Source: Takakia lepidozioides (taxonomy: Eukaryota > Plantae > Bryophyta). From it: a stretch of DNA of 64,000 bases. The stretch is taken from contig CM060734.1 of assembly GCA_030704615.1 (NCBI GenBank), forward strand, positions 50,778,001-50,842,000, read 5' to 3'. Below are positions 1-64,000 of the stretch, piece after piece; the stretch's first letter is position 1; every line of letters begins with the position of its first letter. The position numbers and the translations under genes are program-made. Under the pieces are notes generated by a model, which was not told the origin of the DNA, ran no database searches, and saw only the letters and a program-made list of their open reading frames with translations.

Positions 1-972
1 CAAGGGTGATTCTGTTGGGATGCCATTGTGGCATTGGGGCTGTCTACATGCTTGTCTTGACTCCCTGTTTCTAGAAAGTGATGACTCATATGTGTTGGTT
101 GTCCTTTTTGTTCAGGTCAGACAGTGGTGGGAGCATGAGGGACAGTCAAGAGAGACCGGTGCTGACATCTCCCCGAAATCAGTGGGGTGTGCTGAGCTTG
201 CTGTGGGGTTCTGCTAAAGATGAGCAGGTTGGCTTACCATGGTATGACCTTTCCTGCTGTTCAAGTCTTTGTTTCGTGTCTTCTTTAGTCTTCAGAACTG
301 CCATTAGAAGATTCAATTCCTGGCTTATAAGTTTCCCTTTCTCTTTGGTAGATTGTGTTCCACTTGTGACATCGTCCTTTTGTTGACCTAAGCTGTGTGC
401 TGCTGGTTGCGTGGCAGATAGAGGCCCTTGTAAAGGAAGTGCAGTCATTGCGAGGAGAAATTGTAGCCGTAGAGGAGCGGGAAACCACACTGCTAGCCCA
501 GTATGTCCATCCTCTTTCTCTAACATTTCATACACGGCATTCACGGATACGAGATTTACCATCTTTCAACTGAGAACGGAAACTAGCACACCTCTGCCAT
601 TCACCTGAGGTTATGTCCAGCAACCAATGGTAGAACTCTGCTGAAAGCTGGGCCTACCAATGGCTTGTTTATCATTCAGAGGGGTTGATCACTCCTTTCA
701 AGAAGGCCAGGTTATTCAGGCTGATACTTGTAGCTCAACCTTCGCTTTGGGCATGGTGATCTGTTGTATGATATGTTTAGAGTCTAGCTGGTGGGGAAGT
801 GATTTCCCGCTTGTAGATTCTTTTGTGCTAAAAACTTTCTCATCTGAAGGACCCCGGCATTTTAAAACATCTCGTCAGGGGTTCTACACAAAATGTGATG
901 ACAAGCTTTTCTTTACTGCTAACTGTGGAAATTTCTGGCTTACACTGTGAGATGATCGTAGAAACCTGTTAG

Positions 973-2274
973 GATTTGATACAGGACGTGCCATGTGGGA
1001 CAGATTGGACCATGTTGATAAAGTGCTTCGGACAGCTCAGCTTGCAAGCTACCTGCACACACGCACAGTGAGTCTTCAGTGGCGTAGTGGGCTTAGATTC
1101 TGCCAAATCCTATACCATGTTTGTGTGTGAACCTCGCTTCTGGAGTGGGGAAGTGATGATAGGGAGGCTAAGGAGGGAGATAATATCAGGGAGTTATTGA
1201 TCTGAATGTTTAAGCGAGGAAATCTAGGTCGGCTGACTGCCCTTTATAGTTCCGAGAAGCAGAACAATGCAACTATCTTTCAATGTAAGCTTACTGTGCA
1301 GCAGTAAGGTTCCCTCCCGTTTTTTCCCTTCGTCTGGGGTTCTCACAATGATTGCATGCTTCTGAGAGGTTGCTATCTGGCTTGATATATTCTCAAAATA
1401 GAAAGCGGTGAGATAATAGTTGGTGGCCGGTTATGTGGAGCAGAGATGGACAGCGTTGCCAGGGGAACCACCATTGGATGATACAGATGTTGATGATTGG
1501 TTGCTCCGGTTTCTTGTGCTTCGTGGGTCCTCTATCTGTTTCTACCTCCGTGCAACAGGTGCATGTTATTTTGTATTGTCTCTTCTGTGTGGGAAGTATG
1601 GACATACAGTAGCTTGCTTTTGGAGAGATGCTGATCACCCTGGTACAAGAGAGAAGATAATGTGGGTAACCCAAGTAGATGTTGGCTTGCCCAGACACAA
1701 TTCATTCTAGTTCCCAGAAGTCTAAAATCACATTCTCATGGGAGGAAGATTCTTTTGTATTATTCCATGTTTCACAGTATAGCCAGAGTATTGTGTTATT
1801 GTTGTCAGTATGGTAGTTTTTTGAGTCACCGTACCATCATTGTGCCAGATTTGAGACCCCAATGCACTATAATGCAGAGTGAGATTGTAGAGGCAGGCCC
1901 CATCCCTCAACACCTGCACCATCAGGGTGATCCACGTTGGTCGGCATTTCACATCACAACTTGCCATGGCTTACGTCTCGAGTGCTCTTCGCTTGTGAAT
2001 CTTCAGGTGCCTTTTCTATCATATTTGAGCTCTTCCTGTCTGAGCTTTCAGAAAGTGGATTGTGTTTTTGTGTCTTCTGTAGCTGATGGGTGATGATCTT
2101 GTTAAATTTTGATGTGGGTGTAAATGACATGGCTAGGGCACTGTTGGGTGAATGAAGGTGGAATGCTGGCTGACATCTATAAGAGCAGGATACAACTGTC
2201 TAAACCCTCAACCTGGCCAAGACCTGTCAGCTGATTGCCCCAGAATTGCCGAGGCCCAGAACTCAGATGCGTAA
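973..2274 (+). CDS. Pleckstrin-homology (PH) domain protein, 3' part (upstream exons unresolved)
   Basis: GT-AG exons 973-1067, 1444-1558, 1849-2006, 2158-2274 splice in frame: ...LASYLHTRT|RWTALPGEPPLDDTDVDDWLLRFLVLRGSSICFYLRAT|DLRPQ...FHITTCHGLRLECSS...|VECWLTSIR...*. This is a plant PH-domain pattern with the conserved C-terminal helix Trp. Confidence 0.8.
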
Positions 2275-3495
2275 ATAGGGTATGCAGCCCCTTCTCCAGC
2301 ACTAATAGAGTCAGGTCTGTTGTATAGGAATTGCAGTGTGATAAGAAAAGGCTCTCTCCACCCCACAAGAGTAGCTGTTTGGCTGGTGGAGTTTTTACGG
2401 TGAAGTAGAGAATGAAATGCAGGGCTTGTATGCGTTTAGCGAATAGTTTGTGTGAAATTCAAGGCAAACTGCTGCATCTAAACTTGGTACAGACATTGGA
2501 TTTTGAACAGCGAAGATGGTGGGCTTTTTGGAGAGCGATGGAACATTAAGCAGCACTATCCAAGCAATTATGGGCTAAGCTGTAGCAAGAAAAAACTTCA
2601 ACGAGTTGTCTATGTGGCTTCTTCTGCCATGGAAAGTGGACGTACCCATGAGAACAGTCATCTCGAGCTTCTAGGCATCTGTTTCTTTAGGAAAGAGAGG
2701 TTTGCCAATGACTTGTGCACATACGCTGACCTAGTTGCATTTTGCACGGAATTGATGCCTCCAAAGATTTAGTATTTCCGGTTTATGAGGTAATGTAAAT
2801 GGGTGCCGAAGATCTGTTGGATGGCCACTGAATGGTATCTCATTACGTGGCTGCATGCTTACCAGTGCCACTGGAATGCTGAGAATGATAAGCACGGTAA
2901 GGTTGGCCATCATCTTCATGTTCCGAAAGGTTGCAAAGAGCTAAGGACTTAGGCATGGTCCCTCTTGAATTGTATGATAAAGGCAACATAGAGTGGGATA
3001 AGTTTACCGAACTTTTACTTCTGGTGGATATCATCTGCAATACAATTTTGACCTTATTTTGACTTTATTCCGGTAGTCTACTTTTAGCTGTTCTGCTAAC
3101 ATACAATGTTTTCAAAATGATCATAGGGACTGCCTTGGTCAAAAGGCAAAAGATCTCAATTGTGGGAAAAATTGACCTTATTTTTACTTTTTCTATTTAT
3201 TTCCTGCAAGAGCTTTCTTTTACTTTTACTTTTGCTTTTTTTAAGCAGGGCACAGAGGACCTTTTCTCCAGTCATACAAAAGTTCTTGCCTTCAGGGTCC
3301 ATAGAGTGATTTGACAGCCAAAAAAAGATGTATCAATTTAGATGCGAGAGGTGCTATAAAAGCTTGTACAGGGTGGGTGATGATTGCTGTTCATCATCTT
3401 GTGTCTAGTGTTTCAGATACTTAGAGCTGCCAAAGCAGGCCCTGTGCACTAAGTATATTCAAGCCTCTGGGAGGAGATTGATAGAAGAGCTGAGT

Positions 3496-4189
3496 ATGGA
3501 GAGGAAGCACTTGCTCACGATCTTCTTCAACCACAGCAATGACGCTCACCACTTGATATTCACATTTAAGCATAGTGAAGATTCTGAATTCTCCAAAAGT
3601 AGGATTCTTCCTGCACGCAACCCCGTGGCCGTATACGAATGGGAATACACCAAGCTTGGATTTTGCATGGAGTTGACATCTTTACACCTGAAGTTGGGGG
3701 AACGATTTGTATTTTTGCACCAACCAGGATCTCCGTGGTATTCACAGTGTGACCATCACTATAGGCGATAACAATCCTTCGAGGTACATTGTCATGTCGC
3801 ACGATATTCGTGAGGGGCACACGCGCTCTCTTGTGATGCCGAGTAATCAGCCAAACAGACCGGAAGACAAAGGAGGACTGGGCCTGATCTGCCACCCTCT
3901 TGCTGAACAGGTTGGAGAAATGCGAGGCTGCGTGATTGTCCGAAAGAGCCGAGATGGAAGTAGCAGCACTCCTCTGTTTGGCCTTAAGAGAAAAATAGGA
4001 GAAATTGTGTGTCCGATATGTGTTGACACCATCAAGTGTGCGATAGCAACTCCGTGTGGCCATCTTTTTTGTCAACAGTGTCTGGAGCAGGCCATGTACG
4101 CGCAACTTGAGCAGACACGGTGTGCAACTTGCCGAACAAAAATCAGCCCCAACTTTAGCCCTGCAGAAAACCGTCGCATATACATTTAG
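3496..4189 (+). CDS. Intronless C3HC4 RING-finger protein (probable 1-nt frameshift near 3696-3700)
   Basis: CPICVDTIKCAIATPCGHLFCQQC...CATCR...RRIYI* in ORF 3707-4189. The upstream ORF (ATG 3496) joins it if one G is removed from the G5 run. Confidence 0.65.
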
Positions 4190-4270
4190 TTGAGGAGCTG
4201 ATGATCAAGTGTTGCTGCTTTTTATTATAACCTAAGTCAACTCAGAGACCAACAGTCAGTAGCTCAGTAT

Positions 4271-4347
4271 TGTGAAAGAGGTTATTTTCTCCTCTCACGC
4301 CTGTGATTTGTGAGCCGTCGCTCCCAGGTGTTTCCCAAAAAAAAAAA
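4271..4347 (+). repeat. Poly(A)-tailed short retroposon 3' end, copy 1
   Basis: TGTGAAAGAGGTTATT..CTCCTCTCAC...GATTTGTGAGC..CTCCCAGGTGTTTCCC + A11; similar to 4861-4953. Confidence 0.6.
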
Positions 4348-4860
4348 CACCCAGATGATTTATGATCTGATGCAACCTTTGATAAATGTTGGTCCACTGG
4401 ATTGATTGAGTTCTTATACATCTGTTACCACTACCGCAACTCAACTAAAAAGATTTTTTTTTTAATGTATGACCCAATTGTTCAGCAATTATGAGCACTA
4501 GAGCATGCAGCAAGTGGTGAGGTGTTTGTGCCTTTTTGCCTGTGCATAAGCACTAAGCAGGGTTCATCATCTGAGGTTCAAAGTGTCCACCTGCCAGCCA
4601 AAGGCCAGAGTCCTTTGGGACCAAGAGACTTCGTTCTAATTCTAATCTAATCCTCTACTTGTAATTCTAATCTAGTATTCTGGATACTCCTTTGAGCTAG
4701 CATATGATTTTGCTACCTGTTCCATATTTTTGCAAACTTAGTTTTGCTATTTTAGTGGAGGCCCTGGGTGGAGATCAGTAGTGGTAGTAAGTTGGAGACT
4801 GTGAGGGGTGTGGTATGGTTCCTGGGTGCTGCCCCATTCCTACCCCTCACGGAGGGTTAC

Positions 4861-4953
4861 TGTGAAAGAGGTTATTGTCTCCTCTCACTATTGAGGGGCC
4901 TGATTTGTGAGCTGTCCCTCCCAGGTGTTTCCCTTTAACCAAAAAAAAAAAAA
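4861..4953 (+). repeat. Poly(A)-tailed short retroposon 3' end, copy 2
   Basis: Same sequence as 4271-4347 with a small insertion, ending in A13. Confidence 0.6.
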
Positions 4954-5959
4954 CCCTTACTCTATACCCTTGTTAGGGGTAATTATTTATTATTTACTCC
5001 TGGTTTTCTTTCATATTAACCCTTTATTCACATGCCACCTCACAGCTGAGTCACCACTACGTGGCGCGGCGTGAAAATCAAGGGTACTAGAAAGCGTATG
5101 TGTAAGGGTATTTGTAGGGTAGAGTGTGAGAGCATGCCCAACAGCTCTCTACATTGCGTTGGGGGGCACAGTGAATCATGTGCGAGGAAGAATTGGGAGC
5201 AGGTAAAAAGTGGGCCATCACAACATTATTCACACACAGGGCATTTTCCAACACATGTGTGGTACATTACCTTGGATCCAGAGTTGGCGAATGCCCTCAG
5301 TGTGAATAATGTCCATGCTGGTTTTGAGTTTTGACAGGAACTTCTGTGTGGGCTCTCTTCAGGATTTCCTTTGGTGCACCGGTGGCGAAAACCACAGACA
5401 TGTGGTATTTCCAGGAGTGTCTGTTCCCTCAAGTCCCTCTTAGACTAAAAGATGCAATGACTTGGTGGAAGCTGTGAGGAAGGCCACATTCTCTTCAAGA
5501 GGTGCAACGAGACTTTCATCTGTCTGCATAGGGCAAGCTCCAATGAGAGGGGTAATGGTGGCCAGCTTCCCTTTGAGACTTTGGTGTATGAGTAAACTGG
5601 TGTACTTCCAATTCAAACTGGTGTAAACTTCTCTTCCTCTTATCAATATTAAAGAGCAATCTACAAGGCCTTGCAGCCATACCCCTGCCCAGACAACCCC
5701 TCCCACTCCAAATTCAGGCCGGTAAATTTATCTTTTCTTGTTTTTAAAACCAGAGAAGTAAATAACTGCATTTTTAACCTTGCATACAGATGAACAAACA
5801 CACTCAACATTGATCACATCCTGTGTTCACTGGTAACTGTTTTGTACGGAATACCAAACACCGATGCAATTTGTATTCCGTTTTGCATCACAGGAGCGAA
5901 GTATATGGTATTGTACAAGGATTCAAGCCTTCATTTTTCATTGTTTAGCCATACCATCA

Positions 5960-6690
5960 ACCACTCTCTAATTTGCAGACTCCTGCATCTGGCATACATG
6001 TCCATGAGGGTACTGTTTAGATTGATGATATCAGCATGGATCCCTTAGCCTTTTCCTAGAGCTGCTGGCAAAGGCAGAGGAACATGACCTAGTTTGGCTT
6101 CACCCCCCATTGCTCATAGGTCTTCAATGAGTCAATCCCCACCCATGCTAGGTATATGATGCAATCACACTCCATTTCACCACAATTTGTCTGGCCTTAT
6201 TCTGAAACACTCTGTTTGCATTCTTCATGCTCCTGATTACCATATATGTCCAGAAGGGTAGTACTCAGAATGACATCTGGTAAATCCAGCTTTCATCATG
6301 TCAGCATGGACCTCTTTGCCCTTGTCCAAAGCTGCCTGACTTGCACACACGTTGTAAACCACCATATCCTGGTCCGGCTTCATTCCTTCCTGCATCATTT
6401 GCTCACAGGTCTCCAAGGCATCCCTACCACACCCATGCTCATATATATGCCATCCATGCAATCGATCCTCCTTGACACATTTTGTCAAACACTCGGTGTG
6501 CATCCATGATGCTCCAGCACTTGCTGACGAAGCTGTTGCGTAGAAACATAGTTGGCTTAATTCCACTTTAAATAATGTGGGTATGCACCTGCTGCTAGGC
6601 CTTTTATTTGGGTTGATACAATTATGCAAGAGACAGACCTAAGTATTGGAATCTGCTCAAAAACCTCCTTGGTTGAAAATGTGGTCCAGA
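5960..6690 (-). pseudogene. Decayed PLS-class pentatricopeptide-repeat (PPR) gene fragment
   Basis: HGCGRDALETCEQMMQEGMKPD...CASQAALDKGKEVHADMMKAGF and IHADIINLNSTLMDMYARCRS are P/L/S motif remnants, broken by stops and frameshifts. Confidence 0.75.
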
Positions 6691-6834
6691 TTCACCACAC
6701 TTCAAGCACAGGAGGCATTGTGGATTGATAGCAACAACATCTACAAGGGTAGACGGTGAAGTGGAAGGAGCACTTAGGCACCTCCACCATCACCACTGCT
6801 TTTGGAAGAGCAAGAGAGGGAGTCCACAAGATCT

Positions 6835-7150
6835 CTGGCACAGGTATGTGAGGACACTAGGCTGAAAGAGGCTCTGTACATATTCAACCAAGGAGGCTTT
6901 TCAGCAGATTCCAATACTTGCGTGTGTGCCTTGCAAATCAGGCACCTCCCTCACGACTGCTTCTGAAAGAGGACCAGATTCCCCAAGATCTCTAACTGGC
7001 ACTCATGGACGTGTGAGAACACTTTGTGAGGCAGGACAACTGAAAGGCTCTGCACAGTTTCAACCAAGGCGGCAATTTAGCAGATCCTGATAATTATATC
7101 TTTCTCTGCCTCACAATTGAACAGAATTCTCCACATTTTCAACCAATTAT
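6835..7150 (+). pseudogene. Duplicated PPR N-terminal motif remnants
   Basis: LAQVCEDTRLKEALYIFNQGGFSADSNTCVCALQ, with a second decayed copy at about 7020-7110 and an inverted copy at 6625-6682. Confidence 0.5.
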
Positions 7151-10032
7151 GTGCAAACACCAAAACCCTATGTACCATACACTAGTTTCTATGCTGATTA
7201 TCTACAAGCCTTTGAAAATGTGCTGGGGAGAATGACAACATTGCAAGAAAGCTTTTCAAAGCATCTTGTTGTCTACTTCTGCTGTAATATATAACAGGCA
7301 TTCAACTGTCTGGTTTGATTGTCCCACCATTGTCTCCTATTTGAAGAATACTCCCTCCAAAGCTCCAAAGCTTCTCATTGTTTCCAGAGGTTTGCAACCG
7401 ACTGCCATAACATGTCAAAGTGGTTCAGAGTGGCATTGACATGCTACTGTCAGTGGGGGTGCAAGTCTTGGAGACACAGTGGCCTCATCAAACAAACTAG
7501 GTGCAGCTAACCAGTGATAGTTTTAAACACAGCCTCCTAAGAGCAAGCCGACCCTCCCAAGTACCTTGTGAACACCACGAATGCCCTTGGGCAATGTATT
7601 TTCATGACCTTCTTAGGAAGAACCACCTATGATACTAAAAAGACAAGCCACTTTTGCGGAATATTCATGTCATATATGAAGAAAGCCAGACCTTGCCATC
7701 ACTGTTGTCCCACCCTCGTTGAAGGACTACTCTTTCCAGTGCTGTTCCATGCTCCATGGTTAGACCTTCGTCCGAGAAGCTCCAAGACCATCAGAAGTTT
7801 GATAGGGCCCCTTATGGACGAGTATTAGCTTTCGACAACATTCATGCAAGTCACTCTGGGCTCTATAGCAAGTATGACAATGAGAAAAATACAAACACGT
7901 CCAAAGTTGCAAATGCTAAACAAGCTTGTTCACGACTGACAGTGATCAGGCTTATTGCCAGTCACACTGACTTCCATCTTCAAGCTTGCCCGCATCCCAT
8001 TCTGGTATCTTTCCACGTCAATCCTCGTTGGGTGAAAGAAAAGCTAATTGCCATGACACAAAGTCGAGAGCAGTCTTGACCTTGTGTCGTGGCAATTTGA
8101 GTTTGTTTCACCCAAACAAGGATTGAAGCAACTCTCAATCCGTAGGACCTCTGCATCTGTATTCTGGAAAATTGGATTGAACCAACATTTTAACAAAGCC
8201 ACAACCATCAACAATCCCAAGGCCAAGGGAGACGGTCAGGAGGTTATTTCATTTCTCTACTATCAGGTGGTTCATATTATAATGTCTGTTGCAACTCCAT
8301 CTCATAACCTCCATGTCAACTCACAATTGGTCATATGCATTACAGTGATTATTGCCTCCTTTAGAAGCTTCGGTACTTGGGGGATTTTACAGTATTCTGC
8401 CAGTTGTCATTAGCAGGGCTTTTTTTGTTTCACGGTTACCAATAAACCTGATTCTTTTAATGGTAATATCTGGCGGTTAGTAGTCCCACATTTCTAATAC
8501 ACCACTTTACGAACCAGTATCAGGGAAAACAACACAGATTTTACATATCTCCCTCCAGCCTTCATTTTGGATTCATATGAGTTAATACAAAATCACCAGA
8601 CACTAGATCCATGCAAAAGTGGAAAAGGGATCAAAGCACTGCAAATGGATTCAAACATGCAACAAAGTAGGGATTCCAATAGATTGAAAGGCTAATGACT
8701 TCACTTATACACTGAAATGAGGATTTCCCCTACACTAGAATGGCACTTCACGTACTCATGCATTGAAATTGCTAAAGATTGTTCAGGGGTCATAGTCATA
8801 TTCATACTCCAATGGCAAATGATAGCAAACTCAACCCATCTCGGCATCTCAAATGGTCAAAGCCCACCTCAGGGATGTACCGGCCCCCCTTCCGCTCCCG
8901 GGTCCACCATGGGTTGTTTGTTGATAACCGGGCCAATTTTGGGGGCTGTTCCGGTTCTCGAAAAAAAAACCCACTGAAAGTTCTTTGCTAAGTCCCAGCA
9001 CCTGGATGGGAATTTGCGGCTATTTGTGGCGGAATCAGATAACCGCCCAACACTGGAAAAACCCTGGGGAACCTACTTTTATCTCCTGCTTCGATCCCAT
9101 ACTGACACTAACACTTGCAGAAAAACCCGAGATTCTAAACAACTCATAACAGACGTAGTCAAACTCCCTCTATGACAGTACTTCACATCGTCCATGAAGA
9201 AAGCTCGCCCTCTCAACGCTACCACCATCGTCAAAGGGTCTTTACAGAACCCCTGCCAGCAATGTTCAATTTCAAAGAGGACAAGTGATCCTATGATGCA
9301 TAGTACATAGCGATCCAAAAAGAGAAACCAAAAGAAAAAGCAGAGTGTGCGCGCGTTATTTCTATTACCTACTTCCGTTCGCATCCCAATAAGGCCTGGG
9401 AAGCGCCAGAGAACTTGCTAGGACTCCATACTTGGCGCATTGCCAAGGGGGATGCCGCTTTCAGCTCCAGCCCAGCCCCTTATTCACCGTGCTGCGTGAC
9501 TTGAAGAGTCTCGCATCGCCGAAACGACAAGACAGGCCTTGGATACGGCGTCGGCATGCACTGTATGCTGAATCGCTGAGCACACTGTCATCGTCCAAGT
9601 GAAGCCGAGAACAAATTTTGCATTAGCATTGCATCAGCATGCTTCTCGGCATGGAAAGAGATCGTCCAGCTGCATGCATGACGCATCGGTGCAACCGGCA
9701 TCTCTCTCCCACCTCTCTCTCGCTCGAAGGTCCCCAAGTTGAATCAAGTAGTTTCTTAAACCATCCTTCTAAAAGTAGGTGTCATACCCAAAGCAATGAG
9801 GCCCGTTCGGTTTTGTGATTTATCATAGTCCATAACAGCGTTGCTATGTGTACACTGACCCCCTACACAGCTTGACTCAAAACTCAGCAGCCACACCTCC
9901 TTGTCATTCTTCTCCCTGCATTCAGTAAGCTTTGCTTATTGTTGGTTCAGCCACACTTCCACTTGTGAGTAGCATTTTTGTATCACTAGTGATGAAGCCA
10001 TTTGGTTTGCAGGTGAGAGTAGCATTCAAGCG

Positions 10033-10515
10033 CTACAACCAATATAGGGATCTTTGTGAGAGGGGCTTGGCACTCCAGCAGTGTGACTTACCTTGATATG
10101 AACAATTAGTTTGGGCTTTCCAGACATCCTCCATATAGCCCTTCACCCAAGCATCAATCTGCTGGGTGTGAGCAGCCCCAAAGTTAGACACAAACAAGGC
10201 CAGGCCTTTGGGCTTGGAGTCTAGATTTGAAAAGTTGGTGAACGGAGGAGCAGGAACCATGTTCTTGATGTTCCTGGAGAGGGCCACTCTCTGATGAGAA
10301 TACCCGGTACAATGTGTCAGAAAATCAGGTTGCACACATTGGGCAATTACTATCTCCTTTTCCTCTCTGCATCTGTTTAGTGTTCAAAGGTACTTCGCTC
10401 CTCAATGCCTGAGTTTAAATTTCAGTCTAGTGCCAAGGGTTAGCAGCCCTTGAGATCATCCTTAAGGTCCTCGCCCATGCCACAGATTGGAAACAAGTTC
10501 AGGGAAGTCTTGAGG
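10033..10515 (-). mobile_element. RTE/RTEX-like LINE fragment (family A), C-terminal Zn-finger region
   Basis: Matches the katanin-intron copies (AHTQQIDA.VKG..ED.WK; RLKFKLR). Its 5' end lies next to a (TC)n tract on the element strand. Confidence 0.85.
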
Positions 10516-10526
10516 GAGTTTTGCGA

Positions 10527-10529
<3 letters not shown>

Positions 10530-10562
<33 letters not shown>
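10530..10562. repeat. (GA)n microsatellite
   Basis: About 16 perfect GA units. Confidence 0.95.
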
Positions 10563-10568
<6 letters not shown>

Positions 10569-11491
10569 AGACTTGCAGGTGCATTGTTAATGTGATGCCC
10601 ACATGACGGATCGCTTGAGTCTGGGGTTATGGTGCCTCCTGCTATTGCTGCACAACATCACATTCAACTGCGTCTTGACTCTTGTGCGGTGGGCAGCACT
10701 TCGCCACTCGTGGTCTTAGCAGGTATTGAGAAGAAAGAACTGCATAGAGGATGGGTAGCTGGACGGCTCAATTGTGTGGAGGATCCAAAGAGCACTGAAC
10801 AACACTGCAACGTTTCTCTGTGAGGATAAGCCATTTGAAAGCAACACCAAAGAATACAGAACATTGACTTTATACAGACTGGCATGGACAGGACATTAGG
10901 TGGCCTATTCTCAGAGGGATACTAACAGAGACCTATCTTGAAACCAACAGATATCAAATCCATTATGGCAAACCAATTCATCGGACGAAAGATGCCTTAT
11001 TTGTTACCACATCCAATAAGAGGTGGCTTCTGAGTGAGCACATAAAAACAACAACCTTGTGTGCAAAGAAGCTAAGTCAGAATATCTTCTAAGTTATATG
11101 TGTACAAAGGTAAAACTCTGTGGCAGCTGCAGTAAGATTCAGGGAGGGTCAGTGAGACTGTGGTTGGGCTGCAAGAAAAAATGCAAGCCAACCAATTCAC
11201 AGTCCTTCCATCAAAGGGTGATCAAGCAAGTCCAACATGATGCATTTCTAATAGAAGTTGTATGCACTCATATGAGGTGCGCTACAATGCCAGGCTTTCA
11301 AGTCTGACGTAACAACACCTACTGACAAAGAAAATAGCATTTGCAATTTGAGCATGAGGTGCTGATGTGATGAGGATAGAAGGGAAAGGAAGAGCCTTCC
11401 AAAAAATGACGACATCAATCTACCTGGATGAACACACAAAGGCAAATAGGGGGGGACCTGTGTATGGCCCAAAGGTCAGATGAGGACAATA

Positions 11492-14400
11492 CTATAGCAA
11501 GTCCAAAAGAGGGGGTTCACTTTTGCTAGTCTTTGCACTGCTGACCTGTGGGGAGCGAATTGGTCGGATTGGATTCCTGCCTCTTCCTTTCCCCAGCCCA
11601 GAGGGTGGGGGCGGTGCAAGCTTCAAGGGACTGGGTTCAGTCTGCGGCTTCGGGGAAGTGAAAAGGTCCCCAAAATCATGTGGGTTCTGTTGCACACTAT
11701 TCTGTGCTGATGGAATGCTCCAATCGCTGGCATTCAAAGGAGATTTGGTCTCAAATGTGTCCTTCGATGTCGTCACCCCACTGGTCCAGCTGCCAAACTG
11801 TGTGTGCCCATCCCTGGCTACACTACCTGTGCTGCTACTGGTAGTTGAAGTGGTGGTGCGTGGTGGCCAGTCAGCAAATGGATCAAAGTCATCACCTATG
11901 ACCTGTGGGGCTGTCAAAGAAAGGCTTCCAAATCCATTCGTTCCTAAACTTGCAGAACTTCCTACACCTTGGGTCATTGTAGAGGCTGTAACACTGACAG
12001 GAGCGACTGGAGGAGGCCACTCGAAAGACGGAGATGGAAAGGATGATTGCTGAGGAGGGATGACTGAAACTGGTGGAAGCAGAGATGTGGAGGCCTGTGA
12101 GGTAGGCATTGTGCTTATTGAGGGAGTTGGTGAAGGAGCCTTTGAAGATGCCATGGCTGCTGTCAGAAAAATTTCTGGTGTGCTAACACTTCTTTTGCTC
12201 TTTGAAGAGCCCCAGTCTGCATCCCATGCACTATCTCGTCCACCTGCTGCAGTCCCATTCCCTGTGGCCTTGACGCTTCCCCGTTCTGGCACACTCAGAG
12301 CCATGGATTTCACATCTAAGGAAACGGGCTCCACCTCATTCACTGTTACTCCCCGCTTCTCCTCTATTTTCCTGTGCAATTTTGAAGCAATTATCATCCC
12401 CCATTGCCTCAACTTGAGTTCCTTTAGTCATTCCCTTCATTTTCCTTGCTCTCAGTTCACAAGTAAATATAACCACAACGTACTGCTTGTTTAATGTACC
12501 CGTACCTGATGCATGACTGTCTATGTGCGTCTACACATGTCCTTTGTAAGCAGATGGCAGCCTGCTCTCCAGTACATCAAAACTATTGAGGAGGAACCAA
12601 TACCTGAGGACCTCCTTCACAAAGTGCATATATTTGGCAAACTGTTGACTGTTGAGCTGCTGGACGACTAGCAATGGACACAACAGTGGGAGCAGATGCT
12701 CAGAAGCGAACTCAACGCCAAACTACAAACCAACAATCACACCGTTAGCATCCACCTTCCTAAACCATTCCCAAGCCCGCTTTGGTCATTGCACCCACCG
12801 TATCGAGACTCATTACAAATACTTGTACGACAACTGTGATGTCTGACGAGTCTATTGCAGCAGCTGAATGCATGCATTGGAAATCCCTCATAAGCTCACT
12901 CTCAGACTTGTGCTAATTTGGTCACTATGATCAGTTAGGGCCGCCCCACTGACAGCACAAGCCATCCACATCCGGTGTTCTTTGTGCTTATCTTAACAAG
13001 AGGAAACTTAATCAAGGCCTTGCCCACTTCTTAATCCCTCGGAACCATGAACATGCGGCAAATGACTCGTAGACTAGAGTTCACTTAGCAAACTGAATGA
13101 CATTACAGGATTACAGTGAGATAGACCTGCTTGTGAATAGCTGAAGCCACACCGAGTGTGCACATGAGAGTGGGAGCAGAGTGGTCAACAGCTGTGCAGC
13201 GCTGCAGCGTCTGCAACACTTCTAGCACACCCGCCCTGTCTAATCGTTGAACCACCTCACCCAGACAGAGGAGAGCATTCACGCGAACCTGGTCCATTAG
13301 GTATTCAGTTCACATATGTACTTGCAGAGAAACCCCAACTCCCTTTCATCACTGGAATGCACAGTAGTAAGGAACTACAGGGCATAGCCACAAAACCTAA
13401 ACCTAAAAAGGGAAAGGCAGAGACACATAAGAAAATGCTAAGGTCGTGAGCATAGTAACTGCAGCCATTGTAGTCTTCAGAGCCAGTCCATGAACACGGG
13501 GCAGAATAGACTGCTTCAAGACCTGCACCCACAGACCAGTAGTAAAGACCAGTAGTTACCAATTGATAAGGTCAGAATCCAAGGAAGCATGAGGAGACTT
13601 GAAATATGGCCGAACATGAATGCCTGTACAAGGTAGTCTCCAGGGCTGGAAAAAGGAAGACAGGAAAGACCGTGAAATCAAGCTGTTTTGTAAGCGAAAG
13701 TGTTCGCTTCAACACTTCCTCTTGCATCCGCGCATCTGGGTCCTCATACGCCCGGACCAACATTGGCACTACGTGGGCTGCCAGCACTTCAGCTCCCACC
13801 TGTTGCATCAGACAAATTTTAGCATCTCTGCCCATAAACCCTGCAGGACCATCCAACCCAACTGAATTCTAATATCTATAATTGTTCAACACTACGTTAA
13901 TGCTAATTTGAGTAAGAATGGCACCTCTAGCACATGGTAACTCCTGGCCTAAAAACTCGCTCTACATGTAGCTCAAGGATAAGATTAGTGTTGTACCGAT
14001 AAAACAATTTAGCCTGCTAGAGTTGAAAAGTGCAAGCATCATTGACAGGACCTAAAGATGCCAAAGTAACTGGACAAATGATAGGTCTATGGCAGATGAA
14101 TGGCAGATGATATCTTCGGTTATTGTAGACAACTGGAAATGGGGACACTGGTCTGCAGACGAGCTACACCTAATCTTTCTTCATGCAGAATTGTAAACAG
14201 CACGAAAAGTAAATTGCTGCACCTTATCAATGAGGAGGCTTGCATGCTTGACAAGCAGCAGCAATGTGTCTCCCGTAGCAGAGCTGAGGACAGGTAACAA
14301 TGCGGGAAGTGTTGATGACTCAAAATCAACCTTCTCCTGCAGAACTTGCCAAGCCCCCCATCAATTAATGCTGTTAAGAGGCTCCTGCCCATGTCATATT

Positions 14401-17400
14401 TCCAATTCCTCAGTGCTTCGTACCAGGTACTTTACCATAGAGAATCCCCCACCTATGTCAGACCACAGCATAAAGCAGCAAGGACAAGGAGGAAGATGTA
14501 CCTGGGACTCTGCGATTGTGAGGACCATAGGGAGCACCATGGGCTGCATCACCCCATTCCGGAGCTCTGCACATAGCGGTGGCAGCACCTTCACCCCAAC
14601 AAAAGCCATAAGACCTCCGCAATGAATGATATGATAGGAAATGTAGATTAGAGAGGTATTGGACAGGTCGCTGTTGCTGGCATAGAAAGCTGGTGTGTTC
14701 TAACTTCCCTAATCACACTATCACATAATTGTAGGAGACTTGCAAACGAGACATTGAATGCTGCAAGCTCACATTTTTTGAACTATGTGATATACATATA
14801 CGTTTGGATATGCTCATATGGAAATTGTTGTTAGTCATATCAAGGTAGTTGGAGACCGTGATTTTTAAGGTCTATGGGAAGCTCAAAGAGTTCGAGACAC
14901 AGATATAAATGTACTCATAAGACGTTTGTCATAGCCTTGTGGCCATAGACCCTGTGCATGATAGATAGATTGTACTCATAAGACGTTGTTTGCCGTAGCC
15001 TTGTGGCCATTGACCCGCATGATAGATAGAGACAGAATATGAGAGAGATTGTACTCATAAGACGTTGTTTGCCGTAGCCTGAATATGAGAGAGAGAAATT
15101 CATAGAAGAGGAGCTGGAGCAGACCTTGTACCGGAGAACACGTGCATCAAAGCTGGTCCACATGTCTGCCATTGCTTTCAAAAATTCAGACTTTTGCATA
15201 TTGTCCCTTTCCTACCCATCCCAGAGACCATGCAGTTCTTCAGGATTCATGATGTATGATATATGACAAGATGAGGGTACCATCCAGTTTTCTCCTGTAA
15301 ACTTCAGATACAAAGGCCAACTACACCTCATGTTTACCAAAAGAAAAGAAAAGGTGCAACAATCACACTGGATGGACCTGAAGCCCTTAACTTCTGACAA
15401 CAGCTGATTGTACACATTGCATGCACCTGCTTGCCCCCTAGCCTAAAATGACTACTAGCTATTCCCTCCAAACCCTCGGTTCTCCCCTTCACTCCCTCCC
15501 TCTCGTATGTTGAAGTTCCATATCTGAGTTGTGGGGGTGGAAGAAGGCTCGTACAAGCAGGTGGTCAAGAAAGCGGAGGGCCCGCAACCTTGTGTCATCC
15601 CGAAAGAAAGGAGAGCCTGCACAAACCGACAAATTTGGATTAATTGTATATAGCATACACTGTACCCATCTAGATCGCTTCTAGAAATACACCATTATCA
15701 TTGTTTCTAATCTGGCCATTGAAAGCTATTGATACAAACCAGTGTTTGTCTTAGTATGACCACCAGTGAACTCACCCAAAGTACTCCTATTGCAACGTGA
15801 CATTCTCATTTTCATTTTATATCAGCAAAACTGTACATCAGAGCTCTCTGCTTGATGGGAGAGACCCATTCCAGGATAAATGGAGAGCAAGTGAGAGAGG
15901 AGATAGGTTTTCAAAGGAGGTAAAGAAAACAGAGAGAGTAGCTGAAATGGGAAGTGCCTACTGGTGAAATCCATGGCGCTTGGTCGAGAAAGCTCATCCA
16001 CGTTAAGCATCTGTCTCAAGTCTTGTACAAGCTCTGATGGAATGTTTGAAAAGCTCTCATTCATAAAGAAAGACACCTTGCTATTATACTGGGGCCACAC
16101 CAACACATTGTTAGACAGCTACCTTGCGCCAAGCAGGATGGGATCAATTCAGAGGACACAAAGGTCTTTCATATCGCCTTTATGGCCCCCTCTCGAAGTT
16201 CTCAAAAAGGTCAGGCAAAACTAAGGAAAAGGCTTTTCTAAATAGCTAGTTCCACACAGCTTGTCATGCCCATTCAGAGACAGGTTCTGAAAATTAATCC
16301 ACACTGCTGAACCAAGACTAAAGATGACTGACTCCACAACTTCAATGACAGATCATGTCTAAAGCCTAATTAGGACTACTTATATGAAGGTACAAAATGC
16401 ACCGTTTGTAGGTTGTTATAGCATTGAAGGAGTGGTCTGTGGGCGAGTAAGTGATATGAAAGGCAAGCCAGACTGAAGATGTCAGTTGATGCACGAGGCC
16501 CAGAGGTAGACTTCCGAGTAAGCTCTGGTGCTGCATAATCAAGCGGTGGCTGCAATGGCATGACCACATCATCCACATCGTAATCCTGTTTGCCCAGCAC
16601 CCAATTCATACAAACACACTCAATGTTTGCTGAGAAACGTGTTGTTCTGGGATTTGCTTAGTACTGAATCGTTCTGTATCAGTCCATACACACATTGAAG
16701 TCTTTGCCATATTCTCAACACTCTGGCATGCCATCTGCAAGAGCCCACTTATTGTATACTAAATCCAGGGACCCCTAGGCAATTCCTGCCCACATGAGAA
16801 GGCTGTCCATAATTAGCTTCAACTGCCTTGATATGTTTATGGAAGGCAGCCTTAAGAGAGTTTCAACAAATCGAGACCACTCAGGATGTTCCCTACTCTC
16901 CAGCTTAATAATACAGACGATAATACATAAGCCTGTCTACACTTGCCAAAGCATGTTCCTTCCTTGTCAACCCAAATAAATGAGAAAGGAAAACTTTACT
17001 GGAAAATGGAAAGCCGGTCCTCCACTGGGATCAGTCACAGGCTGGTCCACATTTACAGCAAACCCAAAGCCTGCAAGCTTCCATGCTCCACTGGATGTGA
17101 TATACACTGCCTGCCACACCCACAATTATTCCCTAACTGTATTGTTTGCTATCACAGATAGGGACTAAACCAAGAATGCCAACAATCAACCCTGGAATAT
17201 CCAGCAAGTTTGAGGTAAAAATTCCATGTTCGGCAACTATGCCAGTGATATCACACAACCTCCAATCTCCTGTGAAAACTGCTATTTGTGACAAAATAGA
17301 AGCCCTGCATTCTAGTAGAATCAACCGTAAATACTTTCAAGGACTGAGTTTTGACTCTTGCTGACATCTATCCTAGCAAAAAGACTACCTGATCATAGAT

Positions 17401-20400
17401 CATTTCATTTTTTGACAAAAAATACAAAAGAGAGGGGCAAAGAAGAAGAAAAAAAGAGGACTCCTCCCGGAGGAAGTGTAAATTTAGTGTCACTTCATCC
17501 CAAAGGACTAATGCCTTCCATTCGAAGGTGGTAGGGGCAAAGAACACTTGAAACCACAAAAGGCAACACACAAAAGAGAAAATGGTGAACCAAGGAAAAT
17601 GCATGCAGAAGGTGACTGTACTCTTACCTCTGGTGAAATGGCACGGTGGATGAGGCGGGCATTGTTATGGAGGAAATTCAAAGACTCAGCAAGCTGCAAA
17701 AGGCCATGCTTTATTTCCAGCTGTCCTAGCTCCTGTATCACATATACACAGAATTTGGTCAATGCATCTCATCGACATATTTTTCAGTTGTAAACTCTAG
17801 GCACATATATCACAAGGAAGGTCGACTCCCCTTCACAATCAGTTCAAAGCTTATCTGTTTCAGGGCAAGCCGTAATGTTCTCCAGCAATCATAAGCAGCC
17901 AAGCCTCAACCGAACTCATTGACTAATGTTGATTGGGCTCCAATGGGTCCAATATTCTTTAGGAAGAAATCAGCACTCCCGTAGTGGGACTTACCTTGAT
18001 ATGAACAGTTAGTTCGGACTTTCCAGATCTCCCCTAGAAAGCCCTTCACACAAGCATCAATCTGCTGTGTGTGACCTGCCCAGCAATTAGGCCCCAACAG
18101 GGCCAGGGCTTTCAGCTCTGCCTTGAGATTTTGAAAGTTGGTGAACAGAGGTGGAGGAGGGACTATGTTCGTGATGGGTCCTTACCAGGGTCAGTCTCTA
18201 GGGAGGGTATCCGGGACATTGTACCAGAAAATGGATGTTGTCTTCAGGCCACCCCCACATCAGGCATTGACAATCTCCCTTTCCTCTCTGCATCTGTTTA
18301 TTCTTCAAAGGTGGCTCCCTGCCCTGAGACATTTCTGTCTAGTGCCAAGGGCAGGCCCTTCAGATCATCCTTAAGATTCTCACCCATATCACAAACTGAA
18401 AATCCACACGGCAGATGCGTACTCCAAAGTAGGCCTATTATTGTTTCAAAGCACGTTTCTTTTTACTTCAGTATTAATCCCTTTACAGTGGAAATATTCT
18501 GTGAGACCCAAAGCTTTGCGTTTAGCTGTTTGAACCACTTTTTGTATATGCACATCCCAGTTACAACTGGAGGCAAGCTCAACACCAAGATATGTGACGG
18601 AGGGAGCACAGGGATCCCTTCCCCCATATCCATTTGAGATCCCCTCTTGTCCCCATGATAATTGAAGGACACCACCCCCCGTTTAATAACATCGGCTTCT
18701 ATCCTCCACAGGGCAAAGTACCTCTTTGCACAATCAATCAACTCCTGAAGATTGGATGGGGTATCCTCTAGGCTTACGAAGTCATCTACAAACATAAGAG
18801 CTGGTATGGTGGGATCACCCACCTTCAACCCAAATCCCTCGCTTCCACATCTTCAAGGAGCTGATTAAAGCAAACATTGAAGAGCAGTGGAGTGAGGGTA
18901 CATCCTTGAGCTACACCTTGCTCAATGTCAAAGAAATTAGACTTCTGGCCATCAACCATAACACGAATTTGGTGTTCACATACAGGTTGTGAGCCATCCT
19001 CCACATCTTCTCCTGACCCCGGATGACCACACTGGAAGCCACAGCCCGTCGAGCCATACCGTGTCATAGCCTATGTAACATCCAGAAAGACGAAGTGGAT
19101 TGTCCTTCATTTTTCCTTCCCTGGATAGTCTGGTGGCTTAGGGTAAAGATATGGTTGATGCAGTCCCTATTTCTCTGGAGGCCCACCTGAACTTCATGGA
19201 AAAACTTGTAGACTCCAAATCAACCTCAAGACAGGTTCTTATTATCCTACAAAACAGCTTCAAATGAGAGATTAACTAACCCACCAGGTCCTTCAACTCG
19301 TTCGGCACTTTGGCAACATTATCCATGCGGCCCAGCACATTGGCCACTGATGCAAAGATTGGTTCTGTCACCATAGCCATTGCACCCTTGCTTTCATCAA
19401 GTGCTTGGACCACCCGTACCACACCAGGATGCCGCAATCGCATTAGCTGTGCCGCATCTGCCCTCACCAGATCTAGAAACGCCTCCTCCGCAGCCCTAAA
19501 TTGTTCCACAGGTCCTATTTCATTTTCATGCAATTCCTTTCGGCACCTTAAAACAGATTATCCCTGTTCACTAGACTTGGCCTTGTGTTCTCTGTGTGGA
19601 ACCCTAGGAGGTTTAGTGTGTATTTTGTGGTGGAAGATGTGACCTGAGCTTCAGAATGCTCTCCAATTGAGCTAAATGGCTCCATACTGCACAAAATTCA
19701 TGGTTCACTAGAATCCTACAGATATCCAGCCAGCTTGGCCTTGGCCACTTTTTGACAGATAACTGTTAAAGGTGGGATGATGCTCTTCAACAAACCGGTA
19801 GTCACATCCTGAAGTACTCGAAATGCAAACAACAGGTCTGCGCCGGAAAGAAGGCTCATACATAAACAAGAGTTTACTGACGCTGGGCACTGTGAGCGCT
19901 AACCTTTCTTTCCTGTAACCCAATCAAATCATAGAGGGAGAAACAGGCAATGGTGTCGTCGGTACAAGCCATTCCCACAAAATTGCATCATAAAAATTGC
20001 ATGTGTACATAAACTCAAACTAATTTGCCTGATGTATGTGGTCCGTTTTGAGGGGGCATCAATGACTACGATAAGGACCTCCATAGAAGAAAACCTAAAA
20101 TCCTAACCAGGACATCTGCCCTCCATCTCGTAGACAGAGTGTACCTCGAAATACCCGCACGGAGTCTCAAATCTGCCAACGCTTTCTTGTCCAAAACCCA
20201 GACACAGACTTCGGCATTGTGTATCTGAGTGGCCTTGTTCCGAGGCCTTCCCGCATAAAGCTTCCAAGCCAATCCAGGTCCTCCAGACCCCACCTGTTCC
20301 AGGAGGTCATAATCCTGCAGTGCTCGCGGTCCTGTAACCTCATGCACTGTGCTTTGCACCGTTTTCTCTATCACTGCCGCTGTCTTTGCTAATGCCTGGG

Positions 20401-20425
20401 TGAAGCTCTTCATATTGAGCGACAT
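11492..20425 (-). CDS. SCYL2: SCY1-like protein 2 (pseudokinase + HEAT repeats, clathrin-associated)
   Basis: 15 exons: 20145-20425, 19285-19495, 17628-17732, 17000-17110, 16403-16585, 15962-16088, 15555-15616, 15125-15211, 14502-14588, 14223-14336, 13671-13799, 13460-13522, 13127-13288, 12604-12722, 11492-12371. Motifs [54 protein letters not shown] and C-terminal PPLLDLL*. Confidence 0.93.
14909..15080 (-). mobile_element. Three ultra-short 3' tails of LINE family A
   Basis: Copies at about 14909-14955, 14970-15016 (TSD GCATGATAGATAGA 14956-69/15017-30) and 15049-15080 (TSD GAATATGAGAGAGA 15035-48/15081-94). Confidence 0.9.
17930..19265 (-). mobile_element. RTE/RTEX-like LINE (family A) with decayed reverse transcriptase
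   Basis: RT motifs [15 protein letters not shown] and ALMFVDD (18463-19067), then the family-A 3' region after an internal deletion near 18400. Lies in SCYL2 intron 2. Confidence 0.9.
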
Positions 20426-20996
20426 GAAGGGCTGATGGAGGGGATTCAGTATCAGGGAGGGAGAAAGAGAGAGAGAGAGAGACGAGCGAGATTAAATTTG
20501 GTTTACGTGAGGTCAATCATTGCAATGCCGTAGAAGAAGAGATGATGCAAGACTTATAAATGTCATAATGGAAAATTGTAGTTTAGGGTTAGTGGTCCAG
20601 GTGACCAATTTAAAGATGCTGCCTGGGATAGACACTCGGAAGGCAAGCTCAGTAAGAAAAATTGGGGAAGGCAGGAGCATTTGTCATAAAATTTCTAAAC
20701 ACTTTCAGATCTATTGAAATGCATCAAGCTCGATTACTGTATCAGGGGGGTATACAGTCACCTACTTCACCGTCAATGGAGACATGGAACTCTCTATGAA
20801 CAGATTTCCCCAGCTCACCGCAAGGAATTCCTTCGAGATCTTCTTAGCATCTTCAAATCTCTCAATTCAGACTTCATGGAAGAAGAACAGCTGGCAGGTG
20901 CCGGTACCATTGAGACTTTTGCTCCCTCTCACACATCATACTGTAGGTATACAGAATTATATGTATATGTATGTATATGAAAACTCTGCCAACATA

Positions 20997-21029
20997 TACA
21001 TACATACATACATACATACATACATACAT
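20997..21029. repeat. (TACA)n microsatellite
   Basis: About 8 TACA units, with a complementary TATG-rich tract at 20958-20979. Confidence 0.9.
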
Positions 21030-22197
21030 CGTAGACTGTGTGTCTTCTTCCCCAAGCTGCTGCTCCTGTGTTTGATGAATTTCCACAAGTCTATCAACGT
21101 CATGTGAGGAGGGGTTTGGGCAAAGCGATTTTTACTTCCTGTTCGTGTCTGTGTGGGATCTCTGGGAGACTCGGGTAGCAGGGTAAGGTGCGAAATCATG
21201 AAGCACCATTATTAGTCCAGCTACTGTTTTCTGGTCCTGGTCTTATTGTTTTCTGATCCATTTAGCAGCCCACAATGTGATCAGGTCTGAGACTAACAAA
21301 AGGGAGCTTTTGGAATTCAACGTATCCAGGAAGTTGAATTCAACGTATCCAGGGATTTGTGGGGAAACGTTTTGCAAGGTGCATGGCCTCGACAGTGCCT
21401 ATGTCAACATTGATGGAGTACATTGTAAGAATGCTCTCTTGCTCGATTAGAGTGACAACACCGACAACGACACGAAACAGCTATGGGGCTCTGAAATGAA
21501 TCAGGCAGAAAGATTGGACGATTCAAGAATATAAACAACGTGATTATCTCATCTCAACGATATTTGACCGAGTACGAGGAACTGCCTGTAAGTTAGAGTA
21601 AACGTGGGTAAGCTCAAAGGCTATGTGCGATAGCAGTTCAGATTCGACAGAAAATTTGGAAATCGAAGTCGAAAGTTGCGGACAATGAGGACGCCACCTT
21701 CGTACACCATTCCACTCACTGGTCATTGCCACCATCGAGGGGCATGTCAAAGGGCAGCTCGAGCTACAGATTCTTCCATGGTAAGAATGTGCATCCATGG
21801 GGGGACACCACCATTTGGGCTACTGAGTTTTGGAGGTGTATAAGTAGAAAACAGGAGCTGTATATGGGCACAAAGTTTTCTTTTCTTCTGCGTGGTTGGC
21901 AGACAATATATAAACTTTTTCACGAACACATTCACAAGGAACTCTTACCTGCAGGCTACTTTACCTGGGAAGATTCCAATTTCAATTGTGCATTCCATTA
22001 GGCAACCAAGCTGACAGTCTCTGGCCGAGAAAAAATCTGATGTTTATCGCTACGATGACCCTAATGAACAGCATGTCTTGACCAAAATGCCTAATCAAAT
22101 GTCCTCACTACAAAAATTGTAATCCCGGAACCATCAATAATGTATGTACGCATTGTCTTTTTGAGAGTAGTCTTGCTATCCTTGGGCACACCATTTC

Positions 22198-24680
22198 TCA
22201 AGGGAAGGTACAGCCACTGTAGCCTGCACAGGAATCAGAGATTGTTGTGAGCAACGCATACCATCAGGTAAACAACAAAAGAGGAATCCCTCTTTTCCGA
22301 AGCCTTCTCTTAATCGAAACACTCTGCTTGCCAGCATTGCAACCCAATTCAGTCATGTGCTAGCACTTTCAGTCACTACCAGGCATCAGAAGGTTTCGCA
22401 AGCCCATGATCCACAGATTTGGTTACAGCTCTCATCAAATCAGAGAGCGAGTGAGCTGCGCCTCACTACTTTCCGTCCATCAGTGACTGTCCATCAGCAT
22501 ATATGCTCCGCAGAAAATCTGAACGTTAATGACATCTAGTTGCATAATCTATCAATTGAGTGAAGATATACAGAAAGAATTGGAGAGTGTACTTACTTGG
22601 GTCAGTTATGGTGACGATTCCTGTGCCGCTGAAGAAGCAATTCCAGTAGTTTCGTCCCATTTTCTGGTAGTAGGAATTGAAGGCGTACGAAGCATGAGAG
22701 TACAAGGTGTTTGGAGAGTAGCAAGTCTGCCCAGTCTGGATAGGCGAACAATCCGCACCGCCTTGTCCACATGCAAAGTTGAGAGCATTACTCACCTGGT
22801 CCGTGGACGCACCAGCCTTTGCTACGCACCACGTTTTCCCTGATGGTGAACTCTGCACTGGAGCGGGAGGTGATGGACTCGTGGGAGTTGTCACAGAGGG
22901 AGGGGAGGGGGACTCCGTGGGTGAGGGAGTGAAGGGAGGTGGTGGCGGGTACACTACTTCAGGGGAAGGGGGAGGGGGAGGCGGACTAAAGACTTGCGTC
23001 GGAGGGGGGGTGGACTATAGGTGGGAGTCTCGCTCACAGGTGGAGGCGGGCTGCTAGCAGGGACAGGGGTCGGGGATTCTGGACTTGGAGCAACTGGTGT
23101 AGGTGACGGAGGTGGAGAGCCAGACTCAGGAGGCGATGGGCTGGAAGGGGGTGATCCAGAAGTCTGCACAAGGCCCACATTATATACAACGCTCTCGTCG
23201 GGATTGAACAGACCGAAATTGCGCTCGGAGGAAGGGCCTGGCTTCAGATCCTCATTGAACAGAGCAAATATGTAGACATCAAGGGACGAATTCGGTCTCA
23301 GGGGAGTGCCAGCGTTGGAGGCGATGTGCTTGATGAGGTTTCCGTTGTAGAGCTGGGCGTTAGAAATACTGCAGCCGACCTCTGTTGCATCACCGCTCGA
23401 AGGCCAACCGGTCTCAGAAACAACTACAGAAATTTCTTTATGACCTACCCTCTCAAGAGCAGAGTAGACTGCATCAACCTGTGCGTCGAGCATATTGGTG
23501 TAGTGCAAGCCAGTGTTGAGATCACCCACACCGGCGTCGGATTCGAAGAGGACATAATTGAGAGACACGTTGTTGGCATCAGAGGCATACGCGAAATAGG
23601 GGTATGCATTGATCATGAGTGGGGATGATGTCTGCGAGAGGAAAGTGAGCACTGGTGTGAGCGTATCCGTCACGTTGCTTGCGAATATCCCAGCTGACGG
23701 AGGGTAGGACTTACTCAAGATAGTCAAAGATTGAGGAGCAGACACTTTCACTTGTCCATCGAGCTTCAGGTTCACCAGAGCAGTGTGAACGTTGACCATG
23801 GCTGGAGCCAACTGCGGAGATACGTTGGTAGCCAAAGTGAGCACTTCATTACCCACAGCAATGACAGTGATCGATGTTGCAGGCATGTAGGCGGCAATAT
23901 TCGACTCCACCCAGGACTGTGCTGCGGTGGCACTGCCTGCCAGTGCAGGGATATCCTCATTTGGGACCCCCACCACAACATTGATGTTCGTGTTCGCGAA
24001 GGCCTCCAAGGTGGCCTGGTCTGGATTGTAAATCTTCACATTTCGAAGGGACGTGGTCAACAGCAGCTGTGCCGTTTGAGCTGGAGGCGGCAGGTTGTTA
24101 GCCAGAATGCCATAATTCACACCCACATAGCCAGCTCCTGCACGCCACTTCCAACTAGTCAGAACCGCAAGTATGAAACAAAAGGACGACCCTTCATGCA
24201 CACGACTACCTTCAGGACAGTCAAGTCCGAAACTGGAAGCCAAACACAGATAATGGTGCTCAAGGGCTTTAATCAGCGGCTATATGAGTCTCCGTGCCTT
24301 ACCCTTTCGGATTCAAACTAGCTACATCAGTAAGAAAGCATAAGTTAGCACTGCAAAGATATCATCAACATGTGCATCGGATGTTCCACAAAGAGGTGAA
24401 GCTTTGATCAAATCTAGGTAAGCTCCAGGCCTTCCCTCTTGGCTTCAAGTTCATGCAGTTAAAACTGCAAGACCTCATGCCAATCCTAAGCTCAGAATTC
24501 AGCACCCACTCAAAGCCGGGTGCCACATCCTTTCACACCCCCTCTTGAATATCTTCAAACAGTACCGCTCGGCAGTCTCTCTCACTCTAACACACCAATC
24601 TCGGGTGTAGTAAACAGACCTGTCCGGGCGATGGTGCAAGCAACACACAGCACGACCACAAGCTGGCCGAGGAAAAGCAT
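22198..24680 (-). CDS. Glucan endo-1,3-beta-glucosidase (GH17) + Pro-rich linker + X8/CBM43 domain
   Basis: Exon 1 24620-24680 is a signal peptide (MLFLGQLVVVLCVACTIART). Exon 2 22597-24137 has VGVNYG, IAVGNEV, INAYPYFAY, VSETGWPS, FALFNEDLKPG..SERNFGLF and X8 WCVAK...C. Exon 3 22198-22223 is SYSGCTFP*. One base is missing in the G7 run 23004-23010. Confidence 0.92.
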
Positions 24681-26069
24681 AGCTACAGACGACACTTCCC
24701 TTCACTCCACCTCCCACTTCCACAACTCTCCACAGATCCCTCAGCTGATCTCTGCTAGGTATGAGCTCTCTAGCTCGTGGCAACCCACATAACACTGACC
24801 ACGCCTTCCAAATTCCTCATCCTTTGTGCCACCAGCTGGAAGCAATCTGAAGGGGGCGACTGGACACCTGGACCCACACACAAGAGCAGCAAGCCGGCAA
24901 GCATGTAAGCACAGTTTCCCAAGCTAGAGCTGCCCCAGCTGTACACTGTGATGGCGGCGCCCTGACTGTCCTGACACTGTAAGCACAGCCCGAGCGAGCC
25001 CACACTCTTGTCTGTACACATCTGCCATACATATCCCTCCTTCTCTTTCCCTGCATAACTTAGGTACCCCCTGTCCCATCCCCCTTTGCTTTTTCCTATT
25101 TTTTCCTTCTTGTCTGAAGTCAGAACTCCCTCTTTTCCTCTCTGAGATGGATAGGATTCTCTTGCTGTGATATTGGAAATGATGGCATTGGATCCACATG
25201 ATGATCATAGTTATTAGCCGTTGCCACATAACCATGGTACCAAAGAGGAGGAAAAGAAAAGGTTGACTCCTGCCAAAGCAAGCTTCAATGGTGATCACTT
25301 CACTTCAAAGATGTCAGGGACTGCAGTCCCTTTGTCATGTAAGAGAATCCCCCATGCAACCGTGGCACATATACTGTATATAGAATGAAGTGCCAGGGTT
25401 TTCTCTAAATTTTTCAACAGGCTATGTTTTTTTTTTCGTTTTCCAACGGCTATCTTGATCTTACTTACGAACTTGTTCTGTTCATATTTTAGAAATGGCA
25501 GAGACTACCGTCCCTGGACAACCCCTGAAGGCGATAATTAATTCAAAATGAAAGTGCCTAACCAATTCTGTGAAATTTTCAGATTTTGGCCTAATTGTTC
25601 GGAAACTATGGGACAAAGTGCCTAATGCCCAAAAATTCCAGCAAAAAACTTGCAAGCCTCTTCTCATGTTGTTTGTAATAAGATAAAAAATTCATTGAAC
25701 AAAAATCAATACAAATATATGCGTGCGGAAATAACTTCCTACAAATCGCAATCTATTTGAGAGAGCTCCATGTAACTTCGAACGGCCTTTGCATGGATTC
25801 CACAATGTCATCATATTAGGGTTTCATAGGAAATGAAAGGTAGCTGGAGCCTGGAAGGGCCCATGGACATTGGGTGTCTATTTTGTAATTTTATTCTTAA
25901 GAAAATAAATGTTTTCTTTTCTCATGTGCCTAATTCTAAGCAATTATAGCATGAAGATGCCTAATGTGACAAATGGTTTTCTAAACGTGCCTAATTTGCT
26001 GATTAATTGAATTTATTATTAGGTACAAAAATGCCTAAAAGGTTGTGGAAGGACTGTATATGGTTCTAT

Positions 26070-26417
26070 AGAGTTATCCGTAAATTCCATAAACTTAGGT
26101 CGACTCGAACCACTTCAAGGCCAAACTCGTGTTCAACTAGGATGCTCATTTTTAGGCATTTTTGTGGTATTCACCTCGGGTCCAAACGTCCAAACTCAAA
26201 ACACTCGCCCAAATGCACGTCCAGGGAGTTTTGTCGTGAGTTTAAGGATTTTGACAAGTTGAGAGGGCTCGAGTGAGAGCACTTGGTGAAACTCACAATG
26301 GAACTCCCTGCAAGTCTACCTGTTTTAACAGTTCCTAACAAATTTATGGAGGGACAACCAACTCAGCGTTTTTAACAACTCACGGTGAAACTCAGGTCTG
26401 ACTTTACGGATAACTCT
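26070..26417. mobile_element. MITE, probably PIF/Harbinger (Tourist-like)
   Basis: Perfect 15-bp TIR AGAGTTATCCGTAAA (26070-84) / TTTACGGATAACTCT (26403-17), flanked by 3-bp TAT on both sides; non-coding. Confidence 0.75.
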
Positions 26418-27465
26418 TATGTCTACCAAAAGATTCAATTACGCCATGCGAAACCGTTGGTCCAAGTGTAAAATTTTGTTTGCAGGTGGCCCTTTGGATC
26501 CCTTTACAAACAACACTCCCCCACATCTCACCTGCCATTGTGGGGCACGGTTGAAAAGTCCAAAACAGTTATAATACTGTAACAAAAGTTTCTTAACTGT
26601 GCCCACTCCGGACACGAGCAAAGGTATCCCAGAGCATCCCAGTTCAGATTGACCCTATCGATCTGGCAACTCCTTTACGTCAAATTCAGTCAATGGACGT
26701 GAATTATTGCTCTACTTTACTAGAATACGTTCCTTCCCAACTTTTCACAGAAACTACACCTAAATTGTCGACTTGTCCAGTGGGCCATATGAAGGAAAAA
26801 ACAATAGTTGATAAGTGGGCTAAGATTTGAAGTATGCAGTATAAGTGTTTCACAGAAGCACAAACTCTTGGATTCAGGGTGAACTTACTCAGGGGTCCAC
26901 CCACTCTCATGCAAAACCTATTTCTTGTGGGGGTGGGGTTTTGCTTGGACTTAGTCCTTGACAAAATGATTTTCCGATTGGATAAATAAAATATGATGCA
27001 TTTGTAAGCATGGATCCCAGGGACCGTCCCGGGCCACAAGTGCGCCCAAGAATCCAAAACTCAATTATATCGGTATGATCTCACAGTGGAGTATGTTGTA
27101 CGAGCGATGAAATCTTCATGTTCGTGATAATATTCGAGGTATGATTGAATGTTTGTCTACTACAATCGCAATGACAGGACTGTAAAATAAGTTCTTAGTG
27201 TCAGTAGCCAGGCCCTTCCTGTTGAAGCAACGCCTTAATTTATGCTCGCTTAGGCGGGAATAAACGAATTACCCTTTCTTAGCATCTGATAGAAGAATAT
27301 GGCAGCGCAAACGTAGTGGGCCTGTTTAGGCCAGGTTACACTTGAAGAGACCAAGGCCAGTCCAAAATTAATCGGCGACAGAGCTATGTGGGAATAATTG
27401 GGCAATCTTTCCAAAAAAACAAAAATGTGGAAGCGTTGCAGAAGCAAGGGTGAACACATTTATGA

Positions 27466-27533
27466 CTTCCAAACCGTGGTTTGAACCCACAACCACTAGT
27501 GAAGCGGCTTGTGCCCGTACTCCTCTGCTAAAT
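27466..27533 (-). mobile_element. Possible degenerate tRNA-derived SINE head
   Basis: Minus strand has A-box-like TAGCAGAGGAG and B-box GGTTCAAACC at tRNA-like spacing, but no intact cloverleaf. Confidence 0.3.
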
Positions 27534-29712
27534 GTTGTATATCAATACCACAACTTAGGCTAGTATGGGCAATTCATTTGAAGAAGGAGGAAGAAGAAGA
27601 CTCTGGCCAAAACCGACGGAACTAAGAGCCACTTCGCCTTGCGGCTACTGCCCCCTTTCTAGGGTAACTGCAATTCATTAAAATATATTGAAAGATTCAT
27701 GAGCGTGAAGCCATGCAGCATCAGCTCCAGATGTCATCTGCATGCATGCAACGTTCATATGCCATCTCCTCTCTACCTCCAAAATGAGTCTTCCCACAAT
27801 TTGGTTGGCCACCTACTTGCAAAAGGGGCCTTTGGGATTCATAGAATTGCTCAAAAAGCACTGCCAAGGTCTTGGCCCCTACCAACTAAGTGCTGCTTTC
27901 ATTGAAACTCCTCCCAATTTCTTGTAGTGTAAAAGTGGGCTTCCACCTCAATGCTCATAGTGCAAAGCAAAGGGGCAACGTGTAAAGAGAAGGCCCTGCT
28001 AGACTCGGAGCGGGGACACGCCGGACTGCAAAGAGGGGTTACCCAACAAGCCTGCTACCTTGGAGTTTGCCATCCCCACACACCAAAGAGGTGGCGGATT
28101 GACCGTCCATCTACATACCACTCAACTCTCAAGGCTGTTCTCATAAACTACGACTAGCAAGTGGTCCCACCGGATGCTGATCACGGGGGTTTGGTTTTGT
28201 GGGGAATTTCTGAGTGGATGTTGGACTCGTGGGAGTGCATGTTAGATCGATGAAGGAGATAGAGCGTAGCCCCCAGTCGGGATTTCGCTAGGTTTCGCCG
28301 GATTAATGGGAGTAGCTGGTGTCACATATCCCCAGCTATATGAGTGTCTTGACTATTTAATAATGGGTGCAAGCACATAGCGGATGGTTGTAGAACCGTG
28401 GCGTCTCTAGTGTAGGCCGTTTGGTCGAAACGCGTTCCCTGGTGGTTCTTGTTTCTGGGTGTTTTCATAATCACAGTATACAATTCACACTGTGTTTGGT
28501 AGTAACTAGTACTTAACCATTACATGGATTCCTTGCACGAAGGAGATGATAACAACTCCAAGGTCTCTAGGTGTAAGTAGGTATAACACCACAGAGACTA
28601 GGAGCGACCAAAGCTACCGCCACCAAAAAAGAATAAAGGAAGATGAAAGCGCTCAACCCGGGACTGTGCGGACTCTAGTGCTAGTTTGTTAATCACAAAC
28701 CCAACAAACCAAGGAGCATGTGACTCATACTTAGATCTCCTCTCCTTCTCTCCCTCTTCTTCTCTTTGGTGGGCCAACAGTTCTTTTGGACTTTTCGTGC
28801 CAGTCTAGCCATGCACAGTGTGGAGGATGTGGGGTTCAAATGTGCACAAGGAATCATTGTGATCTGTTCATTGTTGATGCAAACTCCGTCAATGCATTAA
28901 ACCGTCCTTTCATGCAAATGCAAGCCCTGAACACTGCCCCTATATCCTTAGGAATTTGCAAGATATGGTTTGAAATTGGCCCTCTGAACGAAAGTACGAG
29001 GTATCACGGATTATTACTTACAGGGCAAAGGTCGTTGTACCTCCCAGACGTTGGCCCAGATCTCACTGGAATGTAAGTACTCCAGTTCAGTAGCTCGCTA
29101 TCCATCATCGTACCTTCCTCACTACAAAACTATACCCTCTCACTTACCGTGGAATCATGAGGTCCGCGAAGTCCCAACATTGACAGAACGCAGGACCGTC
29201 GAAGACAACCTCAGTGTACGTACAAAGTAAAGCGGTTATCAAACGGCCTGAATCTGGAATAAGATTGCCCCCCATCTCAGCATTCCTTTGGAAAATTCTT
29301 GTAATGAGCGGACACCGTATGTGTTGTCAAGGAAAAGCTTAGAAAAATTGTTCCTTCCAGGGTAGAGCTCTGCAGCCCGACACTGCTTTTATTGCGTGGG
29401 TAGGGGCATGGGTGAGGGATTTGGGTTAGACAGCAATGGACAGCTTGAGCACGCGCATCAGACAAGCTACTAAACTGTAGCCGTAATGCTATCTGATGAT
29501 TCCGATCCGACCCATTGTTAGGAAAATCTCTCGGTTGCAACAGTAGATTAAGTAATATAATACGGGAGGGCAGGATTAGGGTGACATGTTTTGTCACCCC
29601 TCCTCAGGACCTCACCGAAGAGAAGGTTGCTGAGGGAGGAAAACCAAGTAAGGACAAGGAAGCATCTGCGACGAATTTGGGGCAAGAAGGTGCAAGAGGG
29701 AAAGGGAGCAGG

Positions 29713-32700
29713 ATGATCACTGCCGTGCTGGTTATGAACACACAGGGGAAGCCTCGCCTCACAAAATTCTATGAACACCTGGTAATCTTTCCTTAGACTT
29801 GCTGGGACGTCTCACTCTGTTTTTAGGTTTTTGGGATGGTCTGATTACAGGTGCAAGTGTGCTGTGTAGGAATAGAAACTCGCAAAAAGTGGTGGAGCTT
29901 GACACTTGCTGCTGCTGTGTGATGACAGACAGTGGAGAAGCAGCAGGAGACGATTCGCACTGTGTATTCAGGTGTCTCTCTGCCTTTCGAAAACTTTACA
30001 TCGTGTTGTTTTGTTTGAATTGAAACTCAGATCGAACGATGTACGGTGCAAAATTCTTTTGGAATTCATTTTAGATCCTTGCCAACCGTGGGTGCACATT
30101 GGATTGCACTTTACTGCGGCCCAAGTTGATGCATTGCCGGCTCTCCACAACTCACCGGCTCATGACGCCCCGTAATCAATCGTGCCCTGTAATCACATTG
30201 GAGATTGCAATTGCAAACCCTTTGCAGCACCTGTTGAATGCGATACTTGTCTTGGGGAGTTGTGCGAGTGTGAGTTTCTGGAGGGTTTTACAGGTCAGGA
30301 GAGGTGATTAGCCTCTCCTGTTACCCACACAGATGTAAATTGCTGGGGAATGTTTATAGATTGCACAACTTCTGAAATGAAGTGCTTCCCGCCCTGAGTT
30401 TAAATTTCAGTCTAGTGCCGAGGGTAGGTAGACCCTTGAGATCATCCTTAAGGTCCTCGCCCATGTCACACTGGAAACAAGTTCAGGGAACCTTTGTGCC
30501 TCACTTCATTTTCATCAGACAGTCTTTGAGCATGGCATTAGACACTGCAACCTCCAGGTCAGCTTCATCCAGCAGGGTCAATTCTTCTGGGCTAATATTC
30601 AGATATTTGATCTGACCTTGGACTCATCATGTCGAGAGCTGAAGGAGGTATGCCAAACTCTCCCTGAACAGCCACGTTAACTCTAGAGCTCGCTGACATG
30701 CTCTCTTTGAGCACTGCAACCTGAATGGATTCTAGAGATTAGCATAGTTGGAGTTGTCGACCCATACAGCAGATGGTGTACTCCAAGGCAGGCCTAATAA
30801 CTTTCCAAAGCATGGTCCTTTTAACTTCAGTATTAATCGGTGCTGCAGTGGAAAAGTTTGATGAGGACCAAAGCTTGGCCTTTAGCTTTTTGAACCACTT
30901 TCTGTACATGCGCATCCCAGTTGCAACTGGAGGAGGAGGGAGAGAGTGTACTCATAAGACGCTGTTTGTCGTAGCCTTGTGGCCATTGACCCCACGCCCA
31001 GTTTGAGCGGAACACAGGGACAGAAACTACCTTTGCCAGGGGCTGACGCCGGTAGGATCTTACCTTGAAACAGACAATTGACCCGAGTTTTCCAGATATC
31101 CTCTATAGATCCCTTCACACAAACATCAATCTGATGTGTGTGATTTGCCCAATAACTAGACCCCAAAAGGGCCTGGGCTTTTGGCTCAGCCTCAAGATTT
31201 TCAAAGTTGGTAAACAGAGGTACAGGAACTGTTCACTTGATGGATGAAGAGGGTGTCTCTCTGGGGAGAGTACCCAGGACAATGAATCACAAAGTGGGGA
31301 GGAGGGAGACAGAGACAGAGACAGAGATCCAGAACATAACCAGGGTGTGGATTATGGGTGCAGTATTATCAAGCAGAGCTGAAAATTTGTGCAACTTTGT
31401 GGAAGCAGACGACATCTTTGGTCCTGTGGGTACACACTTTTGCCGTTGCTTTTTACAAAGGATAGATGTTTCTATGAAACTTCTTCACATAATCTGTCAG
31501 CAAAGTCAATAAAAGCCACCTCAGACAACGAATGAGGCCTAAAGGCTGTCCAAAGGAAACAACAGAAGCCCAAGATTTTAGAATTAGTGTCAAGCAACAA
31601 CCACAAGCCCGCCACAGAATCGAAGCTTTGTAGGGATTGCCACCTCCAATGCCAAAAACAGAACATGAAGGAGACAGCCCTGCCATAAAAGTTCTTGGAA
31701 TTACATGCTGAGAAGCAAAAATGGTCCCGACCAAAGAAGTGCTGATCTTGGGTGTCATCAGTATGGTGAACCACCCAGATCACTGCTGGCCTTCCTTCTG
31801 GGGTCAGGAGCCTCTAAGATACAAGCCTTGTCTCTTTTCTCAAATCCTGTTCTCTAGCCCTGGGCCCCATAATCTTTCTTTCATTCTCTGTCGAAGTTAT
31901 AAAGTTTCTTCCTTTCTTTCTGCACAGCGCTGCTGGCACCTGACCGACTTCAAAGTAATATCATAACTTTTTCTTGTTCCACACCTTGGGCTGGACCTGT
32001 AATCTAACAAAATTTTGAAAAATGTTGGCAGGACTCAAAGCTGGTATACAAGCACTTTGCAACTCTTTACTTTGTTTTTGTCATTGACAGCTCAGAAAGT
32101 GAGCTTGGGATCCTTGATCTTATACAAGGTATAATAAGCTTGAACCCACTGCCTGAATGAGAAATCTTCTGGATGAATTTGGTTTAGTTATCTGCTTGGG
32201 AGCTGTGCAAGATGAGTGGCATATGTACCAATAGGGTTGATCTTTACTTTTTGTTCAATGATACAGTGTTTGTGGAGACATTGGACCGGTGTTTCAAGAA
32301 TGTGTGTGAGCTTGACATTGTGTACAACTTTAACAAGGTGAGTTGCTTATATCTAACAGTACCTAGGTTTTAGTGTCTGCATGGTGCCCAGAGCTTTGTT
32401 GGGTCCACTAAGAGGATAGAAGCAGTCAGTAGCTATGGGCCTTCTCTGCTGAGAGTATATGAAACTGTCAGCATGTGGAAAGCTCCCTGTTTTTCTCTCA
32501 TGTAGGTGCAGATTTGGTATGCTCTGTAGGTGTGAGAAAGAAACTGACTGGAAGGACCTTCTGTCACGTATTAGGTAATGGCCACCGGGGGGACCCGGCG
32601 AGTGGTGAGGCTGCGAGCAGGGTCACCCGGTGTCCATCACCGAACGTAATTGGGTGGGTGAGTTCTCCTCGGTTTGTAGCTCTAGATTCGCTATCAGAGG

Positions 32701-33233
32701 TACAATGGCCACAGACGGCTTGCCACATGCCAAACTCCTTTAACAAGTGAAGGGCCAAACTCTTTGAAGGGTTGGGTGGCAGGTGTAATACAACCCCGTC
32801 CAATTATGATTATGCTAACACCTGCTTGGCTGGCATGCAGGTCCACACAATATTAGATGAAATTATAATGGGTGGCCAAGTTGTCGAAACTAGTACAGAT
32901 GAAGTTCTGAAGGCTGTTCAAGAGATCTGGAAGTAAGTTGCTTCAATCCTCCACCTACACTAGTTAATGTTGTTTCTGATTATGAGCAGGGACATTCTAC
33001 GGAACCTTTCTATCGAGGACAAGTGTTTACCCAGAGAACAATTTGTGTCTGAAGGGTCAAAGGGCCACAAGGCTACGGCAAACAACATCTTGTGACTACA
33101 TTCTGAAGGGTTAAATCTGTTGCTTCAATCTTTTTCACGACAAATCTGTGTGCGCTGATGCAGGTTGGAACGTTTTGGTGAGCTCTCGAGCCCTTCAGTG
33201 AAGGGGCTAGGCCATTACAAAAGCAAGACATAA
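29713..33233 (+). CDS. AP3S: AP-3 adaptor complex subunit sigma
   Basis: Exons 29713-29781, 29929-29971, 31364-31425, 32032-32128, 32267-32337, 32841-32932, 33164-33233. [75 protein letters not shown]. Confidence 0.93.
30382..30930 (-). mobile_element. LINE family A fragment (internally deleted)
   Basis: Matches 45215-45770 and 18410-18570; lies in AP3S intron 2. Confidence 0.85.
30944..31297 (-). mobile_element. LINE family A, 5'-truncated, intact 3' end
   Basis: Ends ...CTTATGAGTACAC on the element strand; TSD GGAGGAGGGAGA at 30932-43 and 31298-309. Confidence 0.9.
33058..33101 (+). mobile_element. 44-bp LINE family A tail
   Basis: GGCCACAAGGCTACGGCAAACAAC...GACTACAT with TSD TCTGAAGGGT at 33048-57 and 33102-11. 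Confidence 0.85.
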
Positions 33234-33448
33234 ATCAGCATGCAGAAGTCAAGCTCGATATTAGAGTCCCTAGAAAATTAGGAAGTCTATGCATGTTACC
33301 AAGGTCAGCTTAATAAAACATTATTTTTTCCAACAAACCTGTGGGTATCAGACACCACACGGAAAGTCCTGTAGTGTTTGTGGTCATGCTTGTAGAACAG
33401 CCCACGGCCCTAGTGCCTCCTGCGCATGTTAACATTGTGATTACACAA

Positions 33449-36400
33449 TCAAGATATCCAAGGTCGAACTGTTTCTATCACCTGGATCTGGCCACTTATA
33501 ACATTGCTGTATGTAGTCTACACCACGGAGATGTGCCCCACAGGCCATGGAGAAACACACAAGTTCATTTCACATTAAAGCCTAAAACCTTGCAACCATG
33601 GAAGACAGTCCTGACAACTACAAATGGTGAACGATTGCCATTAGAAAGCTACTTCCAATTTTGTTGGCATTTACACAGTACTTACATATCTCAAATCAGT
33701 GTCACTGCACAACTGCTGAGAAATCCCCTGGAGTTGCAGTAAGAAGTTACCCATTTCCTTGCATAATTTAGAGGGGTCAAAATTCGTCTTTCCACTTCCA
33801 CTCAGTGATTCACACTTCTGCTCTTGGGCAGCAAGGCTGTTATCATCAGTTTCCCAGGGATCCAGGGAGTGGGCCAACAGGCAGTAGAATGCAAGCTCCA
33901 GCTTCCCCTCAATTCTTTGCAGAAGAGAAATCAAGTCGGCCCCTGATTCTTTACTTCTTGCAACTGATATGACCATCTCTTTGGGAAGCCCTGCAATAAC
34001 TAGGCAAATAACAATCGGATGCAGCAACTGGTCCTCACCCTGCATGATTCTCAACGCTCCAGTCACCTTTTGTTCTGTAGTTCTTGTACATGCTTCAAGA
34101 TATACTCCGAGGCGCCCAATCAAACTCGGACAGAGGGAGACCAAGGAGATGGCCAGATCTAGCAGTAGAACCCACATAGTGGAGGTTTTCAACCTGTCCA
34201 TTCTTTCATTGAACTCCACCTCCAGAGACGCTAGAGGGATCGGCACCGACTTCTGTAGATCCTCCCTTTCCCGATGTGCAGCTCCACTCTCTGTTGTGGC
34301 CTTTTGGCCTGTTAACAATCTATCTGCTTTTGAGAACATCCTTTTATCACTACCAGTGCTTGTAAGATTTCGGACACCAATGATCTTCCTCCTGCTACTG
34401 GAACCAAGCTCCTTTGTTTCTAACCAAAGTGGATAATCAAGCACCCACCTTCTTTTGTAATCTGATCTTATCCATTTCCTTGCAAAGGCTTGGGGCCAGG
34501 TCAGTACAGCCTGAACCAGTAGCCCTGCAACTAGCTCTAGCAGCATATCAAAAAGCTCAAATCCGGGGCCTGAGGATGAAGAGTCCTGCTTATCACTGTG
34601 AGGTGCTGCAGCTATCTGTTCCAACACTCCTACAAGCTTATGCAATACTTTGTGAGATTGTTGAGACGACTTAGAGCCAGCTATTGCGTGTAGAAAATAA
34701 GTTCTTTGTAAAGAGCCTGAGCACAAAGGGGTACTAGTAAGCAGAGATTCTACAAGTACGACTGCAGCCAATCGTGGCATTTTCTTTGCTGCTTCTTTGT
34801 ATCCGTCCAAGACTCCATTGGGCCAGTCCCTGCTGCATAATCTTCACCCTCTTCACATCAGACAGCCAGTCACTTGAGCAACACAAGAAAAATATGAGAA
34901 AGGAACTCACAGCATGCCAGTGCATGTTCTCCATGCTATCCTCTCCAGATGCACACAGCACTTTGATCACGTAAATTACATCCAGAAGAATTGACCCAGC
35001 AAAGCACTACTTCATTTCCTGGAATGAGGACATTGGAGAAGAATAGGCCACCACGAGATGAATGGTGACATGATCCACTTCCTTGTCCGTAATTTTTGAG
35101 TTGCATCCTTACCTCCTCTCTATTACTCATAGCAACACCACTCCTTAGATGATACTCTGACAGAGTGAGAAGGCTTACTCTTGAGAGATAAGAAACTCGT
35201 GCATACTGCGCAAGTGGCGTATGCTTGTGAGAAACTCCTGACCCCAGGATGTAGCCGCAGTGTGCACAAGTGCAGTTACACGAGGGCCAACATAATTCCA
35301 AAAACGGACCCAGCTGGACATCAACATTGCGCTCCACTCACTCTCTACCTGCCAAGTTGAAGAAAATTTTGGCTGTGAAAAGGTGTATCATAAATAGGAT
35401 CATCTCGACAAATGCTATGTCTGGAAGATGAGATAGAATGTACTCATTGATCTTGTGTGGGAACGTAGACACCTTTCTCATGTGAGTCACAAACCCACCC
35501 AGAGGCAGTTGTGGGGTTTCAGCCCATCAGGATATAGGAGACACAACAGCAGTTGTCACTGTGCTTGTGCAGGGCTGATGACAACCAGCTACAGGGAGTT
35601 GAATGTTAATTTTATAGTTCAATTTATGCCATCCTTTGAGGCATGAGGCTGACTCCAACACTGCACCTTAGCCCCTCTAGCCGGCAGTAAACGTGAGGAG
35701 AGGAAAAAAGAAATTTATTGCAAGAACGGTTACCAGAGACGCATCTATGAGACATACTCTAAGAGAGTTCCACAAACTAAAAAGATTACCACTAAGCGGA
35801 GATTTTGAACATAAAACTCGAGCACTGGGAGAAGCTGGCCTGCAAAGTGTAAGCAGAAAGGGCCATCTGCTAACCAGCAGTGCTTTAGCACCTGCCACAT
35901 CTGGTACCACCTTCAGCAAGAATCACATGGTTAGACATATCCTTTCAGATGCTATTAGAGGGACCTGCAAAGTGTATCCTTAGTTACATGAGAGCCATTC
36001 CCCTATGCAACCTTGGCATTCACACCTTCTAGTGTCATTTAACTATCTCTGTAGTCACACCTTTTGAAAGCATGACTTATCGGGAGAAATTTCGACCCCT
36101 ATTGGTACCAGATTTGACTAATTCTCAAACTCTTAACAGCATGCTGCTACTCAAGTACTGACATTCTCAAAATGCAGACCTATTTCACAAAGGGGGCTCC
36201 AAAGGCATAATACATCCAGACACTTCCATTCATTATTGGGTTGGATTGAAAGAGAGCTAACCCCATAACTGGATCATTTTAAGGTTTTAAAATTTGAGCA
36301 ACTGGTGTGAGCAACAAGATAAGCGTGGACTTGCACGTGCTGTTTCTATGAAACTCACCTATGGCCGGACAAGAAATGTGGCACAGGTAGAGAAGATATG

Positions 36401-39400
36401 CAAGCCTTGAATCCACGAGCAAGGATAATTCCATCATGCATACTCATGTTGATGCACTGGTGTTCACTTGTGCACTCTAGTCTGTGCACAGCCTTAGCTC
36501 TCTTGCTTTGCTCATGGGACTCCAAGCAGTCCACAGCAACCTGCTCAAGCATTCACCCGAAGATCTCATTCTTAGCCATCACTCCAGGATCTGAATGCCT
36601 GTCTCCATGTGCTACAATGTAACTGTGTCATGTCTTGTTCCCTACCCTCTTTCTCTGCATGGGCCTCGCGTGATATATGTGCAGGTGCAGCCGAAAACAA
36701 TACCATACCATCCTTGGATTTGGCACACAGTATCACGTCATACTCAAGAAGATGGGATCATGTCAGCTGACACCTCTTTGACAGTGGCTAGTTCAGAGTC
36801 AAAAAACTGAAGACTGACAGAGTTCACCTTGAACTATTCACAGCCTATTAAGCTCCAAAATGTATGAGGAGGATACCGATGGCCTCTCAGCTCTGCTATC
36901 ATGAAGGTAGAAACAATCTCCTCCTAGAAGCTGTAAATATATGAAACATTCAGTTGGGCCTGAACTACAACACAGTTGACCCATTAGGCCGGTTATAGCC
37001 AAGAGGCACATGTCTCCCGAAACCTTGAGTCATAACGTCTACTGTTGGGCCATCACCAGGAAAATGCCAATAATATTCAAGACAACATGGCTTTTGCTAT
37101 CATTTCGATATTTCAAAGAGAGTGCATAACTAACGCAACGCACCTGCAGAAACCAAGGCTCATTGCCTGCATTCCAACTGGAAGAAGAAAGCTCCATAAG
37201 CAGCTGCAACACGGAATCTTTAACCTCACTGTGTTCACAGCCAATGTGGGGCTGTATCACTTCGTATACTCTGCCCCTTTTAGGGACTATATTATGACTC
37301 TCAGAAATGGCTACATTGAAGAAATGCCTCTTACTTCCTGAGCATGGGATGTTCCTGTCCTCACACGTGAAGGTTTTTGGGTTTGCACAATCATGTGAAC
37401 TCCCCTCTGGCTTTTCTTCTTCTACTAACCGGCCAAGGGGTTGCTCCTCAACAAGATCCACTCTTGAGCACACATCGTGAGAGCTCAGCAGCGCATGGGT
37501 CAGTGCTACACAGGCACGATTCCTATCCCCACTAAACTCTTTCCACAACAATCCCCATCCAGCATCTTTAAAACACTTCTCCGTCTCATTGCCAAAAGTC
37601 ATCCCACCCCATATAACATTACGAAAGAACAGGTGACGACTCTTGATCGAGATCAAATCACTGGAGCCTGTCTGAAGTTCCAACAGAATGACGTTCCTTA
37701 GAGAGAGGGGAGTTTTTGCAAGTAGGAGAGAACATAATGGGCTAGAAATCACAGCATTGCACAAAGCCAAGGCTTTTCTTCCACTATCAGATATTCCGAT
37801 GTTTGAGGTGGGTTCAATGTGGTGAGCAAGTGTCAGCCGATGCCAAAGCCACATGAGAAGGTGGATCAAACTCTTGGGAACATAAGCCACTGCACAGACA
37901 GACATGATACCAATAGCCCAAATGAGAGGATTATTCGTGACCATTGCACCTTTTCAAGCATCACTGCAGATAAGTGAGACCTAGAATTGACACGAGGTAG
38001 GACTCCCATTTGGAGGAGCCAGCATCTCTTTCAGGGTGTCTAAGGGGAACAAGAGTGAAAAATAGAGAGGGAATATTGGCTATATGTGGGACATACATAA
38101 GGATACCCATAGAATATGAGGTCATATGCAAATGGAGAAAGAGAAAGGCACCATGTACAAACCAAAAAAGGGGCCCACCAAATTTGCAGTCTGCGGCTGA
38201 GGCATCAGATCAGGCAGCCAAGATTTCCCACTCTCATTGACAAGAAGCCATTGCTCCCAGTATATTGAAGCATGTCGGAAGTAGCTTGCTGCAAATCGGG
38301 CAGTCCACAACAAATTGGCTTCACTGCCCAATGGCATCCTCTCCCAAAACTTGCTGATCCAGTGATAGCCTTTGGCTGGAGAGGTGACACTGGAATTCTC
38401 TCTCGAACTTTCCTTGTAGTCCACATCTGCCCGATTACCCTGAGTTAACTCCTCTGCCTTCAGGGGTTTCCCAGTGGTGGTGTTTTCCCAGGGTGCCTTG
38501 TCAAGATATGAGTACTGTCCTTTATAACAAGCCTCCCAAGTCCATTCCAGACATGGTTTGAGGTACATCCCAGAATGTCTTTCTTCACATTCTGTAGAAA
38601 GCTTCATTTCAAAGTGATTATCTCCACGATTATCCCCAGATTGCAATGCTGAAGTTTGATCCAGTTCCATACTCTTCTCATCCCCCACAACGCTGTTGTA
38701 GTTCCCCTTATCCTCTCTAAAGTGGTTTTCTCTTAGAACTTGTGAGGTGGTCATAAAGAGCATGAGAGTAGCAAGTGCTGCACACTGCACAGGAGTCAGA
38801 GAAGGCCCAATTGAGTGGCTAAACACTTGCAGACGCCTCCAAAGAGGCAGATGAAGACATGTGAAGCTGTGCAGCATTGCCACGTATGGGAGGCGCCATG
38901 ACCCCAAACTCAGATGATCTGACATATGATCTGTCACATCACAATTACACAGCAGCCATAAATGTCCCTGACCTGCTCTCTCTCTCTCTCTCTTTCTTGC
39001 CATGTTCCGCCAAAACTGGGCACAGTGTTTATGGCCACAGGGCTAGAGCAAACATCTCATGAGTACATTCTCTTTCTTGACATTGCATAAAACAACTTCT
39101 TAACAGTATCAGTTCTTTCTTGCCATCGATGAGTTGTTGTTGGGCTGCTAGTTGGGGGCCTCATTTTCTTTCTTGTATCCTGCTTTCTTTTTGTCCCATA
39201 AGCTCGTGGAGCTTCCTGTGCAATTTTTAAGTTTATTCTTTTCTATCTTTCTCTAGGTCGGTGATTCTACATCCTGTGCCTTGGGCTATTGGGCCTCCAG
39301 CAGACATGATACATTCCTTTCTTTCTGAGTTAGGAAGTAAAGTGATTCCTCAGTGAGACTCGTAACTGTCATATGCAAACAGCAAGTGTCTTTCGAACCT

Positions 39401-40541
39401 CTTGATTAAAACAGCTAAAGGAATTCCACTTTATCCCAGTAGTCATTATGCACATTGTCAGTAAAGGTCAAGGGCTGCTATGGTAACACCTGCAGCATGT
39501 GCATCACAGAATGCATCCAGCAGAAGCTCAATGGCTTCTTCTTTCCAGCCTTGACAGCTGGCATCACTTCCTTGCTGGGAATGGCAGGCCTGCCCTTGAG
39601 ATGTTTGCTCCACCTTCCAAATCCATAGTACCACATTTCAGTGGGCTATTCAAACATAATAACAAACTCTTCCTACATGGTGACCTGACCAAGAAGGCAG
39701 AATTGAAAATTCTCATCGCAGTCCGTCAACCCTCCCAACTATTGTAATCCCGACCCCTTCAAGCACGAGTCAATTACCTTTAGAAGACATGCTACACTGG
39801 AAGCAATTTGCCGAAGCAATTTCTCGATCTCCGATGGACCTGCAGTCACAAAAATAGAAAAGAGACAGACCTCAAATTAATAATACACAACAAGACTTCT
39901 CGTGATCAACTTCAACAAGGTAAGGCCATACGACACAAAGCGGCACTGGCGCCGCACAGAAATCCGCAGCATAACTTAACCACTGGCTTATAGCAATTGT
40001 GACCAAGATAAGCTCAATTTTGGTCAGTTCCAAGAGAAACAAAACATGACCTGATCACGACGAGAATGCATCTAAGCCCAGCTTGTAATTGCTTTCGGTC
40101 TGAAGAGGTCGGTCATGTTACCACACACACATTGCCATATAGGTAACATTTGAGCTGAAATTAACTATTGGGTTGTCCAGGATCAAGCAAATTCCGGTCA
40201 GTCGAAGAGTAACACAATGTGACCTGATCACATGGAGATAGGATCCAAATGGCTATCGGTCTGAAGACATCCTGCCTACTACACTGCATTTCACCTTACC
40301 GCACAAAATTCCCCTATAGGAAATATTCCTCTCCGCTGGATATTACAGAGCTTACCATGCTCGTTCGATTTGAAATCACAGCTGCCTAAAGACGTATCAC
40401 AAAAGAAGATAGACTCCTTTGGCCTCTTTTGACGAATAAAGTGTGTTCATTCTTCCCAAGGAAACAGAAAGAAGACGGTGCCTTACGAGATGAGGTCACG
40501 CACGATCGAAACTGCTCCAGCAGCGCTCGCAAGTCCTCCAT
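33449..40541 (-). CDS. Large helical protein, candidate Fanconi anaemia group A (FANCA)-like
   Basis: Long open exons (about 38250-38915, 37145-37960, 33686-34830) plus small GT-AG exons from a putative ATG at 40541 (MEDLRALLEQF). Several motifs are collinear with human FANCA as recalled (see findings). Both gene ends and some exon borders are tentative; the stop could be 33671. Confidence 0.55.
39000..39068 (+). mobile_element. 69-bp LINE family A tail inserted in a (TC)n tract
   Basis: Ends ATGAGTACAT; TSD TCTCTTTCTTG at 38989-99 and 39069-79. Confidence 0.85.
39165..39250 (+). mobile_element. Old copy of LINE family B 3' end
   Basis: TTTTGTCCCATAAGCTCGTGGAGCTTCCTGTG resembles the reverse complement of 57902-57933. 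Confidence 0.5.
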
Positions 40542-40934
40542 CGCATCGCTACGCTGCAGGAGCGAAGGAACTCGAGAGAAGCTAGAAGAGAGTCCCCATT
40601 ACCCCCCAGCAGGCTATTCATCCATATTCTGGATGGATAGTTTTCCTTCCCGTTGAGTGCGTCTCTTTGCATTCCTGTTTGTGGGGGTGGGTTGCAAAGC
40701 TGCTGCAGAATCCATGGTGTGGGTGGAGAACTGGAGCTGGGTAGACCAATCTGTGCCCGCATTGCACCTGCAATCAGATCAGGAGGATGCCGGGGAGGTG
40801 GGGGAAGCAGGGGTGTAGAGTACATTGGAAGAAACGGGGTGTGGAGGTGGAGAGATTCGTAGAGCCCTTTAGGGAGTAAGCACGCTTCATGAAGAGCGAG
40901 AGGAGGGACGGGAGAGAGAAGAGTGTGGAAAGAG

Positions 40935-48189
<7,255 letters not shown>

Positions 48190-48769
48190 TTTGGGGACTG
48201 CCTGGTAGAATCTGAAGTTATTATCCAATTGAAGAACCTATGTAGTGCGGCCCAAACCCACATTCCCCCTTGGTTTTTCACAATCCACGTTCACTGTGAA
48301 TTGACCTCATTGCACAGCTTTCTGAGCGACAAACGCCTACCAATACTCCAGCTACAACTGGAAGTGGCAACGGGCAGGCTCTGCATGGAGATCGGAGGAG
48401 AGTCCTAACCAATAAACAAATGTCATCATATGACTGGTCATAAGCACAAGTCTTCTCCCTTGCTACACCAAAATAGTCAATAGCATTCGGTCACAGTTAT
48501 ACATCAATGAATTGAGTCTTCCTTTCTCTGAAACATTGTGTTATCCATGGCCACTAGACCTGACAAATTCACTTACACAAGATTTCTGCTGAAGAAAATT
48601 TATTATGTCAACTTTCTGGAAAGCAGACAAGTGAGAAGAAAGAGTCTCCACATTTCTATCTGATTGTATGTCATGGTCAATGATTTACCCACAGGTAGCG
48701 AAGGCCAAGAAATCAAAAGGTAAGAAAGATTAACAGAAGCATTGTGAAGTTGCCAAATCATCATTGTCA

Positions 48770-51700
48770 CTACCAAAATTTGAGCCTTAAATTGTGTGCC
48801 TCTGCCAATGCCATGAAGCCAACAAGTGTTGCTAGGTAGGCCAACAATGTGATGCATGCCCAAAAAGGACCTACAAAGATGGTATGCATGCTCATGTTCA
48901 CCACTCCTGTCAGCACATTTGCCTGCACAACATAAGACCGTTCATGTTACTTGCTGCTCCTAACCAGAATTCAATACAGTCAATACAGTTTTAGCTTCTA
49001 GAGGGCATTATTCACAATAAGAGAATCTCAGCTTTTTAGCGGGGCCTGTTGAGCTCATTCTGGCGTACAGACTACCGTATTAGAATCTGACCATTTCATT
49101 TGGTCCATAGCGTGCATGGGAGTGAGAACTGATTAGACTTACCAGTAGAAATGTGGGAAGCAAGTTGTGGTCAAAAATGTCCAAGACCAAAACTCCTTTG
49201 GGTGGAACCAGAAGATCGGCTAGCATAAATAGCCCGATTACCTGCATCATACCCAATTACTTGAATGTAACAACAATTCTAGTAACAACCCTCCACTTTC
49301 CCAAATCTCTTGAAAAAGACTCTCCACCTGTCTCCATCATAGTATAGATGCAACATCTCATATAACATCCAGATGAAACAAAAACAAACCATGAGAAAAC
49401 ATTACCTCAAAGTTTTGGGCAAGCACAAACATCACATACGCCAAATTGCACTGGAACCACACCCACTGAAGATAATTTAGTCTCTCTCACTGCCAAAAGA
49501 ATCACCAAGGAAAGAGCCCACTTCAAAATACTCAAATTCCCTTTCAAAAAGGATGGAGTTGACTTGACACTCTGATAAAAAGCAGCAAGCTTTAGCTGTG
49601 AATGCACGTTGTGTAGCTTAAACACATGATGATCACAAGAGGGAAGAGCAGCTACATTTATGTGTTGATGCCAGTCGCAACACCAAGCTAAAATTACGTA
49701 CTAAGTCCAGACAACAGAGAATCAAGACTCTTTCGTAAAGCTAGGTGCAAAACGCATCTTATTAAACAAGCAATGTTTCAAGCTATCACATACACAACTT
49801 TGCAGTGTATCCCCATCAGCGGCCATGCTTATCTCATACCGTGCGGCGGGAGATCTGCTCCACAAAGTGATCCAGAAAGCATGCTAAACCCCTTCACACC
49901 CCACATACCCAAAAGTACAACCAGTCAGCACCAGCAACTACCCTGGCCAACTGATGGAGACAGATAGGCAGCCCTACCACAGACAGAGAAATGGTAAAGA
50001 ACTTGAACAGTCCTTTGGACTGAACACTCTAGCAACATCAACAAATGCAAGCCCTTCTGTGAGGAAATTGTGATTTTCTGGGCGGCCCACTTACAAGGTG
50101 CTTGCCTTATGTTGCCAGAGTGTCCAGGGTCCAAAGGTCCATTGTGAGTTCTATGTCATTATTTTCATCTCTGCTCAGAAGAACAAGTGAAACTGGGATG
50201 ATATTTCTTTAGCACCGAGTCCATGTCAATTTTACAAAAAATCGGCGGTGGAGTCTCGACGGTGATCAGTCTCATCGACGGGTACCACACTCGTATCGAT
50301 CTACAACACCAACCTCAAAAACGAAGGCCTGGGACGAAAAACTGATGCTACAGAACTTCTTGACCTTACCAAAGAGCCAAATCAAAAAGCAAAATCTCCA
50401 CCACAGTCCACCAGTGTGACACCACTGCTTTCCCTTTCGTCTCGCTGTTGGAAGATTCCTCAGACCGTTGCAGAAAGTTTCCCTGCGTGAAGTTGAGGTG
50501 GTGGCCTGCCTGTACGCTGATAAGGTAGAGACCCCAGTACCCTGCCAACCACTACTCCATAGTCTATCAGACCCAGCTAAGACTTTCTGCATAGAAATCA
50601 GAGGACTGAGATTGCCTAGTGCATCTCCAGAAATTACAGAGTTTCAGAATCCTGGTGATCTGATAAGTACCGGCCAATTTTGTTGCGTGGGCTGAAATAT
50701 GAAGTTTAGACTGAAATACTTGTACAAATTGTTGGCAAAGATATGGATTGTGAATAAGAGTCTCTCGAGAACGCACCAAACGTGCTTGCAACACCTTCTT
50801 TGTTTAGGCTCAGAATCCCTGGTCCTCTCTCGGATGAGAGCAGAAAAGTGTTGAGACCACATGAGAGCACTATCTGGTAGACTGCATCTCCAACAACCCC
50901 ACATGAGTGGTGACTCGTGCAGTTTGTATATTAGTCCGACCTCCACAGTAACCCTGGCCCCAAGAAATTGAAATCCGAACAGAGGAACGAAGGTCCTAGG
51001 TAGAAATGAAACGAAATGAAATGAAATGGTACTTTATAACATCCGCAGGAAGCTCAAAGAGCTAATTGGTCATAGGTAGAGAAAGGACTCCATAACAATC
51101 CTCAGAAAAGTCAATACAAGATTCTTTTATTCTGGCATCTTCAAGAACATATTTGACATTTGATCCTTGCAAGGTCAGGTACCTGTGAGAATAATGATGC
51201 CCAGAGTACCACAATAGGTGGGTGGTATGTGTACCAAGGAGGTGAGGAGTGCCACGGCTGCAAGAGTGAAGAAGAAATTCCAATGAACCCCATACTCTGC
51301 TACATGTTCCTGCAACCATTTCACTAAGCGGAATACGGCCTCAGATTTCATCAAAAGGAAGAATATGTGGGGCTATCAATCCAATGACTATGACCATGAA
51401 GTCACTTTGTGATAGAGGGACCCAGAGGAGCACATATAGATTCTAACCCTGAGCAGAAAAGCAATAACACTCACTTGATAGTCAACACCCTTTGTCACAA
51501 TGAGTCTTGCAATTCCCAAAATCAGAAGAGGGCTTGTGTTTCGCAACACACCTCCATATTTCCTGCATTGTATACCCAGTAACAGCTTTATCCAGCTTGG
51601 AAATGTAAGAAGAGTCCATTAATGATTTTAAAGTGATTCCAATCAGTATCTGAGTTGGGAGCATGGCAGAACATGCAAATGGCCAAGAGATGGGAGGGAC

Positions 51701-54700
51701 CAACATACGAAGGTGGCAGGTTCCGAGCTTGTCGTGACACAAGTGCATTGGCAACCACAAATGAGCCCACGCCAATGTCCATCTGCTTTTTCCCATCCCT
51801 ATCAGCTTCTCCATGCTGCTGAACACTAACCTTAGGAAGATACTTGCATTTGTAAACAAACAATCCCAACTGGTTCAGACAGGACAACTGCAAACAACAT
51901 GGATTTAAAAAAGAACTAACTGACCAGTCCTGTGCCGTAGGTCTCCGTCTTGGCATATCTCCTTGGTAATACAGTGAAGTCCACTGCCAGAATCGTTACA
52001 CAGGTCACCAGCATCTGCCCCACAATTGGATAGCACAGTTGGATAAGTAGAGCCTCAGACTCTCAAAACATTCACTGCTTTGGTATGTAGTAGTTTGATG
52101 ACGATCCAGTCTCCTCTGATTCATTTTCAGTGTATTGCAATACTTCAACATTCACTATTATCCTACATATTTGCTTCATAGCTACGATATGGTAACTGGT
52201 GGAACTTGAACCCTCCTAAAACAAGTCTACAGCCAAATTCGCCCAAAATTATGAAAGGCTTGGACCAAGCTTGCTTGCTTGTCAGAAGTTGGCAAATGTT
52301 TGCTTTTTAGCAGAGACACACCATGACAAAGCGGTAGGAAGACAAATAAGCCTTCCGAGATGACTCGTTCTGTGTCTGAGAGGGCACAACTGCCAACGGC
52401 GACCATTGCAACCTACAAACACAGCACATAGAAATGTAATTGGATGATGCACCAATTAGGTGTTGGCAATGACGACAATGGTACTCTCATTGGCCTACCA
52501 GAAGGTGACCTCCAAAAGCTAATTCAACTTCAGTTGATGCCACTAAATGACCCTTACCATCGAGCATTTAGGATAGTTGCAAGCAAAAGGCCCAGGACAC
52601 CAGCTGTAATCGAGTACACCCAATCTGCCAGAATCTGCAAGTGTCCTCAAGCGTGATGGCTCAGCAGGAAACACTAACATCCATTTGGCAACTAAAGCAC
52701 ATCAGTAGTCAGAGGCATTTACTAATAGAACAAATGAAAAACCCTCGAGTGCAAAGTCTAGGTAAGAATCTTTGAAGTCTAGATTTGAGTTCGCCGTGAT
52801 AGTCAACATGATCAGGAGTTTCTGCATATTCAGTCTCAAACACTTGCAATCACATGAATGGCAGGGCCAACTAATTTGTGGAAAAGACTGTTGGGTAGAA
52901 ACAGCTATGCTAAGCAAGTGAAGCCATTGCAACCAAGCCATCCAACAGCCACACTACATGAATAACGGATCTGCAAACAGGGTCTGTTACAAACACCAAC
53001 TGATACCCGATCCTGGATCAAATAATATTTGTGTCACCTCCTTTCTTGGATGTTCCCAATGCAGGTTAACAAGCAGGAAGCTTGGCTGCCATGAGTGGCG
53101 GGTGAAGTTGTAACAATGACATGAGATTTGTTTTCAGGGCAATTGCATACCGTCAGACAGGCTAATGTGGGCACGATCACCACTATGAAATCCAGCACAA
53201 GGTCTAATATGAGCATCTGCAACTTTGCTGGCGTTGTAGGCTTTGTGCTACTGGAAATTTCTTTCTCACCTGCAAAACAGCCCTCTTATAGGTCATTGAC
53301 ATCAAGAAAAGGATCACACCCTGTAACTCCGGGGGCTCTTACACGTTTTCCCCGAACTACAGGCTTATATCAGAAAATCTTAATATGAGATGCAAGAGCA
53401 TAGTAAATGTGTCCTCTTCAGAAGTTGAAAGCAATGCTTTCAATCTTCTACCCACCCACAAAAACCTGATTATTTCTCTGAATTGCCATCAATGAAACAG
53501 AGCTGCGGATAAGGAGGGGTAAAGTTGACAATGATGTCCGCAGGTATAAGAAATCTACTACTTGCAGAGTTAATCAGTCATAAACCAAAGAAGAAGGGTC
53601 CAACTTCCTACTATACACACCACACACAACTATCGTTGATAGCAAGAAGCATCTTTACAGTTCCACCCCACTTTCTCATTCCAATTGAAGAAGACCTTCG
53701 ACAGAAGGCTAGCCAGATGAAGAACCCAAGAATCAAACGGTAATCAGAGTGACAAAAGTGAACTTGAGACTTCATAAGTGTCATGGCAAGATCACCTGAT
53801 GACAACAGTAAACCTCCCCATTGTCGCACAATCACAAATGTCTGCATAACCAAACACCTGCCTCAAAACAAGGATTTATACAGGAAAGGGTATAAAAGCT
53901 ATAGCTAGCGTACTTTTGTCCAACCTCGTTACAGGATGAATGTAAGGCTTCGGTAACTACGCCTCTGCTTATGTTTCAGTGGTGATCATAGACATGCTGT
54001 TGAGGAATCTTGTTGTTACCAACTTTGCAGCTAACCAGAAGGACAAGGGAGCCCTAACAAAGGTAGTGCCTACTCCCTACGTTTCCGTCAGAACTGGGTG
54101 CAGGGTCTATGGCCACAAGGCTACTACAGACAGAACTTATGAGTACATTCTCTCTCTCTGAATGTGCCCAATGTGCGGGCAGCCTGAAGACAATCGCCAT
54201 TTTCTGATACATGGTCTGGGATATTATCACCAGAGAGTGACCCTCTTCAAGAACATCAAGAACATTGTACCCACACCTCTGTTACACAACTTTGCAAATC
54301 TTGAGGCTGAGCCTAAAGCCCTGGCCCTGGTGGGGTCTAATTGGTGGGCAGCTCACGCACTGCAGGTTGATCCTTGTGTGAAGGGCATTCTGAGGATATT
54401 TAAAAACCCGATTTAATTTTCTTTCCATGGTAAGCCCTCACAAAGGTAGTGTCTGTTCCCTTTCCTTCCACCCAAACTGGCCGTGGGGTCTATGGCCACA
54501 AGGGTACGGCAAGCAACGTCTATGTGTTCATTTTTGTAACGTGGTTTATAGGTTTTCTACTTTGTACCAAGGGCCCTCGGGGTCAGTGGAAGCTCTTTCT
54601 TTCCTTTTCTCTCCTTAAAATCCTTCTTCTAATCTCTTTGCCAGGCCAAGCATAGGACCTATGGCCGCTAGGTCCACAAGACAACAGTAAGCACCATCAA

Positions 54701-55259
54701 CAGACCACATTCTCTCTTCCCCTTTTTCATGTCTCCCTAATTTGTATGACTGAATATATGGAATCGTGAAAATGCACAATTCCTAAAGCCAGCAACTAGG
54801 GAGAGGAGCATGCTCACAGGCACAACTGCAGATAATGCAGCAATCTCCAGCATGGTTGTGCCATCCAGGTTACTCACAAACCTGGTCAATTGCATCACAG
54901 AGCCCACAAGAATCTTGAAATCGATAAGAAAATGATGTAAACTTACAGCGACCAATCCCAGCAGTGAAATTGCGGCAGCACACGGTAGAAGTTTTTTCTT
55001 TCCCCCCTGATTTCACTATGAAGCGAAGACTCAATGCTTTGCCACGAAGGGTCGTAGTTTGGTCCATGCGTGCAAAGCAATGGTACAGTGACCACACCAG
55101 GGGAGGGGATCGCACAAAGACTACTAGTTAGTGGATGAGCCAGGAGTTTGTACCACCAGAGAGAAGCCCATAGTAGAACAGTATTCAAGCAAGGCGAGAA
55201 ATTTCAACGTACTCCTCCTTCAGGCGCTTGTGCATACTGAATGGAGAGCTTGCATCCAT
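48770..55259 (-). CDS. PIGW: GPI inositol acyltransferase PIG-W / GWT1
   Basis: Multi-exon gene: [16 protein letters not shown]|[13 protein letters not shown]; [23 protein letters not shown]|MDIGVGSFV; KGVDYQ|[17 protein letters not shown]; LNKEGV; ISRRT|CNLAY; FLL|ANVLTGVVN...LRLKFW*. Confidence 0.95.
51005..51072 (-). mobile_element. 68-bp tail of LINE family B ((CATTT)n tail)
   Basis: Closely similar to 57869-57921; TSD TAGGTAGA at 50997-51004 and 51073-51080. Lies in a PIG-W intron. Confidence 0.85.
54045..54530 (+). mobile_element. Two tandem LINE family A fragments
   Basis: 54045-54150 ends ATGAGTACATTCTCTCTCT and is followed directly by [16 protein letters not shown]...tail (54162-54530). 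Lies in PIG-W intron 2. Confidence 0.88.
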
Positions 55260-56983
55260 AGTGATTGCCACCTGCTTCTCTGCCCAACTCTTGACTTCCT
55301 TTGGTTTCAGTCTTCGATCCCACCTCAGCGTCTCTCAAAAAGATCGATGTAGAAGGGGTTTAAGGTATGTACCTACGATTCACGTGGGCAGACAGAAATC
55401 TGCACGCAACTCGCCCATACAAGCAGAAAGTGTTGAAGTCTCGTCGTGTTATACACAGTGATCGAGGGAATACTTAACAAAAGAAAGATTCCATCCCCAA
55501 ATGCAAACAGGAACTTACGAATTAGGACAGTTGATGATAAGGTGCAGAGTGCAGAGTCTTCGGATTCTCCTTTCAAGGTCCCTCCCTTACGGGAATATGC
55601 CTCGAAATACTCCCGCTCAAATTGGACGAACATTCTGCAGATTGGACGAAAATTCTGAGCCGTTCTTCACGTTCGGGAACTCGGGCAGGGGCCTTCCCCG
55701 TACATGCCAGAGACGCCAGCCACTGATGCCCGGATATCCTCTTTCAGTCAAGAATAGTTATGTGACCGAGCATCTCTCTAACTTCTTTCTAGGTGGGCTT
55801 TCATTACGTGTATGCCGGCTTCCACGGGGCCTCGGTGGGAGCAGTTCCTTGGTGGCCTAGCTATATACGTCCGTCAGCGCATCAGCCCATCACTCTTCTG
55901 TGGTAGAGTTCCTGTGTCGCATGAGTCTTCTCTGCTCTGCTTAGTTCCTTGGTGGCGTAATGTCGTTGGTGAGTCTTCGGTGCAGGTGCGGACTTTCTCT
56001 GCTCGCTTAGCCTCTTCTAAGATCATGAGTCTTCCGTGGTGTTTGTTTGTTTGTGTCGTTGTTGTTGTGTTTTAGTAATGGCTATATCTCAATGACCCTG
56101 GTTGTTTTACTCATTTTATAGTGCGAGTGACTCCTCTGAGCTCATTGCTCTCTTTGTTTTTCCCTTAGGATGGTTGGGCTTGATTGTTTGGGTTGTTTAG
56201 TGTCACCAGGCACGCTGTCCCGGGTTTTACATTGTTTTCCTTTACTGTCACCACTTTTCTTCGTGCTTTGCTACTATAGTTGTGGTACTTTAACGGTGGT
56301 GGAGTGCCAGCTATATTGCTACTGATATTAGCCGTCTGTGGTGCAGTACTAGTTCCTTGGGGTGGCGTATATAGTGTCTCCCAACAGTCTTCAGTTCAGG
56401 TGCAGTTCCTTACTGGCTTAGTCTTTCCCTGATCATGAGTTTTTTGTGGTGCAATTCCATAGTTTGATTCTTTCTGTTGTGTGCTTAGACGTTCCATAGA
56501 TTGTGACTTCTCCGCTTATTGTTCACTCGTCGTTGTTTAAGACAACACATGCTTAGGACTAGTAGTTCATATGCAGGTTGTCTGATCGTGTAGTGGCTAT
56601 TATTGACTACAGTGAATTTTTAAAGTCATACGGCGACTTTGTACAGATAAACCACCGTTTGAGGTTTTTTTCTCAACCCAACGCATTTGTTGCAGGGTTG
56701 TATAGTGTCATGGGCTTGATATCTCGCTCCAATGAGGCTGCTCACCTCGCACTCCGTCAACAGTATTGTTAGCTTTCGGAGCTCACAGTGCCTGTCGAGA
56801 GTGATAGCCCTAGAAGCCCTTTAGCCCAGGGCGGTAATCAAGTCTCTTAAGGCACAGTTTCTGTCCACCGCCGTGCTAGCTAGGGTGCATCGACGTAGGC
56901 CTACAGCTTCTGTCCACAATGGTTGGGTTCATCCTAGTCCTCCAACCGAGGCCGGTAATCTGGTCTAAGGCAATAGACCGGAT

Positions 56984-57188
56984 GGGTACTTCCGAGCTCT
57001 CCAATTTCTGAAGAAGATTGAGGATAGCTTCGTTAATGAGGAGCGCCATGTCTACAAGCTATTCTTCGATCTTCCTTAGGAATTGGAGAGCTCGAAGTAC
57101 GGCAAAGGATTATGTGAGTGAAGCTGGGGCGGCCAGTCTTTTTCACAACTGCACTGATCTTCTAGAAGAATTTGGGATTGCTGTTTGA
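56984..57188 (+). pseudogene. Paired amphipathic helix (PAH, Sin3-type) domain remnant
   Basis: RALQFLKKIEDSFVNEERHVYKLFFDL/LRNWRARSTAKDYVSEAGAASLFHNCTDLLEEF with one frameshift near 57074. Possible decayed upstream exons at 56577-56900. Confidence 0.7.
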
Positions 57189-57870
57189 GTGCTAGCGCTA
57201 GATCGACACTACTTTGGGAGGTCTATTTACTGGCCTGGATTGCAGGACATGGTTATACCCGACCATTGTGGGCAGGAGCTGTGGGCCTCTGATGTAGCAG
57301 CCAATCACCCTGATGGATATGTGTGCCTTGACAGACCTGATTTCCGCCCTGCGCTATAGGTTGACATATCGCTCTGCTCACCATTCAATGATCAATTACG
57401 AATTTGCCACCGTATTCCTCAACGGCGCACTATATCCCATCCTCGATCCATTCGATGTCATTGTATATATGTCTGGATCACCGTATTAGGTGATAGGTCA
57501 CCATGGCTGTGGAGTGCAGATGATACTCCTTCTCTGGCTGGTTCCATTTCTTCTCTGTTCAGACTGTAGGGCCTATGTACATTGTTCTTGCCTTTTCAGG
57601 TAATAATCAGTGTTTCAAGTTTCAACTCTAATTCTTGTGTAATCTGCGCCGTGTATTGGCTTGGCTACTTTCTTCATTGTAATTTGTAACATGGTGCCAG
57701 ACCAATCATCTCCCAATCATTTGCAAATTGTTAGAGATGGAAATGACTCCATGTGATATGATAGAGCCCGTGGCTCATTTTAAGAAGGTAGACACAAAAA
57801 CATAACAATAAGAAGCTTTCTAGTCTACTGATAAGCCTTTTTTAAGGCAATTCCGTAAGCACGTAGAAAT

Positions 57871-58620
57871 GAAACGAAATGAAATGGTGCTCTATAACGT
57901 CCGCGGAAAGCTCAAAGAGCTTATGGGACAAAATGGAAGAAAACATGAGAGAGGAGACAAAAACCAGAGCCACAGATAAGCTCGAGATAAGAACTATTGT
58001 TCGAGTGATTGTCTAAGGGTGAGTGCCTCGGTAAGCTGCCAAGCATTTCTGATATTCATAGTGGATGACTTCAGTGAGAGATTGGGTTCCACGGAAGAGA
58101 CAATGGAATCTCCCACAGGTCTCCCACGGATCTCATAGTATAGAGGGCACTAGAAGAGAAAATGTTCTTCAGTTTCAATTTCCTGGTTGCGCCCTGTGCA
58201 AGCTGGACATAGGCGGTCCTCCCGCTGCAGGTAGAGAGAAGAGTTGAGAGATCTATTCGAGTGCAATCTTAGCAGGAGAGAGAGAGTTTTGCCTCGGAGG
58301 CGCTTTGTCCTGATCCTTCTATCAGATACTGTGAGGGAGCCATTAATGAGGTAATATAGAGAATGCAAAGAATTGAAGAGTGCAGTGTATGATTGAAACT
58401 GGGATTGAACGGAGGTGCGAAACTTGCACATTCAGATTATATATTGCATTGACAGGAAACAAAAAGCAAGCGTTCGATAATTTATTGAGCAGGTGTGACA
58501 GATAGAGAGCTCAGTACTCAAGCTTCGATTCAAACGTGAGCACGCGGAGAGGATCCAACGCTGCTGATTATTTCCAGCTGATTACAATGCCAATGGAGGC
58601 TCTATTGAACTCAGTAGCTT
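57871..58620 (-). mobile_element. 5'-truncated LINE family B
   Basis: Zn finger DRLCPAC...ETEEHFLF*C, (CATTT)n tail, TSD CGTAGAAAT at 57862-70 and 58621-29. Confidence 0.85.
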
Positions 58621-58652
58621 CGTAGAAATCCTTTTCTGGAGTCACAACACCA

Positions 58653-59501
58653 GTGAGGAAGTTGTCCTCCTCAGAAGTCCAACATCTACTGACATTTTCG
58701 GGGAAACCTGCATCGACATCGTTATTCTCCTCCAAACGACAACCTCAAAGCACGGTCCAGGCAACTCTAATGGAACCAACAGAGCTGGTCAATGAAAATT
58801 CGTTGTGGGAATTTGGAAAGCTTTGCCATAACTTGACTTACGCTGGAGGCTCCACGGGTTATAGGTTTGGTACACGGAGCAGTTCTGCCAGTTCTGCTCC
58901 TCCTCATGCAGGACGGTCTTCAGGCTTCTCGGCCACGTCCTCGGGGGAGGTTCGCACATCTCAAGGCACTAAGCAAGAAGCCTGGAGGAAACGGAGAGAA
59001 GAAGAAAAGAGATGGCCCCTTTGCATAAATTGCGCCAAGGAGGTTTTGTGGAGGATTCCTCCATGTACAGACAGATATTCGTAATTCGTTCTTATGAAGT
59101 GGGCGCAGACAAGGCAACGTCGATTGATACTTTGTTTAGTCTATTTCAAGTGAGTGATAACTTCTCCGTGCTCGTGCTCGTTCTTCGTGACATGTAGAAA
59201 ATAAAATGTGAAAGAATTGCCCATGCAAGGGTAGCTTATGGTGTCACTTGACCCCAAGGGCTATTTTGTGGGAAGGTGGACACCTCCCCAACATCTAGAC
59301 TGCATACATTCTCCAATTCATTTTGAAAATCTAGCTTTTGAGGCAATGCACAAGCAATTGAGTTCCTCAAAATCACCTGTGAAAGTCCTTAGAATTGGAT
59401 CAAAGTGGCTTATAGTTGTGGCGTTGATCTGGATTATGCAGGAAATGGCACTTTGTCACTTATTAGGTATTAGTTGGACGGCTTTGGAGCAACACGCGCC
59501 A
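58653..59501 (+). pseudogene. Acyl-ACP thioesterase (Fat) pseudogene, 5' part
   Basis: LRQGGFVEDSSMYRQIFVIRSYEVGADKATSIDTLFSLFQ|EMAL.H...DGFGAT with the conserved intron position; two frameshifts; broken off by a LINE at about 59501. Confidence 0.8.
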
Positions 59502-61863
59502 GACAAGATTTTGCTACTGAAATCTGCTGGCTATTAGACCGTTATCTTAAGGAAATCCCTTCCAAAAAACCCTGCATCCAATCCAAACTAATTCAAGCAC
59601 ACACTCACAATATTATCCCCAGAGAACTGTCTAGCCTCCTAATCTCCTCCTTCCAACTTACTCACTCCTACTACTCTAGCCCACTCTGCAACTTATCTCA
59701 TATGCTAGCCCACACCATAGAGACTGCATCTTTGGCGCCACTGGTCTTGCCACCCAACACAGATGGTCCGGTTGTGGCTTCGATCACCATCCCGATTCCC
59801 ATATACAAGAAGCCCTCTAATGGGCTCGTACTGCTGCCCACTCCTCCCCCTTTGCTTGTACTATCTCCTACTTACACAGCAACGGCCTCGAGACAACCCC
59901 CACCCCCTTCTATAGCTCCCCCATAGCGTCACCCTCCTCCTAGCCACATTTGAACCAAATCAGCTACTATACGAACACAACCTCCCTTCCCCTAAATACC
60001 TCCGATGCTTAGAACCCACCACTACGTCACTGTTACTTGTCCAACACACCCATCCTACCTCCATGCCCATCACCCCCCTCGTACGCACATGGGGGATGAA
60101 AGTCTCAATCATCCCTAACACACATCATCTTCCCTCTACATCTTGCTCCTTACCCACTCTATTTTCCAGAGTCAACCCAAGCAAAGCCTGGATAAGGGCG
60201 CTACCGCGTCCTCCTCCTGCACCTCTCCCACCCCCTACTAACCCACCCGTCTCGCATCTACATCTGCCGCTCAAATTTTCTCCCTCCCACTCCCACTATA
60301 CAGATGGCTTCCAATCCGGCTCTAACGCTGGCTATGGTGTTTTTCACGCTGCTAATACCCGTGGGATAGCTCTTAGACTTCCAGGCCCAGCCACTATATT
60401 ACGCGCTGAGCTTATGGCAAGCTTTGAAGCACTCTCCCAGCTGTCCTCATTCTCCACCCCATATTACATTTTCACAAACAGCTTTACCTCCATATTTCCT
60501 CTTCGCAATCACCTCTCCAGCCCCTCATGCCACCTTCACCACCCATCTATCATTAACCGTGCGGCTTCCATTAATCATCCCATATACTTTTTCAAAATTC
60601 GCTCCCACACTGGTATCACCGGTAACGAAAACGCTGACCTCCTCGCCCAGGCAGGGGCCGCCCAACCTTCACTGGATCCCACGACCAACCCCATCCATAT
60701 TGCTCACACTCACCCATTCTGGCTAATTCACTCAATACCGGGACCCCCTACTACCAAACCCATACGTAACCTAAAATCCACTCTCACACGCGAAGCACAC
60801 AAACAAGCCTCAGCATCTATCAGCCATACCAAAGCCCATATCCAAAAATGGACACAATCTACATTTCTTCACCACAAATTCTCAAACTTTTTCTGGCACA
60901 CCAAGACTGTCACCAACGCGCAAATCCGATAAACACTCAAATTTCGTTACGCCCAATACATGGGACACCAACGCAAGCATACCTTCTAGCCACGCTCATT
61001 TGCATCCCCCAACTGCCCATTATGCTTACACACACATACAGTATATGACTCCCTACCTCCTTAGTCAGTGTACTCACCCATTATACATGGTCTCCATATC
61101 ACTCGCCATAATCACGCAGTTTGGCACATCCATAAACTTCTCATGTCCAGATTAGAAACCAGATGGTTCTCACTCATCAATGCTGATATCTACCAAGGCC
61201 GACCCCCTGACCACACCGTCCCTCACTGGATACTTCCGTGCACTTGCTATCACTCACCCTATACCTGTCCCTCTCAGTTCTGCCCGGATATCCTACTTAT
61301 CCAAGGCTTACCCATCAATGCCCCCCTACCCACCTCCCCTTCCCCAGAATTAACCATTCACTTCGTTGAATTCACATACTGTCACGACCGATACCCAACC
61401 CATTCCACCCTAGAGAAATGACAAAAATATGCCCCCCTCATCCTCGTCACCCGCCAGCGCGGGTGGCGCACCGGCCCTTTATCCGTTATCACAGCCGGTA
61501 CTAGAGGTGGGATTCACATCGCCAGTGTAAACGCGCTACACGACAATCTTAAAATCCCTATCCCCCCGATCCACAAATGCTTTAAAGCCATCCACCTCAC
61601 TGCCCTCCGCTCCCTCACTGCCATCATCACCAATAAACGACAACTCGAGTCCAACCCCTCTGCGGTTTCCCAGGGTACCCCCGAGCACCCTAGGTGCACT
61701 AGGCAACGCTACCCTATTTATTATCTCCCCCCGGTTACCTGGTGTCCCCTGGACACCTGTTCTCTTTATAGGGCCTACCCCCGAAAAGGGGCAATAGCCG
61801 TAAGGCGAAGTAGCTCTTAGTTACGCCGGCTTTGGCCGGAGTCTTCTCTCTCTCTCTCTCTCT
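59502..61863 (+). mobile_element. 5'-truncated non-LTR retrotransposon with RNase H, CCHC and restriction-like endonuclease (Dualen/RandI-like)
   Basis: RNase H YTDG...ILRAEL...IFTNS...KIRSHTGITGNENAD; CPLC; RHN; PDILLIQG...VEFTYC.D...K..KY..L...GW; (TC)n tail; in-frame stops. Confidence 0.85.
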
Positions 61864-61864
61864 G

Positions 61865-62029
61865 TGAGAGTCCTGTGGAGAGGTTGGGCTTCTAGTCGCT
61901 ATTCATAGTAAGAGATAAGGATCACCGTCAATGTGCAATTAAGCACCATTGTGGGTAGGTAATCACACCTGATCTAATCCTACAAATGTGGGAGAGTTGT
62001 CGAGGGTAGAATAAATGCACATTCTAACA
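61865..62029 (-). repeat. Copia 3' LTR (partial, U3 only)
   Basis: 61865-61934 matches 63931-64000 at 68/70. Begins TGTTAGAAT on the element strand, after PPT-like TGAGCAGGAG. Confidence 0.9.
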
Positions 62030-63758
62030 CTCCTGCTCAGTTTTGAACCCGACTTAGAGACCTTATTTGTAGCTTTTCCCTGTGAAGTTCAAAGCTTGCC
62101 CTTGGTAAAAATATGTGCAGCCTGCAATTTAGTTGGACAGTATTCCAACAAAATTTCTTCCTCCTCCACTTTCTCTCGAATGAAGTGAAACTGAGTTGCT
62201 ATGTGCTTGGATCTTCCATGAAACTTGGGAAACTTAGCCAGTGCAATGCAACTCTGATTGTCACATTTGAGGTTGAGAGGATCAATTTGCTTCATTCCAA
62301 TGTCATGGAATAATCTCCTTCACGCTCTTAGGCTCCAATTTGTTTCTTTTTTCTTTTGGAACATGAACGTAAGCCTTACATCCAAAAACCCTAAAATGAT
62401 CAAACATTTTGCTTCTTATCAGACCAAATCTCTTCAGGAGTCTTGGTTGGAGATGCCTTGGTGATCACTCGGCTCCAAATATATGCTACGGAAGTTACTT
62501 CTTCAGCCCACAAAGCCTTGATCAGCTTGTTGTCATGAATCATGCTACAGACACTCTCCATCAGTGTCATGTTCATTCTCTCAGCCAGGCCGTTTTGAAA
62601 GGCATTGTAAGGAACATAAGTGTATCTCTGGATGCCATTTTGACTGCAATATTCCTTGAAAGCGAGAGAAGTAAACTCTCCACCATTGTCGCTCCTGATC
62701 GCCTTCAACTTCAAACCTGTTTACATTTCTGCAATCTTATGAAAGGTCTTGAATGCATCAAGGACGCCTGATTTTTCTTTCAAGCTATAGACAACCACCC
62801 TCCTAGAGAAATCATTAGTAAATGCCACAAAATACTTGGCTCCTCCAAGTGAAGGAACTCTCATCGGTCCAACCATGCCAACTCAAGCACATGGGCAGCC
62901 CTGCTGCATGTGGTCTTAGGAATGGGTGCCTTATGTTGCTTACCAAGCAAACACCCTTCGCAAAGTTTTAGGTGTGATCCATCTTCAATCTTAAACCATG
63001 TGACAGCTTGAGCTTTTTCCATCAAGTGCATTGTTTGAAAATTCAGATGCCCCAATCTCTTATGCCTTATCTCTGCTGAATTTTCTTGTCCACTTAAGGA
63101 TGCTTTTGCGCAATACTGTTGCACTGGTGTCAATGAGTAAAGATCCCCAACTCTATCTCCTTTGGCCACCAAATTCAAGTTCTCGTCATAGAGTTCGCAA
63201 CTTTTTTTCTTGAATAAAGTCTTCATACCTTCATCTGCCAATTTACTTACTGCCAAGAGGTTGTTCTCTAGACTTGGAACACAAAGTACACCTTTTAGCT
63301 CCTTGGTCGTGCCATTAGGAAGTTGTGTAAGTATGGTTCTCTGACCTATAATTTCACTGTAAGTGGCATTGGCCACTTTCACTCTCCTTGGAACATGGGC
63401 TTCTTGGAATTCCACAAACCAATCTGATCTAGATGTCATATGGTGAAGTTGTCTCCACAGGTTGCTTTTTTTCCCCTGTTACAATGTTCCATAAACCTTG
63501 ATGCACCAACATGTGCTGCATCTTGTATTTCCAAAGAGCAAAGTCTTCACCACCAAATCTACCCATGAGCCGTGGGGCAGAGCCGACGGGTTCCATAGTC
63601 GTAGCTTGGAGAGAACCGTTGGTCTAACGCTAGAATGCAATGCTGATCTCACATTCTACGGTGCACTAGGAGCAACGGCTTCTATCTAGTTCTACGCTAC
63701 TTGTCGCCTGTTCACACTCGTTAACTTTAGTTGCTAATTCAAAGGAACTAACATACTA

Positions 63759-63770
63759 GCTCTGATACCA
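63759..63770 (-). promoter_or_regulatory. Primer-binding site for initiator tRNA-Met
   Basis: TGGTATCAGAGC on the minus strand, directly after the 5' LTR end (...CCAACA). Confidence 0.93.
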
Positions 63771-64000
63771 TGTTGGAAAACATGAACATCTAAAGCTATT
63801 GTAGATACTCACAGCAACAACAGATTCATACACATGACCAGGCGGTGAGAAGAAACAACGTGCTAAAGAACAATGTGCTCAAGAGTGAAAAGAATGAATA
63901 TAACGGAAAGCATGAGAAGGTTATATATAATGAGAGTCATGTGGAGAGGCTGGGCTTCTAGTCGCTATTCATAGTAAGAGATAAGGATCACCGTCAATGT
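63771..64000 (-). repeat. Copia 5' LTR (continues beyond the window)
   Basis: Adjacent to the PBS; TATA-like TTATATATAA at 63921-30; shares sequence with 61865-61934. Confidence 0.9.

Follow-up and report, generated by a model that had tools for sequence, protein, structure and literature searches.

The window, a stretch of 64,000 nucleotides from contig CM060734.1 of Takakia lepidozioides, carries on its minus strand a protein-coding gene of nine exons, whose coding sequence runs from 40541 to 33671. The locus is an intact, transcribed gene for a protein of 1129 residues, predicted to be an all-helical, HEAT-like solenoid. Spliced RNA contigs from two studies showed that the locus is transcribed and that its introns run GT..AG on the minus strand; seven of the eight introns were read directly in such contigs, GT..AG ends were present in all eight, and the reading frame of 3390 nt was unbroken across the nine exons (Table 1). 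An earlier note on this DNA had placed a gene at 33449-40541, and the RNA junctions and the open frame bore this out, with a minus-strand multi-exon gene found at 33671-40541. The check at the cDNA level that the note had proposed was supplied by the spliced contigs in the form of the nine-exon model.

Table 1. Coordinates in the window of the FANCA-like gene and of its upstream spacer, with the evidence for each feature
Feature	Coordinates	Strand	Evidence and remarks
Exon 1	40485..40541	-	Start codon at 40541; 19 codons; RNA contig junction 40485/39837
Exon 2	39776..39837	-	Both junctions in one RNA contig (run X2)
Exon 3	39490..39611	-	RNA junctions; tblastn HSP of the Ceratodon orthologue P0008 at 39589-39494
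Exon 4	38163..38930	-	RNA junctions; in-frame donor 38163; tblastn HSP 38964-38152, E 2e-44
Exon 4 segment	38737..38904	-	Matches positions 96-151 of the Pfam FANCA_arcN profile; contains GSWRLPYVAMLHS
Exon 5	37142..37889	-	RNA junctions; tblastn HSP 37890-37141, E 6e-26; moss alignment
Exon 6	36359..36538	-	Acceptor from RNA; donor GTGAGT at 36358 inferred; tblastn HSP 36558-36358
Exon 7	35787..35910	-	Donor from RNA; acceptor 35910 inferred (AG and phase); tblastn HSP 35912-35829, 54% identity; moss alignment
Exon 8	35179..35345	-	Both ends in one RNA contig (run X1); tblastn HSP
Exon 9	33671..34832	-	Stop codon 33671-33673; 386 codons; RNA junction; moss alignment
Spacer	40542..40922		Short and G+C-rich; GC 0.56 at 40500-40999

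The N-terminus encoded by exon 1 lines up with the starts of the Ceratodon and Physcomitrium proteins, and in the alignment the exon 2 peptide PSEIEKLLRQIA pairs with the moss sequence PSRIDRQLREIA. Two donors were observed for exon 4: the in-frame isoform reproduces the moss junction sequence LVGPFF|VAYVP, and the alternative donor at 38179 (RNA run X1), 16 nt upstream, shifts the frame into a stop. Exon 5 encodes a helical core and, after it, a tail that is poorly conserved and probably disordered. Six of the seven window peptides cited in the earlier note were located in the true frame at the places it had given, namely VPKSLIHLLMWLWHRL, LSLRNVILLELQ... and GDRNRACVALTHALLSSH in exon 5, FKACISSLP in exon 6, LELAFYCLLA in exon 9, and LLWTARFAA...YWEQW in exon 4. 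The seventh, LLVSRWPFLLTLCR (about 35860), came from a wrong frame of exon 7, for which the phase of exons 8-9 and the moss orthologues establish WYQMWQVLKHCWLADGPF as the true frame.

Orthologues were found in Physcomitrium patens (LOC112292175; XP_024396165-9) and Ceratodon purpureus (KC19_10G077600; KAG0559083), and protein searches detected relatives in mosses only. The Ceratodon orthologue P0008 mapped onto the window exon by exon and in order (tblastn), and local blastp aligned residues 1-1055 of the Takakia model with residues 4-966 of P0008 at 32% identity (E 1e-155). The similarity to the LOC112292175/KC19_10G077600 group is collinear over the full length and includes blocks shared at the exon level, which places the Takakia gene in this group. 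Sequences common to the Takakia, Physcomitrium, and Ceratodon proteins include GSWRLPYVAMLHS, which is identical in the window and in all four aligned moss sequences, as well as WGLLWK..GDR.RAC, CWL.DGPF, YKR+W, and ELEF.ER. At 1129 amino acids, compared to about 1002 in the Physcomitrium and Ceratodon orthologues, the Takakia protein is longer, the difference being due to additional stretches of low conservation in exons 4, 5, and 9; exon 9, which matched the moss proteins at a phmmer E of 2e-17, contains an insertion of about 70 residues that is missing in other mosses. The Physcomitrium and Ceratodon proteins are 61-63% identical to each other, whereas the Takakia protein is far more diverged from both. 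In UniRef, the moss orthologues bear the automatic name 'Fanconi anaemia group A protein arcN subdomain domain-containing protein'; a literature search found no paper on moss arcN-domain proteins. Metagenome scans for further relatives, intended to deepen the alignment, yielded no confirmed locus.

At the level of sequence, the first ~140 residues of the moss proteins were shown to match arcN, the N-terminal half of the arc-shaped C-terminal domain of the DNA-repair protein FANCA. Against the Pfam profile FANCA_arcN (PF24783; 235 profile positions; curated cut-off 27.2 bits), Physcomitrium LOC112292175 and Ceratodon KC19_10G077600 scored above the cut-off, with 28-38 bits and E-values of 2e-6 to 2e-9. 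Full-length P0008 gave 34.9 bits (E 1.6e-8) and its residues 1-150 gave 37.8 bits (E 2.2e-9); residues 1-160 of the moss orthologue P0012, of which 4-144 align with profile positions 3-156, gave 33.6 bits, and the moss orthologue P0001 gave 28.1 bits. A third moss transcript reached 22.1 bits, under the cut-off, and Takakia exon 4 alone, also below it at 17.2 bits (E 0.0043), fell on the same profile positions as the orthologues. The runner-up Pfam family on the moss N-terminal segment, Htt_N-HEAT_1 (E 0.018), trailed by seven orders of magnitude. A FANCA signal is seen over no more than about 140 of the 1129 residues, at profile positions 3-156 of 235. Against PDB sequences, the N-terminal profile A3 matched only Xenopus FANCA (6lhs_B 713-792, within arcN), and although the register was as expected, the E-value was 3; this match is at noise level and is missing with profiles A2 and A13, one of them a longer N-terminal profile.

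Xenopus FANCA has its arcN at residues 632-900, preceded by an N-terminal domain and a helical subdomain that together make up about 630 residues (PMC7102982). As the arcN match begins at profile position 3, the moss protein starts where the FANCA arc starts, and the ~630-residue N-terminal part of FANCA is therefore absent. Divergent from the FANCA-like gene, a katanin p60 gene lies on the plus strand, with its KATNA1_MIT domain from 40923, and the distance from the FANCA-like start codon to this gene is 380 bp. Because the spacer to the katanin gene is so short, there is no room for more 5' coding exons; hidden 5' exons for a FANCA N-terminal domain were ruled out by this neighbor together with the agreeing moss N-termini.

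The earlier note had reached its proposal of a plant FANCA relative by another route, through short peptide pairs with human FANCA strings. None of these pairs was confirmed: their likeness was not shown to exceed chance, the region profiles matched no FANCA among the PDB sequences, and all of the pairs lie downstream of the arcN-matching segment. The candidacy itself is upheld by the N-terminal arcN match in the orthologues, as a relative of part of FANCA and not as a full FANCA. The HMMER comparison with the FANCA Pfam models, likewise suggested in the note, gave arcN above the cut-off in the orthologues, only the 17.2 bits for exon 4 of the window, and no match to the other FANCA models.

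For the remainder of the protein, Pfam scans returned no family at E≤10, either for P0008 segments 186-1002 or for exons 5-9 of the window, and in these exons neither arcC nor Fanconi_A (PF03511) was matched; Fanconi_A_N had no match in the scans of the window exons and the orthologue. A phmmer search of three long ORFs against PDB sequences, a set that includes FANCA chains, gave no FANCA at E≤10, and the same set yielded no FANCA to a full-length profile or to profiles built on exon 4C/5, on exons 6-8, and on exon 9. Word-index protein searches with exons 5 and 9, under a length filter that leaves out full-length relatives, were likewise negative. At such a distance, HMMER has little power when the alignments are shallow, and failure of plain HMMs on the remainder is expected even for true homologues, because Arabidopsis FANCC is only 16% identical to its human counterpart (PMC10085685). 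The structural check that had been proposed, AlphaFold followed by Foldseek, gave pLDDT values of 42-44 and generic HEAT/ARM matches only. AlphaFold2 produced poor models both of P0008 (13-row alignment; pLDDT 43.9, pTM 0.29) and of its C-terminal 306 residues (pLDDT 42.3); these low-confidence models were all-helical, with about 39 helices.

Taking these results together, we consider it fairly probable that the Takakia gene is a strongly diverged FANCA homologue consisting of the C-terminal domain alone. The main competitor, which we hold to be distinctly less probable though it deserves serious weight, is a moss-specific alpha-solenoid outside the Fanconi pathway, in which three or four N-terminal helical repeats resemble arcN by chance, through HEAT-like convergence, or as an isolated shared domain, the other ~85% of the protein having a different origin. 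Such a protein would account for a FANCA signal limited to ~140 residues and two thirds of the arcN profile, for the lack of a match to the rest of the protein with region profiles and Pfam, for reverse searches against vertebrate FANCA that stayed at noise level, for relatives in mosses only, and for fold models that were unusable (pLDDT 42-44). It is harder to reconcile with two species whose Pfam matches, at E-values of 2e-9 to 4e-8, exceed the curated cut-off in a consistent register, and with the placement of the third moss transcript and of exon 4 of the window, although below the cut-off, on the same profile positions. Moreover, profile and protein both begin right where the match does, every other family scores far worse, and the part after the match has a length in keeping with that of the remaining arc.

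Membership of some other family of large helical scaffolds (Nckap1/HEM, a Mediator or Integrator subunit, or an importin-like protein) is improbable. ESM-Atlas features linked P0008 to Nckap1-like clusters (0.90-0.91) and exon 9 to Med23, Urb2, and Nckap1 clusters (0.87-0.88), and the top Foldseek rows against the PDB were transportins and armadillo proteins. However, all of the ESM-Atlas matches fell below the reliability marks, with only 144 shared features for P0008, where 170 are typical of true family matches, and, for exon 9, a recognition value of 1118. The model submitted to Foldseek had a pLDDT of 44 and gave E-values of at least 0.085, and Pfam reported none of these families at E≤10. 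Generic HEAT/ARM solenoids such as transportins, importin-alpha, and Nckap1 have a helical-repeat architecture in common with the moss protein, but there is no family-level sequence match to them, and the likeness comes only from feature vectors and from models of low confidence. Decay or loss of function of the gene is barely credible: the one RNA contig from run X1 that carries the frameshift and stop would suit it, but the other isoform is in frame and agrees with the moss junction, the ORF is uninterrupted, RNA from two studies shows splicing and expression, and the whole length is conserved in order with other mosses. A pseudogene was ruled out in practice by the RNA splicing, the open 3390-nt frame, and the moss conservation.

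Under the favored reading of a FANCA homologue reduced to its C-terminal domain, the moss protein can be compared with vertebrate FANCA (Xenopus laevis, 6LHS/6LHU; human in the core complex, 7KZP). Besides the arcN match of its N-terminal ~140 residues, it resembles FANCA in its predicted all-helical make-up, and without inserts its length after the match is similar to that of the arc, which covers 772 residues (631-1402); likewise, ~1000 residues less the poorly conserved inserts come to about the length of this arc. It differs in being without the N-terminal domain and the helical subdomain of Xenopus FANCA, including one of the two FANCG contacts, in carrying three long, poorly conserved inserts, and in having no detectable arcC match, and, compared directly with the solved FANCA chains, its sequence shows a similarity no stronger than noise. 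Xenopus FANCA suggests, by analogy, that the moss protein could act as a dimerising solenoid scaffold in a Fanconi-type core complex. Its C-terminal repeats perhaps retain a FANCG contact, and the second contact, made through the vertebrate N-terminal domain, would be gone.

A precedent is provided by Arabidopsis FANCC (At3g60310), a core subunit that had long been counted among those missing from plants and that only profile and structure methods could recognise (16% identity to human FANCC; HHpred 94%). It interacts with Arabidopsis FANCE and FANCF, and its mutants have the same meiotic phenotypes as theirs (PMC10085685). FANCC is a different subunit from a different module, is found in flowering plants, and has undergone genetic tests, whereas relatives of the Takakia gene were detected in mosses only. 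FANCA is listed as absent from plants in the plant DNA-repair literature (PMC4132730; PMC10085685), and Girard et al. (2014) marked it '-' for Arabidopsis (PMC4132730); the statement in the earlier note that FANCA had gone unrecognised in flowering plants agrees with these sources (PMC4132730, Table 1; PMC10085685, discussion).

If the homology is true, at least some of the FANCA-FANCG-FAAP20 module would be older than the land plants and would have been lost or have diverged beyond recognition in Arabidopsis, and a natural arc-only FANCA would reveal which FANCA functions require the N-terminal domain. We propose a broader view only tentatively, as possible but doubtful: mosses may retain a working counterpart of the FANCA scaffold cut to the dimerising C-terminal arc, which together with the known plant FANCL, FANCC-E-F, and FANCM-MHF would point to a near-complete animal-type Fanconi core complex in the land-plant ancestor, trimmed toward Arabidopsis, and to an origin of FANCA before the plant-opisthokont split. 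These implications are tempered by a signal that covers ~140 residues and by the automatic UniProt/Pfam annotation, which already flags the moss orthologues, though they are undiscussed in the literature searched.

On the upstream side, the spacer between the two divergent genes is likely a bidirectional promoter common to the FANCA-like gene and katanin p60.

The FANCA-like gene is real. The ORF list of the window contains three long open frames of 293-379 codons on the minus strand at 33.6-39.0 kb, and spliced contigs covering the gene are present in two public RNA runs, X1 and X2. Seven introns are directly visible in these contigs, and all seven read CT..AC on the plus strand, that is, GT..AG on the minus strand. 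The coding model, built from RNA junctions and frame tracking by script, comprises nine exons with 3390 nt and 1129 codons, and its single stop is terminal. The sole inferred junction is that between exons 6 and 7, where a single acceptor past the last in-frame stop is compatible with the phase. On the 5' side, a G+C-rich spacer of 380 bp upstream of the start codon lies between this gene and one for katanin p60, which is transcribed divergently (KATNA1_MIT, E 7.5e-14; AAA, E 4e-25), and therefore no further 5' coding exons are expected.

Coordinates of the FANCA-like gene and of features within and beside it.
Feature	Position	Strand	Basis or remark
Exon 1	40541-40485	-	RNA junctions + frame tracking
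Exon 2	39837-39776	-	RNA junctions + frame tracking
Exon 3	39611-39490	-	RNA junctions + frame tracking
Exon 4	38930-38163	-	RNA junctions + frame tracking; donor 38163 from run X2
Exon 5	37889-37142	-	RNA junctions + frame tracking
Exon 6	36538-36359	-	donor GTGAGT; junction to exon 7 inferred
Exon 7	35910-35787	-	acceptor inferred from phase after last in-frame stop
Exon 8	35345-35179	-	RNA junctions + frame tracking
Exon 9	34832-33671	-	RNA junctions + frame tracking
Intronic RNA contig	35457-35692		unmatched ends at both sides
Intronic RNA contig	39071-39370
Katanin p60 gene	40923-44500	+
GT/CA microsatellite	~41030-41110		first intron region of katanin gene
Sigma chain, last coding exon	32772-32936	+	Clat_adaptor_s, E 1.7e-6
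Recurring ORF end	32967-33095	+
Recurring ORF end	44675-45187	+
Recurring ORF end	45916-46197	+
Recurring ORF end	46317-46487	+

Exon 4 can end at either of two 5' splice sites separated by 16 nt (38163-38179, minus strand). The donor used in run X2 is in frame; the upstream donor, 38179, found in the run X1 contig, shifts the frame into a stop soon past the junction, and this isoform may be unproductive (NMD-type). In the Logan contig L001 (SRR21676477), the copy of a third moss is split between two ORFs that overlap but differ in frame (2-724 and 688-2535). This frame change, near the LVGPIF junction, is either genuine or introduced by assembly, and its position is that of the window's alternative donors. 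Two further RNA contigs lie entirely within introns and could reflect intron retention, transcription of a repeat, or a small transcript in its own right.

The link to FANCA comes from the Pfam model FANCA_arcN (PF24783; profile length 235, curated cut-off 27.2 bits), which describes the N-terminal half of the arc-shaped C-terminal domain. Window exon 4 scored below the cut-off (17.2 bits, profile 96-151, E 0.0043), as did the third-moss transcript (22.1 bits, E 0.00013). The cut-off was passed by the Ceratodon purpureus protein KC19_10G077600 (34.9 bits, E 1.6e-8; residues 1-150, 37.8 bits, E 2.2e-9), by Physcomitrium patens LOC112292175 (28.1 bits, E 2e-6), and by residues 1-160 of Physcomitrium isoform X1 (33.6 bits, E 4.2e-8), in which residues 4-144 align with profile positions 3-156 of 235. 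For the same segment, the second-best Pfam family reached E 0.018. In Xenopus FANCA, an N-terminal domain and a helical subdomain (530-619) come before the arc (631-1402; arcN 632-900, arcC 901-1403) (PMC7102982). Since moss residue 4 falls on profile position 3, the moss proteins begin at the start of the arc and, unlike FANCA, have no counterpart of its first ~630 residues.

An exhaustive phmmer search with exon 9 (1.84 billion proteins) returned only four true representatives (best E 2e-17), namely the Physcomitrium protein and three fragments, one of which, P0004, was traced to an RNA-seq contig. Word-index searches with single exons gave no hits, since a length filter keeps full-length relatives out of their reach. 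The Ceratodon protein (1002 aa) was added by a word search with the Physcomitrium protein; in tblastn it gave seven HSPs on exons 3-9 of the window, colinear exon by exon. Database searches with the window's gene used single exons, and the joined translation was compared locally with five fetched proteins only; its residues 1-1055 aligned with Ceratodon 4-966 at 32% identity (E 1e-155, local script alignment). So low an identity with the proteins of two Bryopsida species is consistent with a deep-branching moss. No non-moss relative was found, which is not evidence of absence because the sole exhaustive search used a fast-evolving exon. Metagenome scans yielded no extra loci of the moss family.

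We consider it probable that the gene encodes a FANCA homologue that has diverged strongly, retains only the C-terminal arc, and is conserved across the mosses sampled. The main rival, a moss solenoid protein that has only the arcN-like N-terminal segment in common with FANCA, whether through chance or because an isolated domain is shared, appears distinctly less likely; the cut-off-passing scores and the register at the arc start speak against it, the searches beyond that segment for it. Past residue ~150, window exons and moss orthologue segments matched no Pfam family at E<=10, and a full-length moss profile found no FANCA among PDB sequences. With one N-terminal profile, the only PDB match was Xenopus FANCA 713-792 in the expected register (GSWRLPYVAMLHS vs GQWPTLYVKMLCG); at E=3 it is noise-level, and it was lost with a longer N-terminal profile. 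Alignments were shallow because only mosses were available and metagenomes gave no further loci; AlphaFold2 models built on them reached a pLDDT of 43.9 (Ceratodon protein) and 42.3 (its last 306 residues). Foldseek with this low-pLDDT Ceratodon model retrieved generic HEAT/ARM proteins only, a result that does not count against a FANCA fold, and ESM-Atlas features pointed to generic solenoids, all under the tool's reliability marks. Plant FANCC, a true homologue at 16% identity overlooked by plain sequence searches, offers a precedent for a diverged homologue (PMC10085685). By analogy, we infer that the moss protein would serve as a dimerising HEAT-repeat scaffold within a core complex of the Fanconi type, dispensing with the functions of the FANCA N-terminal domain.

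The earlier note had proposed a FANCA homologue from seven window peptides. All seven are present where it placed them, six of them in the true reading frame; the exception is LLVSRWPFLLTLCR (~35860). Exon 7 reads WYQMWQVLKHCWLADGPFCLHFAGQLL in a frame that is set by the phasing of exons 8 and 9 and confirmed by the moss sequence KMEKVFKFCWLGDGPF. The human strings set beside these peptides carry no reference, and the window regions holding the peptides were searched instead. The proposed motif likeness was not borne out there: region profiles (exons 4C/5, 6-8, and 9) matched no FANCA among 177,635 PDB sequences. Its remark that FANCA had gone unrecognised in flowering plants agrees with the Arabidopsis literature, in which FANCA is listed as absent (PMC4132730, Table 1) and further core subunits are apparently nonexistent (PMC10085685). 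A full-text literature search returned nothing tying FANCA to mosses or Archaeplastida. UniRef automatic annotation had already named moss orthologues for the FANCA arcN subdomain, which tempers novelty.

Beside the FANCA-like gene, a gene for a clathrin-adaptor small (sigma) chain converges on the 3' end with its final coding exon. The recurring ORF ends have similar terminal peptides and resemble copies of the 3' portion of a single retroelement. The dinucleotide microsatellite in the katanin gene appears in ORF translations as THTHTHTH or VCVCVCVC.
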